Translations under genes and position numbers: made by a program | In this document: positions 1 through 64,000 of the stretch, piece after piece | Layout of the letters: each line of letters starts with the position of its first letter | How positions within the stretch are numbered: position 1 is the stretch's first letter | DNA from: Alphaproteobacteria bacterium | GTDB lineage: Bacteria; Pseudomonadota; Alphaproteobacteria; Bin95 | Direction of reading: 5' to 3' | Length of the DNA: 64,000 nucleotides | NCBI GenBank assembly: GCA_963665325.3 | Contig: OZ224045.1 | Location: 1,568,001-1,632,000, forward strand | The notes under the pieces: generated by a model | Told to the model about the DNA's origin: nothing | Database searches by the model: none | Seen by the model: only the letters and a program-made list of their open reading frames with translations

Positions 1-706
1 GGGCGATCTCGGCTCCGTCCTTGAGGTGGTGCTCGGCATTGGCTGCCAGAAGCAGGCCCGCTTCGGCCACGGTGACATGCTCGCGGATGGCGGTCAGCAC
101 GTCTTGCAGCGGTCGGCGTTCGGGACGGTGGTAATGGACGTCGTTAGTGGCGAGGAGCGGCGCGCCGGCGCGCCGGGCGAGCGCCGCCAGGCGGCCCAGG
201 CGGGCGCGGTCGCCGCCCCGGTAGAGCATGTGCGCGGCGAGGTAGAGGGGGCCGTCATGCACCCGGCGAAGCCCGGCAAGCTCCGCCTCGAATTCCTCGC
301 GCCATGGGTCCGGCGGCAGCGCGATCAGCAGCTGTCCCTCGGCATGGGCGAGCACGTCCTCCCGGTGCAGCACGCATTCGCCCTTGGCCGCGCGCCGCTG
401 GCCGAGGGTGAGCAGCCGGCAGAGGCGGCCGTAGGCGGCCCGGTCGCGGGGGTAGCAGAGCAGCGAGGCGCCATCTGCGAGGTCGAGCCGGGCCCCGGTC
501 AGGAGGCGGATGTCGGCCCGCTTCGCCGCCATATGGGCGCGCACCGCGCCGGCGAGCGTGTTGCGGTCGGCGATGCCGATGGCCGCGAGCCCGAGCCGAG
601 CGGCCTCTTCTACCAGCTCCTCCGCATGGGAGGCGCCTCTGAGGAAGCTGAAATTGCTGACCGCCTGCAATTCCGCATAAGGAATTTTGTCCGACATGCG
701 GCTCAT
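1..706 (-). CDS. dnaE2: Error-prone DNA polymerase III alpha (DnaE2/ImuC), N-terminal part; runs off the window edge
   Basis: Manual translation: MSRMSDKIPYAELQAVSNFSFLRGASHAEELV...GIADRNTLAGAVRAH (PHP domain); ATGA overlap with the imuB stop. Confidence 0.92.
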   Translation of the reverse strand, partial: MSRMSDKIPYAELQAVSNFSFLRGASHAEELVEEAARLGLAAIGIADRNTLAGAVRAHMAAKRADIRLLTGARLDLADGASLLCYPRDRAAYGRLCRLLTLGQRRAAKGECVLHREDVLAHAEGQLLIALPPDPWREEFEAELAGLRRVHDGPLYLAAHMLYRGGDRARLGRLAALARRAGAPLLATNDVHYHRPERRPLQDVLTAIREHVTVAEAGLLLAANAEHHLKDGAEIA

Positions 707-2253
707 CCGTAAAGCCCGTGGATATACCAGCGGGGCGGCTTCTTGCCATCGGTGTCCCGGTAGAGCCCGGCGCGAAAGAGCCAGTAGCGCCGGCCTTCCG
801 TGTCCTCGACGCGGTAATAGTCGCGCGGCCTGTCTTCGGGGCCGCCGGCCCACCATTCCGGTTCGATGCGCTCGGGGCCTTCGGCGCGGGCGATGCGGCG
901 GCGCAGCCGGCGCCAGGCAAACAGCGCCGGCGGCCCGTCCGGCAGCTCGGCGATGACGTCCACCGGCTCGGGCCGGTCGAACAGGCGGAAGGGCCGTTGC
1001 GGCAGGCCCGGCCGCACAGGCCATGCCGCGCCCTCCCGGCCGGGCGCCGCCCGCCGCTCGGCGCGCTCCGGCAGATGGCTCTCGACCGCTTCGAGGCGGG
1101 AGACCGACCCTTCGCCCAGGCGGGCTTGCAAGCGGTCGATCAGGGGGCCGAGTTCGTTGCTACCGCGCCCGCCCTCCGCCAGCCGAAATTGCTCATGCGC
1201 GAGCGGCTCGGCGCGGACGGCGTGGAGCGCCATTGCGTCGATCCCGAAGCCGGGGCCCACGGTCTCGATCTTCCCCTCGAAAAGGCGCAGCAGATGCGCA
1301 CCGTCGCGGGTGGCGCGCGCCGTCGAGACGCGGCGCTGCGCCGTGCCGCCATCCACCCGGCAGAACAGGAGCGAGAGTTCCCGCGCGCCGAGCCCGTCGC
1401 GTTCCAGCGAGGCGCAGAGGCCTTCCATCAGCCGGGTGAGCGCCGCCTCCAGCCCGGCGAGGTCGATCAGCGGTTCCGGGAAGGCGAGGCGCGCGAGGCA
1501 GGCGGGCGGCGGCGGCAAAGACGCGACCGGATCGGGGCGGCGGCCGAGCGCCCGGTCGAGGCGTTCCAGAACGGCGCCGCTCTGCCGGCCGAACCGGCGT
1601 GCGAGCGACGGGCGGGGCAGGGCGTCCACCGCACCGATTGTCGTCAGCCCGAGACGGCGCAGCAGGCGGGCGTCCTCGGGCGCGATCCGAAGCGCCTCGG
1701 CCGGCAGCGCCTTAAGCGCCGCGAGGGTGCCGCCGGGCGCGGCGATGCACCGGCCTTCCCCGCCGAAGCGGGCGAGTGCCCAGGCGGCGCCCGGCATATC
1801 GGCAAGGCCGGTCCGGACCTCGAAGCCGAGCCCTGCAAGGCGCGCCTCGACCTCTGCCGCCATCGCCGCCTCGCCGCCGAAAAGATGGGCGGCTCCCGCA
1901 ATGTCGAGCAACAGGCCGTCCTCGCCATCGACCGCGCAGCAGGGCGTAAAGCGGTTGCACCAGAGCGCCAGGCGTTCGAGCCCGCGCCGGTCCTCTGCCG
2001 GCCGGGCTTCGGCGGCGGCGAGGCGGGGCAGCAGGGCGCGGGCGTCGGCGAGGCGCATGCCGGGCGCGAGCCCCTCGGCTTCCGCCTGCCGGTTGACCGC
2101 CGTCAGCACCGTCCCGTGGCGGCCGGGCGCGGTAAGCGCAAACGGCACCGGCTCAGCCGGCGGCTTGCGCGAGGGCAGGGCGGCGGGCCGCCGTGCGCGG
2201 CGCAGCCGGTCGATCGGCCAGCGCGGCAGCCACACCGAAATCACCCGTCTCAC
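703..2253 (-). CDS. imuB: ImuB, Y-family polymerase-like protein
   Basis: GMRLADARALLP, DGLLLDIAG, GPERIEPEWW, RDYYRVED...W.IHGLY motifs; located between imuA and dnaE2. Confidence 0.93.
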   Translation of the reverse strand: MRRVISVWLPRWPIDRLRRARRPAALPSRKPPAEPVPFALTAPGRHGTVLTAVNRQAEAEGLAPGMRLADARALLPRLAAAEARPAEDRRGLERLALWCNRFTPCCAVDGEDGLLLDIAGAAHLFGGEAAMAAEVEARLAGLGFEVRTGLADMPGAAWALARFGGEGRCIAAPGGTLAALKALPAEALRIAPEDARLLRRLGLTTIGAVDALPRPSLARRFGRQSGAVLERLDRALGRRPDPVASLPPPPACLARLAFPEPLIDLAGLEAALTRLMEGLCASLERDGLGARELSLLFCRVDGGTAQRRVSTARATRDGAHLLRLFEGKIETVGPGFGIDAMALHAVRAEPLAHEQFRLAEGGRGSNELGPLIDRLQARLGEGSVSRLEAVESHLPERAERRAAPGREGAAWPVRPGLPQRPFRLFDRPEPVDVIAELPDGPPALFAWRRLRRRIARAEGPERIEPEWWAGGPEDRPRDYYRVEDTEGRRYWLFRAGLYRDTDGKKPPRWYIHGLYG

Positions 2254-2965
2254 GGTTCCACTCCACAGTACAGGTCACGGGCCGTCCGCCCCGGCAACGC
2301 AGCAGTTCGAGGCGCCAGCGCGGCAGGCCGGGCGCGGCGGCGTCGATCGGGTCGGCGCCTCCCGGCAGTGCCGCAATCCGCCAGCGCGAAAAGGCGGCAC
2401 TCGCCGGCCCGAGGCTGTCGCGGCGCAGCAGCAGGGCGGGGGTCAGGCTCTCGCGGGCGGCGAGCGCAAGCCGGCGGCTCAGGGTGAAATCGAGGCTTTC
2501 GACCTCGCCCAGTACCGCCGCCAGGCTGGCGCTGCGCAGGCCTTCCTCTATGGCCCAGGAAACATCCCGATCGCGGCGGGCGGAGAGCAACAGCAGGTCG
2601 GCCGGTTCGAGGCCGAGGTCCCGCCAGCCCGGCCCGTAGAGCCGGCCGAAGGGGCTCGCCCGGCTCTGGCAGACCAGCACGGCGCGCCGCCCGTCCCGGC
2701 GTTCGAGCCGGGTAATGAGCGCGGCAAGAAAGGCAGCGGCCGCCGGTCCGTCTCCCGGTGCGCTGCTGCCTGCCTCATGTAGCCCGCCCATTGCCAGTCC
2801 CCGCTCCGGCAAGGCCGCATCCAGGGCGCCGAGGCCGAACCGCCAGGCCTCCGCCGCCCCGTCCCCCGCCGGCTCCGCAACGGCTGTCCGACGCTCCAGC
2901 AGCGCTATCTGTCGGCGCAGCGCGGCAAGCTTGGCGGGGTTCTTGCGGGGGAAAACAGACAACAT
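2153..2965 (-). CDS. imuA: ImuA, RecA-like protein
   Basis: LDAALPERGLAMGGLHE, WAIEEGLRS, SRRLALAA, LELLRCRGG; ATG at 2965 next to a LexA box. Confidence 0.88.
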   Translation of the reverse strand: MLSVFPRKNPAKLAALRRQIALLERRTAVAEPAGDGAAEAWRFGLGALDAALPERGLAMGGLHEAGSSAPGDGPAAAAFLAALITRLERRDGRRAVLVCQSRASPFGRLYGPGWRDLGLEPADLLLLSARRDRDVSWAIEEGLRSASLAAVLGEVESLDFTLSRRLALAARESLTPALLLRRDSLGPASAAFSRWRIAALPGGADPIDAAAPGLPRWRLELLRCRGGRPVTCTVEWNRETGDFGVAAALADRPAAPRTAARRPALAQAAG

Positions 2966-2967
2966 AA

Positions 2968-2982
2968 GTTCATTATTTGTTC
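2968..2982. promoter_or_regulatory. Alphaproteobacterial LexA (SOS) box GTTC-N7-GTTC
   Basis: GTTCATTATTTGTTC just upstream of imuA, overlapping a minus-strand TTGACT-N17-AATAAT promoter. Confidence 0.9.
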
Positions 2983-3094
2983 CAGTTACGGATGAGTCAA
3001 TAGGGAGGAGAGCCCTCTGCCCCTTGACCGGCCCGGCCGTCTGGCGCACAGAATTGCCGGCAGCGTCGCCGAACGAACCGACTGGGCCCGGCCG

Positions 3095-3625
3095 ATGACC
3101 GCTATCGACACGATGCAGGACAGTGACTGGCCCGAGGTCCGCGCCATCTACCGTGCGGGCTTGAAGACCGGCATTGCCGCCTTCATGAAAAATCCGCCGA
3201 GCTGGAAGGCATGGAACAAAGGTCATCTGGCCGTCGGCCGGCTCGTCGTCCGGGGCAGCGACGGCCGCACGGTCGGCTGGGCGGCGCTCACGCCCGCGCC
3301 GGATACGTGAGGCGCTCCCGGCGTCGCTGAGGTCAGCGTCTATGTCGGCGAAGGTGCGCAGGGGTCGGGCGCCGGAACCGCCCTGCTGGAGGGCTTGGTC
3401 GCAGCCTCCGAGGCGGAGGGCTACTGGACCCTGCAGGCGCAGATCATGGCCGCGAACCTGCCCAGCATCGCGCTCCACCGGAAATGCGGCTTCCGCGAGG
3501 TCGGTTTCCGCGAGCGCTACGGGCATCTCGACGGCGTGTGGCACGATGTCTTCCTGTTCGAGCGCCGCAGCGTCCGCGCCGGCGGGCCGGGTCTGCCGAC
3601 AAGGAGCTGCGACGAGGCGGGCTGA
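3095..3625 (+). CDS. GNAT N-acetyltransferase (Pat/YncA/ArsN1-like) with in-frame TGA at 3308-3310; probable selenoprotein, alternatively a pseudogene
   Basis: ORFs 3095..3310 and 3395..3625 share a frame; read-through gives GWAALTPAPDT-U-GAPGVAEVSVYV...QGSGAG...NLPSIALHRKCGFREVG. Confidence 0.8.
3318..3348 (+). promoter_or_regulatory. Putative bacterial SECIS hairpin
   Basis: CCGGCGT-CGCTG-[AGGT]-CAGCG-TCT-ATGTCGG; apical loop begins 19 nt after the UGA. Confidence 0.65.
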
Positions 3626-3643
3626 CGACGGATCGGGGCCGGG

Positions 3644-3997
3644 TCAGGGCTCGCGCGAGAGGCCGCTCGCTTCCAGCGCCTTCAGATAGGCGTCCCAGAG
3701 TTCTGACCGGCGTTCGCCGAGTTCGCGCAGATAGGCCCAGCTGTAGATGCCGGTGTCGTGCAGGTCGTCGAACACCAGACGGACGGCGTAATTGCCTTCG
3801 GGCAGGATTTCGATGATGCCGACATGGGCGCGACCCGAAACCAGCGTCTTGCGCCCAGGGCCGTGGCCCTGCACTTCGGCGGAGGGGCTCTCGACGCGCA
3901 GGAGCTCGGCCGGCAGGGCGAAATTCGCGCCGTCGTCGAAGGCGACATGCAACACACGCCCAGCTTTGGAATAGCGCAACTCCGTCGGGAGGCTCAA
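3644..3997 (-). CDS. DUF971 / gamma-butyrobetaine hydroxylase-like N-terminal domain protein
   Basis: [36 protein letters not shown]. Confidence 0.88.
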
Positions 3998-4188
3998 CGT
4001 CCTTCCTCGTCGAGTTCCCGCGCCTCCTCGACCAGCATGATCGGGATGCCGTCGCGGATCGGGAAGGCCAGTCCCGCCGAACGGCTGACCAGCTCCCCCG
4101 CCTCGCGGTCGTATTCCAGCGGCCCCTTGGTCACCGGGCAGACCAGCAATTGCAGCAGCAGCCGATCGACCTCTCCCGAACCCGTCAT
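3994..4188 (-). CDS. Trm112-family protein
   Basis: [11 protein letters not shown]...[12 protein letters not shown]. Confidence 0.88.
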
Positions 4189-4196
4189 CGCTCGCC

Positions 4197-4850
4197 TCAA
4201 TTCATCCGCGTCGGGTCGTCGTCATTCGCAGCCTCGAAGCCCGACATCGCGAACAGCGCCTCCAGCATCTGGGCGCGCTCGCCCGTGTCGCGGCATTCGA
4301 GCAGTCCCTGCTTCTCATTGGGTGCGAAGGGGCAGCCCATGGAGAGCGCATTGACCAGCATTTCGTCGTCGGCCTTCGCCACGGCGTCCCAGTCTGCGCT
4401 GAGCCCGCGCCGCGCCAGAAATTCCCTGAGCGCTTCCAGCAGGCTCTCGCGGTCCACCGGGCTGCTGCGGCGCGCATCGAGATCGGCCCCGAAGCCCTCG
4501 AATTCCGCGTGGACGGTGCGGTAGCCCTCGGGATGGAGTGCAAGCTCCCGGCCGATGCGGAAGCGCGCGATGCCTTGCAGTGCGATCATGTAGCGGCCGT
4601 CGTCGAGCTTTTCCGAGCTCTGGATCTTGCCGGCGCAGCCGATCTCGTAAATCGGCGGGTTCGTCGGGTCGGCTCCCTCGGCGCGCGGCTGCACCATGCC
4701 GACGATCCCCTCGTCGTCCAGCGCATCGCGGACCATGGCCCGATAGCGGGGTTCGAAAATGTGCAGCGGCAGCATCGCGCGCGGCAGCAACAGCACGCCG
4801 GCCAGCGGAAAGACCGGGAACACTTCCGGCAATGACCGCCTGAGGGACAC
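4197..4850 (-). CDS. LON peptidase substrate-binding domain protein
   Basis: [12 protein letters not shown]...[16 protein letters not shown]. Confidence 0.9.
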
Positions 4851-4862
4851 AGGGATCGCTCC

Positions 4863-5753
4863 CTAGCTGAACATCAGTGTCGAGAGGCGTCGCCGGATGC
4901 CGGTCGTGAGTTCGTGCGTCGGCCCCCACGCCTCGAAGAATTTGACGAGTTGGCCACGCGCCGCTCCGTCGTTCCAATCGCGGTCGCGGCGATAGAGTTC
5001 CAGCAGTTCCTCCGCCGCCTCTTTGTGGCGTCCGCCGCCGAACAACGCCATCGCGAGATCGAAACGCGACTGGTGGTCGTCCGGATTGCCGTCTACCGCG
5101 CGGCGCAGTTCGGCCGTGTCGCCCGCATCCGCGCTCTGCTCGGCAAGTTCCACCGCGCTCACCGCGGCCGCCACTGCCGGGTCGCGGTCCGAACCCTCCG
5201 GCAGCCGCCCCAGCATGGCGCGCGCCTGCTCGACCTCGTCTACGGCGAGGAGTACCTGGGCAAGGCCGGCAATCGCAGCGGCGTTCTCAGGCTCCTGCTT
5301 GAGCACTTCGTTGAAGATCGCGCCGGCGGTCTGCGCATCGCCGCCCTCCAGCGCCGAACGGGCCTGTTCGACGGCGACCTCGATGGCGGACTCCACGGGT
5401 TCACCCACCAGTCGCTCGACGAACGCCTTGATCTGGCTCTCCGGCACCGCGCCCATGAACGCATCGACGGGGCGCCCCTGATCGAAGGCATAGACCGCCG
5501 GGATGGACTGGATGCGCATCTGCTGCGCGACCACGGGGCTCTGGTCGATATCGACCTTGACCAGGCTGACCTTGCCGCCGGCATTGGAGACGACCTTTTC
5601 CAGCACCGGTCCCAATTGCTTGCAGGGCCCGCACCAGGGCGCCCAGAAATCGACGATCACCGGCGCCGTCATCGATGCCTCGATGACATCCGCCATGAAG
5701 GTCTGGTCGGTGGCGTCCTTCACGACGCCGGGTTCGCTTGCCGCAATCTCCAT
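4863..5753 (-). CDS. ybbN: Thioredoxin-domain/TPR co-chaperone (YbbN/CnoX-like)
   Basis: WAPWCGPCKQL followed by TPR region; C-terminus RRRLSTLMFS. Confidence 0.88.
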   Translation of the reverse strand: MEIAASEPGVVKDATDQTFMADVIEASMTAPVIVDFWAPWCGPCKQLGPVLEKVVSNAGGKVSLVKVDIDQSPVVAQQMRIQSIPAVYAFDQGRPVDAFMGAVPESQIKAFVERLVGEPVESAIEVAVEQARSALEGGDAQTAGAIFNEVLKQEPENAAAIAGLAQVLLAVDEVEQARAMLGRLPEGSDRDPAVAAAVSAVELAEQSADAGDTAELRRAVDGNPDDHQSRFDLAMALFGGGRHKEAAEELLELYRRDRDWNDGAARGQLVKFFEAWGPTHELTTGIRRRLSTLMFS

Positions 5754-5831
5754 CTTTCTACCCCGGTTTCGGGACGGCTTCTGCAAGATGGCGGCAGAGC
5801 CGCCCGGCGGCAACCCCTGCGCCATTCGGCG

Positions 5832-7505
5832 TCAGAACAGGCCGACGACCTCCCCGCCCTCATCGAGACCGATGGCTTCGGCAGCCGGCACGCGCGGCAG
5901 GCCCGGCATGGTCATGATGTCGCCGCAGACCGCGACCACGAACTCCGCGCCGGCTGCAAGCCGTACCTCCCGGACCGGGATGCTGTAGCCCTCCGGCGCA
6001 CCCCTGAGCGTGGGATCGGAAGAGAAACTGTATTGCGTCTTCGCCATGCAGACCGGCACATGGCCGAACCCGCCGGCCTCGAAGCGCTCGAGCTGGTCCT
6101 TGACCCGCGCCGGCGCCTCCGCTCCGTCGGCGCGGTAGATCTCCAGCGCGACGGTCTCGATCTTCTCCCAGAGCGGCAGCCCATCCGGATAGACCGGGGT
6201 GAATTCGGCGTCGCCGCTGTCGGCGAGCGCGGCGACCGCCTGCGCCAGGCTCTCCGTGCCCGCACCGCCGTCGGCCCAGTGGGTGCAGACATGCGCCGAT
6301 GCGCCGCGCTCGGCCGCAAGGCCCTGCACCGCCGCGATCTCCGCATCGGTGTCGGCGGTGAAGCGGTTGACGGCCACGACCGCTGGCACGCCGAACTTGG
6401 CGAGATTGTCGAGATGGCGGCCGAGATTGGCGAAGCCCCTCTCGACGGCGGCGACATCCTCTTCGCCCAGCGCACCCCGCGCAATGCCGCCATGCATCTT
6501 GAGCGCACGCACCGTTGCGACCAGCACCACCGCGTCGGGCTTGAGCTCCGCCTTGCGGCATTTGATGTCGAAGAATTTCTCCGCGCCGAGATCCGCTCCG
6601 AAGCCAGCCTCGGTAACGACATAATCGGCGAGCTTGAGCGCAGCCCGGGTCGCGACCACGCTATTGCAGCCATGCGCGATATTGGCGAACGGACCGCCGT
6701 GCACGAAGGCCGGGTTGCCTTCCAGCGTCTGCACAAGGTTCGGCTGCAGCGCATCCTTCAGCAGCACGGTCATCGCGCCGTCGGCTTTCAGGTCGCTCGC
6801 CGAGACCGGCGACTGGTCGCGGCGTCCGCCGACGACGATCTGGCCGAGCCGGCGCTGGAGGTCCGCCCGGTCAGAGGCGAGGCAGAGGATCGCCATGATC
6901 TCCGAGGCCACGGTGATGTCGTAGCCGGTCTGGCGCGGGAAGCCGTTGGCGACGCCACCGAGCGAGACCGCGATGTCGCGGAGCGCCCGGTCGTTCATGT
7001 CCACCACGCGCCGCCAGGTAACGCGCCGCGCATCCAGTTCCAGCCCGTTGCCCCAGTAAATGTGGTTGTCCGCCATGGCCGAAAGCAGGTTGTGCGCGGC
7101 GCCGATGGCGTGCATGTCGCCGGTGAAATGGAGATTGATGTCCTCCATCGGCACGACCTGGGCGTAGCCGCCGCCGGCCGCACCGCCCTTCATGCCGAAA
7201 CAGGGGCCGAGCGAGGGCTCGCGCAGGCAGATCGCCGTGTTCCGGCCGATTCGGTTCAGGCCGTCTCCGAGGCCGACCGTGGTGGTCGTCTTGCCTTCGC
7301 CTGCGGGCGTCGGCGTCATGGCGGTCACCAGGATGAGCTTGCCGTCGGGCCGATCTGCCAGGCCGTCGATGAAATCCGCCGTCACCTTGGCCTTGTCGTG
7401 GCCGTAAGGCACCAGCGCGCTTTCGGGAATTCCGAGCCGCGCGGCGATCTCGCCGATCGGCCGCAGCCGCGCTTCGCGGGCAATTTGGATGTCGCTCTTG
7501 GCCAT
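5832..7505 (-). CDS. fhs: Formate--tetrahydrofolate ligase
   Basis: [44 protein letters not shown]. Confidence 0.97.
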
Positions 7506-7611
7506 GGGGACGCCTTCTCCTCGCCGGACGGAAGGGGCGCAGAATGACAAGCCCGCGCGCTTGGCGCAAACGCCTAATACGCACGCCCGGAAGAACCTGC
7601 TGCGGCTGGAT

Positions 7612-8409
7612 TCAGCCCGGTCTGCGCCGGAGTGCGCCGAGGGAACATGAGACGGCGAAAAACAGCACGGCCAGCGTCACGATGGTGGGGCCGGTCGGCG
7701 TGTCCCAGTGCCAGGAAGCGGCAAGGCCGGCGAAGACGGATGCGACGGCGACGAACGCGGCTGCTACCGCCATGCGCTCCGGCGTACTGGAGAACGGCCG
7801 GGCGGCGGCGGCGGGAATAATCAGCATGGCGGTAATCAGCAGGGCGCCGACTACCTTGATCGAGACGGCGACGAGCACCGCGATCGCTATGGTCAAGACA
7901 AGCTGCTCGCGCTCCGGGTCGATGCCACCGCCGCGCGCCAGTTCGGGGCTGAGCGTCGCGGTAAGAAGCGCCGACCAGCGCCAGATGACCAGGCCCAGCA
8001 CTACCGCCGCCCCGCCCCAGATCACCGCGAGGTCCCCGCGTGTCACGGCCAGGATTTCACCGAACAGATAGGCTTCGACATCGATGGCGCGCGGCGATGC
8101 GACTGCGACCGCCACCAGGCCCACGGCAAGGCTGCCATGCGAAGCGACGCCCAGCAGCGTATCCATGGCGAGGCCCCGCCCGGAGAGTGTCGAGACAGCG
8201 ACCGCCATCGCGACTGCAGCGGCGAGCACGCCGATAACGGTGGACATCGAAAAGGCGAGCGCAATGGCAACGCCCAGAATCGCGGCGTGAGCAGTTGCGT
8301 CGCCGAAATAGGCGATGCGCCGCCAGACGACGAAGCAGCCGAGCGGGCCCGCCGCGAGCGCCACACCGATGCCGGCAAGGCAGGCCCGTGTCAGGAAGTC
8401 GTCGAGCAC
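7612..8409 (-). CDS. znuB: Zinc ABC transporter permease
   Basis: [43 protein letters not shown]. Confidence 0.92.
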
Positions 8410-9128
8410 CCGTCCTCCGGCGTGTGCTGGTGGCCCGGCGCGTGGCGGTTCAGGGCGAGCGCGCCCGGCTCCGCCTCTCCGAACAGCATGCGGTATTCGG
8501 AGGCCGAGGACACGGCCACGGGCGGCCCCTCGCACCAGATGACGCCGTTGAGCGCGATCACACGGTCGGTCGCGCCCATCACTACATGCAGGTCGTGGCT
8601 GACCATCAATACGCCGCAGCCCAGCCGGTCGCGTACCGCGCCCACCAGCCGGTAGAGAGAGGCAATTCCCGGCTGGTCCAGGCCCTGCGCCGGCTCGTCT
8701 AGCAGCAGCAGATCGGGCTCGGCGAGGAGCGCGCGCGCGAGCAGCACGCGCTGGAACTGCCCGCCGGAAAGCGCCGTCATCTGTCGTTTGGCGAGGTCCG
8801 GCACGCCGGTTTCCTCCAGTGCGCGCGCGATGCTGCCGTTCCGCCGCCGGGCCCCAAGCCGGAGGAAGCGCGCGACCGTCATCGGCAGGGTCGAGTCGAG
8901 ATGCAGGCGCTGCGGCACATAGCCAACGCGCAGCCCGGGCGCCTGTTCGACGCGGCCGGCGGCCGGCGCCACGGCGCCGACCAGCGCGCGCAGCAGCGTG
9001 GTCTTGCCCGAACCGTTGGGGCCGACGACGGTCACGATCTCGCCGCGCTCCACAGCGAGGTCGATATCGTGCAGCGCCAATTGCGTTCCCAGACGGACCG
9101 TGAGGCCGTGCGCTGCGATCAGCGGCAA
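8391..9128 (-). CDS. znuC: Zinc ABC transporter ATPase
   Basis: GPNGSGKTT, LSGGQFQR, LLLDEP; start codon (TTG) approximate. Confidence 0.9.
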   Translation of the reverse strand: MPLIAAHGLTVRLGTQLALHDIDLAVERGEIVTVVGPNGSGKTTLLRALVGAVAPAAGRVEQAPGLRVGYVPQRLHLDSTLPMTVARFLRLGARRRNGSIARALEETGVPDLAKRQMTALSGGQFQRVLLARALLAEPDLLLLDEPAQGLDQPGIASLYRLVGAVRDRLGCGVLMVSHDLHVVMGATDRVIALNGVIWCEGPPVAVSSASEYRMLFGEAEPGALALNRHAPGHQHTPEDGCSTTS

Positions 9129-9640
9129 GGCGCGCCACCTTCCGCGGCGCAGGCGCGGCAGAGCCCTTCCGCTTCCACTACCGAGCGTTCGATGGCGAAA
9201 CCCGCCGCCCGCGCCTCCCGCAGCAACGCGGCCGGCGACGGCGACACGCAGGTCTCGGCCACCGAGCGGCAATGGCGGCATACCAGGAAGGCCGGCGTAT
9301 GCGTTTCATGCGGATACATGCAGGCGACGAAGGCGTTCAGCCGCTCCACCTTGTGGACGAAGCCCTGCTCCATGAGGAAATCGAGCGCCCGGTAAGCCAC
9401 CGGCGGCTGTGAGCCGAAGCCGTCCTTATCCAGACGCTTCAGCAGGCCGTATGCGGGCATGGCGGCGTGGCTTTCCAGCAGAATTTCGAGAGCGTGCCGG
9501 CGGACGGGCGTGAAGTTGACCCGGTCCTCCGACGCCCGGCGTTCGGCCTCGTCGAGCACGCGGCGGATGCAGTCCCCGTGGTCGTGCGGGCGCATGGCCT
9601 CCGCAGCCGCTGTCCGCTCCGTCTGTCTTGCTGTCGCCAT
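9119..9640 (-). CDS. zur: Zinc uptake regulator (Fur family)
   Basis: PPVAYRALDFL, CRHC and CRAC motifs; within the znu cluster. Confidence 0.9.
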   Translation of the reverse strand: MATARQTERTAAAEAMRPHDHGDCIRRVLDEAERRASEDRVNFTPVRRHALEILLESHAAMPAYGLLKRLDKDGFGSQPPVAYRALDFLMEQGFVHKVERLNAFVACMYPHETHTPAFLVCRHCRSVAETCVSPSPAALLREARAAGFAIERSVVEAEGLCRACAAEGGAPCR

Positions 9641-9658
9641 CCGCCTTCCCGTCGCCTT

Positions 9659-9681
9659 GAGATGTTATAGTATAATGTCTC
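9659..9681. promoter_or_regulatory. Zur box
   Basis: GAGATGTTATA-G-TATAATGTCTC imperfect palindrome between divergent zur and znuA. Confidence 0.85.
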
Positions 9682-9717
9682 GTAGATCGATCCATCCCCA
9701 GGATACAGGATGCCAGC

Positions 9718-10779
9718 ATGAAACGCCGCTTCTTTGGACTCCCGCTAGTCGCCGCGTTCGCCTCGTTCGCCACGCTGCCGGCCGCGGCGGCGCCCGAGGT
9801 CGTGACCGACATTCCTCCCGTCCAGTCGCTTGCGGCCCGCGTTATGCAGGGCGTGGGCGCGCCGGCGTCGATCCTGCCGCCGGGCGCCACGCCGCACGGC
9901 TATTCGATGCGGCCCTCCGAGGCGGCCCGACTGGAAGCGGCCGATATCGTGTTCTGGGTGGGCGAGGGGCTGACGCCCTGGCTCGAAAACGCGATCGGGA
10001 GCCTCGCCGCGGACGCGGTGTCGGTCGAGTTGATGGAGGCGCCGGGGGTGGCGCTGCTGGAGTTCGGCGAAGAGGGGCATGCGGACCATGACGACGACCA
10101 CGGCCGCAAGGACGAGCATGCCCACGAGGACGACGACCGCAAGGACGAGCATGCGCACAAGGACGACGACCACAAGGACGAACACGCACACAAGGAGGAC
10201 GACGACCACAAGGACGAGCATGCCCACAAGGAAGAGGACGGCCACGAGCACCATGGCGACATGGACCCGCATATCTGGCTCGACCCCGCCAACGGCAAGG
10301 CCATGCTCGCGGAAATGGCCGCGCGCCTGGCCGAGATCGACCCAGCCAATGCAGACGCCTACAAGGCGAATGCCGCGGCCGGGGCGGCGGAGCTCGATGC
10401 GCTGGCGGCGCGGGTGGAAGCCATCGTGGCGCCCGTGCGCGGCAAGGCGTTTTTCACCGCCCACGACGCCTACCACTACTTCGAGCACCGCTTCGAGATC
10501 GAGTCGGAGGGTTCGGTGGCGCTCTCGGACGCCGCGCCGCCGGGTCCGGCGCGGCTCCACGATATCCGCAGCGAGATGCGCGAACACGGCGCCCTTTGCG
10601 TGTTCATCGAACCGCAGCTCGATCCGAAGCTGGCGCAGACGGCGGCCGAGGGCACGGGCGCGCGCGTCGCCGCGCTCGACCCGTTGGGTGCGGATCTCGA
10701 AGCCGGCCCGGGGCTCTATCCTGCGCTGATCGAGAACCTGGCCCGCAGCCTCGCAGACTGCCTCGGCGGCGTTCAGTAG
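9718..10779 (+). CDS. znuA: Zinc ABC transporter substrate-binding protein with His/Asp-rich loop
   Basis: Signal peptide, TPHGY, DPHIWLDP, HDAYHYF. Confidence 0.93.
   Translation: MKRRFFGLPLVAAFASFATLPAAAAPEVVTDIPPVQSLAARVMQGVGAPASILPPGATPHGYSMRPSEAARLEAADIVFWVGEGLTPWLENAIGSLAADAVSVELMEAPGVALLEFGEEGHADHDDDHGRKDEHAHEDDDRKDEHAHKDDDHKDEHAHKEDDDHKDEHAHKEEDGHEHHGDMDPHIWLDPANGKAMLAEMAARLAEIDPANADAYKANAAAGAAELDALAARVEAIVAPVRGKAFFTAHDAYHYFEHRFEIESEGSVALSDAAPPGPARLHDIRSEMREHGALCVFIEPQLDPKLAQTAAEGTGARVAALDPLGADLEAGPGLYPALIENLARSLADCLGGVQ
10090..10255 (+). repeat. Imperfect 33-36 bp tandem repeats encoding (DDDHKDEHAHK)n in znuA
   Basis: About four units of gacgaccacaaggacgagcatgcccacaag-like sequence. 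Confidence 0.8.
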
Positions 10780-11840
10780 GAGAAGGGCCAGGTGCGGAGC
10801 CAGTTGCGCGCGCGGCGCCAGAGCGCGGCAAGGCCCTCGGGCTCCAGCACCAGGAAGACGAGGATCAGGAGGCCGAAGGTCATCTGTCTCACTTGGGCGA
10901 CCGCCTGCGCCATGTAGGCGAGGTCCACGAACCAGGCGCCGACGGTGGTCATGGCGAGGAACACGAAGCGCGGCACGAGGCTGAGGAAGGCGAGCCCCAG
11001 CAGCGCGCCCCACACGCTGCCGAGCCCGCCGATGATGTTGATGGCGAGGTAGTAGATGGAAATCGCAAAGGTATATTGCTGGTAGTTGGCGACGCCCAGA
11101 TAGTAGGTGAACAGCACGCCTGCCACGCCGCCATAGGCCGCCGAGAGCGCGAAGGCGGCGAGCTTCACACGGGCGACGTCCACGCCCATGAGGGAAGCCG
11201 CAGTCTCGTGTTCGCGCACCGCGACCATGGCACGGCCGAGGCGCGAGCGGCCGAGATTGAGCGCCGCCAGCAGCCCGGCAACCGCGACCGCCATGACGAA
11301 CAGGTAGAGCTCCGCCGCGCTGTCGAGCCGGATGCCGAAGAGTTCCGGGCGCGGCACATGGATCGAGGCCTGGATGCCGCCGCTGATCGCCGGCGTGCGG
11401 TTGATGATCCATTCGATGACCAGCTGGGCTGCGAGGGTGGAGATCGCCAGGTAGAAGCCGCGGATGCGCAGCGAGGGCAGGCCGACGACGATGCCGATCA
11501 GCGCCGCCATCGCCGCGCCTGCCGGCAGGGTAAGCCAGAACGGCAGGTCGAACCGCACGGCAAGATTGGCGGCCGTGTAGGCGCCGACGGACATGAACGC
11601 GCCGTGGCCGAGCGAGATCTGCCCCGCATAGCCGAGCAGGACGGTAAGCCCAAGGGCGCCCACCAGGTTGATCGCATTGAGCGTGAGCACCGCCAGCAGG
11701 TGCTCGCTGCCGAGGAGCGGCACGGGCACGAACAGGAGGAACAGCGAAGCCCACACGGTCCGGCGTACGGCCGGATGCGGGAAGAGCGCCATGTCGGCGC
11801 GGTAACTGGTCTTGTAATGGCCGGATTCGCGGAGGAACAT
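10773..11840 (-). CDS. Branched-chain amino acid ABC permease (LivM-like), stand-alone
   Basis: GYAGQISLGHGAF, GFYLAISTLA, IIGGLGS. Confidence 0.88.
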   Translation of the reverse strand: MFLRESGHYKTSYRADMALFPHPAVRRTVWASLFLLFVPVPLLGSEHLLAVLTLNAINLVGALGLTVLLGYAGQISLGHGAFMSVGAYTAANLAVRFDLPFWLTLPAGAAMAALIGIVVGLPSLRIRGFYLAISTLAAQLVIEWIINRTPAISGGIQASIHVPRPELFGIRLDSAAELYLFVMAVAVAGLLAALNLGRSRLGRAMVAVREHETAASLMGVDVARVKLAAFALSAAYGGVAGVLFTYYLGVANYQQYTFAISIYYLAINIIGGLGSVWGALLGLAFLSLVPRFVFLAMTTVGAWFVDLAYMAQAVAQVRQMTFGLLILVFLVLEPEGLAALWRRARNWLRTWPFSY

Positions 11841-11880
11841 GCCCGCCCGATGGGACAACGAAGCAACAGGTGAGCAAAGC

Positions 11881-12288
11881 ATGAAACTCAAGCGCGTGGA
11901 ACATGTCGCCGTAGCAGTGCACGACATGCAGGCATCGATGAAGATGCTGGAGGAGACGCTCGGTCTTGAACTCGACTATGAGGAGCGTATCGGCGACACG
12001 CGGCTCGCCATGTATCCGGTGGGCGAGACCAGCATCGAACTGCTTCAGGCCGAAGGCCCGGCCTCGCAGGTGAACGAGTGGATCGAGGGCAACGGCCAGA
12101 GCATCTACCATCTCTGCTTCGAGGTGGACGATATCGACGCCGCGCTTGCGGAGCTAAAGGAGAAGGGTGTCAAGCTCATCGACGAGACGCCGCGCACCGG
12201 CCATGGCGGCAGCCGCATCGCCTTCCTCGATCCGGCGTCGACCGGGAATATCGTGATCGAACTGGCCGAACTGCCGGCGGGGCACTAA
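11881..12288 (+). CDS. VOC-family protein (methylmalonyl-CoA epimerase-like)
   Basis: EHVAVAV, IELL, HLCFEVDDI, IAFLDP...IEL. Confidence 0.8.
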   Translation: MKLKRVEHVAVAVHDMQASMKMLEETLGLELDYEERIGDTRLAMYPVGETSIELLQAEGPASQVNEWIEGNGQSIYHLCFEVDDIDAALAELKEKGVKLIDETPRTGHGGSRIAFLDPASTGNIVIELAELPAGH

Positions 12289-13883
12289 CCCAGCACGCCC
12301 TCGCGGCGGCGGAGGAGTTGGCCGGGGAGGGCGCCGGTGTGCTCGCCGCGGTGGATCGCGACCCGGCCGTTGACGATCACCGTCTCCACGCCCGCCGGAT
12401 AGGTGTGCGGCTCGTCGAAGGTGGCTTCGTCCCGGATCGTCTCCGCGTCGAACAGCACGACATCGGCGGCCCAGCCTTCGCGCAGCAGGCCGCGGTCCGC
12501 CATCCCCAGCGCCGCGGCGGCGTTGCCGGTCATCTTGGCGACGGCCTGCGGCAGGCTCAGCAGCCCCTGCTCGCGGGCATAGCGTCCGAGCACGCGCGGG
12601 AAGGTGCCGTAGAGCCTCGGATGCGGCTTGCCCTGCGAGGTGACGCCATAGGGCGCGACGCAGGGGCCGTCCGAGCCGACCGTCATGGAAGGCTCGGCTG
12701 CGATGCGCCGCACGTCCTCCTCCGACATGCTGCGCACCAGGATGCGCGTCCCGCCCCGGTCCTCGACGACGATGTCGAACACCGCCTCCAGCGGGTCGCA
12801 ATCGCGCTCGGCCGCAATCTCGGCGATCGTCTTGCCGGGCTCGACGGCGCCGGGTGAGTTGGCGATGCGGATGTCGTCCCAGCTTTCGATATGGCCGAAA
12901 TTGTTGAAGCCGACCTCGGCGATCTTCTGGCGCACGCGCGAGCGGGTCTCGGGATCGACAAGCCGCTCCAGCATCGCGTCGATGCCGCCTTCCTGCAGCC
13001 AGACCGGCAGCAGGAAGCGCAGCGGGTTGGTCGCCCAGTCATAGGGATACTGGTCGCAGTGCACGTCCACTCCCCGCGCGCGCGCCTCGGTAAACTGTGA
13101 GAGCAGCTTGTCCGCCTCGCCCCAGCGGCCGGTGCCGGACAGCTTGAGGTGCGCCACCTGGACATGGATGCCGCATTGCTCGCCGACGTCTATGGCTTCC
13201 GCTACCGCCTCATGCACCTCGTGGCTCTCGTCGCGCACATGGCTCGAATAGCGCCCGCCATACGCCTTCACCACGCGGGCGAGGGCCAGCACTTCCTCCG
13301 GCTTCGCGTAGCAGCCGGGCGCGGTGAACAGGCCGGAGGAAAGCCCGAGCGCGCCGGCCTCCAGCGCCTCGGCCAGCATCTCCTGCATGTGCCGGAGCTC
13401 CCCGTCGGAGGGGTCGCGGTCCTCCATGCCCATCGCCATGAGCCGCAGCGTGTTGTGCCCGGCCTGCATGACCGTGTTCAGCGAGAGGTCCGGCCAGGTC
13501 TCCATGTAGCTGGCGAAGTCCGTCTCCTCGAAGGGCAACCAGGGGGCGCTTGCAGCGAGGTAGTCCCGCAGCATCTCCACCTTGCCGGGCAGGACGGGGG
13601 CGACGGAGAAGCCGCAATTGCCCACTACCTCGGTCGTCACGCCCTGACGGATCTTGCATTCCGCCTTCGGGTTGAGCGGCAGGGTGAAGTCCGAGTGGGT
13701 GTGGATGTCGATGAAGCCGGGCGCGACGATGCGGCCCTCTGCGTCGATCACCGTCTCCGCGCTGCCGGAGTAGTCCTTCTCGATGGCCGCGATGCGCCCG
13801 TCGCGGATCGCCACATCGGCCGTGCGTCCCGGCGCTCCGGTCCCGTCCACGACCTCGCCGCCCCTGATGAGAATATCGTCCAT
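12285..13883 (-). CDS. N-acyl-D-amino-acid deacylase
   Basis: PGFIDIHTHSD, GNCG, HPRLYGTFPRVL. Confidence 0.9.
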   Translation of the reverse strand: MDDILIRGGEVVDGTGAPGRTADVAIRDGRIAAIEKDYSGSAETVIDAEGRIVAPGFIDIHTHSDFTLPLNPKAECKIRQGVTTEVVGNCGFSVAPVLPGKVEMLRDYLAASAPWLPFEETDFASYMETWPDLSLNTVMQAGHNTLRLMAMGMEDRDPSDGELRHMQEMLAEALEAGALGLSSGLFTAPGCYAKPEEVLALARVVKAYGGRYSSHVRDESHEVHEAVAEAIDVGEQCGIHVQVAHLKLSGTGRWGEADKLLSQFTEARARGVDVHCDQYPYDWATNPLRFLLPVWLQEGGIDAMLERLVDPETRSRVRQKIAEVGFNNFGHIESWDDIRIANSPGAVEPGKTIAEIAAERDCDPLEAVFDIVVEDRGGTRILVRSMSEEDVRRIAAEPSMTVGSDGPCVAPYGVTSQGKPHPRLYGTFPRVLGRYAREQGLLSLPQAVAKMTGNAAAALGMADRGLLREGWAADVVLFDAETIRDEATFDEPHTYPAGVETVIVNGRVAIHRGEHTGALPGQLLRRREGVLG

Positions 13884-13941
13884 CGCGGCGTCCTCCCGAA
13901 ATCGCAAGCGTCAAGCGGTAGAGTAGCGCAATTAGGTGCGG

Positions 13942-14700
13942 TCAGGCGGCCGCCAGGTGGAGCCAGCCGGAACAGGCCATGTAGGCTCCGACGAGCAGGA
14001 TCAGCGCGCCGGACACATAGGGGGCCGAAGCGAGCAACCGGTCCGGCGCCGAAAACCGCTTCGATGCGTAGCGGAGCCCGAAGACGGCGGCCATGCCGAC
14101 GCAGACCAGCGTCGCTGCCAGGCCGACCGAAAACGATGCGACCATGCCGACGCCGAGCCAGAACTGCCCGATCCCGAGACAGAGCAGCAGCACGGTGATC
14201 GCCGCAGGACACGGAATAAGGCCGCCGACCAGCCCGAAGCCGACGGTCTGCAGACCGGTTGCCCTGCCGCCCGCGAACCGGGCCTCGATCTCGCGGGCAT
14301 GGCCGCGGGCATGGGCGTCCTCGTCGCGATCGTGGCCGCGATGCCTCCGGCGTGCGCGGGCGCGCCGGAACGCCTGCCAGAGCATGAAGACGCCGACGGC
14401 GATGACGACCGCTCCGGAGCCCGCGACGAACCAGGGCTCCAGCGTCTCACCGATCGCCTCGTCCCCCCAGGTGAGCGCCAGCACGGCCAGCACCCACACG
14501 ATAATGCTGTGCGAGAACGCGGCGGAGACCCCGAGCAGGACGGCCTGAGCCGGCGTCCCGCGCACGGCGACGATGAAGGCGGCCATCATGGTCTTGGAAT
14601 GGCCCGGCTCGAGGCCGTGAAGCGAGCCCAGCACCAGGCCGATGGCGGCCAGATACAGGAACGATGTCGAACCTTCCTGGATCAGGGAAATGAGGTCCAT
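13942..14700 (-). CDS. rcnA: Nickel/cobalt efflux transporter RcnA-like
   Basis: HGLEPGHSKTMMAAF, GGLIPCPAA. Confidence 0.88.
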   Translation of the reverse strand: MDLISLIQEGSTSFLYLAAIGLVLGSLHGLEPGHSKTMMAAFIVAVRGTPAQAVLLGVSAAFSHSIIVWVLAVLALTWGDEAIGETLEPWFVAGSGAVVIAVGVFMLWQAFRRARARRRHRGHDRDEDAHARGHAREIEARFAGGRATGLQTVGFGLVGGLIPCPAAITVLLLCLGIGQFWLGVGMVASFSVGLAATLVCVGMAAVFGLRYASKRFSAPDRLLASAPYVSGALILLVGAYMACSGWLHLAAA

Positions 14701-14772
14701 GGGGCCGGCTCCTCGGCCCCGAAATAGTCGGCAATCCGTCCGGAATGCGCAAGAACGGCGGTCGGCGCCGAT

Positions 14773-16215
14773 TCAGGCGGTCTCGCGAACCAGCGCAGGT
14801 TTCCGGTCGAACCAGGGCCGCGCGGCTTCTAGCTGGGCGGAAAACCGGAAGAGCGTCGCCTCGTCCCCGTATGGCGCGACCGCCTGCACCGCGACCGGCA
14901 GGCCGTCGGCGTTCGTGCCTATGGGCAGCATGACCGCCGGCTGGCCGGTGATGTTGAACCAGACCGTGAAGGGCGAGAAGTGGAAGACGCGGCGCCAGTA
15001 TTCGTCCACATCGTCCATCGTCATGTCGAGCCAGCCGAGCTTCACTGCCGTGCCGGTCGCCAGCCCCGGCGTCAGCAGGATGTCGTAGTCCGAGTGGAAG
15101 GCGGCCATCTGCCGGCCGAGCCGGTGCATGGTCTGCGTTGCGCGCACATAGTCGGCGCCGCTGACCTGCTCGGCCATTTTCGCCGAGAGCCAGGTGATGC
15201 GCTCGACCTCGTCCTCGCGGGCCGCGCGGCCGGCGGTCGGGTGGCTCGCGAGGTTGACCGCGGTGTTGGCCGCCATGAGGGTGAGGAAGGTCGGCACCAC
15301 CGCCTCGCCGTCGATGGCGGGGTCGGCCTCCTCCACCCGGTGCCCCAGGTCGGCAGCCAGGCTTGCCGTTTCCTCCAGCACGCGGAGCGCGTCCGCCCCG
15401 ACCTCGGCACCGTTCGGCGTCCGGGTGGTAAAGGCGATGCGCAGGCTGCCCGGATCGGCGCCGGCCTCGTCCAGGAACGGACGGGCCGGCGGGGCGGCGC
15501 TGTAGGGGTCGCCGGCGCCCGGTCCGCATGTGGCGTCCAGGAGGGCGGCACTGTCGCGGACGGTGAGCGTGACGGCGTGTTCGGTGGAAAGGCCGCCCAG
15601 CCCCTCGCCCATGAAGGGCGCCATGGTGTTGCGGTTGCGGGTGGGCTTCAGGCCGACAAGGCCGCAGCAGGCCGCCGGGGCGCGGATCGAGCCGAAGCCG
15701 TCCGAGGCGTGCGCCGCCGGCAGCATGCGCGCGCCGACGGCCGCGGCCGCCCCGCCGCTGGAGCCGCCGGATATGCGTGTCGTGTCCCAGGGGTTCTTCG
15801 TGGCCCCGTGCAATTGCGGCTCGCAGGTGAGGCTGAGCCCGAGTTCGCAGGTGTTGGTCCGCCCGAAGACCACCACGCCCGCGCGCTTCAGCCGCCTGAC
15901 GAGCTCACTGTCCTCCGCCGGCACGACGTCCTCGAAGAATTTGCAGCCCCGCGTGGTCGGGCAACCCGCCAGCGAGGCGCTCAAATCCTTCAGCAGATAG
16001 GGCACGCCTTTGAGCGGCCCGTCGGGCAGGCCCTCGGCGATGGCTTGGCGGCCGTAGTCGTAGAGCCGGTTGGTGACCGCATTGACAGCCCCGTTGCGCG
16101 CCTCGACCCGCTCGATAGCGGCCTCCAGCAGCTCATCCGGCGCGGTCTCGCCGCTTGCGACGAGCGCAGCCAGCCCGACCGCATCGTGGTCTTCGTAATC
16201 CGCAAAAGCCGTCAT
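14773..16215 (-). CDS. Amidase (signature family)
   Basis: GVPYLLKD, GGSSGG, SDGFGSIRAPA. Confidence 0.92.
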   Translation of the reverse strand: MTAFADYEDHDAVGLAALVASGETAPDELLEAAIERVEARNGAVNAVTNRLYDYGRQAIAEGLPDGPLKGVPYLLKDLSASLAGCPTTRGCKFFEDVVPAEDSELVRRLKRAGVVVFGRTNTCELGLSLTCEPQLHGATKNPWDTTRISGGSSGGAAAAVGARMLPAAHASDGFGSIRAPAACCGLVGLKPTRNRNTMAPFMGEGLGGLSTEHAVTLTVRDSAALLDATCGPGAGDPYSAAPPARPFLDEAGADPGSLRIAFTTRTPNGAEVGADALRVLEETASLAADLGHRVEEADPAIDGEAVVPTFLTLMAANTAVNLASHPTAGRAAREDEVERITWLSAKMAEQVSGADYVRATQTMHRLGRQMAAFHSDYDILLTPGLATGTAVKLGWLDMTMDDVDEYWRRVFHFSPFTVWFNITGQPAVMLPIGTNADGLPVAVQAVAPYGDEATLFRFSAQLEAARPWFDRKPALVRETA

Positions 16216-16234
16216 TGCGACCTCCCTCCGATAT

Positions 16235-16760
16235 GTGTCCGATCCCCGGTTCTGGCAGAAGCTGGATAGCGCGGCTGCCGGGACCCCTGCAAAGTGTCAT
16301 GATATGTCATGTTCTGTCATGGTTCCCATGCGGATGCCGCTTGCACGACCGCCCGTTCGGGCCTGGAGCCGCCGTTCCGGGCAGGGGTTCCGGGTATTCC
16401 GTCCGGTTTCCCCGGCTTCGCGTCTTCGGCATGGGTCCCTCCCTCCAATCCCTCTTCGTTCCGTTCGTCCCGCCGGCTCGCCCAAGCGGCGGGACCCTGT
16501 ATCGCGCGTATCGCGCGCGCGCCGGCCCGCGTTTGCGCCGGCGCGGTTCGCGCGCCTGATTGCGCCTGCGCGCGCGTGAACCAGGCAAGTGCAAGACACA
16601 CGTCTCCCGTCAGCTTCTCGGGTGTCTTTTCGCGACGGCGCCGGCGCGAACGGCGGAGCGGCTCCCGGGATGCCGCTGCCTCCGGTCCCATTCTAGCACA
16701 GGTATTTCAGGGTCAAGCCAGATTCGGGAATTATTTCAAATTTCAGTGAACAAATTCTCG
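16235..16760. other. Unexplained non-coding element (possible repeat/MITE, long leader or ncRNA)
   Basis: No credible ORF; TGTCATG x3 at 10-bp period; CG-rich palindromic runs; promoter-like motif at its right end. Confidence 0.45.
16690..16716 (-). promoter_or_regulatory. Putative sigma70 promoter TTGACC-N15-TAGAAT with extended -10 (TG)
   Basis: Minus strand reads cTTGACCctgaaatacctgTGcTAGAATgg. Confidence 0.5.
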
Positions 16761-16788
16761 ATTCCGGCTATACCTCGGCCCGGCACGG

Positions 16789-17046
16789 TCATCGCCGGCG
16801 CTGCGCCTGCACATAGCTTTCGAGCACGCGGTTGATCCGGGTCTGGTACCCTTTGCCGGGCGCGCGAAAATAGTCCAGCACCGAACGCCTGATGCGCATG
16901 GTGACCTGCTCCGTGCGGTCAGGCGGGGCGAATTCGGCTTCGCGCCAGAAGTCCGCGTCCAGTTCCGGGATGTCGTCGAAGTCGATCTCCGCATCCTTGA
17001 CGGACGCGATCTCAGCCGGCGTCAGGGGTCTTGTGTAACCGCTCAT
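16789..17046 (-). CDS. BrnA-family antitoxin (orphan)
   Basis: IDFDDIPELDADFW...VTMRI...VLDYFR..GKGYQTRINRVL. Confidence 0.88.
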   Translation of the reverse strand: MSGYTRPLTPAEIASVKDAEIDFDDIPELDADFWREAEFAPPDRTEQVTMRIRRSVLDYFRAPGKGYQTRINRVLESYVQAQRRR

Positions 17047-17070
17047 CGTAAGCCTGCCTTTCATTCCGCA

Positions 17071-17254
17071 TTACGCCCCCGCCAGGATCATCTCCGCGGC
17101 TTTCTCGCCGATCATGATGGAGGGGGCGTTGGTGTTGCCGGAGGTGAGGGTGGGCATGATCGAGGCGTCGGCGACCCGCAGGCCCTCCATGCCGTGGACG
17201 CGGAGCCGGTCATCGACCATGGCCATCGGGTCCGGGCCCATCTTGCAGGTGCCG
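17071..17254 (-). repeat. Diverged duplicate of the 3' end of the GMC oxidoreductase gene (18438-18621)
   Basis: About 184 bp with about 8 mismatches; encodes [10 protein letters not shown]...EMILAGA*. Confidence 0.95.
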
Positions 17255-17416
17255 CCCCATGACGGCCGGAGGGCGTTCGTGGAATGGAGCGTCGACAGAG
17301 GAGCATGCCCAGCTCAGCCTAGGTTGAACGCAGCTCGAACTATTGCCTTGACACTGCCCTTCCCAAGAGAAGAGAATATATATGTGATTTATTGAGAAAG
17401 AAAGAGGAAGTATTCA

Positions 17417-18157
17417 ATGGCACTTTCTCCGGTCACTGTTGGCTCGGCGCTTGCGGCACTAGCGCCTTTTGTGGAATATCTCCGACCGGCACGATCACCT
17501 TACCTTCTTGTAGTAATTTTCGGCATAATCGGCTTGGTCTCCTCAGCTGGTTTGTTTCATGAGAAATTTTGGAATCGGACAGAATATTATTTTCTGTTTG
17601 TTCCTTTAGCAATCGTGCTGGTTCTCCTCACCGTTTTCAGTTTCATGCATAGAATACAAACTGGAGCCAATCTATCCGATGAAGATGTAGATGAACAACT
17701 TAAGTTTTCTCGATCAATTTGCATTTCTTCAGCAATATTGTGTTTAGTGTTTGGTTGCTGGAGAGTTGCGGAATCGCTTTCATATTGGGTCTTTTACTTT
17801 CACTATATCGTTTGCACGGTGCAAATAATCGTGTTTACCATTTACTCTGCTGCTAGACTTCGATATGAGGAGCTTGTAACGTCTCTAAATCACTTCCAAA
17901 TAGCATTAGTTACTTCCGCTTATCTGGTAGCAGCTACGGTTTGTGTCGGTCTTGTAGAGCATGCGCGAGGATTCGAGAATGATGTATTTTACGTTGTACG
18001 TAACGTAGAAACCGGTGATGTGACCAGAAAATTGAACTATTTGAATTTGTTTTCATTAACTGCTTCTTTCTTTTATGGTCTCTGGCTTTGGTGTCAGATA
18101 TATTGGATAAGACGACTGGCAAAAATTGTGAACATTACGGTCAATCCTCCAGAGTAG
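17417..18157 (+). CDS. Hypothetical multi-pass membrane protein (AT-rich cargo)
   Basis: 246 aa with about 7 hydrophobic segments; GAGGA RBS; visibly AT-rich relative to flanks. Confidence 0.8.
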   Translation: MALSPVTVGSALAALAPFVEYLRPARSPYLLVVIFGIIGLVSSAGLFHEKFWNRTEYYFLFVPLAIVLVLLTVFSFMHRIQTGANLSDEDVDEQLKFSRSICISSAILCLVFGCWRVAESLSYWVFYFHYIVCTVQIIVFTIYSAARLRYEELVTSLNHFQIALVTSAYLVAATVCVGLVEHARGFENDVFYVVRNVETGDVTRKLNYLNLFSLTASFFYGLWLWCQIYWIRRLAKIVNITVNPPE

Positions 18158-18437
18158 CGAGACTATACATATATGTCTGCTTGAAATTTTGACGGAGTAT
18201 GCAGGCCGTCAAGCAATGCTTCGCTCGAAATTGGTCGAGCACGGCGACTCTTGCATTGCATCCTTCCTTCGGAGTCCACATCCGGTGATATGTGGCGTGG
18301 TCCAAGGTCCAAACATCGCCTGATATCTTCGCGACGTCTTTGGTGGAACCGGCAGGTCGAGACCGCCGGGAGTAGCGGCGGAACAGTAGTGGGAAGGACT
18401 GTAGAGCCTTTGATGCAACCGGGCGGAGCTGCTCCCC

Positions 18438-20030
18438 TCACACCCCCGCCAGGATCATCTCCGCGGCTTTCTCGCCGATCATGATGGAGGGGGCGTTGGT
18501 GTTGCCGGAGGTGAGGGTGGGCATGATCGAGGCGTCGGCGACCCGCAGGCCCTCCATGCCGTGGACCCGGAGCTGGTCATCGACCACGGCCATCGGGTCG
18601 GAGCCCATCTTACAGGTGCCGACCGGGTGGTAGGTCGTCTCGGCATTCTCCATCACCCAGGCGAGCAGCTCATCGTCGCTTTCCAGCTTCTCTCCGGGCG
18701 CCGTTTCCTCGCCGACGATTCCGGCGAGCGCCGGCGCACTCATCAGATCGCGCGTCATGCGCATGCCGCCCAGCGTGATGACCCGGTCGATCTCGGCCGA
18801 GAGGAAGTTGAAGCGGATTTCCGGCGGCGCTGCGGGATCGGCGGACGCCGCATGGATGCTGCCCGTGCTCTCCGAGCGCAGCGGATGGGTGATGACGGTC
18901 ACGCCCGATTCCGTCGCCAGCTTGAAATTCGGGGTGGCGACGAACGGGATGAACGACATCATGGCGTCCGGGCTCGCCAGCCCCGGCCGGGTGCGGATAT
19001 AGGCGCGGACCGGCGAGGCGGGAAGGCTGAGCAGACCGGTCTGGGCAGCCACGAATTTCAGCGCCTGCCAGACGAGGCCGAGGCCGCGGGCCCTGTCATT
19101 GTAGGTAAGGCCCTTTGCAGGGACGCGCCATTTCATGCGCGGCGCGTAATGGTCACGCAGGTTCTCGCCGACGCCCGGCAGGTCGTGGACGACGGACAAG
19201 CCGAGCGCCTTCAGCCGGTCCGGCTGGCCGATGCCCGACAGCTCCAGCAATTGCGGCGAGGCGACGGAGCCCGCGCTCACCACCACCTCGGCGTCGGCAT
19301 GGGCCTCATGGACCTCGCCGCCGCGCCGGTAGCGCACGCCGGTGCAGCGCCGGCCCTCGAACAGCAGCGCCTCCGTCGGCGCATTGGCGCGGATATCGAG
19401 GTTGGGCCGCGAGCGCACCGGGTCCAGGTAGCAGCGCGCCGTGCTCATGCGCCGCCCGCCGGAGATCGACGCCTGCGTCATGCCGATGCCGTCCTGCGAG
19501 GCGCCGTTATAGTCGGCGTTGTAGTCGAGGCCGATCTCCCGCCCCGCGCCGATGATCGCGTCGTAGAGCGGGCCGCTCTCGGCGAGGTCGCTTACCTTCA
19601 GCGGGCCGTTCCGCCCCCGGTATTCGTCTTCGCCGCCGGCATAGCTCTCCATCTTCCGGAACACGGGCAGCACGTCGCGGTAGGACCAACCGCGATTGCC
19701 GAGCTGTGCCCAGCCGTCGAAATCCTCCGTCTGGCCGCGCACGAACACCATGCCGTTGATGGCCGACGAGCCGCCCAGCAGCCGCCCGCGCGGCACGGGG
19801 ATGCGCCGCCCGCCCGTGCTTTCCTCGGGCTCGGAGGAGTAGAGCCAGTTGGCGGCGGGATTGTCGATCAGCCGCGCAAAGCCGACGGGAATTTGCGACC
19901 AGGGATGGCTCGGTCGGCCGGCTTCCAGCAGCAGAACGCGGTTCGCCGGGTCGGCCGAGAGCCGGTTCGCCAGCGCCGCCCCCGCAGAGCCCGCCCCCAC
20001 CACGATATAGTCGAAACGCTCTTCCGCCAT
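18438..20030 (-). CDS. GMC oxidoreductase (choline dehydrogenase-like)
   Basis: GAGSAG, GGSSAINGM, YHPVGTCKMG, GNTNAP. Confidence 0.93.
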   Translation of the reverse strand: MAEERFDYIVVGAGSAGAALANRLSADPANRVLLLEAGRPSHPWSQIPVGFARLIDNPAANWLYSSEPEESTGGRRIPVPRGRLLGGSSAINGMVFVRGQTEDFDGWAQLGNRGWSYRDVLPVFRKMESYAGGEDEYRGRNGPLKVSDLAESGPLYDAIIGAGREIGLDYNADYNGASQDGIGMTQASISGGRRMSTARCYLDPVRSRPNLDIRANAPTEALLFEGRRCTGVRYRRGGEVHEAHADAEVVVSAGSVASPQLLELSGIGQPDRLKALGLSVVHDLPGVGENLRDHYAPRMKWRVPAKGLTYNDRARGLGLVWQALKFVAAQTGLLSLPASPVRAYIRTRPGLASPDAMMSFIPFVATPNFKLATESGVTVITHPLRSESTGSIHAASADPAAPPEIRFNFLSAEIDRVITLGGMRMTRDLMSAPALAGIVGEETAPGEKLESDDELLAWVMENAETTYHPVGTCKMGSDPMAVVDDQLRVHGMEGLRVADASIMPTLTSGNTNAPSIMIGEKAAEMILAGV

Positions 20031-20073
20031 GCTGCATTCCCCCCGGCAACCGGCCCCGACCGGTTCTCCGTCT

Positions 20074-20316
20074 CTAGCCGAATACGCGCCACGCAATGGC
20101 GACGACGAAGGCGAGAGTGAATCCGGTCATCCACTTCAACAGGAGAGTGGTCCCCTTGATCTCGGCAACCGCCCTGTCGAGAACGGATTTGGTCGCCAGA
20201 TTCTCTACGAGCTCCAAGCCGGTTGCGTCGGCCATGGCCTCCGCCTGCTCGGGAGGAACGCCTGCGTCGCGAAGGCGCCGTACGTAGCGCAAGGTGTCGA
20301 TTACGGTCGTTGCCAT
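20074..20316 (-). CDS. Small coiled-coil/TM protein (DUF1640/CCDC90-like)
   Basis: DTLRYVRRLRDAGVPPEQAEA...LATK...LLKWM plus C-terminal TM helix. Confidence 0.75.
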   Translation of the reverse strand: MATTVIDTLRYVRRLRDAGVPPEQAEAMADATGLELVENLATKSVLDRAVAEIKGTTLLLKWMTGFTLAFVVAIAWRVFG

Positions 20317-20397
20317 CGCCTTACCTCACCGGAATCGATTTATGCACGACTTTCGGGCACCTGACCACCTTCGGCGGTCGCCATTGGCCTCATGCCA

Positions 20398-21234
20398 TCA
20401 ATCGTAGCCCGCGGCGCGGTCGCGGTGCTTCGAGAGGAAGGAGAGCAAAGGCGCGTTGAACGCTTCGGGGCGTTCGATGTTGGTCAGGTGGCCCGCGCCC
20501 TCGATCTCCACGAATTCCGAGCCGGCGATGCGTTCGTGCAGCGCCCTCCCGATGGCGGGCGGGGTCAATGTGTCGTGCTCGCCGTAGATGAGGAGCGTCG
20601 GGACCCGGATGCGGTCGATTTCGGCGGAGCGGTCGAAGGAGAGCGAGGCCTCGATGGTCTTCAGGTAGGAGTCCTTGTGGAGGGCGGCGATACTGCTCCA
20701 CAGTCGCTGACGAGCCGACTCGTCGGCGCCGGGCGCTACCAGGCTTTCGACCAGCGCATCGGCGATGTCGCGCGGCTCCTTTCCCGCCTTGAGCGGCGCC
20801 TGACGCAGGCGGATGAACTCGGCGCGTTTCTCGGGCGTCATGGACTCCTGGAAATCCGCTCTCGTGTCGCACAGCACCAGGGTGGCGACCCGCTCCGGGA
20901 AGCGGGCATGGAAGTCCTGCGCGATCCGCCCGCCCATCGAGAGCCCGACGAAATGCGCCCGCTTGGCCCCGAAACGGTCGAGGACCCGGAGCGCGTCCTC
21001 TGCGAAATGCCCGAAATCAAGCGGACCGTCATAGTCGTCGGAATCGCCGTAGCCGCGCGCGTCCCAGGCGACGGCGTGGAAGCTGTCGCTGAGCGCCTCG
21101 ATCTGCCCGGTCCAATTCTTCCGGTTGCCGCCGATCCCGTGCAGGAAGAACACGAGAGGACCCGACCCGGCCCGATCCACGGCAAGGCGCGGCGTACCCT
21201 CGATGAAGACCGTCTCGATGTCCGTCATCCGCAT
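20398..21234 (-). CDS. Alpha/beta hydrolase
   Basis: LHGIGG, GLSMGG nucleophile elbow, GEHD, GH. Confidence 0.9.
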   Translation of the reverse strand: MRMTDIETVFIEGTPRLAVDRAGSGPLVFFLHGIGGNRKNWTGQIEALSDSFHAVAWDARGYGDSDDYDGPLDFGHFAEDALRVLDRFGAKRAHFVGLSMGGRIAQDFHARFPERVATLVLCDTRADFQESMTPEKRAEFIRLRQAPLKAGKEPRDIADALVESLVAPGADESARQRLWSSIAALHKDSYLKTIEASLSFDRSAEIDRIRVPTLLIYGEHDTLTPPAIGRALHERIAGSEFVEIEGAGHLTNIERPEAFNAPLLSFLSKHRDRAAGYD

Positions 21235-21240
21235 CCTCCG

Positions 21241-21335
21241 TCAGATGAAAAAGCCGCCGAGCTTCGTCTCCAGATATTCGGCGATGCCCTCATGGCCGCC
21301 CTCGCGCCCGAGGCCGCTCTCCGTACGAGCCGCCG
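21241..21335 (-). repeat. Diverged duplicate of the 3' end of the aldehyde dehydrogenase gene (23654-23747)
   Basis: Encodes ESGLGREGGHEGIAEYLETKLGGFFI* versus ...GGFSI* in the intact gene. Confidence 0.93.
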
Positions 21336-21409
21336 TTCGAAGCGCCCACCGTAATCGCGCCCATATAGTTTCGCCTTTGGCAACCAACCTCACCGAGGGC
21401 GACTCTTCG

Positions 21410-23380
21410 TCACTCCGTCGCACCGCTCTCCTCGCCGGGAACCACGTTGGACAAAAACCTTTGATATCTTTCTTGAAGATGTCTTAGGGCAGCTTCATCA
21501 TCAACCTGATGCTCTAGCCTTTCCTGGAAGAACTGGAGCCGCGCCTTGTTTTCCTCAATTATCTGCCCCCAAGTCTTGATGCCAACCGAAATATTGTCTT
21601 TCGTAGAAATTACGCCCCTGTCGTCCATCCGGTAAGCGGCGTACTTCTCAACGTCGTCAGATATTGCCCAAAACGTCCATCTCACACCGTTTACCGAGCG
21701 AAACCTCTCGTCGTCCGCGACACTGATCGCATACTTCTCGATTTGAGTTACCTCTTTGTCACCAATCTTGACTTTCGGCCTCTTGAGCTCCACTATCAGA
21801 TGCTCCATTTCGTCCGCCCGATGTCGACGTAGTGCTCGGGACAACATCAGGTCTATAATTCCTGTTTTCTGGGTGATATGCTTAACCGGTTCATCAATTA
21901 TCACATCGTCCCCGAGAAGTCTCTGGTGCTTTCGCAAAACCGCCGTTAATCCTTTGTCACTCACAGATAAGCTATATTCTTCGCCAAATAACCAGGTGTT
22001 ATCTTCGATTATTTTGTGAAGTTGTGATCTCTCCTTAAGACGACTTTTTATATCATCATCAAATAGTATTTGTTCTAAACCTGCTATAAACTTGAGTCTG
22101 TCTGCGACAATCTTTGCTGCGCTGATAATTGCTGACAATGATGCTTCCTGTAGCAAACTTGCTAGCTCCTGTTGTTTTCGTTTTGGCAACTCTAAAACTT
22201 CATTCATTATGATTTGAAGCTCGTCCGGACTTTTTTCAATCGCTGCTCTCAGCATCCGAAGGTCATATGCTTTCTTTTTCGCTGACGCGCTCCCGAAGTC
22301 TGGCATGTAATCGCTGGCGGTGACTGCCAATATGTCAAACACCTTTCGCTCCACGTCCTCCAGTGGTGTTTGAGCCTCTCCTCTAAAGGGGTAAACGTCC
22401 TCTGCCTTCCACTCATCGACAACCGTTCGCGCACGTTCAGCAGCACGCTCGCGAAAATATTCCTTGATAGTCTGTTGCGCCTCTTCGACACATATATTGA
22501 GTTTCGGATTCATCTCAGCAAGATCAAGCTGTGCCTCCCCATGTAGCTTGGTAACTAACGATGACTTGAGGTAGGCTGAGAAGTGAAACTCGCCCACATG
22601 GAACCGCGTCGCTACCTTTGAGAGTGGGAAACCTTGCTCCGTACACAAATAGAGGCCACGAGTCGTCGCGCTACGCCACTCTATGATCTCCAATTCCACC
22701 GTATAAACGGATTCATCTTCGATAATATCGTTCAATGATGAAGAGAACGAACTGGCGATCGTAGCGTTAGGATCAACCTGTGTTCCTTCATACAAGATTG
22801 AGACGTCGCGGTAATCCTTGAGGTATAAAGCGAATATCTCGGCAAGCTCCTGAGCAGCTGTGTCGGAAGCAAGCGACCGATAGTCCCGGTGTAATTCTGA
22901 CACCTCAATGTCAGTTCCAGTAGTTGTAGAAGCAACCACCCGCTCATCTGTGATCCGAATTTCGCGGATGTTGTCTGCAAGCATAGTGATGTCATAGGCG
23001 CGTATTTCGCCTAGGTTCGTGACGTATGTAACCGTCCAATCTGCAACACGGCCGAGCGCGAATACCTTGAAGCGACCTCGACCTTCATAGCCGTGAAGTA
23101 CCCTTCCCTTCGTTTTAGTTCGACCTCCAGATCTTTTCCACGAGCCGCCAAGCCGCGTGAACAAGTGGGGCGCATCTTGACGGGGAAATCCGTGCCCATT
23201 ATCTTTGACGCGGATCTTAGTCATCGCCAGTTCGCCGTAATCAAGTGCAACGTCAATGCGGGTTGCATCAGCATCAAGGCTGTTCCAGATAAGCTCGGCG
23301 ACGGCTTGGATGGGCTTAGCTTTTGATTGCCGTTCAAGAAAGTCAGGCTGCACTTCGACTGTATAGCTGCGTTCAGCCAC
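21410..23380 (-). CDS. GHKL/MORC-type ATPase fused to a PD-(D/E)XK nuclease-like domain (putative defence protein)
   Basis: ELIWNSLDADA, DNGHG, G.EGRGRF; C-terminal IDLML...VELKRP...QIEKYA; lower GC than flanks. Confidence 0.8.
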   Translation of the reverse strand: MAERSYTVEVQPDFLERQSKAKPIQAVAELIWNSLDADATRIDVALDYGELAMTKIRVKDNGHGFPRQDAPHLFTRLGGSWKRSGGRTKTKGRVLHGYEGRGRFKVFALGRVADWTVTYVTNLGEIRAYDITMLADNIREIRITDERVVASTTTGTDIEVSELHRDYRSLASDTAAQELAEIFALYLKDYRDVSILYEGTQVDPNATIASSFSSSLNDIIEDESVYTVELEIIEWRSATTRGLYLCTEQGFPLSKVATRFHVGEFHFSAYLKSSLVTKLHGEAQLDLAEMNPKLNICVEEAQQTIKEYFRERAAERARTVVDEWKAEDVYPFRGEAQTPLEDVERKVFDILAVTASDYMPDFGSASAKKKAYDLRMLRAAIEKSPDELQIIMNEVLELPKRKQQELASLLQEASLSAIISAAKIVADRLKFIAGLEQILFDDDIKSRLKERSQLHKIIEDNTWLFGEEYSLSVSDKGLTAVLRKHQRLLGDDVIIDEPVKHITQKTGIIDLMLSRALRRHRADEMEHLIVELKRPKVKIGDKEVTQIEKYAISVADDERFRSVNGVRWTFWAISDDVEKYAAYRMDDRGVISTKDNISVGIKTWGQIIEENKARLQFFQERLEHQVDDEAALRHLQERYQRFLSNVVPGEESGATE

Positions 23381-23653
23381 CGGGTTGGCACCTTTTTCGG
23401 TTCGTCGGCGGGTCTCGTCACTGTGCAAGGAGGATACCACGCTTCTTGGTCGGCAGAGACTTCAAATACTCGCGCCGAGTGTCCGCTTGCACTAGGGGAT
23501 GCGCTGCGTGTTGCCCACGGGTTCGGCGCGTGCGTTCACCGATTGGCGGCAAGCCTTATAGTTCTCGCCCCTAAGGGAGCAAGCCGAAAGCGCTAGGTCC
23601 GGAATTGCCTCGAAAACTGGCGTGGCTCCGAAATTCAACATTCCGCCCGCCGG

Positions 23654-25081
23654 TCAGATGGAGAAGCCGCCGAGCTTCGTCTCCAGATATTCGGCGATAC
23701 CCTCGTGGCCGCCCTCGCGCCCGAGGCCGCTTTCCTTGGAGCCGCCGAACGGGGCGGCGGCCGCGGTCGGGTTGATGTCGTTGATGCCGACGATACCGAA
23801 TTTGAGGTCCTCGAACATCCGGAAGGCCTTGGCCATATCGCGGGTATAGACATAGGAGGCGAGGCCGTAGTGGGTGTCGTTGGCCATGGCGAGTGCCTCG
23901 CCCTCGTCGCGGAAGGGAATGATCGGCGCGACCGGCCCGAAGGTCTCCTCGCGGTAGATCTGCATGTCGGGCGCAACGCCGGAGAGCACGGTTGGCGCGT
24001 AGAAGGTGCCCTTCGCGAGCGCGCCGTCCGTCATGCGGTGCCCGCCGCAGAGCACTTCGGCTCCACGACCGGCCGCGTCCGCCACCTGGCGCTCGACCTT
24101 CTCGACGGCCGCTTCATCCACGAGCGGGCCAATCTGTACGCCTTCCTCCAGGCCGTTGCCTGCCCGCATCCTGCCGACGCGCGAGACGAACTCCTCGGTA
24201 AAGGCATCGACGGCGTCCTCATGCACGAAAATCCGATTCGGGCAGATGCAGGCCTGGCCCGTGTTCAGGAACTTGACCAGTGCCGCGCCCTTGGCGGCAT
24301 GGACGGGATCGGCGTCCTTCAGCACAAGGAAGGGCGCATGGCCGCCGAGCTCCAGCGAAACGCGCTTCATGCTGGCGGCGGCGCGCGCGGCGATCATCTT
24401 GCCGATCTCGGTCGAGCCGGTGAAGGTGATCTTGCGCACGCGGGGATCGGTCAGGAAGGCGTCGCCGACGGGGGCGGGGTCCTCGGCCGTCACGAGGTTG
24501 ACGACACCCGCCGGCACGCCCGCCGCCTCCAGGCACTCGAACACCTTGACCGCACATAGCGGCGTCGCCTCCGCCGGCTTGAGCACGATGGTGCAGCCGG
24601 CGGCGATGGCGGGCGCCACCTTGCGCGTCACCATGGAGACCGGATAGTTCCAGGGCGTGATCGCGGCGACGACACCGACCGGCTGGCGCATCACCATGAA
24701 GCGCTGGTCACCGCGCGGCGCCGGGATGGTCTCGCCATAGACGCGCTTCGCCTCCTCGGCGTACCAGAGCAGGAAGTCCGCGCCGTAGCGCACCTCGTTG
24801 CGGGCCGCGCGCAACGGCTTGCCCTGTTCGAGCGTCATCGTGCGGGCGAGGTCCTCCGCCCGCTCCGTCATGATCTCCCAGGCGCGGTAGAGGATGCGCG
24901 AGCGCTCATAGGCCGTCTGCCCGGCCCAGCCGGCGAAGGCCCGCTCGGCGGCGTCTATCGCCCGCACGGCATCGGCGCCGCCGCCGTCCGGCGCATCGCC
25001 CACGGTCTCCCCGTTCGCCGGGTTGGTCACCCGGAAGCGCTCGCCGCCGGCCGCCTCGCACCAGACTCCGTCGATGAACAT
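23654..25081 (-). CDS. NAD(P)-dependent succinate-semialdehyde dehydrogenase-like ALDH
   Basis: ITPWNYP, FTGSTEIG, LELGG, GQACIC, EETFGP. Confidence 0.9.
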   Translation of the reverse strand: MFIDGVWCEAAGGERFRVTNPANGETVGDAPDGGGADAVRAIDAAERAFAGWAGQTAYERSRILYRAWEIMTERAEDLARTMTLEQGKPLRAARNEVRYGADFLLWYAEEAKRVYGETIPAPRGDQRFMVMRQPVGVVAAITPWNYPVSMVTRKVAPAIAAGCTIVLKPAEATPLCAVKVFECLEAAGVPAGVVNLVTAEDPAPVGDAFLTDPRVRKITFTGSTEIGKMIAARAAASMKRVSLELGGHAPFLVLKDADPVHAAKGAALVKFLNTGQACICPNRIFVHEDAVDAFTEEFVSRVGRMRAGNGLEEGVQIGPLVDEAAVEKVERQVADAAGRGAEVLCGGHRMTDGALAKGTFYAPTVLSGVAPDMQIYREETFGPVAPIIPFRDEGEALAMANDTHYGLASYVYTRDMAKAFRMFEDLKFGIVGINDINPTAAAAPFGGSKESGLGREGGHEGIAEYLETKLGGFSI

Positions 25082-25248
25082 GGCCCCGCACCCCTCTCCG
25101 TTCCGTTCGGGCAACCGCCCCTTACCCCGCCCGCGCCGTCCGCTCAAGTTCCCGGGCGTCGCGGCGGGCCCGGGGGCAAGCTCGCGCTTGCGTCCCGCCG
25201 TTTCCCGAATCACCATGGCGCGGCAGGACCGACGAAGGAACAGGGACC

Positions 25249-26118
25249 ATGAAATTCGCTCTGCGCTATTGCAATACCGGACGCTACACCGACCCGGCGG
25301 AGGCGGTGGCGTTGCTTCAGGCGGGCGAGGCCGCCGGTTTCGAGTCCGCCTGGACCATCGAGCACACCGTGGTGCCGAAGGGCTACCGGTCCTCCTATCC
25401 CTATGCCGCCGGCGGCAGGATGCCCGGCGACGAGGCCGAGTTCGTCATGCCGGACCCGCTGATCTGGATGTCCTGGGTCGCGGCCAGGACCGAGCGCATC
25501 CGGCTCGGCACGGCCATCCTGATCCTGCCGCAGCACAATCCGGTCGTTACCGCCAAGCAGGTGGCCACGCTGGACGCCATGTCGAACGGACGCATCGAGC
25601 TCGGCATCGGCGTCGGCTGGCTGCGCGAGGAGTTCGACGCACTCGGCGTCCCCTTCGAGGACCGGGGCGCGCGCACCGACGACTATGTGCATGCTATGCG
25701 GGAGCTCTGGAGATCGCCGGCGCCGACCTACAGGGGCCGGTTCGTCTCCTTCGAGAATGCCTATATGCAACCGAAACCGCGCAACGGCACGGTCCCGATC
25801 ACGGTCGGCGGCCACTCGAAGGCTGCGGCCCGGCGGGCGGGCCGGCTGGGCGACGGCTACTTCCCGGCGCGCGGCGCGCCCGAGGACCTGTTCGACCTGG
25901 TGCGCGCGACGGCCCGCGAACACGGGCGCGACCCGGACGCGATCACGCTTACCTGCTCGATCCCGGACGATCTCGACGAACTGCCACGTCTGGCCGCAAT
26001 GGGCGTCGGGCGCGTCACCGTGCCGGTCACGGGCGTCGCCGGCCTCGCCATGCGCGTGGACGGACCCGAAGACGTGATGGCGTGGAAGGAGACCATCGAG
26101 CGCTACGCCGACCTCTAA
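25249..26118 (+). CDS. Luciferase-like (LLM) oxidoreductase, F420-dependent class
   Basis: EHTVVP..Y...YPY, DPLIW, GIGVGWLREEF, GGHSKAAARRA. Confidence 0.82.
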   Translation: MKFALRYCNTGRYTDPAEAVALLQAGEAAGFESAWTIEHTVVPKGYRSSYPYAAGGRMPGDEAEFVMPDPLIWMSWVAARTERIRLGTAILILPQHNPVVTAKQVATLDAMSNGRIELGIGVGWLREEFDALGVPFEDRGARTDDYVHAMRELWRSPAPTYRGRFVSFENAYMQPKPRNGTVPITVGGHSKAAARRAGRLGDGYFPARGAPEDLFDLVRATAREHGRDPDAITLTCSIPDDLDELPRLAAMGVGRVTVPVTGVAGLAMRVDGPEDVMAWKETIERYADL

Positions 26119-26136
26119 GGGCGCAGGAGGGCCCGG

Positions 26137-26871
26137 TCAGGCGCGGGCGGCGGCGATCAGATATTCGACATTGCCTTCCGGGCCGCGCACCGGGCTTTCC
26201 TCCAGGCCCAGCACGGACCAGCCATCGAGGCTTCCCAGCCAGTCCCGGACGGCCTCGCAGACCTCCCGGTGCACTTCCGGGTCGCGCACAACGCCGCCCT
26301 TGCCGACGCGCCCGCGCCCGGCTTCGAATTGCGGCTTGACGAGCGCCACCAGATGGGCGCCGGGGAGGGTGAGCGCGAGCGGCGCGGGCAGGATGGTCGC
26401 GAGCGAGATGAAGGAGGCGTCGCAGACGACCAGGCCGATCGGGTCCGGCACTTCGGCCGCCGTCAGGTAGCGGGCATTGGTACGCTCGAGCACGCGCACG
26501 CGAGCATCGTTGCGCAGCTTCCAGGCGAGTTGGCCGCGCCCGACATCGACGGCCCAGACGCGCGCGGCGCCGTTTGCGAGCAGCACATCGGTGAAACCGC
26601 CCGTAGACGCGCCCACATCGAGGCATGTCCGGTCCCGGACCGGAACGCCGAAGGCGTCGAGGCCGTGCGCGAGCTTCAGCCCACCGCGCGAGACCCAGGG
26701 ATGCGCCCGTCCGCGCACCTCCAGCGGCGTGTCCGCGCCGATGGCATGGCCGGCCTTGTCGAGCCTTTGCGCGCCGGAATAGACCTTGCCCGCGAGGACA
26801 AGCGCCTGCGCCTGCGTCCGGTTTTCCGAGAGGCCGCGCGCGACCAGGACCCGGTCGAGGCGGTCCTTCAC
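26137..26871 (-). CDS. tlyA: TlyA-family RNA methyltransferase
   Basis: [26 protein letters not shown]. Confidence 0.93.
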
Positions 26872-28787
26872 CCCACTGCCGCGACCGGCGTAGGGCGGAA
26901 GGCAGCAAACACCGACCGGAAAATGGCGTACGTGTCCAGCCCCGCCTGGGCCACCTGCGCTTCCGGCTTGTCATGGTCGATGAAGATGTCCGGCATGACC
27001 AGGGAACGGACCTTCAGGCGGCCGTCCAGAAGGCCCTGGCCGGCCAGGAACTGGAGCACGAAGGCCCCGAAGCCGCCGACAGAGCCTTCCTCGACCGTGA
27101 CCACGAGCTCATGGTTCTCCGCCAGCTGGCGCACAAGGCCCTCGTCGAGCGGCTTGGCGAAGCGCGCGTCCGCGACCGTCGTCGAGATTCCTTCCCCGTC
27201 CAGCCTTTCCGCCGCCGCCAGCGCATCGTGGAGCCGCGCGCCATAGGAAAGAATGGCGGCTTTCGTTCCTTCGCGTACGATCCGCCCCCTGCCGATTTCG
27301 AGCGCCTCGCCGCGCTCCGGCATGGGCACCCCGACGCCCTCCCCGCGCGCATAGCGCAGCGCCGTGGGTCCGTCGTCGATGCCGACCGCCGTCGCGACCA
27401 TGTGCACGAGGTCGGCTTCATCGGCGGCCGCCATCAGTACGAAATTCGGCAGGCAGCCGAGATAGGCGATGTCGAAGGCGCCGCAATGGGTTGCGCCGTC
27501 GGCGCCGACATAACCGGCCCGGTCTATGGCGAAGCGCACCGGCAGCGACTGGATCGCGACGTCGTGGACGACCTGGTCGTAACCGCGCTGGAGGAAGGTC
27601 GAATAGATCGTGGCGAAAGGTTTCATGCCTTCGCAGGCCAGTCCCGCGGCGAAGGTCACCGCATGCTGCTCGGCGATGCCCACATCGAAAGCGCGGTCCG
27701 GGAAGCGCGCACCGAACGCGTCCACGCCCGTGCCTGAGGGCATGGCGGCGGTAATGGCGCAGACCGCCGGGTCCCTCTCCGCCTCGGCGATCAGGCTCTT
27801 CGCGAACACCGAGGTATAGGAAGGCGCGGCGGGTTTCGACTTCGCCTGCACGCCCGTATCGAGGTCGAACTTGGAAACGCCGTGATACTTGTCGCCGGAG
27901 GTCTCGGCCGGCTCGTAGCCCTTGCCCTTTTGCGTGACCGCGTGGATCAGCACCGGTCCGCGGCCGTCCGTGTCGCGCACATTGCGCAGGATGGGCAGCA
28001 GGTGGTCAAGATTGTGGCCGTCGATCGGCCCCACATAGTAGAAGCCCATCTCCTCGAACAGCGTGCCGCCCGTGACGAGGCCGCGCGCATATTCCTCTGC
28101 CCTGAGCGCCGCGATCTCGAACGGCTTGGGGAAGCGGCGCGCCACTTCCTTCGCCACCTGCCGGAGCGAGCGGTAGGAGCGCGAGGAGATCAGCCGGGCG
28201 AGATAGTTGCTCATCGCGCCGACATTGGGGGCGATCGACATGTCGTTGTCGTTCAGCACCACCACCAGGGGAAGCTCCATCGCGCCGGCATTGTTCATCG
28301 CCTCATAGGCCATACCGGCGGTCATCGCCCCGTCCCCGATCACGGCGATGCAACGCCGTTCTTCGCCGCGAAGCTTGGCGCCCGCCGCCATACCGAGCGC
28401 CGCCGAGATCGAGGTCGAGCTGTGCGCGGCGCCGAAGGGGTCGTAGGGGCTCTCGACGCGCCGGGTGAAGCCCGAGAGGCCGCCGCCCTGGCGCAGCGTT
28501 CGCATTCCCGACCGGCGCCCGGTCAGGATCTTGTGCGGATAGGCCTGGTGGCTGACATCCCAGATCAGGCGGTCATGCGGGGTCTCGAACACCGCGTGCA
28601 GCGCCACGGTAAGTTCGATGACGCCGAGACTCGCGCCCAGGTGGCCGCCCGTCTGCGAGACCGTATCGACCGTCTCGAACCGCAATTCGGCGGCAAGCTG
28701 CTTCAGATCGTTGTCGGAAAGCTCACGCACGTCCGCTGGAGAGTCGATACGGTCCAGCAGGGGCGTCGTTCGGTTGGACAGGTACAT
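26868..28787 (-). CDS. dxs: 1-deoxy-D-xylulose-5-phosphate synthase
   Basis: [37 protein letters not shown]. Confidence 0.97.
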
Positions 28788-28797
28788 TGGATACCTC

Positions 28798-29685
28798 TCA
28801 ACTACTGCGTTCGATGGCAAACCGGGCTGCATCCCTCAAGGGATCGGCACGGGTTCCGAAACAATCGAGATGCGAGGCCGCCTGCTCGCTCAGCATGGCC
28901 GCCCGCGCGCGGGCCGACTCGATGCCCAGAAGCGAAACCACCGTGGCCTTGCCCTGCCCGGCGTCCTTGCGCAGGCGCTTGCCCGCCTCTTCTTCCGAGC
29001 CGTCGGCGTCGATCAGGTCGTCAGCGATCTGGAATGCGAAACCGAGGTCCTGGGCATAGGCGGTGAGGGCACGCTCGGCGTCTCGCGGCGCTCCGCCCAG
29101 AAGCGCGCCGGCCCTGCAGCAGAAGGCGATCAGCGCGCCGGTTTTCATGCGCTCCAGACGGGCGATCTCGCCATATTCGAATTCGGTGCGTTCGGCGAGC
29201 ATGTCGAGCATCTGGCCGCCGCACATGCCCTCGGCTCCGGCTGCGCGCGCCAGTCCGCCGACCAGCTTGAGGCGGACGGCCGCACTCGGGTGCGTCTCGG
29301 CGTCTGCCAGCACTTCGAAGGCAAGCGTCAGCAGCGCGTCGCCCGCCAGGATGGCGGTGGCTTCGTCCCAGGCGGCGTGGACGGTCGGCCGGCCGCGCCT
29401 GAGGTCGTCATCGTCCATCGCGGGCAGATCGTCATGGACCAGCGAATAGCAATGCACCAATTCGACCGCGGCGCCGCAGCGCAGCGAGAACCGTTCCTCG
29501 ACGCCGAACAGGTCGGCGGAGGCCACCACCAGAAACGGCCTGAGCCGTTTGCCGGGACCGAGCGCCGCGTAGCGCATGGCGTCGAACAGCCGCCCTTCCG
29601 CGCGTCCGGTCTCGGGCAGCAGCCCAGCCAGGATTCGGTCAACCTTGGCGCGGACCCGTCCGAGGCGGTCGGGGAAGCCCGTCAC
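28798..29685 (-). CDS. ispA: Farnesyl-diphosphate synthase
   Basis: [28 protein letters not shown]. Confidence 0.95.
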
Positions 29686-29936
29686 CCGTCGGCTTCCGGA
29701 TCGAGCGGTTCGGCGGCAGGGATGCCGGCGCGGTCCAAAGCGATCTTCTCGACCTTCTCCTGCGCCAGACGCAGCTTGTCCTCGCAGTGGCGCTTGAGCG
29801 CCGCCCCGCGTTCATAGGCGGCGATAGCGTCTTCGAGCGGCGTCCGGCCCTGCTCCAGCCGCTGGACGATCTGCTCCAGTTCCGCCATGGCGTCCTCGAA
29901 GCTCATCGCCGAAATTTCAGTCGTTTCAACCGCCAC
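29682..29936 (-). CDS. xseB: Exodeoxyribonuclease VII small subunit
   Basis: SFEDAMAELEQIV..LE.G..PLEDAIAAYERG. Confidence 0.95.
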   Translation of the reverse strand: MAVETTEISAMSFEDAMAELEQIVQRLEQGRTPLEDAIAAYERGAALKRHCEDKLRLAQEKVEKIALDRAGIPAAEPLDPEADG

Positions 29937-30030
29937 CGGCCAGCCTCTGCCGTAATCTTGTAAGTCTTGCAGTCTACCATTTTTCGCGGCCCGCCTTCAA
30001 ACGCGGCAGCGGCCGGCGACCGGAAGCGGC

Positions 30031-31005
30031 TCAGACCGTGAGCACGATCTTTCCGGCGACCTTGCGAGACAGCAGGCGGCGGAGCGCGTCGCCCGCCTGC
30101 TCAAGCGGCCGAGTCTCGGCGATGCGGGGCTTGAGCGCGCCCGCCTCGTAGAGCTTGAAGAGGTCCGCGAAGCTCCGTTGCAGCCGCTCCGGCTCGCGTT
30201 CCCGGTGCGAGCTCCAGTAAACGCCGATAGCCGCCGCATTCTTGACCAGGAGCAGGTTGGCCGGGGCCTGCGGAATGCGCCCGGCCGCGAAACCGACCAC
30301 CAGCAATCTGCCGCCCCAGGCGATGGAGCGCATGGAAGCGTCAAAGACATCGCCGCCCACGGGATCGTAGATCACATCCGCGCCGCGCCCCTCCGTGAGT
30401 TCCCTGACGCGCGCCCGGATATCCTCGCTCCTGTAGTCGATGCCGTGGTCCGCGCCGTGCTCCATGGCGACCGCCAGCTTTTCCGGCCCGCCAGCCGTGG
30501 CGATGACGGTCGCGCCCATTGCCTTGCCAATCTCGACCGCGGTAAGCCCGACGCCGCCGGCCGCACCGTGCACGAGCAGCGTTTCCCCCGCCTTGAGGGC
30601 GCCGCGGTGGTCGAGGCCGATATGGCTTGTGCCGTAAGTCACCGGGAAGCCTGCAGCCGTGACGAAATCCATGCTCTCCGGCAGGCGGTAAACATGCACG
30701 GCGGGAACGCATACACGTTCGCGGTACGCGCCGTAGTCCATCACCGCCATCACGCGCTCGCCGATCTCGAAGCCTTCGACGCCGGGCCCGAGCGCATCGA
30801 CACGGCCCGCGCATTCGAAACCGGGGCTGAAGGGGAAGTCGGGGCGGGTCTGGTACTGGCCGGCCGCCACCAGCGAGTCGGCGAAATTCACACCGACGGC
30901 CGCGGCGCGCACCCGGACCTCGCCGGGGCCGGGCTCGTCCGGTTCGATGTCCTCGACGGTAAACGCGTCGATTCCGTCGAAGGACCGGCAGAGAACCGCG
31001 CGCAT
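30031..31005 (-). CDS. NADPH:quinone oxidoreductase family protein
   Basis: GVNFAD, FSPGFE, HGAAGGVG, GKIVL. Confidence 0.9.
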   Translation of the reverse strand: MRAVLCRSFDGIDAFTVEDIEPDEPGPGEVRVRAAAVGVNFADSLVAAGQYQTRPDFPFSPGFECAGRVDALGPGVEGFEIGERVMAVMDYGAYRERVCVPAVHVYRLPESMDFVTAAGFPVTYGTSHIGLDHRGALKAGETLLVHGAAGGVGLTAVEIGKAMGATVIATAGGPEKLAVAMEHGADHGIDYRSEDIRARVRELTEGRGADVIYDPVGGDVFDASMRSIAWGGRLLVVGFAAGRIPQAPANLLLVKNAAAIGVYWSSHREREPERLQRSFADLFKLYEAGALKPRIAETRPLEQAGDALRRLLSRKVAGKIVLTV

Positions 31006-31703
31006 CAGCGCAGCACCCGGTTGAACATCGCTTCGGAGCGCCCGTTGGCGAGTTCCTTCATGGCCGTCACTTCCGTCGAGGCGCGTTCGCGCGCGAAGGC
31101 GTGGTCCGTGTCGGGGTAGGTGTAGATTTCGGCAGCCGCGTGGCCCGCCAGCGCCGCTGCGGTCGCATCGCGGACCGGGGCCGGGGTCCAGGCGTCCGCC
31201 TCGCCGATATGGAGCATGACGGGGCGCGTTATCTGCGCCGCCTCGCCCAGATAGTCCTCGATGCCGACGCCGTAATAGGAAATGTCGCAGTCCGCTTCGC
31301 CGCGCGCGGCATGCAGGAAGGCGAGCAGCCCGCCCAGGCAATAGCCCTGCGTTGCGACCTTGCCGCTGCATTCGGGCATGTCCCGGAGCCGCGCGACCGC
31401 TGCCGCCGTATCCGAGACGGCGAGATCGACATCGAATTGGGAGCGCGTCGCGAGCGCCCGCTCCCGGTGGCCGGGAGTCTCCGGATCGAGTTCGAAATCC
31501 GGATCGATCCGCCAGTAGAGCTTCGGGCAGACTGCGAGGAAGCCCCTGCCGGCCCAGTAGTCGGCGATGGCGCGCATGAAGCGGTTGACGCCGAATACCT
31601 CGTTCAGCAGCAGCAGGCCGGGCGCGGGCCCGCCGGCGTCGGGTAACGCCGCATAGGCGCCGAAGGTTTCGCCGGCGGGGGTCGTGATCGTAAGCTCGGG
31701 CAT
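31005..31703 (-). CDS. Dienelactone hydrolase family protein
   Basis: EVFGVN, GYCLGG, HAF. Confidence 0.9.
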   Translation of the reverse strand: MPELTITTPAGETFGAYAALPDAGGPAPGLLLLNEVFGVNRFMRAIADYWAGRGFLAVCPKLYWRIDPDFELDPETPGHRERALATRSQFDVDLAVSDTAAAVARLRDMPECSGKVATQGYCLGGLLAFLHAARGEADCDISYYGVGIEDYLGEAAQITRPVMLHIGEADAWTPAPVRDATAAALAGHAAAEIYTYPDTDHAFARERASTEVTAMKELANGRSEAMFNRVLR

Positions 31704-31824
31704 GGGATGAGGCGTCTCGTTTCGGGGAGTATTGCCCATTGTAGCAGGCAGTTCCGGCAAGGCGGACATCCGGAGCGATATGCGTGACAATGGGCGCACC
31801 GGTGAAACAGGGGGAGCCGAACGC

Positions 31825-32658
31825 ATGGCCGAGCTGGAAGGAAAGACCGCCGTCATTACGGGGGGCGCGAGCGGCATCGGCGAGGCGACGGCGCGGCTGT
31901 TCGTCGCCGAGGGCGCCCGCGTCGTGATCGCCGACATGCAGCGCGAGCGTGGAGAGGCGCTGGCCGACGAGCTCGGAGAGGCGGCCTTGTTCGCTCCCTG
32001 CGAGGTCCGCGACGAGGCGGAGGTGAAGGCAGCGGTCGATCTGGCGCTCGACAGCTGGGGGCGGCTCGACTGCATGTTCAACAATGCCGGCTTCGGCGGC
32101 GCGCTCGGGCCGCTCGAAGCGATCCCGGCGGAGGAGTTCGACCTTTCCTTCGATGTGCTGGTGCGCGGCGTGTTCCTCGGCATGAAGCACGCCATCCCGG
32201 CGATGAAGGCGCAGGGCTCGGGCAGCATCGTCAACACCGGCAGCATCGCCGGCCTCACCGCCGGGCGGGGGCCGCAGGTCTATTCGGCGGCCAAGGCGGC
32301 CGTCGTGCACCTTTCCAAGGTCTCCGCGATGGAGCTCGGCGAATCCTCGATCCGGGTGAATTGCGTCTGCCCCGGCTATATCGCGACGCCGCTTTCGGCC
32401 AACACCGTGGGCAAGCCGGACAGCCTGATCGAGGAACGGATCGACGACTACGCCCTCCAGCAGCCGATTCCCCGCGTCGGGCGGCCCCACGACATCGCCG
32501 AGACCGTCCTGTTTCTGGCCAGCGACCGGTCGAGCTTCGTCACCGGCCAGGCGATCACCGTGGACGGCGGTGCGGCCACAGGCGTGCTCTGGCGCGACCA
32601 GAAACCCTTCTACAGGCAATATCGCCCCATCCGCGTCTACCACCCCGACCGGCGCTAG
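31825..32658 (+). CDS. SDR-family oxidoreductase
   Basis: TGGASGIG, NNAG, YSAAK. Confidence 0.93.
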   Translation: MAELEGKTAVITGGASGIGEATARLFVAEGARVVIADMQRERGEALADELGEAALFAPCEVRDEAEVKAAVDLALDSWGRLDCMFNNAGFGGALGPLEAIPAEEFDLSFDVLVRGVFLGMKHAIPAMKAQGSGSIVNTGSIAGLTAGRGPQVYSAAKAAVVHLSKVSAMELGESSIRVNCVCPGYIATPLSANTVGKPDSLIEERIDDYALQQPIPRVGRPHDIAETVLFLASDRSSFVTGQAITVDGGAATGVLWRDQKPFYRQYRPIRVYHPDRR

Positions 32659-32663
32659 CGCTG

Positions 32664-33605
32664 TTGGCGCTGTTCGACACTCACATCGTCGTGGACTGGT
32701 CGGCGCGCTCGAAGCCGAGTCCCGTTCGGCCGAGCCGGGATTCGATCTGGTGGGCGGCGGTGCGAGCCGGGAGGGCGCTCGAACCCGAATATGCGCGTAC
32801 GCGCCGCGATGCCGTCGAGCGCCTTACCGCCTTCATCGCCGGGGAACTGGATGCCGGGCGCTGCATTCTCGCGGGCTTCGACTTCCCGTTCGGCTATCCG
32901 GCGGGGGTTGCAGAGCGCCTGACGGGCCGCACGTCAGCCTTTGCAGTCTGGGACTGGCTTGCGGCGCGGATCGAGGACGAGCCGGACAATGCCAACAACC
33001 GCTATGAAGTCGCCCAAACAATCAATGGCTTGTGGAAAGGTGTCGGCCCGTTCTGGGGGCGGCCCCGGCAGTGGTCGCAGTTCGCCGCCATACCGACGAC
33101 CGAAAAGGAACGCACCTGTCGGCCGCGAGAGCGCCGCATCGCCGACCTTCGCGCAATCGGCGCCAAGACCGTGTGGCAACTGGCCTATTCCGGCTCGGTC
33201 GGCTCGCAGGTGCTTGTGGGATTGCCGGCGCTGAAGCGGCTGCTGGGGGATCCGAGCATCGGCGGTCGCGGCGCGGTCTGGCCCTTCGATACCGGTTTGC
33301 GGGCGCCGGACACCCACAAGGCGCCGCTGGTCCTCGCGGAAATCTATCCGTCGCTTCTCAGGAAAGAAGTTGGCGCGAGACAATGGGACGGCGAGGTCCT
33401 CGACCGCGCCCAGGTCCGCGTCAACGCAGCGGCATTTGCGCGACTGGACAGACGTGGCGAGCTTGCCCCACTGTTCGATGGCGCACCCTGTCTTGGGCCG
33501 AATGAACGCCGCCTGATCGAAGAAGAAGAGGCTTGGATACTCGGCCTCGGCCACGAGGACGAAATTCGCGACGCTGCGAGAACGGATTGCCATGAAGACG
33601 CATAA
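32664..33605 (+). CDS. Conserved hypothetical protein, probable RNase H-like fold (DUF429-related)
   Basis: VVDWSA, GFDFPFGYP, VWPFDTG, AEIYPS, EEAWILG; start approximate. Confidence 0.6.
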   Translation: MALFDTHIVVDWSARSKPSPVRPSRDSIWWAAVRAGRALEPEYARTRRDAVERLTAFIAGELDAGRCILAGFDFPFGYPAGVAERLTGRTSAFAVWDWLAARIEDEPDNANNRYEVAQTINGLWKGVGPFWGRPRQWSQFAAIPTTEKERTCRPRERRIADLRAIGAKTVWQLAYSGSVGSQVLVGLPALKRLLGDPSIGGRGAVWPFDTGLRAPDTHKAPLVLAEIYPSLLRKEVGARQWDGEVLDRAQVRVNAAAFARLDRRGELAPLFDGAPCLGPNERRLIEEEEAWILGLGHEDEIRDAARTDCHEDA

Positions 33606-35670
33606 CCCCGCCTGCCGCATCGGCGTGGATGTCGGCGGAACCTTCACCGATGTCGTCATCGACCATGCCGGCGGGCGGACTTCGGCCAAGGTGCCGACGA
33701 CCTCCGACGCACCGGAGGCCGGCGTGATGGATGGCATTGCGGTGGCGCTCGACCGCGCCGGCGTTGCGCCGGAACGGGTCGATCTCGTCATCCACGGCAC
33801 GACGCTCGCCACCAATGCGCTGATCGAGCGCAAGGGAGCGAGGACGGCGCTGCTGACCACCGAGGGGTTCCGCGACTCCATCGAGATGGCCTATGAGCAC
33901 CGCTTCGAGCAATACGACCTGTATATGGAGCGCCCGGAACCGCTGGTGCCGCGCGAGCTCCGCCTGGGCGTGCCGGAGCGGCTGGCGGCCGACGGTTCCC
34001 TGCTCATGGCCCTCGACGAGGCGGCGGTCGCGGACCATGCCGCGTTCTTCCGCGAGGAGGGGGTCGAGGCGGTCGCGATCGGTTTCCTGCACTCCTACGT
34101 GGACGATGCCCATGAGCGCCGCGCGGCCGCGATCCTGAGGCGGGAACTGCCGGACGCCACAATCTGCCTCTCCTCGGAGGTCTCGCCCGAAATCCGCGAA
34201 TATGACCGTCTCTCCACCACGGTCGCCAACGCCTATGTGCGCCCACTGATCGCCGGCTATGTCGGCCGGCTGGAGGCCGCGCTCAGGGAACGCGGACTCG
34301 GCTGCCCGCTGCTTCTGACCATGTCGAGCGGAGCGGTGACGACGGTCGAAACGGCGCAGCGCTTTCCCATCCGGCTCGTAGAGTCGGGCCCCGCGGGCGG
34401 GGCCGTGCTCGCCCGCAATGTCGCGGCCGAGCACGGCCTCGACACGGCGCTCTCCTTCGACATGGGCGGCACCACAGCGAAGATCTGCCTGATCGACGAC
34501 TACCGCCCGCAATTGTCGCGCAATTTCGAGGTGGCGCGGCAATACCGGTTCCTCAAGGGCAGTGGCTTGCCCCTGCGTATTCCGGCCATCGAGATGGTCG
34601 AGATCGGTGCTGGCGGCGGCTCGATTGCGCGCGTCGATGCGTTGCGCCGGATTGTCGTCGGGCCGGACAGCGCGGGCGCCGACCCGGGCCCGGCCTGCTA
34701 CGGGTGGGGAGGCGATGCGCCGACCGTGACCGACGCCGACCTGATGCTCGGGCGCATCGACCCTGCCCGGTTCGCGGGCGGCACGATGGCGCTGGACGCC
34801 GGTGCTGCGCGCCAATCGGTCGAGCGCGATGTCGGAGGGCCGCTGGGCATGACGGGCGAGGTCGCGGCGGCCGGGGTCAGCGAAATCGTCGATGAGACCA
34901 TGGCCAATGCCGCGCGCGTCCATGCGATCGAAAGCGGCAAGCCGCTTGCCGGGCGCGCGCTCATCGCGTTCGGCGGCGCGGCTCCGCTCCATGCCGCGCG
35001 CCTGGCGACCAAGCTGGGGATCGACACGGTTGTCGTGCCGCCGGGAGCCGGGGTGGGTTCGGCTATCGGCTTCCTGTCGGCGCCCATCGCCTATGAAGTG
35101 GTGCGTTCGCGCTTCGTCGCCCTCGACAATTTCGCTTCGGTGGCGGTCGATGCGCTGTTCGACGACATGCGGGAGGAGGCGGAGGCCGTGGTGCGGCTGG
35201 GCGCGCCGGATGCGGTGCTGGAGGAAACCCGGACCGGATACATGCGCTACCGGGGGCAGGGACACGAGATAGCGGTGGAGCTGTCGGCGCGCGCCGATGC
35301 GGAAGAATACCGCGAGCGCTTCGATGAAGCCTATCGGCGCCTCTACGGCCGCACGATCCCGGCGCTGGAGGTGGAAGTAATGTCCTGGAGCCTGGCGCTC
35401 GGCGCCGCCGACCGGCTGCCGCCGCGCCTGTCGCTGGCGCCGCCGAGGGCGGCCGGCACGCCTGCCGGCAGGCGGACGCTCTACGACACGGAGTCGGGCG
35501 GGCCGATGGAGGCGGCGGTGCATACCCGCGCGGACCTCGCGCCCGGCGTCCGGCTTGCCGGCCCGGCGGTCGTGGTAGAGGATGAGACCGCTACGGTTGC
35601 GCCCGAGGGCTTCGACCTCACCGTCGCAGCCTCCGGCGCGCTGGTGCTGACGCGGAGGACGGCTGCGTGA
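33592..35670 (+). CDS. Hydantoinase/oxoprolinase subunit A
   Basis: DVGGTFTD, HGTTLATNALIER, ESGPAGG, DMGGTT, GPDSAGADPGPACY. Confidence 0.93.
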   Translation: MKTHNPACRIGVDVGGTFTDVVIDHAGGRTSAKVPTTSDAPEAGVMDGIAVALDRAGVAPERVDLVIHGTTLATNALIERKGARTALLTTEGFRDSIEMAYEHRFEQYDLYMERPEPLVPRELRLGVPERLAADGSLLMALDEAAVADHAAFFREEGVEAVAIGFLHSYVDDAHERRAAAILRRELPDATICLSSEVSPEIREYDRLSTTVANAYVRPLIAGYVGRLEAALRERGLGCPLLLTMSSGAVTTVETAQRFPIRLVESGPAGGAVLARNVAAEHGLDTALSFDMGGTTAKICLIDDYRPQLSRNFEVARQYRFLKGSGLPLRIPAIEMVEIGAGGGSIARVDALRRIVVGPDSAGADPGPACYGWGGDAPTVTDADLMLGRIDPARFAGGTMALDAGAARQSVERDVGGPLGMTGEVAAAGVSEIVDETMANAARVHAIESGKPLAGRALIAFGGAAPLHAARLATKLGIDTVVVPPGAGVGSAIGFLSAPIAYEVVRSRFVALDNFASVAVDALFDDMREEAEAVVRLGAPDAVLEETRTGYMRYRGQGHEIAVELSARADAEEYRERFDEAYRRLYGRTIPALEVEVMSWSLALGAADRLPPRLSLAPPRAAGTPAGRRTLYDTESGGPMEAAVHTRADLAPGVRLAGPAVVVEDETATVAPEGFDLTVAASGALVLTRRTAA

Positions 35671-35738
35671 ACCCCGATGGAGAGCGCGGCCGGAAACCGA
35701 AAGGCGTTGAAGACACGAACGGGAAGAGGGGAGCCGGC

Positions 35739-37427
35739 ATGACCGAAGCCTTCGATGCGGTGCGCCATCAGGTGATGTGGAACCGGCTGCTCTCCGTGGT
35801 CGAGGAGCAGGCGCAGACGCTTGTGCGCACGGCGTTCTCGACCTCGGCGCGCGAGGCCGGAGACATTTCGGCGGGCGTCTTCGACCTCACCGGGCGGATG
35901 CTCGCCCAGGCGGTCACCGGCACGCCCGGCCATGTCAACTCGATGGCGCTCTCGGTCGGCCATTTCGTCGAGAAATTCCCGCCCGAGACCATGCGCGAGG
36001 GGGACGTCTTCATCACCAACGATCCCTGGAAGGGCACCGGCCACCTGAACGACTTCACCGTCGTCTCGCCGACCTTCCGCGACGGGCGCATCGTGGCGCT
36101 GTTCGCGTCCACCAGCCATGTCGTCGATGTCGGCGGCCTCGGCCAGGGACCGGACGCCCGGCAGGTCTATCAGGAAGGCCTGTTCGTGCCGCTCATGCCG
36201 TTCGCCGAAGAGGGGCGGGTAAACGAGTGGTTCCTGGAGATGGTGCGGGCCAATGTGCGCGAGCCGCGCATGGTGATCGGCGACCTTTACGCGCTCGCGG
36301 CCTGCAACGACACCGGCAGCGAGCGGCTGCTCGCGATGATGGACGAATACGGCCTGGAGGACCTCGCGACGCTTGCCGGTTTCATCATCGGCAGCAGCCG
36401 CAGGGCCATGGCCGATGCGATAGGCGCCCTGCCGCAGGGAAGCTGGAGCCACGCCATGACCATCGACGGCTTCGACCGGGAGGTCGAGCTGGTGGCGCGG
36501 CTGACCGTCGCCGACGGGGCGATCGACGTCGATTTCGACGGAACCTCCGGGCTTTCCGACTTCGGCATCAACTGCCCGCTCTGCTACACCATCGCCTATA
36601 CGAGCTTCGGCGTGAAATGCATCGTTGCGCCGGAAATCCCGAACAATGCAGGCGCTCTCGACGCCATCCGCGTGACAGCGCCCGAGGGCAGCATCCTCAA
36701 TCCGCCGCATCCCTGCGCCGTCTATGCGCGTTCCAATATCGGCCACATGCTGCCGGATGTGGCGTTCGGCTGCTTGTACCAGGCGATCCCGGACCAGGTG
36801 CCGGCGGAAGGCTGCTCGGCGCTATGGACGCTGCGGCTGGGCGCCGGCCAGGGGATCACGGCCCGCGCCGGCTCGCAGTCCACCCCGTTCCAGATCATGA
36901 GTTTCCATTCCGGCGGCGCCGGCGCCCGGCCCGGCCTAGACGGGCTCTCGGCGACGCCCTTCCCCTCCGGCGTGCGCAATGTACCCGTCGAGGCGACCGA
37001 GGCGATCACGCCGCTCGTCTTCTGGAAGAAGGAACTGCGCCCCGACAGCGGCGGCGCGGGGCGGACGCGCGGCGGCCTCGGTCAGACCATCGAGGTCGAG
37101 AACCGCGAAGGCGCGCCGTTCGGCATCTACGCCACGTTCGAGCGCACCGTGCATGCGGCGCGCGGGCGGGGCGGCGGCGGTCCGGGCGCGCTCGGACGGC
37201 TCAGCCTGGGTTCCGGAAAGAAGCTGCGCAACAAGGGCTTCCAGGTCGTGCCAGAGGGCGAGAGGCTGGTGGTGGAGATGCCGGGCGGCGGCGGGCTCGG
37301 AGACCCGGCGGCGCGGGACCCGGCGGCTGTCGAGAAGGACGTGCGGCGGGGGCTGGTCAGCCCGGAAGCGGCCGGGCGCGACTACGGCTTCGATCCGGAT
37401 TCCAGCCGCACCTCACCCAGCCGCTGA
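35739..37427 (+). CDS. Hydantoinase B/oxoprolinase subunit
   Basis: NDPWKGTGHLND, HVVDVGG, DSGGAG..RGG, MPGGGG. Confidence 0.93.
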   Translation: MTEAFDAVRHQVMWNRLLSVVEEQAQTLVRTAFSTSAREAGDISAGVFDLTGRMLAQAVTGTPGHVNSMALSVGHFVEKFPPETMREGDVFITNDPWKGTGHLNDFTVVSPTFRDGRIVALFASTSHVVDVGGLGQGPDARQVYQEGLFVPLMPFAEEGRVNEWFLEMVRANVREPRMVIGDLYALAACNDTGSERLLAMMDEYGLEDLATLAGFIIGSSRRAMADAIGALPQGSWSHAMTIDGFDREVELVARLTVADGAIDVDFDGTSGLSDFGINCPLCYTIAYTSFGVKCIVAPEIPNNAGALDAIRVTAPEGSILNPPHPCAVYARSNIGHMLPDVAFGCLYQAIPDQVPAEGCSALWTLRLGAGQGITARAGSQSTPFQIMSFHSGGAGARPGLDGLSATPFPSGVRNVPVEATEAITPLVFWKKELRPDSGGAGRTRGGLGQTIEVENREGAPFGIYATFERTVHAARGRGGGGPGALGRLSLGSGKKLRNKGFQVVPEGERLVVEMPGGGGLGDPAARDPAAVEKDVRRGLVSPEAAGRDYGFDPDSSRTSPSR

Positions 37428-37663
37428 CCGGAGCGCCGGTCGAAGGTCCAGAACAGCACGGCCCCGTCCTGCTCCAGCCGGATGATGAGGTCGTCGCCGG
37501 CCACTCGCCAGTCCTTGAGCACGGCTCCCTCGGGCAACTGCCAACGCACCTCGCCGACGCCGGCAGGGGGCGCCAGCGACCGGTTGACGACGGTGACCAG
37601 CACCACCGCGACCCCGATGACGATCGCCACGCCCATGCCGATGACCAGGGCTTTCAGACCCAT
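37382..37663 (-). CDS. Small membrane-anchored hypothetical protein
   Basis: MGLKALVIGMGVAIVIGVAVVLVTV..., divergent from rluD. Confidence 0.65.
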   Translation of the reverse strand: MGLKALVIGMGVAIVIGVAVVLVTVVNRSLAPPAGVGEVRWQLPEGAVLKDWRVAGDDLIIRLEQDGAVLFWTFDRRSGQRLGEVRLESGSKP

Positions 37664-37747
37664 TCGCTGCTTCCCGCCGCTCGCCCGCGCCGCGGATTTG
37701 CCATAGTTGTGCGTGAGAGTCATCGGTATGGAGACGGTTTCGTGACA

Positions 37748-38668
37748 GTGGGCGAGGAAAACACGGTCTTCGAAGCCGTCGCGCCGTCCGAAGCCGACGG
37801 CGAGCGGCTCGACCGCGTTCTGGCGCAGGCCATCCCGGCACTCTCGCGCTCCCGCATCCAGGCATTGATCGCCGAGGGGTGCGTGACGCCCGCGGCACGC
37901 AAGGCGGTCGGCGGCCAGCTTTACCGGGTGAGAGTGCCGCCCGCGCGCCCGGCGAAACCCGAGCCTGAAGCGATCCCGCTGGCGGTGGCGCATGAGGACG
38001 CGCATCTGATCGTCGTGGACAAGCCGGCGGGCATGGTGGTGCATCCCGCCCCCGGCCATGCCGGCGGCACGCTGGTGAATGCGCTGCTCGCCCGTTGCGG
38101 TCCAAGTTTGACGGGGGTCGGCGGCGTCGCCCGGCCGGGCATCGTCCACCGGCTCGACAAGGACACCTCCGGCCTGATCGTGGCCGCAAAGACGGAAGCG
38201 GCCCATGCAGGGCTCCGCGCCCTGTTCGAGACGCATGACATCGACCGCGGCTACCTGGCGCTGGTGCAGGGCCTGCCGTCGCCGGTGACAGGGCGGATCG
38301 AGGCGCCCATCGGCCGCGACCCGCGTCACCGCAAGCGCATGGCGGTCGTCGAGCGCGGGCGCGCGGCGGTCACGCATTACCGGGTGGAGGCCGCTTTCGG
38401 CACGTGCGCGTCCAGCGTCGCCTGTCGGCTGGAGACCGGGCGGACGCATCAGGTCCGGGTCCATCTGGCCCATATCGGCCACGGCGTGATCGGGGACCCG
38501 CTCTATGGCGGGCGGCGGCGCGGCATGCCGGCCTTTCCGCGCCAGGCGCTCCACGCGGCGCGGCTCGGTTTCCGCCACCCCGCAACCGGCGACAACATGC
38601 AGTTCGAGAGCCCCCCTCCGGCAGACTTCCATGAACTCGCGGTAATGTTGGAAGGCTTGAATTTCTAG
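37748..38668 (+). CDS. rluD: RluA/RluD-family pseudouridine synthase
   Basis: DKPAGMVVHP, HRLDKDTSG, TGRTHQVR. Confidence 0.92.
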   Translation: MGEENTVFEAVAPSEADGERLDRVLAQAIPALSRSRIQALIAEGCVTPAARKAVGGQLYRVRVPPARPAKPEPEAIPLAVAHEDAHLIVVDKPAGMVVHPAPGHAGGTLVNALLARCGPSLTGVGGVARPGIVHRLDKDTSGLIVAAKTEAAHAGLRALFETHDIDRGYLALVQGLPSPVTGRIEAPIGRDPRHRKRMAVVERGRAAVTHYRVEAAFGTCASSVACRLETGRTHQVRVHLAHIGHGVIGDPLYGGRRRGMPAFPRQALHAARLGFRHPATGDNMQFESPPPADFHELAVMLEGLNF

Positions 38669-38683
38669 CCGTTATCTCTATGT
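38656..38683 (+). promoter_or_regulatory. Putative sigma32-type promoter of rpoH
   Basis: CTTGAA-N16-CTATGT, 27 nt upstream of the rpoH ATG. Confidence 0.55.
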
Positions 38684-38710
38684 TTTAAGGGAGAAGAGAG
38701 GGACTGAATC

Positions 38711-39649
38711 ATGGCCGAAAATATCGTTGCCGGCCGCAATATCCCGGCGCTTGGCGGGGAGAGCAACCTTTCCCGCTACCTGCATGAAATCCGCCAGTTC
38801 CCGATGCTGGAGCAGCAAGAGGAATACATGCTGGCGAAGCGCTGGGTCGAGCACCAGGATGTGGACGCGGCGCACCGGCTGGTGACCAGCCATCTGCGCC
38901 TGGTCGCCCGCATCGCCATGGGCTATCGCGGCTACGGGCTGCCGGTGAACGAGCTGATCTCCGAAGGCAATGTCGGCATGATGCAGGCGGTCAAGCGCTT
39001 CGATCCCGAAAAGGGCTTCCGTCTCGCGACCTACGCGATGTGGTGGATCCGGGCCTCAATCCAGGAATACATCCTGCATTCCTGGTCGCTGGTGAAGATC
39101 GGCACCACGGCGGCGCAGAAGAAGCTGTTCTTCAATCTCCGCCGCCTGAAGCATCGCCTGCAGGCCATCGACGACGGCGACCTGTCGCCTGAGCATGTCA
39201 CGAAGATCGCCGACGAGCTCAGGGTTTCCGAGGACGAGGTCGTGCAGATGAACCGCCGCCTCGCCGCGCCGGACCGCTCCCTGAACGCACCGATGCGCGT
39301 CGAGGGCGAAGGCGAATGGCAGGACTGGCTGGCCGACGAAGGCGAGAGCCAGGAGACACTCTACGGCGAACGCGAGGAGCTGGAGCGCCGCCGCCGGATG
39401 CTCACCGGCGCAATGGATGTGCTCAACGAGCGCGAGCGGCGCATCTTGCAAGAACGCCGCCTGCGTGAGGACCCGGCGACGCTCGAGGAGCTCAGTCAGG
39501 AGTTCGGCGTGAGCCGCGAGCGCATCCGACAGATCGAGGTGCGCGCCTTCGAGAAATTGCAGCGCGCCGTCCGCGATGCGGTCGTTCAGGACCGGCTGCA
39601 CGCCGACCGGGCGATAGACGCAGGTGTGGACGACGCCGCAAGGGTGTAG
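38711..39649 (+). CDS. rpoH: RNA polymerase sigma-32 factor
   Basis: RpoH box QKKLFFNLR; RLATYAMWWI. Confidence 0.96.
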   Translation: MAENIVAGRNIPALGGESNLSRYLHEIRQFPMLEQQEEYMLAKRWVEHQDVDAAHRLVTSHLRLVARIAMGYRGYGLPVNELISEGNVGMMQAVKRFDPEKGFRLATYAMWWIRASIQEYILHSWSLVKIGTTAAQKKLFFNLRRLKHRLQAIDDGDLSPEHVTKIADELRVSEDEVVQMNRRLAAPDRSLNAPMRVEGEGEWQDWLADEGESQETLYGEREELERRRRMLTGAMDVLNERERRILQERRLREDPATLEELSQEFGVSRERIRQIEVRAFEKLQRAVRDAVVQDRLHADRAIDAGVDDAARV

Positions 39650-39664
39650 GCACCGTCGTCCGCG

Positions 39665-40303
39665 TTACTCCGCTCTCGAGAAGTCTCCGGTTTCCGGGTC
39701 CATCGTCCAGAGTTCCCCTTCGGCAATGTCGAACCAGGCGCCGTGAAGGCTGAGGCGCTTGCGGTCCTCCAGGATCGACACACAGGGGAAGGTCCGCAGA
39801 TTCGCTATCGACTGGCGGATCGACGCCCGTTCCAGCGCGGTCTGCCGCTCCGCTTCGGTCAGCCACCGGCTGCCCGCTATCGCTTCTGCGGCAGGCCTGA
39901 GCAGGTTCATCCACCTGCCGATGAAATCGCCCGGCGAGAGCGGTTCCGCCGCCGGGTGAAGCGCCGCCCGGATGCCGCCGCAGCGCCCGTGCCCGAGCAC
40001 GACGATATGCCGGACCTTCAGGCTCTGCACGGCGAACTCGAGCGCGGCCGACGTCGAGTGGTAGCTGTCGTCCGGCTCGTAGGGCGGCATCAGGTTGGCG
40101 ACATTGCGGACGACGAAAATCTCGCCCGGCGCGGAATTGAAGATCGTCTCCGGCGCCGCCCTCGAATCGCAGCAGGCAATGACCATGATGTCAGGCGCCT
40201 GCCCTTGCTCGGCGAGCATGTGGTAGCGGTCATGCTCCCGTGCATACCGGTCGTTCTTGAAACAGCGGTAGCCCGTGAGAAGCGGTTCGGGAAAACCTTT
40301 CAT
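39665..40303 (-). CDS. Beta-class carbonic anhydrase
   Basis: CCDSR, RNVAN, GHGRCGG. Confidence 0.94.
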   Translation of the reverse strand: MKGFPEPLLTGYRCFKNDRYAREHDRYHMLAEQGQAPDIMVIACCDSRAAPETIFNSAPGEIFVVRNVANLMPPYEPDDSYHSTSAALEFAVQSLKVRHIVVLGHGRCGGIRAALHPAAEPLSPGDFIGRWMNLLRPAAEAIAGSRWLTEAERQTALERASIRQSIANLRTFPCVSILEDRKRLSLHGAWFDIAEGELWTMDPETGDFSRAE

Positions 40304-40356
40304 GGGGGATAACCTCCCTCGGCGCTGTTTCGTTCGCCGGGCTTCGCCTACGCTGG

Positions 40357-40384
40357 CTTGAAGCGGCTACAGGGCGCTCCATAT
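40357..40384 (+). promoter_or_regulatory. Putative sigma32 promoter upstream of the DJ-1/PfpI gene
   Basis: CTTGAA-N16-CCATAT. Confidence 0.55.
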
Positions 40385-40426
40385 CGCCTGCGACCGGTAA
40401 CGACAACCGATGGACCCGAAATCGCC

Positions 40427-41113
40427 ATGCCATTCCAGACCGGCCTTCTCCTCTTCCCCAACCTCACCCAGCTCGACATGACAGGCCCCTATGAGGTCTT
40501 CACCAAGTTTCCGGACTCCGAGGTCCATCTCCTCTGGAAGACCCTCGATCCGGTGACGGCCGCCGGCGGCATGCAGCTCTTGCCGAGCATGACCTTCGCC
40601 GACTGCCCGCAGCTCGACCTCGTCTGCGTGCCGGGCGGCGCGGGCATGAACCCGCTGCTGAACGACGAGGAGGTGCTGGACTTCCTGCGCCGCCAGGCCC
40701 CGGGTGCGCGCTACGTCACCTCCGTCTGCACGGGCTCGCTGGTGCTCGGCGCGGCGGGGCTGCTGCAGGGGAGGCGCGCCACGACTCACTGGATGTCGCT
40801 GCCGATGCTGGCCGCCTTCGGTTGCGAGCCGGTGGCCGAGCGCGTGGTCGTGGACGGCAATGTGATCACCGGCGGCGGCGTCACCGCCGGCATCGATTTC
40901 GCGCTTACGGTGGCGGGGGAACTGCTGGGCGCCGAGGCCGCTGAGAGGATCCAGCTCGGCATGGAATACGACCCGCACCCGCCCTTCGACGCCGGCAGTC
41001 CGGAACGGGCCGGAGCGTCCGTCGTCGATGCCGTGTGCAAAGCGGCGGCGGCGCGGCAGACCGAGCGCGAAGTCGAGATCGAACGCGCGACGGCCCGGTT
41101 CGCTTCGCGCTAG
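40427..41113 (+). CDS. DJ-1/PfpI family protein (isonitrile hydratase-like)
   Basis: TQLDMTGP, SVCTG, GGVTAGID, EYDP.PPF.AG. Confidence 0.9.
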   Translation: MPFQTGLLLFPNLTQLDMTGPYEVFTKFPDSEVHLLWKTLDPVTAAGGMQLLPSMTFADCPQLDLVCVPGGAGMNPLLNDEEVLDFLRRQAPGARYVTSVCTGSLVLGAAGLLQGRRATTHWMSLPMLAAFGCEPVAERVVVDGNVITGGGVTAGIDFALTVAGELLGAEAAERIQLGMEYDPHPPFDAGSPERAGASVVDAVCKAAAARQTEREVEIERATARFASR

Positions 41114-41985
41114 TCGCGGATCCAGCCGGGACCCCAGAGATTGAGCGTGCGCTCCTCGGCAGGCCAGAGCCGGGGCGCCATTTCGCGCGGCATGTGCTCA
41201 ATCTCCGCCGAGAGTTCCACCGGGTCGCCGTGTGGGTCCTGGATCATGAAGAACAGGTTGTTGCCGGGGCCGTGGCGGCCGGGGCCCCACCAGATCTTCT
41301 CGCCCCTGTTGGCGAAATGGTCGGCCCAGTCGCGAATGTCGGTCCAGCCGCCGGTTTCATAGGCGTGGTGGTCCGCCTTGGTCTCCGAGGCGGCGAACAC
41401 GGCGAAGCTGTGGTGCTCCTCGTCGGAGCGGTAGAAGGCGACGCGGCGCGAGCCGGGGTCGTCCATGTCCGCCAGCACATAGTCCGAGGGCGCGAAACCC
41501 AGCACTTCCTCGTACCAGCGCATCATGCGGTCCAGGTTGTCGCTCGCGACCACGACATGCTGCAGGCGGGCGGTGAAGCTGCGGCCCGGCACGCCGTTGA
41601 CCGTGCGGATCGCCGGAAGGTCGGCGCGCGGCAGACCGAACACCGAGAGCCAGCCGTCGGGGTCGCGCACCGCGACGGCGTCGGGGTCGAACACGGCCGA
41701 CGGCGAGGGCTCCATATTGATTCCCTGTCCTGCGATGAAGGCGCGGACAGCATCGAGCTGCGCGCGGTCCCTGAGCCTGAAGCCGTGATAGGGGCGGGCG
41801 CCGGGCTCGCCCCGCCCGATCACCAGGCGCCGGCCGGGCCCCTGAAGCAGCCGGGTGCCGTCCGCCAGTTCGAAACGGTCGAAGCCGAGAAGCTCCGCGT
41901 AAAAATTCGCAAGCCGGTCCGGCGCATCGCTGTCCAGACGCAGGTGATCCAGCGGAGCGGGCCAGATCGGCGAGTCTGTCGTCAT
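41110..41985 (-). CDS. VOC-family extradiol dioxygenase-like protein
   Basis: LQHVV, EHHS, HHAYE, WGPGRHGPGNNLF. Confidence 0.85.
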   Translation of the reverse strand: MTTDSPIWPAPLDHLRLDSDAPDRLANFYAELLGFDRFELADGTRLLQGPGRRLVIGRGEPGARPYHGFRLRDRAQLDAVRAFIAGQGINMEPSPSAVFDPDAVAVRDPDGWLSVFGLPRADLPAIRTVNGVPGRSFTARLQHVVVASDNLDRMMRWYEEVLGFAPSDYVLADMDDPGSRRVAFYRSDEEHHSFAVFAASETKADHHAYETGGWTDIRDWADHFANRGEKIWWGPGRHGPGNNLFFMIQDPHGDPVELSAEIEHMPREMAPRLWPAEERTLNLWGPGWIRD

Positions 41986-42070
41986 CGGGTTGCCTCGCTT
42001 TCTTGCCTTTGGGCGCCGGGGGGAGGAAGATGGCGCCGGATTCGCTGACAGGCTGGGAGAATAGGCGAAG

Positions 42071-43054
42071 ATGGGTGCGACACCTATTCCGATTGTCGAT
42101 ATCGGTCCGGTTCTCCGGGGCGAGCCGGATGGGCCGGAAAGGGCGGCGGCCGAGCTTTCCGATGCCTGCCGCAATGTCGGCTTCTACTATTTGCGGGGCC
42201 ACGGGGTGCCGCGCCCGCTCATCGATGCCGCGTTCGAGCAGGCTCGCCGTTTCCACGCACAGCCGCTCGAAGCCAAGATGGCGCTAAGGGCAGGCGCCGA
42301 CAATGTTGGCTACATGCCCTACAGGGGGAGCGTGTCCCGCGCGTCAGGCATCTATCTCGGCGACCGGCCGAACCGGAACGAGGCGTTTTTCATGAAGCGC
42401 GACCTGGCCCCAGACCATCCGGACGTGCTGGCAGGGAAGCGTTTCCGCCCGCTCAATCAGTGGCCGGACGAGGCGGCGCTGCCGGTGTTCCGCAAGACGG
42501 CGCTTGCCTATGCCGAGGCCCTGGAAACGGTAGCGAAAAGCCTGTTGCCGCTCTATGCCCGCGCGCTCGACCTTGCGCCGGACTTCTTCGACGCGGCGTT
42601 CGCGGACCCGCAATTCACCCTCAGGCTGACGCATTACGACCCGCCCGAGCACTTCGAAGACGACGAGTTCAGCCTGGCGCCGCACACGGACAGCTCGTTC
42701 ATGACCCTGCTCGCCACGACGGATGTGCCGGGCCTTTCGATCCGGCTGCCGTCGGGCGAGTGGGTCGAGGCGCCTTCGGAGCCGGACTGCTTCATCGTCA
42801 ATATCGGAGACATGGGCCACCGCTGGACCAACGGCCGTTTCCTCTCCACGCCGCACCGGGTGCGCAACCTGTCCGGGCGGGAGCGGTACGCCATCCCGTT
42901 CTTTTTCGACTGCAATATCGACTATGAGATGGTCTGCCTGCCGACCTGCTGCGGCCCCGACGATCCTCCAAAATTCCCGCCGACGACCTATATGGACTAC
43001 ATGCTCTGGTTCACCGGCGCGAACTACGCCCATGCGCGGGAAAACGCTGCCTGA
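42071..43054 (+). CDS. 2OG-Fe(II) oxygenase, isopenicillin N synthase family
   Basis: HTD...STPHRV...RYAIPFF. Confidence 0.9.
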   Translation: MGATPIPIVDIGPVLRGEPDGPERAAAELSDACRNVGFYYLRGHGVPRPLIDAAFEQARRFHAQPLEAKMALRAGADNVGYMPYRGSVSRASGIYLGDRPNRNEAFFMKRDLAPDHPDVLAGKRFRPLNQWPDEAALPVFRKTALAYAEALETVAKSLLPLYARALDLAPDFFDAAFADPQFTLRLTHYDPPEHFEDDEFSLAPHTDSSFMTLLATTDVPGLSIRLPSGEWVEAPSEPDCFIVNIGDMGHRWTNGRFLSTPHRVRNLSGRERYAIPFFFDCNIDYEMVCLPTCCGPDDPPKFPPTTYMDYMLWFTGANYAHARENAA

Positions 43055-43099
43055 ACCGCGGCCGACAGCCCGATAACCGGAGAACAACGGTCCAACGCC

Positions 43100-44551
43100 A
43101 TGCGTCTTGCCATCGCCCTGATCCTGTTTGCGGCCATGACGGCCGTTGCGCCGCCGCTTCGCGCACACGGCACGCCCGACAGCTTCGCCGAACTCGCCGA
43201 AAAGGCGCTGCCGGCGGTCGTCAACATCTCGACGCGGCAGACCGTGGAGCGGCAGCGCTCGCCCGACCTGCCGCAATTCCCTCCCGGCTCGCCTTTCGAG
43301 GAATTCTTCCGGAAGTTCTTCGACAGGGAACCGGGCGACCGCCAGGACGCGCCGCCGCGCCGGGCGACATCGCTCGGTTCCGGCTTCATCGTCGATCCTT
43401 CCGGCTTCATCGTCACCAACCACCATGTGATCGACAAGGCGGACGAGATCCTGGTCCGCCTCCAGGACGACAGGGAATTGCAGGCAGAGGTGGTGGGGCG
43501 CGATCCGAAGACCGATCTGGCGGTGCTCCGGGTCGAATCCGACGAGCCGCTGCCTTTCCTCGAATTCGGGGATTCGGATAAGACGAGGGTCGGTGACTGG
43601 GTCGTCGCCATCGGCAATCCGTTCGGCTTCAGCAGCACGGTCACCGCAGGCATTGTCTCGGCCCGCAAGCGGGACATCCGCGCCGGACCCTATGACGATT
43701 TCATCCAGACCGATGCGGCTATCAACAAGGGTAATTCCGGCGGCCCGATGCTGAATCTGGACGGCAGGGTGATCGGTGTGAACACCGCGATCACCTCGCC
43801 CTCGGGCGGCAGCGTGGGCATCGGTTTCGCCGTGCCGGCCTCGCTTGCCGCTCCGGTGATCGACCAGCTCCGCCGCTTCCGCGAGACCCGGCGCGGCTGG
43901 CTCGGCGTTCGCATCCAGAACGTGACCGACGAAATCGCTGCGGCGTTCGAGGGATTCGGTGAACCGCGCGGGGCGTTGGTCGCCGCGGTAATGCCCGATA
44001 GCCCGGCCGACCAAGGCGGAATCCAAGCGGGGGACATCGTGCTGTCCTTCGATAGCAAGCAGGTGGAGAAGATGCGCGCGCTGCCGCGCATCGTGTCCGA
44101 TGCGGAGGTCGGCGCAACGGTGCCGGTCGAGGTGTGGCGGAAAGGCAGGGTCGAGCATCTGGAAGTCGTCGTCGGCCGCCTTGAGGAGAACGACCCGGTG
44201 AGCGCATCGGCAGAGAGCACCACGAGCGAGCACCCGGTCGAGGCGCTGGGGCTTGTGGTTGCCGGGCCGAACGACGATCTGCGCAAGGAATTCGAGCTCG
44301 ACGAGGAGACACTCGAGCGGGGCGGCCTGGTCGTTGTCGGGGTGGCTCCCGGCAGCGACGCCGAACAGAAGGGCCTTGAGGCCGGCGATCTCATCATCGA
44401 GGCCGACCAGGCCTCCGTGAGTCGTCCGAAGGACCTGGAGGAGCGTATCGCGGCAGTGCGCGAGGCGGGGCGCCGCTCGGTCCTGCTGCTGGTGAATCGC
44501 GGCGGCGAGGATCGCTTCGTGGCCGTGCTGCTCAAGTCCGAAGCGGAGTAG
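43100..44551 (+). CDS. degP: DegP/DegQ serine protease
   Basis: TNHHV, TDLA, GNSGG, two PDZ domains. Confidence 0.92.
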   Translation: MRLAIALILFAAMTAVAPPLRAHGTPDSFAELAEKALPAVVNISTRQTVERQRSPDLPQFPPGSPFEEFFRKFFDREPGDRQDAPPRRATSLGSGFIVDPSGFIVTNHHVIDKADEILVRLQDDRELQAEVVGRDPKTDLAVLRVESDEPLPFLEFGDSDKTRVGDWVVAIGNPFGFSSTVTAGIVSARKRDIRAGPYDDFIQTDAAINKGNSGGPMLNLDGRVIGVNTAITSPSGGSVGIGFAVPASLAAPVIDQLRRFRETRRGWLGVRIQNVTDEIAAAFEGFGEPRGALVAAVMPDSPADQGGIQAGDIVLSFDSKQVEKMRALPRIVSDAEVGATVPVEVWRKGRVEHLEVVVGRLEENDPVSASAESTTSEHPVEALGLVVAGPNDDLRKEFELDEETLERGGLVVVGVAPGSDAEQKGLEAGDLIIEADQASVSRPKDLEERIAAVREAGRRSVLLLVNRGGEDRFVAVLLKSEAE

Positions 44552-44556
44552 CCGGA

Positions 44557-45708
44557 TTGGGCTCGAGAACAGGCGGGGCGATCCGGGTCGCGCGCATCCG
44601 GATCGAGGTCTTCCGCGCGCCGATGCCGAACCCTGTCGTGGTCTCGTTCGGCGCGATCGCCGAGCGGGTCATCGCAATGGTTGGGTTGGAGGACGCCGAC
44701 GGGGCCGTCGGCCGGGGCGATATCTGGGGGAATTTCCCGTCGATTACGACCGAATACCGCGCGCGTCTCGCAGGCCAGCTGTTGCCGGACCTGCTTCTGG
44801 GCAAGGTCGTTACCGACATCCCGGCGCAGTACGCCGCCATGATGCGGCAGTTGCGCGTGCTTGCGATCCAGTCGGCGGAATATGGCCCCGTCGCCGCAAT
44901 CGTTGCGGCAGCCGACCAGGCGCTCTGGGATCTGGCGGCGCGGCGCCGGGGCGTGCCCCTGCGCCGCCTGCTGGACGCCGGCGCGCGGGACCGCATCCCG
45001 GCCTATGCGAGCGGCCTCAATCCCGGCGACGGGCCGGAAGCCGCCGGACGGGCGCGGCAGGCGGGCCACCGCAACTTCAAGCTCAAGGTCGGCTTCGGGG
45101 AGGAAACCGACCGGGGCAATGTCGAGGCGATCCGCCGCGACATGGGCGCCGGCGAGCGCCTGTTCGTGGATGCGAACCAGCGATGGGACCTTGAAACGGC
45201 CGAGAAGGCTGCGGGATGGCTGGCGGATGCAGGCGTCGGCTGGCTGGAAGAGCCGATGCGGGCCGACATGCCCGACGGGCACTGGCAACGGCTCAGGACC
45301 GCCATGCGCCTGCCGCTTGCGGGCGGCGAAAACCTGGCCGACCACAGTCTGATCGACCGGGCGCTCGGCTGGCTGGACATCATGCAGCCCGATGTCGGCA
45401 AGTGGGGCGGCGTCTCCGACAATACCGCCATTGCGCGCCGTGCGCTGGCCCGCGGGCGGACCTACTGTCCGCACTGGCTGGCCGGCGGGCTGGGGCTGCT
45501 TCACTCGGCCAATATCCTGGCGGCGGTCGGCGGTGACGGCCTCCTGGAGATGGATGTCAACGCCAACCCGCTCCGCGAAGCCGTAATCGGAGAGGCGCTT
45601 GAGGTGGAGGACGGCCAAGTCCGCCTGCCGGACGGGCCGGGCCTCGGCGTTGAAATCGAACTGGAGGCGATGGCCGGCTGGCGGGTCTCCTCCGAGGAGT
45701 TCGTCTGA
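44557..45708 (+). CDS. Mandelate racemase/muconate lactonizing enzyme family protein
   Basis: KLKVG, DANQ, WLEEP, GGEN, QPD. Confidence 0.88.
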   Translation: MGSRTGGAIRVARIRIEVFRAPMPNPVVVSFGAIAERVIAMVGLEDADGAVGRGDIWGNFPSITTEYRARLAGQLLPDLLLGKVVTDIPAQYAAMMRQLRVLAIQSAEYGPVAAIVAAADQALWDLAARRRGVPLRRLLDAGARDRIPAYASGLNPGDGPEAAGRARQAGHRNFKLKVGFGEETDRGNVEAIRRDMGAGERLFVDANQRWDLETAEKAAGWLADAGVGWLEEPMRADMPDGHWQRLRTAMRLPLAGGENLADHSLIDRALGWLDIMQPDVGKWGGVSDNTAIARRALARGRTYCPHWLAGGLGLLHSANILAAVGGDGLLEMDVNANPLREAVIGEALEVEDGQVRLPDGPGLGVEIELEAMAGWRVSSEEFV

Positions 45709-45718
45709 GGAATCCGGG

Positions 45719-46690
45719 CTACGCTTCTTCGGTCAGCTCCGGCACGACCCAAAGCGGGTCGGAGCCGCGCGCGACGCGCTGGACATTGTCGAAGGCGTTG
45801 CGCACCCGCGCGGTATTGCTCTCGAAGGTCGGGCCGGCGAGATGCGCGGTGAGCGTGACGTTCTCCATGTTGAAGAGCGGGTTGTCCGCCGGCGGCGGCT
45901 CCTCGTCGAACACGTCCAGCCCGGCAGCGGCGATGGTCCCGTCCGTCAGCGCCGCGCATAGCGCCGCCTCGTCCACGACCGGCCCGCGCGAGGTGTTGAC
46001 GAGAGTTGCGGAGGGCTTCATCAGCGCCAGTTCCTCGGCGCCGATCAGGTGGCGCGTCGAGGCGTTCAGCGGCACATGCAGCGAGACGATATCGGCCTCG
46101 CGGAGCAGCTCCCGCAGCAGGCGGAAGCGCACATTGAGCGCGTCCTCACGGTCCTCCGCCAGACGTTCGATGTCGTAGTAGATCACGGTCATGCCGAAGG
46201 CCAGCGCCAGCCTTGCGGTCTTCTTGCCGATGGTGCCCAAGCCGACAATACCGAGCGTCCGGCCGCGCAGCTCGTGCAGGCGCGGCGTGCTGTTGCCGCG
46301 CCAGTTGCCCGCCGCCACCGTCCGGTGCTGGCGCACAAGCTGGCGCGAGGCCGCCAGCGCCAGCAGGATCGCATGCTCGGAAACGGCGGTGGAGTTGGCG
46401 CCGCCATTGTTGCAGAGCGGCACGCCGGCGCGCCGGGCCGAGTCCAGGTCGGCCTGGTCGTAGCCGGCGCTCAGAAGCTGTATCAGCTTGAGGTTCGGGC
46501 CCGCCTCGAACAGCGCATCTTCCACGAGCCCGTCCACGAAGCCCACGAGATATTCGGCGTCGCGCATCGCGTCGAGATATTCGGCGCTGCCGGCCGGCAC
46601 GATGGAAAGCTCGAAGCCCGAGGGGGCCGCTTCCCGCGCGGCGAGCGCGGCATCGGGGAACATGGTCACGAAAACGATCCTGGGCTGCAT
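45719..46690 (-). CDS. D-isomer-specific 2-hydroxyacid dehydrogenase
   Basis: GLGTIG, NTSRG, LDVFDEEP, HLAG. Confidence 0.9.
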   Translation of the reverse strand: MQPRIVFVTMFPDAALAAREAAPSGFELSIVPAGSAEYLDAMRDAEYLVGFVDGLVEDALFEAGPNLKLIQLLSAGYDQADLDSARRAGVPLCNNGGANSTAVSEHAILLALAASRQLVRQHRTVAAGNWRGNSTPRLHELRGRTLGIVGLGTIGKKTARLALAFGMTVIYYDIERLAEDREDALNVRFRLLRELLREADIVSLHVPLNASTRHLIGAEELALMKPSATLVNTSRGPVVDEAALCAALTDGTIAAAGLDVFDEEPPPADNPLFNMENVTLTAHLAGPTFESNTARVRNAFDNVQRVARGSDPLWVVPELTEEA

Positions 46691-46887
46691 GGTCTCCGTC
46701 CGTTCCTTGAGGGTCTTGGAGGGCGGCCGCCGCTGCGGTCCGCCAAAGGGGTCAACGCGAAAAACGGTAGCGGCCGCCGGACGGCCTGTCCATGCGGCCC
46801 CTGAAAGTTTGCGGCTGACAGGATGGAGGCTGTTGGGAATACTGCGCGGGACGAAATGGCGGCAGCCGCTGTCGGGAGAGTGGCCGG

Positions 46888-48063
46888 ATGACTATCGACA
46901 AGTGCATCAACCTCGACGATTTGCGCGCGATGGCGAAGAAGCGCGTGCCGAAGCTGGTTTACGACTTCATCGAGGGCGGCGTGGACGACGAAGACGGGCT
47001 CCAGCGAAATGAGGACGCCTTTCAGCAGCGCTCCCTCGTGCCGCGTTACATGATCGATGTCTCGAAGATCGACCAGTCGGTGGAGCTGTTCGGCCACACC
47101 TGGTCCAGCCCCTACGGCATCGCGCCCACCGGCGGCATCGGCAATTACCGCCGCGGCGGCGACCTGATGTTGGCGCGAGCCGCCCGCGACGCCAATATCC
47201 CCTTCATCATGTCCGGGGCTTCCAACGCCTCGATGGAGGACATGGCGCGCGAGGCGCCGGAGCATGGCTGGTACCAGATGTACACGGCGAAGGACCGGTC
47301 GATTTCGGAAGACATGATCCGGCGCGCGGCGGACCTCGGGATTCCGGCCCTGGTCGTCACGGTCGATGTTCCCGTCCATTCCAACCGCGAGCGCAACCGG
47401 CGCAACGGCTTCACCCGCCCGCTCAGGCTCACGCTCGGAACGAAGCTGGATACACTCCGGCATCCACTCTGGCTGAAGGACTACATGCGCCACGGCTTCG
47501 CCATGCTTGAGAACTGGAAGCCCTATGCGCCGGCCGGCGCTACCGCGCTGCAAGTCGGAGAACTCATGGCCCAACAGGTCCCGGCCAACCTCACCTGGGC
47601 CGATATCGAGCGCTTCCGGGCGCTCTGGCCGCGCACGCTGATCCTGAAGGGCGTCATGCGCTCGGACGACGCGCTCCGGGCGGCGGAGGCCGGGGTGGAC
47701 GGGCTGATGGTGTCCAACCACGGCGCCCGCCAGCTCGACCGGGCCCCGTCCCCGCTGGACGTGCTGCCGGCGCTGCACGCAGCGGTGGGGGACCGCATGG
47801 CGCTGATGCTGGACGGCGGCGTCCGGCGCGGCGCGGACATCCTGATCGCGCTCGCGAGCGGGGCGAAGTTCGTCTTCCTCGGCCGGCCGACGCTCTACGG
47901 CACCGTCGCCGGCGGCGCGGCCGGGGCGGTCAAGGCCGTCACCATCGTCCGCGAGGAGATCGACAAGGTGATGGCCCAGATCGGGTGTCCGTCGCTCGAC
48001 CAATTGGGTCCGGAATTCCTGCACGGGGACCCGGAGGACGCTGGACGTAACATCCGGCTCTGA
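46888..48063 (+). CDS. FMN-dependent alpha-hydroxy acid oxidase/dehydrogenase, copy 1
   Basis: SNHGARQLD, DGGVRRG, GRP. Confidence 0.92.
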   Translation: MTIDKCINLDDLRAMAKKRVPKLVYDFIEGGVDDEDGLQRNEDAFQQRSLVPRYMIDVSKIDQSVELFGHTWSSPYGIAPTGGIGNYRRGGDLMLARAARDANIPFIMSGASNASMEDMAREAPEHGWYQMYTAKDRSISEDMIRRAADLGIPALVVTVDVPVHSNRERNRRNGFTRPLRLTLGTKLDTLRHPLWLKDYMRHGFAMLENWKPYAPAGATALQVGELMAQQVPANLTWADIERFRALWPRTLILKGVMRSDDALRAAEAGVDGLMVSNHGARQLDRAPSPLDVLPALHAAVGDRMALMLDGGVRRGADILIALASGAKFVFLGRPTLYGTVAGGAAGAVKAVTIVREEIDKVMAQIGCPSLDQLGPEFLHGDPEDAGRNIRL

Positions 48064-48226
48064 CGGCCGCGGCCGGAAGCCCGAAGCGGCGGCTGCGGTC
48101 TGCAACCGCAACTTCGAGAGTGAAGGGGCCGTTCGGGCCGGACAGTTGCCGGCCGACAGGATCGAACCCATTTGGGAGTGCTGCGCCAGCTGGATCTACC
48201 GCAGGCGATGCCGGGAGAACGGCCGG

Positions 48227-49396
48227 GTGAATATCGACAATTGCGTCAACCTCGACGATCTGCGCGTGCTGGCGAAGAGGCGCGTGCCGAAGCTGGTTTA
48301 CGACTACATCGAAGGCGGCGTGGACGGTGAGGACGGGCTCCGGCGCAATGAGGGCGCCTTTCGGCGGCGCTCCCTGGTGCCGCGCTACATGGTGGATGTC
48401 TCTACGCTCGACCGGACGGTGGAGTTGTTCGGCCGCACCTGGTCGAGCCCCTACGGCATCGCGCCCACCGGGGGCATCGGCAATTTCCGCCGCGGCGGCG
48501 ACACGATGCTGTGGCGGGCCGCGCGGGACGCGAATATCCCCTTCGTCATGTCGATTGTCGCCACCGCCTCGATGGAGGATATGGCGCGCGAGGCGCCCGA
48601 GCATGGCTGGTACCAATTGTCCGCAGCGAAGGACCGGTCGATCTCCGAAGACATGATCCGGCGCGCGGCCGACCTCGGCATTCCCGCCCTGGTGGTCACG
48701 GTCGATGCGCCGGTCCATTCCAACCGGGAGCGCAACCGGCGCAACGGCCTCGGTGGCAAGCTCACGCTCGCGACGAAGCTGGATGCGCTTCGCCATCCGC
48801 TCTGGCTGAAGGATTACATGAAGCATGGCTCCGCCATGCTGGAGAACTGGCGGCCTTATGCGCCGGCGGGCTCCAACGCCAAACAGGTCGATGAATTCGT
48901 GGCCGGACAAAGGCCGACCGGCCTCACATGGTCCGATATCGAGCGGTTCCGGGCGCTCTGGCCGCGCACGCTGATCGTGAAGGGCGTCCTGCGCGCGGAC
49001 GATGCGCTCCGCGCGGCGGAGGCTGGCGCGGACGGGTTGATTGTGTCCAACCACGGCGCCCGCCAGCTCGACAGGGCCCCGTCCCCGCTGGATGTGCTGC
49101 CGGCGCTCGACGCGGCTGTGGGCGACCGGGTGGCGCTGATGATGGACGGCGGCGTCCGCCGGGGCGCGGATATCCTGATCGCGCTTGCCAGCGGGGCGAA
49201 GTTCGTCTTTCTCGGCCGGCCGACCCTCTACGGCGCCGTTGCGGGAGGTGCGGCCGGGGCCGTCAAGGCGGTGGACATCCTCTGCGACGAGATCGACAAG
49301 GTGATGGCCCAGATCGGCTGCCCGTCGCTCGACCAATTGGGTCCGGAGTTCCTCCACTGGGACCCGGAGGACACAGGGCGTAATATCCGCCTCTGA
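48227..49396 (+). CDS. FMN-dependent alpha-hydroxy acid oxidase/dehydrogenase, copy 2 (tandem paralog)
   Basis: Highly similar to copy 1; GTG start aligned with the copy 1 ATG. Confidence 0.9.
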   Translation: MNIDNCVNLDDLRVLAKRRVPKLVYDYIEGGVDGEDGLRRNEGAFRRRSLVPRYMVDVSTLDRTVELFGRTWSSPYGIAPTGGIGNFRRGGDTMLWRAARDANIPFVMSIVATASMEDMAREAPEHGWYQLSAAKDRSISEDMIRRAADLGIPALVVTVDAPVHSNRERNRRNGLGGKLTLATKLDALRHPLWLKDYMKHGSAMLENWRPYAPAGSNAKQVDEFVAGQRPTGLTWSDIERFRALWPRTLIVKGVLRADDALRAAEAGADGLIVSNHGARQLDRAPSPLDVLPALDAAVGDRVALMMDGGVRRGADILIALASGAKFVFLGRPTLYGAVAGGAAGAVKAVDILCDEIDKVMAQIGCPSLDQLGPEFLHWDPEDTGRNIRL

Positions 49397-49410
49397 CGGC
49401 CCCGCAACCT

Positions 49411-50472
49411 CTAGGCGGACGCGATGTGGGCGGCGCCGCTTTCCAGTTGGCCCGTCATGGCGGCGAGTTCGTGCAGCGCCTCTTCGGCGCGGCGGCGTTT
49501 CGCCTCGTCGGGGTCGCGCTGGACGATGCGGAGCAGCGCGTCGCGCGCCGCCGGGTCGCCCTCTGCGGCCATGTCGAAGGCCATGCGGTCGCGGCGCTCG
49601 TAATATTGCCGGTCCAGCGGCACGACGGTCGGGGAGAGCGCGCGCCAGAAATACTTGCCGAGTTCGGAGGACCAGTCCGCATAGACCTCCTCCCATGTGC
49701 CGCAGCCGGAATAGGGCACCAGGTTGGTATCCGCGATGGGCTGGCTCGCGGGCTGGTAGCGGTCGTCGAAGGACTGGCGGATCTCGTCCGTGCGGTTGGG
49801 CAGCGCGCAATGGACGGCGGTATCCGCGAAGATCAGCGCATCGCCCGCCTCGAAGGCGCCCGTCACCCACTGGCCGGGGATCGGCACGTTGATGTCCATG
49901 CCGCCGGCGCCGTTGCCGACCCTGGTGTCGAGCACGCCCGCGCGATGCGAGCCGGACGCCACCGCCAGCGCCCCCTTCTCCAGTGGGCAGTCGCCGAGCG
50001 GCGCCCAGAGCGCATGGTTGGTGGCGCCCCCGATATGCACCTTGTCCTGGTGTGCGCCGGTGGTGAAGTCGAAGCTCTCGGTTTGCGGGAAGATATTGCG
50101 CTGGATGAACATCGGGTGCGCCAGCACGGGCTCGGCGAAGATGCGCTCGAACAGCGCCAGCACGTTCGGATGAATGCGCAGCCGGTGCAGCTCCTCGTCC
50201 TTCCACATGCCCCGGAACACTTGCATGTAGCGTTCCTCGGGATCCTTGCAGGCGGCGGCGGGATTGGCGATGCCGTCCTCCACCGGATGCGCCGGGTCGA
50301 GCCAGCCGCCTTCGGCCGCCGTCTCCAGCATGCGCCGGCGGACCTCCATCACCTTCCCGCGCGGCAGCAGGCCCCGGAGGAACAGGTAGCCGTCGCGCTC
50401 CAGCCGTTCGGCGAGCGCCGGGCCGTTCTCCATGAGATCGGTCGAATCGAGAAATTCGCCCATTGCGTCCAT
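49411..50472 (-). CDS. Phytanoyl-CoA dioxygenase (PhyH) family protein
   Basis: RDGYLFLRG, HQD, W.PLGDC, GSH, VH. Confidence 0.85.
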   Translation of the reverse strand: MDAMGEFLDSTDLMENGPALAERLERDGYLFLRGLLPRGKVMEVRRRMLETAAEGGWLDPAHPVEDGIANPAAACKDPEERYMQVFRGMWKDEELHRLRIHPNVLALFERIFAEPVLAHPMFIQRNIFPQTESFDFTTGAHQDKVHIGGATNHALWAPLGDCPLEKGALAVASGSHRAGVLDTRVGNGAGGMDINVPIPGQWVTGAFEAGDALIFADTAVHCALPNRTDEIRQSFDDRYQPASQPIADTNLVPYSGCGTWEEVYADWSSELGKYFWRALSPTVVPLDRQYYERRDRMAFDMAAEGDPAARDALLRIVQRDPDEAKRRRAEEALHELAAMTGQLESGAAHIASA

Positions 50473-50510
50473 GTCCGTTCCTCCTTGCTGGCGCCTGCCG
50501 GCGCCGGGCG

Positions 50511-51680
50511 TCAGATCGCGAGGTCCTTCGTGTTGTAGTCGCGGATCACCCGCTCGAAGGTTTCGTCGTTCAGCCGGAACTCGTCCTCCAGCCCGTCGAA
50601 AGGCCGGTAGCGGTAGGACGCCTCCTCCGGAAAGCGCTGCCGCCTGGCGTCGATGGCAACCTGGATGACGGCCGAGCGCTCGAAGATGCGCTGTTCGTCA
50701 TACACCTCGCCGGCGCCCATGCTGAGCTTGCCCCGCTGGCCCAGCACCGAGCGGCGGCGGTGGAAGCCCATAGTGATCGAGATGCGCTTGTCGGGCGAAG
50801 TATTGGCGAAGGAGCCGTGCAGCATCTGGCGGTTGACGGCCGTGACGTCGCCGGGCTCGCAGATGAGCGGCACGGCGTCGGGGAACTTCTCGTCGCCGCC
50901 GTTCTCGGCGACCCGCCGCTTGATGTCGATACGCCCGCCCTTGTGGGTGCCGGGCACGACCCAGAGGCAATTGGCGGGCGTCGTCGGGTAGAGCTGCACC
51001 TGGAAGTTGAAGCCGTGGCTGCCCTCGTCCCAATCGGGCGACTCCCAGTGGGTCACGCCGTCCTGGTGCCAGGCGACGGAGCCGCCGACGCCGGCCTGCT
51101 TGACGAAGATGGCATCGTTGTAAGGCACGAAATCCGCCCCGTTGATCGACTCCGCCACCGCCAGCAGGTGCGGATGGCCATAGACCCGGAGTGCGGCCGG
51201 CATGGCCTGGCACATGCCGTACATCAGGAAGACCACATAGTCCGGCGCATCCTCGTCCGGGCGCGGCTGGGTCATCCGGTGCGGATGGCGGCCGTTCAGC
51301 TTGTCCGTGCCGCCCCAGGGGTCGGAGAGCGGCTTCACCAGCGTATAGGGTTCGCGGGCATAGTCCCGGCCAAGCGCGGGGCGGCCCTCTGCGTCCACAT
51401 CGGCGTCGGGACGGACCGGGGCGCGCCCGATCATCATGTCGGCATCGGCCCTGAGTTCCGCGAGTTCCGCCTCGCCGACCACACCCTCGAACACGTAGAA
51501 GCCATGCTTCCAGTAGGCTTCGAGGATGTCGGGATGGAGCCTGCCGTCGGCGCCGAAGCGCACGGGGCCACGATTGGCGAGCGCGCGGGCGCGCTCCTCG
51601 CCAGCCTCGAGATAGGCGCCGACGGTTGCGGCGTGCTCGGCCCTGGTCGGTTCCATCGCCAAGGGCGAAATCTCGTTCAT
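50511..51680 (-). CDS. Phytanoyl-CoA dioxygenase (PhyH) family protein
   Basis: HGFYVFE, WHQDG, VPGTH, LHGSFAN. Confidence 0.85.
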   Translation of the reverse strand: MNEISPLAMEPTRAEHAATVGAYLEAGEERARALANRGPVRFGADGRLHPDILEAYWKHGFYVFEGVVGEAELAELRADADMMIGRAPVRPDADVDAEGRPALGRDYAREPYTLVKPLSDPWGGTDKLNGRHPHRMTQPRPDEDAPDYVVFLMYGMCQAMPAALRVYGHPHLLAVAESINGADFVPYNDAIFVKQAGVGGSVAWHQDGVTHWESPDWDEGSHGFNFQVQLYPTTPANCLWVVPGTHKGGRIDIKRRVAENGGDEKFPDAVPLICEPGDVTAVNRQMLHGSFANTSPDKRISITMGFHRRRSVLGQRGKLSMGAGEVYDEQRIFERSAVIQVAIDARRQRFPEEASYRYRPFDGLEDEFRLNDETFERVIRDYNTKDLAI

Positions 51681-51796
51681 CGCGCGTCTCCGGCAGCCTT
51701 CGTCGATGGCGAAATCCTATGCAAACACCTGGTGTGCCGCAACAGGACCAGGCATGACGGCCGTTTATTCGCTCACTCGGAAGACGGGTTCGCGGC

Positions 51797-52549
51797 TCAG
51801 GGCGCGCCGCTCAGATAGCGGGTGAGGAAGGCCGTGGAGAATTCGAGCTCTTCCGGCGGCACGGCGGGATGCAGGCCGGGATTGGCGTGGAGGCGCTTGT
51901 CGGCGGAGCCGAGCGCGTCGAACATGGCGAGGCACTCCTCGCGGGTGAAGAGCTCGTCCTCCAGCTGCCAGATGAACAGCACGGGGCAAGTTATGGCCCG
52001 CGCCGCCGCCTTGACGACCGGCTTGTAGTGGGCCGGCTCGGAGACGAGACCCATCAGGCCCAGCACGGCGACCGAAATGCGCGGCTCGGCCGCGACGAAG
52101 GGCGCGCCGTAGATCGTGCCCATCGACAGGCCCCAATAGCCGACCGGGCCGGCGCCCACCTCGTCCAGGGCGGAGACCATCTCCAGCGCGAGGTGCCAGT
52201 CGCGCACCATGTCTTCCGCCGTGCCCTCGCGCTGCCATTCCGGCCAGAAGGCGTCGCGTCCGCCGGGCCCCACCTGTCTTCGCCCATGCACCGGCCCGTC
52301 GAGGGAAAGGCCGAAATAGCCGTGGCTGCGGCAGAGCGCGCCGGCGATATCCGGGATCGGGCGCTGGTGCCGGCTGCCGGACGCGCCGTGCCCGAAGCAG
52401 ACGAGCGGCGCGCCCGGCTTCGAGTCGGGGCCGGACCAGAGCACGCCCGTTACCGGACGGCCGCCCGTGCGGATGGTGAACTCACGGACCTCCGCGCCGT
52501 CCTGCCGTTCGGTTTCGTGCCATTCGAGCCTGTTGCCGGTCGCGGTCAT
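51797..52549 (-). CDS. Alpha/beta hydrolase (dienelactone hydrolase-like)
   Basis: GHGASG, GYWGLSMG, DE, NPGLH. Confidence 0.8.
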   Translation of the reverse strand: MTATGNRLEWHETERQDGAEVREFTIRTGGRPVTGVLWSGPDSKPGAPLVCFGHGASGSRHQRPIPDIAGALCRSHGYFGLSLDGPVHGRRQVGPGGRDAFWPEWQREGTAEDMVRDWHLALEMVSALDEVGAGPVGYWGLSMGTIYGAPFVAAEPRISVAVLGLMGLVSEPAHYKPVVKAAARAITCPVLFIWQLEDELFTREECLAMFDALGSADKRLHANPGLHPAVPPEELEFSTAFLTRYLSGAP

Positions 52550-52658
52550 GGCGTGCATCCTGAATTCGTCGGGTCGGCCGGAGTGTCCGCCTGCCGGCCC
52601 GTCCGGGTCAAGAACGCCGCCCCCGGAGCCACGGGGCGCGGCAGGGGGGAGCGCTTCC

Positions 52659-53675
52659 GTGACACTGCAATTCGGCCTTCGCGTGCCCACCGTGGGCAAG
52701 CCCGCGGACACCGCCGCCTATGCTGCCGGGGTGGAAGCCGCCGGCTTCGACTTCATGTGGGTGCCGGACACGCCGCTGCTCGCCGGGCGCTGGCGCGATG
52801 TCTATATGCATCTGGGCGCCGCCGCCGGCTCGACGGACCGGGTGCGCCTCGGCCCCGGCGTCACCAACCCGCTCACGCGGCATCCGCTGACCACGGCAAG
52901 CGCCATCGCAACCCTCGACGACGCCTCCGGCGGCCGGGCCGACCTTGTGGCGGGGACAGGCTACAGTTCTGCCTACATTATCGGCCGCAAGGCGGCGACT
53001 TTGGCGGACATGCGCGAGGCGACGGCCCTCTGGCGCGGCTTGCTCAGCGGGGCACCGACCGATCCGGGCGGATCGGAGACGGTTATCGACCGGCCCAATG
53101 CGGAGCTGCCCATTGTGCTCGCGGCGACCGGCCCCCGGATGCTGGCGCTGGCGGGCGAAATCGCGGACGGCGTGCTGATCCATGTCGGCGCGGCGCCCGG
53201 GGCCGTTGCCTGGGCGCTGGAGCGGATCGACGTCGGCATGGCCGCGGCGGGACGGACACGGGAGGAGGTCCGGCGCATCCTCGTGGTCACGGCCTGCATC
53301 GACGACGACCGCGAGCGCGCCATCGAGCATATGCGGCCCTGCGCGGCCGGGCTCTGCCGCCACCGCCATGCAGATGTCTTCTTTCCCGGTATCGAAATTC
53401 CGGCCCGGCCGGCGGGCTATGTCGAGCCGTACCCGGACCTCGGCCACGCCGTCGATTGGGAAGCGGCGAAGCGCGCGACCTCCTATGTGCCGGACAATGC
53501 TGTCGAGGCCTGCGTCGCGCTCGGTCCCGCCGACGATGTTGCCGAGCGCGTGAAGTCGCTCGCAGCGCTGGATATCGACGCCATCTGGTGGCGGGACGAA
53601 GCGACCTGGACGCGGCCGGACACATTGATGGAACGGTTGTCCGCCGAAGTGCTGCCCCGGTTCCGGGCCGGCTGA
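52659..53675 (+). CDS. LLM-class flavin-dependent oxidoreductase
   Basis: GPGVTNPLTRHP, ATGPRMLALAGEIADG. Confidence 0.85.
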   Translation: MTLQFGLRVPTVGKPADTAAYAAGVEAAGFDFMWVPDTPLLAGRWRDVYMHLGAAAGSTDRVRLGPGVTNPLTRHPLTTASAIATLDDASGGRADLVAGTGYSSAYIIGRKAATLADMREATALWRGLLSGAPTDPGGSETVIDRPNAELPIVLAATGPRMLALAGEIADGVLIHVGAAPGAVAWALERIDVGMAAAGRTREEVRRILVVTACIDDDRERAIEHMRPCAAGLCRHRHADVFFPGIEIPARPAGYVEPYPDLGHAVDWEAAKRATSYVPDNAVEACVALGPADDVAERVKSLAALDIDAIWWRDEATWTRPDTLMERLSAEVLPRFRAG

Positions 53676-53759
53676 CGGGCGCGATCGGGCCCGCTTGCCG
53701 TCCGCTTGCGGGCCGGCCACACTGGCGGCCGGATGAACGGCCTCACAAGGAGAGAGGGC

Positions 53760-54287
53760 ATGTCGGACGGGTTCAGGATCAACAAATTCAGGGATGTCGC
53801 GGACGGCCTGCAGAAGGGCCAGTTCGCAGTCGGCGAACGGCGCCAAGCGTCGGGCCTGGACGATCTCGACCCGATCCACAAGGCGCTGCTCGACCGTCCG
53901 ATTACCGTTTCCCTGGGCGTGATGACGCCGGACGGGCGCATCGGCCTGACGCCCATGTGGTTCGACTACGAGGATGACAAGATCCTGGTGAACACCGCGG
54001 CCCACCGGACCAAATGCGGCTGGATACGCGCGAATCCTGAAATGACCGTCCTGATCGTCAACCCCGACAATCCCTATCACTGGGTCCAGATCCGCTGCAC
54101 CGTGGAAGAGGAGTTGCGGGAATGGGAGGACGGCGGCGAGCGCGTCACGCAGCAGCTCGACAGGATCTGGACGAAATATACCGGCGCCGAGCCGCCCTAC
54201 GGCCTGCGCGACCCCGAGATCGACGAAAAGCGTGTGCTGTTCGTCTGCCGGATCGACCGGATCGCCACGTTCGGCAAGCCCGCCTGA
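53760..54287 (+). CDS. Pyridoxamine 5'-phosphate oxidase-like (PPOX) protein
   Basis: PDGRIGLTPMWF...K...IRANP...DNPYHWV. Confidence 0.75.
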   Translation: MSDGFRINKFRDVADGLQKGQFAVGERRQASGLDDLDPIHKALLDRPITVSLGVMTPDGRIGLTPMWFDYEDDKILVNTAAHRTKCGWIRANPEMTVLIVNPDNPYHWVQIRCTVEEELREWEDGGERVTQQLDRIWTKYTGAEPPYGLRDPEIDEKRVLFVCRIDRIATFGKPA

Positions 54288-54306
54288 CCGAGCGCAGGCG
54301 GCCGGG

Positions 54307-54780
54307 ATGGCGAGACTGCGCGGCCCGGACCGTGTGAAGGCGGCTCTCGATGGGCTGTCGCTCGACTGCGAGGTCCTTATCCTACCCGACTCGACCCGGA
54401 CCGCGGCGGAGGCGGCGCAAGCGGTCGGTTGCACGGTGGCCGAGATCGCGAAGTCGCTCGTGCTCCGCGCCGGGGAACGGGCGGTGGTCGCGGTCATAAG
54501 CGGGGACGACCGGCTTGACCCCGCCAGGCTCCGCGAAGCCGCCGGCGAGGAGATAAGCCGGGCGGACGCGAAATTCGTACGTGCTGCGACCGGGTTCTCG
54601 ATCGGCGGCGTGCCTCCTCTCGGTCATGCCGCGCCGGTCGCACTGTTCATGGACTCGGGGCTCTTCCGCTTCGAGCGGGTCTGGGCCGCTGCGGGAAGCC
54701 CGTTCTCCGTGTTCGCAATCGAACCGGCCCGGTTGCGCGATGCCGGCGGCGCGAGAGTCGCCGAGCTCAGAATGATGTAA
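54307..54780 (+). CDS. YbaK/EbsC family deacylase
   Basis: TRTAAEAA, IAKSLV, TGFSIGGVPPLGH, WAAAG. Confidence 0.9.
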   Translation: MARLRGPDRVKAALDGLSLDCEVLILPDSTRTAAEAAQAVGCTVAEIAKSLVLRAGERAVVAVISGDDRLDPARLREAAGEEISRADAKFVRAATGFSIGGVPPLGHAAPVALFMDSGLFRFERVWAAAGSPFSVFAIEPARLRDAGGARVAELRMM

Positions 54781-54818
54781 GCTGCCGCGTTTCAGGCCGC
54801 ACCGGTTCGGAAGAATGC

Positions 54819-57800
54819 TCAGAATCTGAACTGCATGGCGGCCGAGACCCTGCTTTCCGGGTCGCCGGTTTGCGGGACGCGCCGTTCGGCAGCGAGCTTC
54901 AGCACGGGGCCCGCCAGCAGCCCCAAATCGACTCCGAGCGCCAACTGGCGGCCATCCGTGCCGGCAAGGCGGAACGCGGCATGCGGTTCGAATAGTCCGC
55001 GGCGGGAGACGACGCGCCAGCCGGCCTTCAAATCCAGGGTGAACAGTGCCTTGCCGCCGCCGCGTTTCAACGCCTTGCGGGACCGAAACGGTTCGGACTC
55101 CCCGATCCGGCTGTCGGGCGCTCCGTATGCCCCGGCCAGCGACCATGACGGTCCGCCCCGGTTGGTGTCCGCCGGCTGCCGCACCGTGGCTGTCAGGCCG
55201 AATTCCCGATATTCGCGACCGGAACGCCAGACCAGTCCCCGTAACTGGATATCCGCGCGCCCGGACGATGCCGGCAGGGGCGATCCGACGCCGCTGGACA
55301 ACTCGAGGCCCAGGCCGCGCACGCCGTCCCCGCCGTCGCGGCGCAACGACAAGGACGAGTAGTAACCGGCTCCTTCTTCCTCCAGCGCAACCTCGATGCC
55401 GAGGCTCTGGCGGTCGGCGGAGGCGGAGAGGGAGCCGATAGCCGTTTGGGCGCTGCCCCTGGCTTCGAGCTGTGCGAAGCCCGCTTCGCCGGAGATGGAA
55501 AGCTCCAGGCCGCGAAATGCCGGCAGGGGGCCGCGGAAGCCGGCGGAGACGGTCGCCAGTTCGGCGTCCGCGGTCTCGACGCCCCGGCCGGCGGTCGTAT
55601 TCCGGATGGTTCCGCGCCCGCCGCCGAAGGTTATCCAGACCGTTTCTCCATCCTCGAAACGCCGTTGCAGATAGGGATGGACGCTGTCGAAGGTGGTTTC
55701 GACCGCTCCGGGCGCCGCGCCGGCGGCGTATTCCAACTCTCCCTCGCTGCGGGCCATCGCCGTGCCGAACAGCCATTTTTCGCCCCACCGCATGTCGGCG
55801 CCGAACCAGACCGACAGCATCCGCCCTCCGTAACGCGACTGCGGGCCAGCGGATCCCTCGAAACGCTTCAGGTCGCCCCGGTGCCAAAGCGACAATTGCG
55901 GGAAGCCTTCCTCTCCGGGCGGGCCGAGCGCGACCTGAAACGAACTGTCTCGCAGCAATTCCCGGCCGCTCATGCCCATGACCGTCCGGTTTGTCGCGCT
56001 ATCGTGCAGTGATTGCACCCGTTCTTTTCGAACGGGCGCAAATAGAGGAACCTCCCGCCCGGCGAGAACGAAACGCGTTGCAGCTGGGTCGGCGGCGAAC
56101 CGCGCCCCGATGACCGTGTGCGCGCCCGCCGCCACATGGCTTGCGAGGCCCGCTAGCACGGCCTTGACGGCCCTTCGCTCGGCCGGCGTCGCTTTCGCCT
56201 TCGGCGTTGCGGCGACGGGGTCCGAGCCGGGGCTGTAGTTCGGGTAGAGGCAGTCCTCGCTTATGCAGTAACGGACCCGGAATACATATTCGGCGTTGTC
56301 TTTCAATGCTGCCTCGACGTCGTTTTCCCAACCCCTTGCAACAACATGGCGGGTCGTTTCCCGAGTGCTTCCGGATATGTCTATCCATCGGTCCGGGGCC
56401 GTGTCAGCGCGCGATCTGGCGACATGCTGCCATTTGATGATCGCTGGATTTTTCGGATCATCCCATGTCAGCATGACCTGACCGTAGCCGGCATGAGCCT
56501 TGAGGCCCTTCGGTCTGGTTAAGCTAGGCAACGGGACAACCGTAATTCCTTCCGATTCGAGGCTATATCCACTGCTGTTTGCGGCTCTAATGCCGAAGGT
56601 GTGGGGCGTGCCGCCTTCAAGGCCGGGAATCGTATGGCCGGTCGTTCCGGCATGGCTGTCGGGAATGTCGACCCAGTCGCCGAATTCGCCTGTTGTCCGG
56701 TAACGATATTGCCAACGCGTGACGCTCGGGTCGCCTAAAGCTTTCCATTCCAGCGATACTTCGTTCACGCCCCACTCCGCCACGAGTCCCTCCGGCCTGG
56801 CCGGGACCGGCGGCAGCGTCGTGGCAACCTCGTCGGACTCGGGGCCCGTGGAGTAGGCATTCACGGCGCGGACCTTGAAGCCGTAGGACACGCCGATTTC
56901 CAAGCCCGTGACGGTGTAGCTGGTCGTCGCATGTCCGCTGTTCTGTATAGTCGTCCAATCATCTGTATAGTCTCTGCCTGACCTTCGCCGGTTGTATTGC
57001 CAGCCGGCAATTGCGGGGTCGCCCGGGTCGTTCCATTCGAGCAGCGCCTCTCCGCTGCCGGGCGTCGCTTTCAGGCCCGTCGGCTTGGCTGGAACGGCAA
57101 ACGGGGTTGCCGCCGCCTCGTCCGACTCAACTCCCTCGCCGCTACTGTTCGTTGCCCTTATGCGGAAATAGTGGGGAGTGCCGGCGGCGAGGCCGGTCAC
57201 CGTATGGCCGGCTGTATCCGCGCCGCTGTTCGCGATGTCTGTCCAGGAGCTGTAGCTGCCGCCCTCTGTCCTGTAGCTGTATTGCCAGCCGGCGATGGTG
57301 CTGTTGCCGGGATCGGTCCAGCTCAGCGAGACCTGCCCGTCGCCCGCGGTCGCGGCGAAGCCGGTCGGCTTGGCCGGGACCGCTGGCAGCGTCACGGCCG
57401 CCTCGTCTGACTCCGCGCCTGCGCCGCTGGCATTCACAGCTCGAAGCTTGAAGGCATAGGACGCGCCGGTTTCGAGGAGGGTGATTGTGTGGCTCGTCGT
57501 GGCGGCGCCGCTGCCGAGGATAAAGGTCCAGTCCGCCTCGAATTCCCCGCCTGCAGGCCGCCGGTTGTATTCCCAGCCGGTGATCGCGGTGTCGCTCGGG
57601 TCGTTCCAGGACAACACGACTTCCCCGGGGCCCGCTGTTGCGGTGAGACCCGTAGGCTTGGCCGGTACGGCGAGCGGGGTTGCTGTTTTCTCATCGGATG
57701 CCGCGCCGTTTCCGCTGGCGTTTACGGCGCGGACCTTGAAGGTATGATCGATGCCGTTGGTGAGCCCGGTGACGATGTGGGCGGTCGTGGTTGCCCCGCT

Positions 57801-59332
57801 GCCGTCAATATCGGTCCAGTCGCCGTAACCGCCCGTGGTCTTGTGGCTGTATTGCCAGCTGGCGATGGTGCTGTTGCCGGGGTCGGTCCAGCTCAGCGAG
57901 ACCTGTCCGTCGCCCGCAGTCGCGGCGAAGCCCATGGGCTTGGCCGGGACCGGTGGCAGCGTCACGGCCGCCTCGTCTGACTCCGCGCCTGCGCCGCTGG
58001 CATTCACAGCTCGAAGCTTGAAGGCGTAGGACGCGCCGATTTGGAGGAAGGTGATTGTGTGGCTCGTCGTGGCGGCGCCGCTGCCGAGGATAAAGGTCCA
58101 GTCCACCTCGAATTCCCCGCCTGCAGGCCGCCGGTTGTATTCCCAGCCGGTGATCGCAGCGTCGTTCGGGTCGTTCCAGGACAACACGACTTCCCCGGCG
58201 CCCGCTGTTGCGGTGAGACCCGTAGGCTTGGCCGGTACGGCGAGTGGCGTTGCGGTCTTCTCATCGGATGCCGCACCGCTTCCGCTGGTGTTTACGGCGC
58301 GGACCTTGAAGGTGTAGGCGGTTCCGTTGGTGAGCCCGGTGGCGGTGTGGGCGGTCGTGGTTGCCCCGCTGTCGGGAACGTCGGCCCAGTCGCCATAGCC
58401 GCCCGTGGTCTTGTAGCTGTATTGCCAGCTGGTGATGGTGCTGTTGCCGGGATCGGTCCAGCTTAGTGAGACCTGCCCATCGCCAGCGGTCGCGGCGAAG
58501 CCCGTGGTCTTGGCCGGGACCGCTGGCAGCGTCACGGTCGTCTCGTCCGACTCCGCGCCAGCGCCGCTGGCATTCACAGCACGAAGCTTGAAGGCGTAGG
58601 ACGCGCCGATTTCGAGGAGGGTGATTGTGTGGCTCGTCGTGGCGGCGCCGCTGCCGAGAATGAAGGTCCAATCCGCCTCGAACTCCCCGCCTGCAGGCCG
58701 CCGGTTGTATTCCCAGCCGGTGATCGCGGCGTCGTTCGGATCGTTCCAGGACAGCACGACTTCCCCGGCGCCCGCTGCAGCGGTGAGACCCGTGGGCTTG
58801 GCCGGTACGGCGAGTGGCGTTGCGGTCTTCTCATCGGATGCCGCACCGCTTCCGCTGGTGTTTACGGCGCGGACCTTGAAGGTGTAGGCGGTTCCGTTGG
58901 TGAGCCCGGTGGCGGTGTGGGCGGTCGTGGTTGCCCCGCTGTCGGGAACGTCGGCCCAGTCGCCATAGCCGCCCGTGGTCTTGTAGCTGTATTGCCAGCT
59001 GGTGATGGTGCTGTTGCCGGGGTCGGTCCAGCTGAGCGAGACCTGCCCGTCGCCTGCTGCGGCGGTGAAGCCTGTCGGCTTGGCCGGTACGGCGAGCGGG
59101 GTTGCTGTTTTCTCGTCGGATGCCGCACCGCTTCCGCTGGCGTTTACGGCGCGGACCTTGAAGGTGTGAGCGGTGCCGTTGGTGAGCCCGGTGACGATGT
59201 GGGCGGTCGTGGTCGCAGTGCTGTCGGGAACGTCGGTCCAGTCGCCATAGCTGCCTGTTGTCTTGTAGCTGTATTGCCAGCCGGAGACGGTGCTGTCGCC
59301 GAGGTCGGTCCAGCTGAGCGAGACCTGCCTGT
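54819..59332 (-). pseudogene. Fibronectin type III repeat surface protein with autotransporter-like C-terminal barrel, 5'-interrupted by IS21
   Basis: About 11 FN3 domains (LSW...WQY...YTFKVRAVN); frame stays open up to the IS end; C-terminus ...MQFRF. Confidence 0.85.
57080..59330 (-). repeat. Tandem FN3-coding repeats in alternating A/B types (570-bp AB unit)
   Basis: Near-identical blocks at 57481, 58051 and 58621. Confidence 0.92.
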
Positions 59333-60089
59333 TGTTAAGCGTGGAAGATTGACCCCCTGTTGGGGGTTATCGGCGTCCAAAATTGACCCCCCATGGATTG
59401 TGTCCATGAACACGCCCTGTCGTTGGACGGACGGGGTGGGGGAGATGCTGGTTGTGGAGACGATAGCGCGGATCCGTCGGGATCATCTGGTGAAGGGCGT
59501 TCCGATCAAGAAGCTGGCGCGGGATTTGAGGGTTTCGAAGAACACGATACGCAAGGTGGTTCGGGGCGATACGACCTCGCACAGCTATGAGCGCAAGATC
59601 CAGCCGATGCCGAAGCTTGGGCCTTGGGTGGCAGAGCTTGAGCGCCAGCTGGAGGCCAACGAGAAGAAGAAGCGCCGGGATCGCCTGTCCCTGCTGCAGA
59701 TCCATGAGGACCTTGGCGAGCTGGGCTACAAGGGCGGCTATGACGCGGTCCGGCGCTACGCCAGGGCGTGGCGGCGCCGACGCCGTCTGTTATCGCCGTC
59801 GCAGGCCTATGTGCCGCTGATCTTCGATCCGGGCGAGGCCTACCAGTTCGACTGGAGCCACGAGTATGCGCGTCTGGCGGGAGCGACGACCAAGGTGAAG
59901 GCGGCGCACATGCGGCTGTGCCACAGCCGCATGTATCTGGTGCAGATCTTTCCCCGCGAGAGCCAGGAGATGGTCTTTGAGGCGCACGAGCGTGCCTTCC
60001 GCTTCTTCGGCGGGGTCTGCCGACGGGGCATCTACGACAACATGAAGACGGCGGTGAACACGATCTTCGTCGGCAAGGAGCGTGCCTAC
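59333..60089 (+). mobile_element. IS21-family element, left part
   Basis: TGTTAAGCG end with repeated ATTGACCCC (59348, 59382), followed by istA. Confidence 0.88.
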
Positions 60090-60092
60090 TGA
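59445..60092 (+). pseudogene. istA: IS21 transposase IstA, truncated
   Basis: PGEAYQFDW, LCHSR, FFGGV...YDNMKTAV; stops at GKERAY where a second element begins. Confidence 0.9.
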
Positions 60093-60335
60093 GTGTGCTC
60101 TCGGTATCTGATGGCGGGATGGTCACGTTGTTCGATGGTTTTCAGGCGTCGGGCCGGGCGTGACGGCGGGGGTGTCGGACGGCCGTCGGCGCGTCAAGCC
60201 GCTTCGCGGCTCCTGCGCTGCGCTCCGGCCCTTCGGGTGACCCGCCGCCGTCCCTCCGACGGAGTGCATCCATGGCCGTAAGCAAGCTTCCGGCCACGGG
60301 CCGGCCGCTTTACGCAGTGTGACAATGGGAGCGGT

Positions 60336-60396
60336 GTTACCCGTTACCGTTACCCTCTCTCCCTAGGGGTTCGAGGCGGTAACGGTTTTCGGTAAC
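60336..60396. repeat. GTTACC x3 facing GGTAAC x2 around a CCCTAGGG palindrome
   Basis: GTTACC at 60336, 60343, 60349; GGTAAC at 60378, 60391. Confidence 0.8.
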
Positions 60397-61361
60397 GTGT
60401 CCCTGCGGTCGTTGCCGTTGAGGGCGGCGAGGCGGTATCCGCCTTCGGATGCGCGCTCGACGCGTCCTTCGCGGACGAGCCTGTGCAGCGCCTCGGCGAC
60501 GGTTGCGGGCCGGGTTGCCGCGCGCTCGCGGATCCGGCGCTGGGAGAGCGGCGCGTCGGCGTCGGCGAGGGCCTGCAGGATGCGCCGTTCGGGGGTATCC
60601 GGCTCCGGCGCCTGGTCTTCCGGCGTCTCGCGCAACCGCAGGGCGGGGCGCTCGTCGTCGTCGGCGAGTTCGATCTCGAGGTCTTCGAGGCCAGGGGCGT
60701 CGCGATGCTCGACGGTCATGAGGATCTGGCGGTCTCGCCGGCGCAGGTACAGATTCGAATCGCCCCAGGCGTGAAGTTCGCTGCTGCCGCGCAGCGCCTG
60801 CCCGGGCCGGGAGCCGCCGCTCTTTCGTGCGTGATGGACGAGGAGGACGGCGGTTTCGAAGCGGCGCTGTATGTCGCGCAGGAAGCCCAGCATGGGGGCG
60901 ACCTCGGCGACGGTATTTTCGTCGACGCCGTGCAGGCGCACGAGGGGGTCGAGGACGACGAGGCGGGGTGAGACGCGCTCCACCGTCTCGACCAGGCGCT
61001 GGCGATCGGCGCGATGGTCGAGACGCAGCGTGGGCACGTCGATGACGGCGATGTCGAGGGTCTCGAACGCGGTGCCTGCCGCCTTTGCGATGCCCTGGAG
61101 GCGTGCGCGCACGATATGGCCGGCGTCCTCGGCGGCGAACAGCAGCACGGGGCCGCTTGCGGCGGGACGGAAGTGGCGCAGGCAGGGGACGCCGGCGGCG
61201 ACCGCGACGGCGATGTCGAGTGCGAGGAAGGATTTGCCGCACTTGGGCTCGCCGCCGACGATGCCGACGCCCTGCTCGGACCACAACGCCTCGACCATCC
61301 AGCGGCGCGCCTGGGGGCGCTCTTCGAGCTCCGCCGGCGCCCGTGTCGGGAAGCCCTTCAC
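60363..61361 (-). CDS. AAA_25/RepA-like (SF4 helicase-type) ATPase with C-terminal wHTH
   Basis: GEPKCGKS, AAED, LVVLDP, VHHARK, LRGSS; GTGA overlap with the upstream gene. Confidence 0.85.
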   Translation of the reverse strand: MKGFPTRAPAELEERPQARRWMVEALWSEQGVGIVGGEPKCGKSFLALDIAVAVAAGVPCLRHFRPAASGPVLLFAAEDAGHIVRARLQGIAKAAGTAFETLDIAVIDVPTLRLDHRADRQRLVETVERVSPRLVVLDPLVRLHGVDENTVAEVAPMLGFLRDIQRRFETAVLLVHHARKSGGSRPGQALRGSSELHAWGDSNLYLRRRDRQILMTVEHRDAPGLEDLEIELADDDERPALRLRETPEDQAPEPDTPERRILQALADADAPLSQRRIRERAATRPATVAEALHRLVREGRVERASEGGYRLAALNGNDRRDTLPKTVTASNP

Positions 61362-62191
61362 CGCCGCGCCCTCCTCGGCTTGGCGGGTTCGCCCAGGGTC
61401 TCGATGAAGAGCTTCTCGTCGAGGACCTCGCGCTCCTTCTCGGCGGCGGCGGCGAGCAGGGCGTCGGCCATGACGGTGAGCGCCCGCGGGTTGCCGTCGG
61501 CATGGGCGACCAGGGTGTCCTTGAGGCCCGCGGTCATGAGGCCGGGATTGCCGGCCTGCTCGATCAGATGGTCGAGCAGGGCCGCGAGGTCGCCGGCCTC
61601 GGCCTTGGTCATGACCAGGCGCTGGCGGATGCGCGAGGCGATGGGCTGCAGATCGGGCTGGCGGAGCTTGTCGAGCAGGCGCGTGTCGCCGGCGAGGACG
61701 ACCGAGAGGATGGCGCGCGAGTCGAAGTCGGTCGAAGCCAGCAGGCGGATCTCGGAGAACACCGAGGGCAGCAGCTCCTGGGCCTCGTCGACGAGCACGA
61801 CGGGGCGCATGCGGGTATCGTCGACATGGGCGAGCCAGCGCTCGCGCAGGCTTTTGAAGCTGGCCCAGCGGTTGTTGTACATCAGGTCGACGCCGAACAT
61901 CTCGCCGATCTCGCGGTAGAAGTCGGACAGCCGGGAGGAGGGATGGGTGATGGCGGCGATGCTGAGCCCCTCGCAGCGGCCGAGACGGTCGGCGAGCAGG
62001 CGCAACGCCACACTCTTTCCGGCGCCGGGCTCGCCGGCGATCAAGGCGAAGCCGCCCTGGCGCACCAGGTGGCGCTCGATCCTGAGGCAGAAGCTGTCGA
62101 CGGCAGGCGTCGCCATGAGACTGTCGACCGGCAGGTCGGTGGCGAAGGGGTTCCACTTGAGCCCGTAGAAGGTGAGCAGTTCCCGGTTCAT
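61358..62191 (-). CDS. ExeA-family AAA ATPase (MuB/TnsC-like partner)
   Basis: YGLKWNPF, GEPGAGKS, VDEAQ, GNPRAL. Confidence 0.88.
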   Translation of the reverse strand: MNRELLTFYGLKWNPFATDLPVDSLMATPAVDSFCLRIERHLVRQGGFALIAGEPGAGKSVALRLLADRLGRCEGLSIAAITHPSSRLSDFYREIGEMFGVDLMYNNRWASFKSLRERWLAHVDDTRMRPVVLVDEAQELLPSVFSEIRLLASTDFDSRAILSVVLAGDTRLLDKLRQPDLQPIASRIRQRLVMTKAEAGDLAALLDHLIEQAGNPGLMTAGLKDTLVAHADGNPRALTVMADALLAAAAEKEREVLDEKLFIETLGEPAKPRRARR

Positions 62192-63663
62192 GGCGCATCT
62201 CCCCGATCTTCGTCCTCGCCCGGACCGGGCGTCTTGTCATGGGGCAGCCAGGCCGGCGGCAGGCCGGTTGCGGCCTGGGCGTCGAGCATGCCCTTGAGCA
62301 GCGGCGGAAGTTCCCCCGTCCCCGCGCCGCCATTGCCATCGTTGCCGCCGGGGCCGGCGGGACGGCGCACGCCATCGGCGTTGCCGCGCTTGTCGAGGGG
62401 GTACAGCGTGCACAGGCGCTCGCCGCCTCGACCGTCGATCAGATCGACGCTGGCGAGGTTCCAGCGCGCGTAACGGATCCAGGCCTCGCGCAGGTGGCGC
62501 CACGGCTGTGGCACCTGGTAGCGGATGCCCTCGACCGAGACGGTGCCGTCCGAGCGCCTGAGCGTGCGCTTCCTGGTGATGCGGAAGGCCGCCTTGAGCT
62601 CGGCCGAGCCGGGGCAGGATCTCGACGCGTCGACGCTCCCGGCCAGGCGTTGATGCGGCGTCATGCCGAGCTCGCGGTGCTTGCGGCGGTGATAGTCCTG
62701 CTCCAGCCAGGCGATGGTGGCGTCGTTGAGCATCTTCAAGGTAAGCGCGTCGACGCCTTCGAGCTGAGCCATCAGGCGCGATTCGACCGTGCCCCAGAAC
62801 GACTCGATCTTGCCGTTCTGATGGGGGCTGTAAGCGAGCGTCGTGACCCCCGCGATGCCGAGCCGGTGCAACCCCTCCTCGACCTCGCCCGCGGTCATCG
62901 CCGCGCCGTTGTCGGTCAGCAGGGACCTCGGCAGACCGCGCTTCATGAAGGCCTGGCAAAGGCCGTGGACGAACACCTCGGCGGTCTCGGCGAGGTACCA
63001 CTGAAGGTGGCAGCCGAGGCGCGAGTGGTCGTCGAGGAAGCCGAGCAGGATCGGCGTCTTCCACTCGCCCGAGGCGGTCAGCACGCGACGCTTGGCGCTG
63101 TGCATGTCGGCGTGCCACAGGGCGTGAGAGCGCGAGACCTCGTAGCTCAATACCTCGCGGGCTTCGACCGCCGGCCTGGCCTCGCTCTCATGCCACTTGC
63201 GCCGGCGCTTGCGTACCAGCCCGCGAGCCCGCATCGCCCGGGTCAGCGTCGCGTAGGACGGTATCGGGCCGAGCTCGGGATCGGCCTCGACCCGCGCGGC
63301 CAGATTCTCGTGATGAAGCTGCGCCGACCACGACGGATGCGCCCGGTACTGCTCGTGCAGCGCCTCGATCAGCGTCGGCGACATCGCGCGCGGGCGCCCG
63401 GCATCGGCGCGCGGGCGCCGCTTGAGCGCCCCCACCGGATCGTTGTCCGCCGCCCGCGCCTGGTAGTACCAGCGCTCGATCGTGGACACCGCGAAGCGCA
63501 CCCGGCCCTTGCCGGACGGGTGATCCCACTCGCGTTCGGCAAGCCGCTCAAGCTCGGCGTGCAGCCGCCCCGCCGGCGGCGGCGAGGCCAGAAGCGGCCC
63601 GACCACCGCGAAGCGCAACCGCGCCCACCGGTCGCGACGCTCGCTCCCGTCGTTGCTGTTCAT
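62188..63663 (-). CDS. DDE (rve) transposase with Mu-like C-terminal domain
   Basis: LWHAD, LDDHSR, TDNGAA, GKIESFW, DGTVSVEG.RYQVP. Confidence 0.9.
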   Translation of the reverse strand: MNSNDGSERRDRWARLRFAVVGPLLASPPPAGRLHAELERLAEREWDHPSGKGRVRFAVSTIERWYYQARAADNDPVGALKRRPRADAGRPRAMSPTLIEALHEQYRAHPSWSAQLHHENLAARVEADPELGPIPSYATLTRAMRARGLVRKRRRKWHESEARPAVEAREVLSYEVSRSHALWHADMHSAKRRVLTASGEWKTPILLGFLDDHSRLGCHLQWYLAETAEVFVHGLCQAFMKRGLPRSLLTDNGAAMTAGEVEEGLHRLGIAGVTTLAYSPHQNGKIESFWGTVESRLMAQLEGVDALTLKMLNDATIAWLEQDYHRRKHRELGMTPHQRLAGSVDASRSCPGSAELKAAFRITRKRTLRRSDGTVSVEGIRYQVPQPWRHLREAWIRYARWNLASVDLIDGRGGERLCTLYPLDKRGNADGVRRPAGPGGNDGNGGAGTGELPPLLKGMLDAQAATGLPPAWLPHDKTPGPGEDEDRGDAP

Positions 63664-63711
63664 TCCGGCATCCCCCTCGCTGCTTCGTGGAGGTGCCGAT
63701 GATGCGGTGCC

Positions 63712-64000
63712 CTATCCGTGCATCATAGAAACGCTTTCTGCGGGCGAAGCCGGACCTGCGCCGAGCGCGCAAAAGCCGGTCCACGGCATCAGCCAGACCA
63801 GGCTCCGCAGCAGCCGCGAGCGGAAGCCACGGCCCCGCATGATGCGCAGCAGCCGGCGCAGCGGCGCCTCTTCGGGCGGCGCCGCCAGCTCGCCCCGTCT
63901 CGCCTGCCACTCCCGGGTCAGCGGGAAGGCTTCCAGCCACCAGCGCCGCCAGCGCTTCAGCGTCGAGGCCGGAACCCCGCACCGCCGCGCGATCGTCTGC
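63712..64000 (-). CDS. Transposon accessory protein with HTH-like segment, partial
   Basis: Manual translation: QTIARRCGVPASTLKRWRRWWLEAFP...SMMHG*. Confidence 0.6.
   Translation of the reverse strand, partial: QTIARRCGVPASTLKRWRRWWLEAFPLTREWQARRGELAAPPEEAPLRRLLRIMRGRGFRSRLLRSLVWLMPWTGFCALGAGPASPAESVSMMHG

What the first reader, a model, noticed from the sequence alone, without database searches (positions are those of the whole stretch)
3095..3625. Candidate selenocysteine-containing GNAT acetyltransferase with a SECIS-like hairpin
Seen: one in-frame TGA (3308-3310) splits an otherwise complete 176-codon GNAT. Directly after it is a hairpin: lower stem CCGGCGU/AUGUCGG, UCU bulge, upper stem CGCUG/CAGCG, loop AGGU starting 19 nt after the UGA. 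Known: bacterial SECIS elements lie just 3' of the UGA with a G-containing apical loop, as in E. coli fdhF. From memory, Pat/YncA/ArsN1-like homologs often read LSPVSSRCVYAGVAEVSVYV; this aligns gap-free with LTPAPDT-U-GAPGVAEVSVYV and puts the TGA on the Cys. Inference: a Sec-containing acetyltransferase. The remodelled substrate loops (ATFET-like to AAFMK, loss of R and Y) suggest a different substrate or chemistry. I do not recognise GNATs as a standard selenoprotein family, but novelty must be checked.
Basis: partly seen in the sequence, partly recalled or inferred. Interest (0 to 1): 0.88.

Follow-up and report, generated by a model that had tools for sequence, protein, structure and literature searches.

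The report
Selenocysteine-containing GNAT acetyltransferase family
This gene almost certainly encodes an acetyltransferase-type enzyme in which a stop codon is read as the rare amino acid selenocysteine, and it belongs to a widespread bacterial family that does not appear in current lists of selenium proteins.

Summary
Window 3095-3625 (+) is a 176-codon PAT/ArsN1-like GNAT with an in-frame TGA at codon 72 (3308-3310).

- **Conservation of the TGA:** it sits at the same column in 20 of 20 orthologues from 61 related genomes. It recurs in about 100 loci from Alpha- and Gammaproteobacteria MAGs and from 34-42% GC marine contigs.
- **Selection:** both halves are under purifying selection (dN/dS 0.07-0.42).
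- **Hairpin:** six codons after the TGA never vary at synonymous sites. They form CGCUG-AGGU-CAGCG, which meets the published bacterial SECIS criteria. Homologues without the TGA spell the same peptide with varied codons.
- **Sec machinery:** the genome has selA, selB, selD and tRNA-Sec, plus five other candidate selenoprotein genes. selB was found in 10 of 10 further carriers.
- **Homologues:** most close homologues have Cys at the Sec column.
- **Family structure:** the Sec forms are one clade, all with a C-terminal GGxxLxxxxC tail (78 of 80).
- **Active site:** Sec replaces part of the Arg-x-x-Tyr substrate loop.

No GNAT appears in a 2026 catalogue of 119 prokaryotic selenoprotein families. 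Selenium insertion and enzyme chemistry remain untested.

The parts
3095..3625 (+). Coding sequence of the Sec-containing GNAT: 176 codons plus the terminal TGA.
   Evidence: The AF2 model has mean pLDDT 87.8. Foldseek matches PAT, ArsN1 and MddA structures at TM 0.77-0.84.
3308..3310 (+). In-frame TGA at codon 72, read as selenocysteine (inferred).
   Evidence: It sits at the same column in 20 of 20 orthologues. It recurs in 60 loci found with an amino-acid-level pattern that itself specified this TGA and in 11 low-GC marine contigs. Cys occupies this column in 17 of 20 close homologues.
3318..3348 (+). SECIS hairpin. Lower stem 3318-3324 pairs with 3342-3348, bulge 3339-3341, upper stem 3325-3329 pairs with 3334-3338, loop AGGU 3330-3333.
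   Evidence: Fold (-14.7 kcal/mol, z = -3.5). It meets the bSECIS model criteria quoted from PMC13188914.
3324..3339 (+). Invariant nucleotide core U-CGCUG-AGGU-CAGCG-U of the hairpin, overlapping codons V77-V82.
   Evidence: Columns 23-38 of alignment A3 are invariant in 81 unique sequences, except column 36, which is C in 79 and U in 2 and still pairs as G-U. Five of these 16 columns are synonymous sites that the selecting pattern left free. Seven distinct codon strings (9 occurrences) from non-TGA homologues encode the same peptide; one of the 7 matches this core.
3359..3376 (+). Q89-x-x-G92-x-G94, the acetyl-CoA pyrophosphate-binding motif of GNATs. The motif definition is recalled.
   Evidence: G92 is invariant in 36 of 36 family members.
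3581..3610 (+). C-terminal tail G163-G-P-G-L-P-T-R-S-C172, ending in the invariant Cys172 (codon 3608-3610).
   Evidence: 78 of 80 unique family proteins carry G-[GA]-x-x-L-x4-C within 1-8 residues of the C-terminus. C172 is invariant in 36 of 36. The tail has pLDDT below 50 in the model.

Best explanation
The gene encodes a genuine selenoprotein of the GNAT superfamily, closest to the PAT/ArsN1/MddA group.

**Recoding (inferred from comparative evidence).** During translation, the hairpin that begins 8 nt after UGA72 presents its apical CGCUG-AGGU-CAGCG stem-loop to SelB carrying Sec-tRNA(Sec). The ribosome then inserts selenocysteine instead of terminating.

**Position of Sec (inferred from alignment).** Sec72 lies in the loop that carries the substrate-binding Arg-x-x-Tyr in PAT and ArsN1 enzymes. 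In the dimer that loop projects into the partner subunit's acceptor site.

**Catalytic core (from sequence).** The acetyl-CoA motif and the general-base Glu79 are kept, so the protein is most likely still an acyl-CoA-dependent enzyme.

**Chemistry (proposed, not shown).** The selenol acts on the acceptor substrate or on the acetyl group. It is paired with the invariant Cys172 on a flexible C-terminal tail through a selenenylsulfide.

**Evolution.** The family arose once from Cys-bearing relatives. It is now found in several proteobacterial orders and in low-GC marine contigs.
For: **Conserved TGA**
- 20 of 20 orthologues (62-95% identity) among 61 related genomes have TGA at the same column, and the alignment is gap-free.
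- In an even sample of 401 genomes of the class, 5 genomes score about 283 bits and all 5 have the TGA. The next best hit scores 196 bits and has none.
- A DNA pattern that specified the TGA and the flanking peptide, with synonymous sites left free, found 60 loci in MAGs labelled Rhodospirillales, Hyphomicrobiales, Devosia, Paracoccaceae, Granulosicoccaceae and Pseudohongiella.
- 11 marine contigs of 34-42% GC also have the TGA. Their database proteins show W at that column or are 72-99 aa C-terminal fragments.

**Both halves translated**
- dN/dS is 0.07-0.42 upstream (6 of 8 pairs; dS is saturated in the other 2) and 0.09-0.31 downstream (8 pairs).
- Codons +1 to +4 and +11 onward vary synonymously.

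**RNA-level constraint**
- Codons +5 to +10 use a single codon each in 19 of 19 orthologues. Elsewhere only 2 of 64 amino-acid-invariant degenerate columns do so.
- 60 of 60 pattern hits read GTCGCTGAGGTCAGCGT.
- The same core holds in the 34-42% GC contigs.
- Control: non-TGA homologues with the same GVAEVSV peptide gave 7 distinct codon strings (9 occurrences); only 1 of the 7 matches the core.

**SECIS criteria** (PMC13188914, Fig. 2 legend) are all met:
- 4-nt loop.
- 5-bp upper stem.
- G at loop position 2, followed by G.
- 19 nt from UGA to loop.
- MFE -14.7 kcal/mol.

The apex also shares the string AGGUC with E. coli fdhF, where it lies 17 nt after the UGA.

**Sec machinery and co-occurrence**
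- selA, selB, selD and tRNA-Sec are all present.
- Five other candidate selenoprotein genes have TGA at the family's Sec position.
- selB is over its cut-off in 18 of the 20 carrier genomes in the relatives set and in 10 of 10 further diverse carriers.
- By comparison, only 4 of 24 genomes of the class outside the window's family have it.

**Sec/Cys pairing and single origin**
- Cys occupies the column in 17 of 20 homologues.
- The Sec forms make one clade with 99/92 support. The sister clade holds proteins with Cys at the column and a Cys-bearing GGP..C tail.

**Fold and loop**
- Searches give the fold.
- Passages of PMC6465285 describe the ArsN1 substrate site (Arg75, Ala76, Arg77 and Tyr80 from the partner chain).
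Against: - No direct evidence exists for selenium in the protein or for read-through.
- The covariation test on the hairpin is not significant. The upper stem never varies, and the lower stem is only partly kept: pair 17-47 is broken in 6 of 19 sequences.
- Single-sequence folding of 40-61 nt is not better than shuffles.
- No Rfam family matches the element.
- No Cys orthologue with the same tail was found inside the clade.
- One clade member (P0002, a single contig) has Leu at the column.
- Three same-genus genomes have selB but lack the gene.
- Two carriers gave no full selB at E <= 1e-60. G002 has 550 contigs; G013 gave only a partial hit.
- There is no conserved operon partner to suggest a substrate.
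- The Sec-Cys172 contact is not modelled. The tail has pLDDT below 50 and model coordinates could not be read.
- Related genomes are not independent, so the counts overstate the number of independent observations.
Confidence: 0.9

Rival explanations
1. UGA72 is read through without the Sec machinery. The conserved hairpin stimulates near-cognate decoding, so a standard residue such as Trp, Cys or Arg is inserted and the protein is an ordinary GNAT.
For: No experiment distinguishes which residue is inserted. The covariation test is not significant. No Rfam SECIS family matches. Public gene calls of the marine forms print W at the column, although that is explained by calls made under code 4.
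Against: The hairpin meets every bSECIS criterion and shares AGGUC with E. coli fdhF at nearly the same spacing. The genomes tested for selB comprise 18 of 20 carriers in the relatives set plus 10 of 10 further carriers, against 4 of 24 background genomes. Homologues have Cys at the column, which is the usual Sec/Cys pattern. A sense codon would serve more cheaply if a standard residue were wanted, yet TGA is kept in about 100 loci.
Confidence: 0.05
2. The TGA is a real stop. The locus yields a 71-residue N-terminal fragment, possibly with a separately initiated C-terminal fragment, making a split or truncated GNAT.
For: Under code 11, ORF lists give 71 aa upstream and a 76-aa ORF starting at TTG 3395 downstream. 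Public annotations of relatives consist of 72-99 aa C-terminal fragments.
Against: Codons +1 to +28, between the TGA and the first possible start, are conserved as protein with synonymous variation at +1 to +4 and from +11 onward. These codons encode the central beta-strand VAEVSVYV and the acetyl-CoA motif. The frame is kept without gaps in 19 orthologues. The GNAT fold spans the TGA in the model.
Confidence: 0.03
3. The gene is a pseudogene, or the TGA is a sequencing or assembly error.
For: A few copies look damaged. L040 (G027) has an N-terminal frame break. L076 and L098 lose the frame after the acetyl-CoA motif.
Against: The same TGA occurs in about 100 independently assembled loci. dN/dS is well below 1 on both sides. 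Contigs from two RNA-library runs bridge the TGA without change.
Confidence: 0.01

Closest known systems
Phosphinothricin / arsinothricin / methionine-sulfoximine N-acetyltransferases (PAT, ArsN1, MddA/YncA, PA4866), for example PDB 9igk/9igl, 5wph, 5t7e, 2j8m, 3dr6
   Same: The GNAT fold is shared (Foldseek TM 0.77-0.84, 23-32% identity; profile E down to 4e-22). The general-base Glu in the VAEVSVYV strand, the Q/R-x-x-G-x-G/A motif and the N121/S124 positions are kept. The best NCBIfam hit is ArsN1a.
   Different: Scores fall below all equivalog cut-offs: ArsN1a 111 against 170, ArsN1b 55 against 210, PAT 54 against 300. The substrate loop R-x-R-x-x-Y (RPRAAY in 9igk; Arg75, Arg77 and Tyr80 in ArsN1) is replaced by P-D-T-U-G-A. 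ATFET becomes AAFxx. A C-terminal GGxxLxxxxC tail is added. No solved member contains Sec.
E. coli fdhF bacterial SECIS
   Same: It lies directly 3' of the UGA inside the coding region. It has a small apical loop containing GGU. The string AGGUC sits at the apex, 17 nt after the UGA in fdhF and 19 nt here.
   Different: The stems have a different sequence. The predicted loop register differs by one base (GGUC closed by A-U in fdhF, AGGU closed by G-C here). Here there is a 3-nt bulge on the 3' side. The roles of individual fdhF nucleotides are recalled, not tested.
Cys-containing homologues of the same GNAT subgroup (consensus SPVSDRCVYAGVAEVSVYV), including forms with Cys-bearing tails (P0007 and P0013, tail GGPSICGKERVL; also P0153 and P0172)
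   Same: They are 52-59% identical with the same strand and motifs. Cys sits at the Sec column. The sister clade has a GGP..C tail.
   Different: They keep the Arg and Tyr of the substrate loop. They have no TGA and no frozen codons. Most lack the tail.
The 119 catalogued prokaryotic selenoprotein families (PMC13188914, Table 1)
   Same: It shares a single Sec, a bSECIS in the coding region, Cys homologues and a partner Cys.
   Different: No GNAT or acetyltransferase family is in that table (Table 1 read in full). The word 'acetyltransferase' occurs 0 times in its main text. Most listed families are thioredoxin-fold or UxxC/CxxU redox proteins. Here the partner Cys is 100 residues away on the C-terminal tail.

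Membership tests
Bacterial selenoprotein (Sec-UGA plus bSECIS) | In-frame UGA conserved at one column among orthologues. | tested here: met
   20 of 20 orthologues. 5 of 5 top hits in a 401-genome class sample. 60 pattern loci (the pattern specified the TGA) and 11 marine contigs.
Bacterial selenoprotein (Sec-UGA plus bSECIS) | Hairpin meeting the bSECIS model: 3-9 nt loop, 4-16 bp upper stem, G in the first two loop positions followed by G or U, 16-37 nt from UGA to loop, MFE <= -7.5 kcal/mol (PMC13188914, Fig. 2 legend). | tested here: met
   Loop AGGU, 5-bp upper stem, 19 nt spacing, -14.7 kcal/mol.
Bacterial selenoprotein (Sec-UGA plus bSECIS) | selA, selB, selD and tRNA-Sec present in the genome. 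| tested here: met
   All four are over curated cut-offs.
Bacterial selenoprotein (Sec-UGA plus bSECIS) | Cys at the aligned position in homologues. | tested here: met
   17 of 20 aligned homologues. The sister clade has Cys.
Bacterial selenoprotein (Sec-UGA plus bSECIS) | Coding constraint continues 3' of the UGA. | tested here: met
   dN/dS 0.09-0.31 downstream in 8 pairs.
Bacterial selenoprotein (Sec-UGA plus bSECIS) | Compensatory base changes supporting the hairpin. | tested here: inconclusive
   The upper stem is invariant. One pair has a change on both sides, and the shuffle control is not exceeded.
Bacterial selenoprotein (Sec-UGA plus bSECIS) | Selenium physically present in the polypeptide. 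| not testable with these tools
   This needs 75Se labelling or mass spectrometry.
GNAT superfamily | GNAT fold and Pfam GNAT models over their gathering score. | tested here: met
   PF00583 scores 51.6 bits against a cut-off of 20.7. Model and Foldseek results.
GNAT superfamily | Acetyl-CoA motif Q/R-x-x-G-x-G/A (definition recalled). | tested here: met
   Q89-G-S-G92-A-G94 in the window protein. G92 is invariant in 36 of 36.
ArsN1 / PAT equivalogs (NF040503, NF040504, NF040502) | Score over the curated equivalog cut-off. | tested here: not met
   111.3 against 170, 54.8 against 210 and 53.8 against 300 bits.
ArsN1 / PAT equivalogs (NF040503, NF040504, NF040502) | Substrate-binding Arg-x-Arg...Tyr loop (Arg75, Arg77 and Tyr80 in PpArsN1). 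| tested here: not met
   The loop reads P-D-T-U-G-A where 9igk reads R-P-R-A-A-Y. ArsN1 residues come from passages of PMC6465285. The residue-for-residue match to ArsN1 numbering is inferred.
Rfam RNA families, any SECIS model included | Match to a curated covariance model. | tested here: not met
   Only two chance-level unrelated hits (E = 3.9 and 9.7) in window 3200-3450.

The most novel reading that the evidence does not exclude
This is the first selenoenzyme built on an acyl-CoA transferase scaffold, and Sec72 is a catalytic nucleophile rather than a bystander. One possibility is that it takes the acetyl group from acetyl-CoA as a Se-acetyl (selenoester) intermediate. Another is that, together with the tail Cys172, it captures or reduces an oxidised-sulfur, selenium or arsenic amino-acid analogue in the pocket where relatives bind methionine sulfoximine, phosphinothricin or arsinothricin. 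Either way it would be a chemistry not known for GNATs.
Probability: 0.3. Interest if true: 0.88.

Novelty: new member of a known kind. Interest (0 to 1): 0.72.

Why it matters
**Annotation.** Gene callers split or truncate this gene everywhere. A search of 5.8 billion protein clusters returned no full-length form above 59% identity. NCBI names a 99-residue fragment 'GNAT family N-acetyltransferase'. A whole family across several proteobacterial orders and low-GC marine contigs is therefore mis-annotated.

**Selenoprotein biology.**
- Adds a family to the selenoprotein catalogue from a superfamily not known to use selenium, with Sec in the acceptor-binding loop rather than in a thioredoxin-like motif.
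- The SECIS apex is identical from 34% to 70% GC genomes. That makes it an unusually clean natural case for studying SelB recognition.
- The frozen 16-nt core is a precise search key for further members.

**Enzymology.** The Sec72/Cys172 pair gives a directly testable hypothesis about new GNAT chemistry or redox control.

Tried and rejected
**Hairpin tests that did not help**
- Single-sequence folding of the 61-nt and 40-nt stretches gave z = -0.46 and -0.62, no better than shuffles in this GC-rich sequence. Only the 31-nt and 21-nt hairpins stand out.
- The covariation test on 20 orthologues was not significant, because the upper stem never varies. RNAalifold proposed a different, weak lower pairing.
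- The Rfam scan gave no relevant match.

**Looking for other selenoproteins in the genome**
- I looked for a Sec-containing formate dehydrogenase as the genome's reference SECIS. All FDH-alpha-like hits lack an in-frame TGA.
- The selAB and tRNA-Sec neighbourhoods gave no selenoprotein lead.
- The first genome scans were uninformative. The AGGT-loop scan was unspecific. The codon-score scan used thresholds so strict that the GNAT itself failed.
- A relaxed scan with a bSECIS filter worked. The loop features of those hits are imposed by my filter, so they are not independent evidence.

**Gene context and missing forms**
- Across 80 loci there is no partner gene shared beyond close relatives. 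The neighbours I annotated were CobS, a histidine kinase, an SDR, a histidine phosphatase and a LON N-terminal domain protein.
- I searched for Cys orthologues with the same tail and found none in the top 120, the top 150 or the class sample. Only the listed tops could be inspected.
- P0002 (Leu at the column) is a single contig. I could not read its DNA.

**RNA libraries**
- Contigs of four runs cover 3043-3479 in pieces. Three records bridge the TGA.
- Nothing was laid on 2950-3042 or 3480-3750.
- The tool warns that DNA can be present in such libraries. This is weak evidence of transcription and no evidence of level.

**Other limits**
- Of the 56 metagenome loci, I translated only 25.
- Model coordinates are not exposed, so the Sec72-Cys172 distance could not be measured.
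- Supplements of the selenoproteome papers are closed. Candidate lists there, for example for deep-Sep (PMC12013277), might already include this family.

**Literature searches for a described Sec-GNAT**
- Search listings gave no relevant paper.
- The term 'acetyltransferase' occurs 0 times in the main texts of PMC13188914, PMC12013277, PMC2398784, PMC1088965 and PMC1976440.
Full report
**What is at the coordinates.** Window 3095-3625 (+) is an ORF of 176 codons ending in TGA. It has one further in-frame TGA at 3308-3310, codon 72. Read through, the product matches GNAT models: PF00583 at 1.4e-13, plus PF13420, PF13302 and PF13508. Its best NCBIfam hits are the arsinothricin and phosphinothricin acetyltransferases, but all fall below their equivalog cut-offs: ArsN1a 111 against 170 bits, PAT 54 against 300. 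On longer stretches the energy is unremarkable for this GC-rich DNA. The case therefore has to rest on comparison.

**The TGA is conserved, not private.**
- A six-frame search of 61 related genomes found 20 places with 62-99% identity, each with the TGA inside. They comprise 14 of 17 genomes of the window's genus, the window's own included, plus 6 from three other genera.
- Translation and a gap-free alignment put the TGA at one column in 20 of 20, in the motif P-[AV]-P-D-T-TGA-G-A-[AP]-G-V-A-E-V-S-V-Y. One copy (L040) has a frame break near its N-terminus.
- In an even sample of 401 genomes of the class, scored with a family profile, 5 genomes score about 283 bits and all 5 have the TGA. The next best hit scores 196 bits and has none. 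The subfamily is therefore sharply separated and, as far as sampled, always TGA-bearing.
- A DNA pattern that specified the TGA and the peptide D-T-TGA-G-A-x-G-V-A-E-V-S-V-Y, with synonymous positions free, found 60 loci among species-representative genomes. All are MAGs, labelled Rhodospirillales, Rhodospirillaceae, Hyphomicrobiales, Hyphomicrobiaceae, Devosia, Paracoccaceae, Granulosicoccaceae, Pseudohongiella or simply Alphaproteobacteria.
- A second lineage turned up through the protein database. The top hits to the read-through protein (P0002-P0004, 173 aa) show L or W at the column. The cluster of P0004 is mostly 72-99 aa C-terminal fragments, one named by NCBI as a GNAT of a SAR324 cluster bacterium. 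The DNA of 11 such contigs (34-42% GC) has TGA there. The 'W' proteins are thus most simply gene calls made under a TGA=Trp table.

**Both halves are translated in one frame.** Nei-Gojobori estimates on eight orthologue pairs give dN/dS of 0.07-0.42 upstream (6 of 8 pairs, with dS saturated in the other 2) and 0.09-0.31 downstream. Codons directly after the TGA (+1 to +4) and from +11 onward show ordinary synonymous variation. The stretch between the TGA and the first possible downstream start (TTG 3395) encodes the central strand VAEVSVYV and the acetyl-CoA motif. A split gene or a dead gene does not fit.

**An RNA element is frozen into the codons.**
- In 19 orthologues, codons +5 to +10 (GTC GCT GAG GTC AGC GTC) use one codon each. 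Outside them only 2 of 64 amino-acid-invariant degenerate columns do.
- All 60 pattern hits read GTCGCTGAGGTCAGCGT at the free positions.
- In 81 unique 66-nt regions, columns 23-38 are invariant except one C/U that keeps a G-U pair.
- The same string is kept in the contigs of 34-42% GC.
- The control is decisive. Non-TGA homologues that encode the identical peptide G-V-A-E-V-S-V gave 7 distinct codon strings (9 occurrences), and only 1 of the 7 coincides with the frozen one. By contrast, 108 occurrences next to a TGA all keep it, apart from one Ile codon and the wobble. Some loci in that count are duplicates of one place.
- Because the stem never varies, the covariation test is uninformative, and the lower stem is only partly conserved. 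I count this as sequence-specific constraint on the apex, not as covariation support.

**The element fits a bacterial SECIS, and the cells can use it.**
- The 2026 review by Zhang and colleagues gives the bSECIS model (section 5 read): a 3-9 nt loop, a 4-16 bp upper stem, G in one of the first two loop positions followed by G or U, 16-37 nt between UGA and loop, and MFE <= -7.5 kcal/mol. Here the loop is AGGU, the stem 5 bp, the spacing 19 nt and the MFE -14.7.
- The E. coli fdhF element, read from the K-12 record, has AGGUC at its apex 17 nt after the UGA. The string AGGUC is shared.
- The genome has selA (535 bits), selB (442), selD (271) and tRNA-Sec (72.6), all over cut-off.
- A scan of the genome for TGA-interrupted coding frames with a bSECIS-like hairpin gave five further candidates whose TGA sits at the known Sec position of catalogued families:
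  - two PrdB/GrdB-like proteins (motifs U-P-N-C and U-P-V-C);
  - a PrxQ-type peroxiredoxin (T-x-x-U);
  - a glutaredoxin-DinB fusion (U-x-x-C);
  - a UGSC-family protein.
- selB is over cut-off in 18 of the 20 carrier genomes of the relatives set. One fragmented assembly has none at E <= 1e-60 and one has a partial hit. It is also over cut-off in 10 of 10 further carriers chosen across the named taxa. Only 4 of 24 genomes of the class outside the window's family have it. Kinship inflates these counts, but the direction is clear.

**Where Sec sits and what the family looks like.**
- The AF2 model is confident for the GNAT core (mean pLDDT 87.8) and not for residues 168-176.
- Its best structural matches are PA4866, P. 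syringae PAT, BAR, ArsN1 and YncA, at TM 0.77-0.84.
- In the profile alignment to 9igk, the Sec column falls on the first Ala of R-P-R-A-A-Y.
- In PpArsN1, Arg75, Ala76, Arg77 and Tyr80 of the partner chain form the substrate site and gate it (passages of PMC6465285). By inference, Sec72 replaces the residue just after the second Arg. The Arg and the Tyr are themselves replaced by Thr and Ala, and the ATFET segment also changes.
- The Glu of VAEVSVYV, G92 of the acetyl-CoA motif, N121 and S124 are invariant in 36 of 36 family members.
- So is Cys172. 78 of 80 unique family proteins end in G-[GA]-x-x-L-x4-C with the Cys 1-8 residues from the end. The two exceptions look frame-shifted.
- In a maximum-likelihood tree of 36 Sec forms and 26 homologues, the Sec forms make one clade (99/92) with the Leu variant P0002 nested inside. 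The sister clade includes proteins with Cys at the column and a GGP..C tail. This points to a Cys/Cys ancestor that became Sec/Cys once. Rows were chosen by me from the listed tops.

**How it most likely works.** Shown by comparison: UGA72 is decoded, the decoding signal is the invariant apical hairpin, and the Sec machinery co-occurs with the gene. Inferred: SelB binds that apex and inserts Sec. Further inferred: the protein remains acyl-CoA dependent, and the selenol acts at the acceptor site with Cys172 as its partner. No operon partner narrows the substrate. I put the selenoprotein reading at 0.9, and a catalytic rather than merely regulatory or structural role for Sec at about 0.3.

**Novelty.**
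- Table 1 of the 2026 review, described by its authors as the most comprehensive inventory (119 families and subfamilies), was read in full and lists no GNAT or acetyltransferase.
- 'Acetyltransferase' occurs 0 times in the main texts of that review, of deep-Sep, and of the GOS, Sargasso and Olavius selenoproteome papers.
- Five full-text searches found nothing relevant.
- NCBIfam release 20 has no selenoprotein model that the protein hits.
- No full-length form is in the 5.8-billion-cluster protein collection above 59% identity.
- Supplements could not be read, so a mention in a candidate list cannot be excluded.

I file it as a new selenoprotein family: a new member of a known kind, using an ordinary bSECIS mechanism on a known fold. 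It may carry new enzyme chemistry.

Noticed in passing
L190 (G000:C1:281433-282686), L191 (G000:C4:442352-443233), L192 (G000:C5:230353-230790), L193 (G000:C3:315667-316707), L194 (G000:C1:733746-735467, minus strand): Five further candidate selenoprotein genes lie in the same genome, outside the window. Each has an in-frame TGA at the family's known Sec position. They are two PrdB/GrdB-like proteins, a PrxQ-type peroxiredoxin (TxxU), a glutaredoxin-DinB fusion (UxxC) and a 574-aa UGSC-family protein. All score below the equivalog cut-offs.
   Followed up: partly
window about 60969; about 30 copies across G000 contigs C1-C5: A repeated element contains the same frame ...DAVQAHEGVEDDEAG-TGA-DALHRLDQALAIGAM... 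at about 30 places in the genome, one of them inside the window. It is probably an insertion sequence read on its antisense strand. I did not examine it.
   Followed up: no
G000:C1:979117-980004 (L010): The selD match lies in an open frame of 730 aa with no internal stop. This suggests a fusion protein and a non-Sec SelD.
   Followed up: no
window 2-2253 (minus strand): The large minus-strand ORFs just upstream of the GNAT (341 aa open-ended and 516 aa) look by eye like an error-prone polymerase cassette (DnaE2 and ImuB type). This was not tested with any family search.
   Followed up: no
window 3644-7550 (minus strand); L132:574-1212: Downstream on the opposite strand lies a run of ORFs. A LON N-terminal-domain protein clusters with a neighbour of the distant marine GNAT locus L132, in 8 loci. 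This is probably coincidence between a housekeeping cluster and the GNAT.
   Followed up: partly
P0002 (single metagenome contig); L040, L076, L098: One clade member has Leu at the Sec column. Three loci carry frame breaks. These may be decaying copies or assembly errors.
   Followed up: partly
G001, G004, G012 (same genus); G013: Three same-genus genomes have selB but no Sec-GNAT orthologue. G013 carries the gene, but its selB hit at E <= 1e-60 covers only model positions 1-160.
   Followed up: no
G000:C1:2513602-2514120 (L051): The same genome has a paralogue (50% identity) with Pro at the Sec column (SSRPVYAG) and no tail. The single TGA in its match appears to be its own terminal stop.
   Followed up: partly
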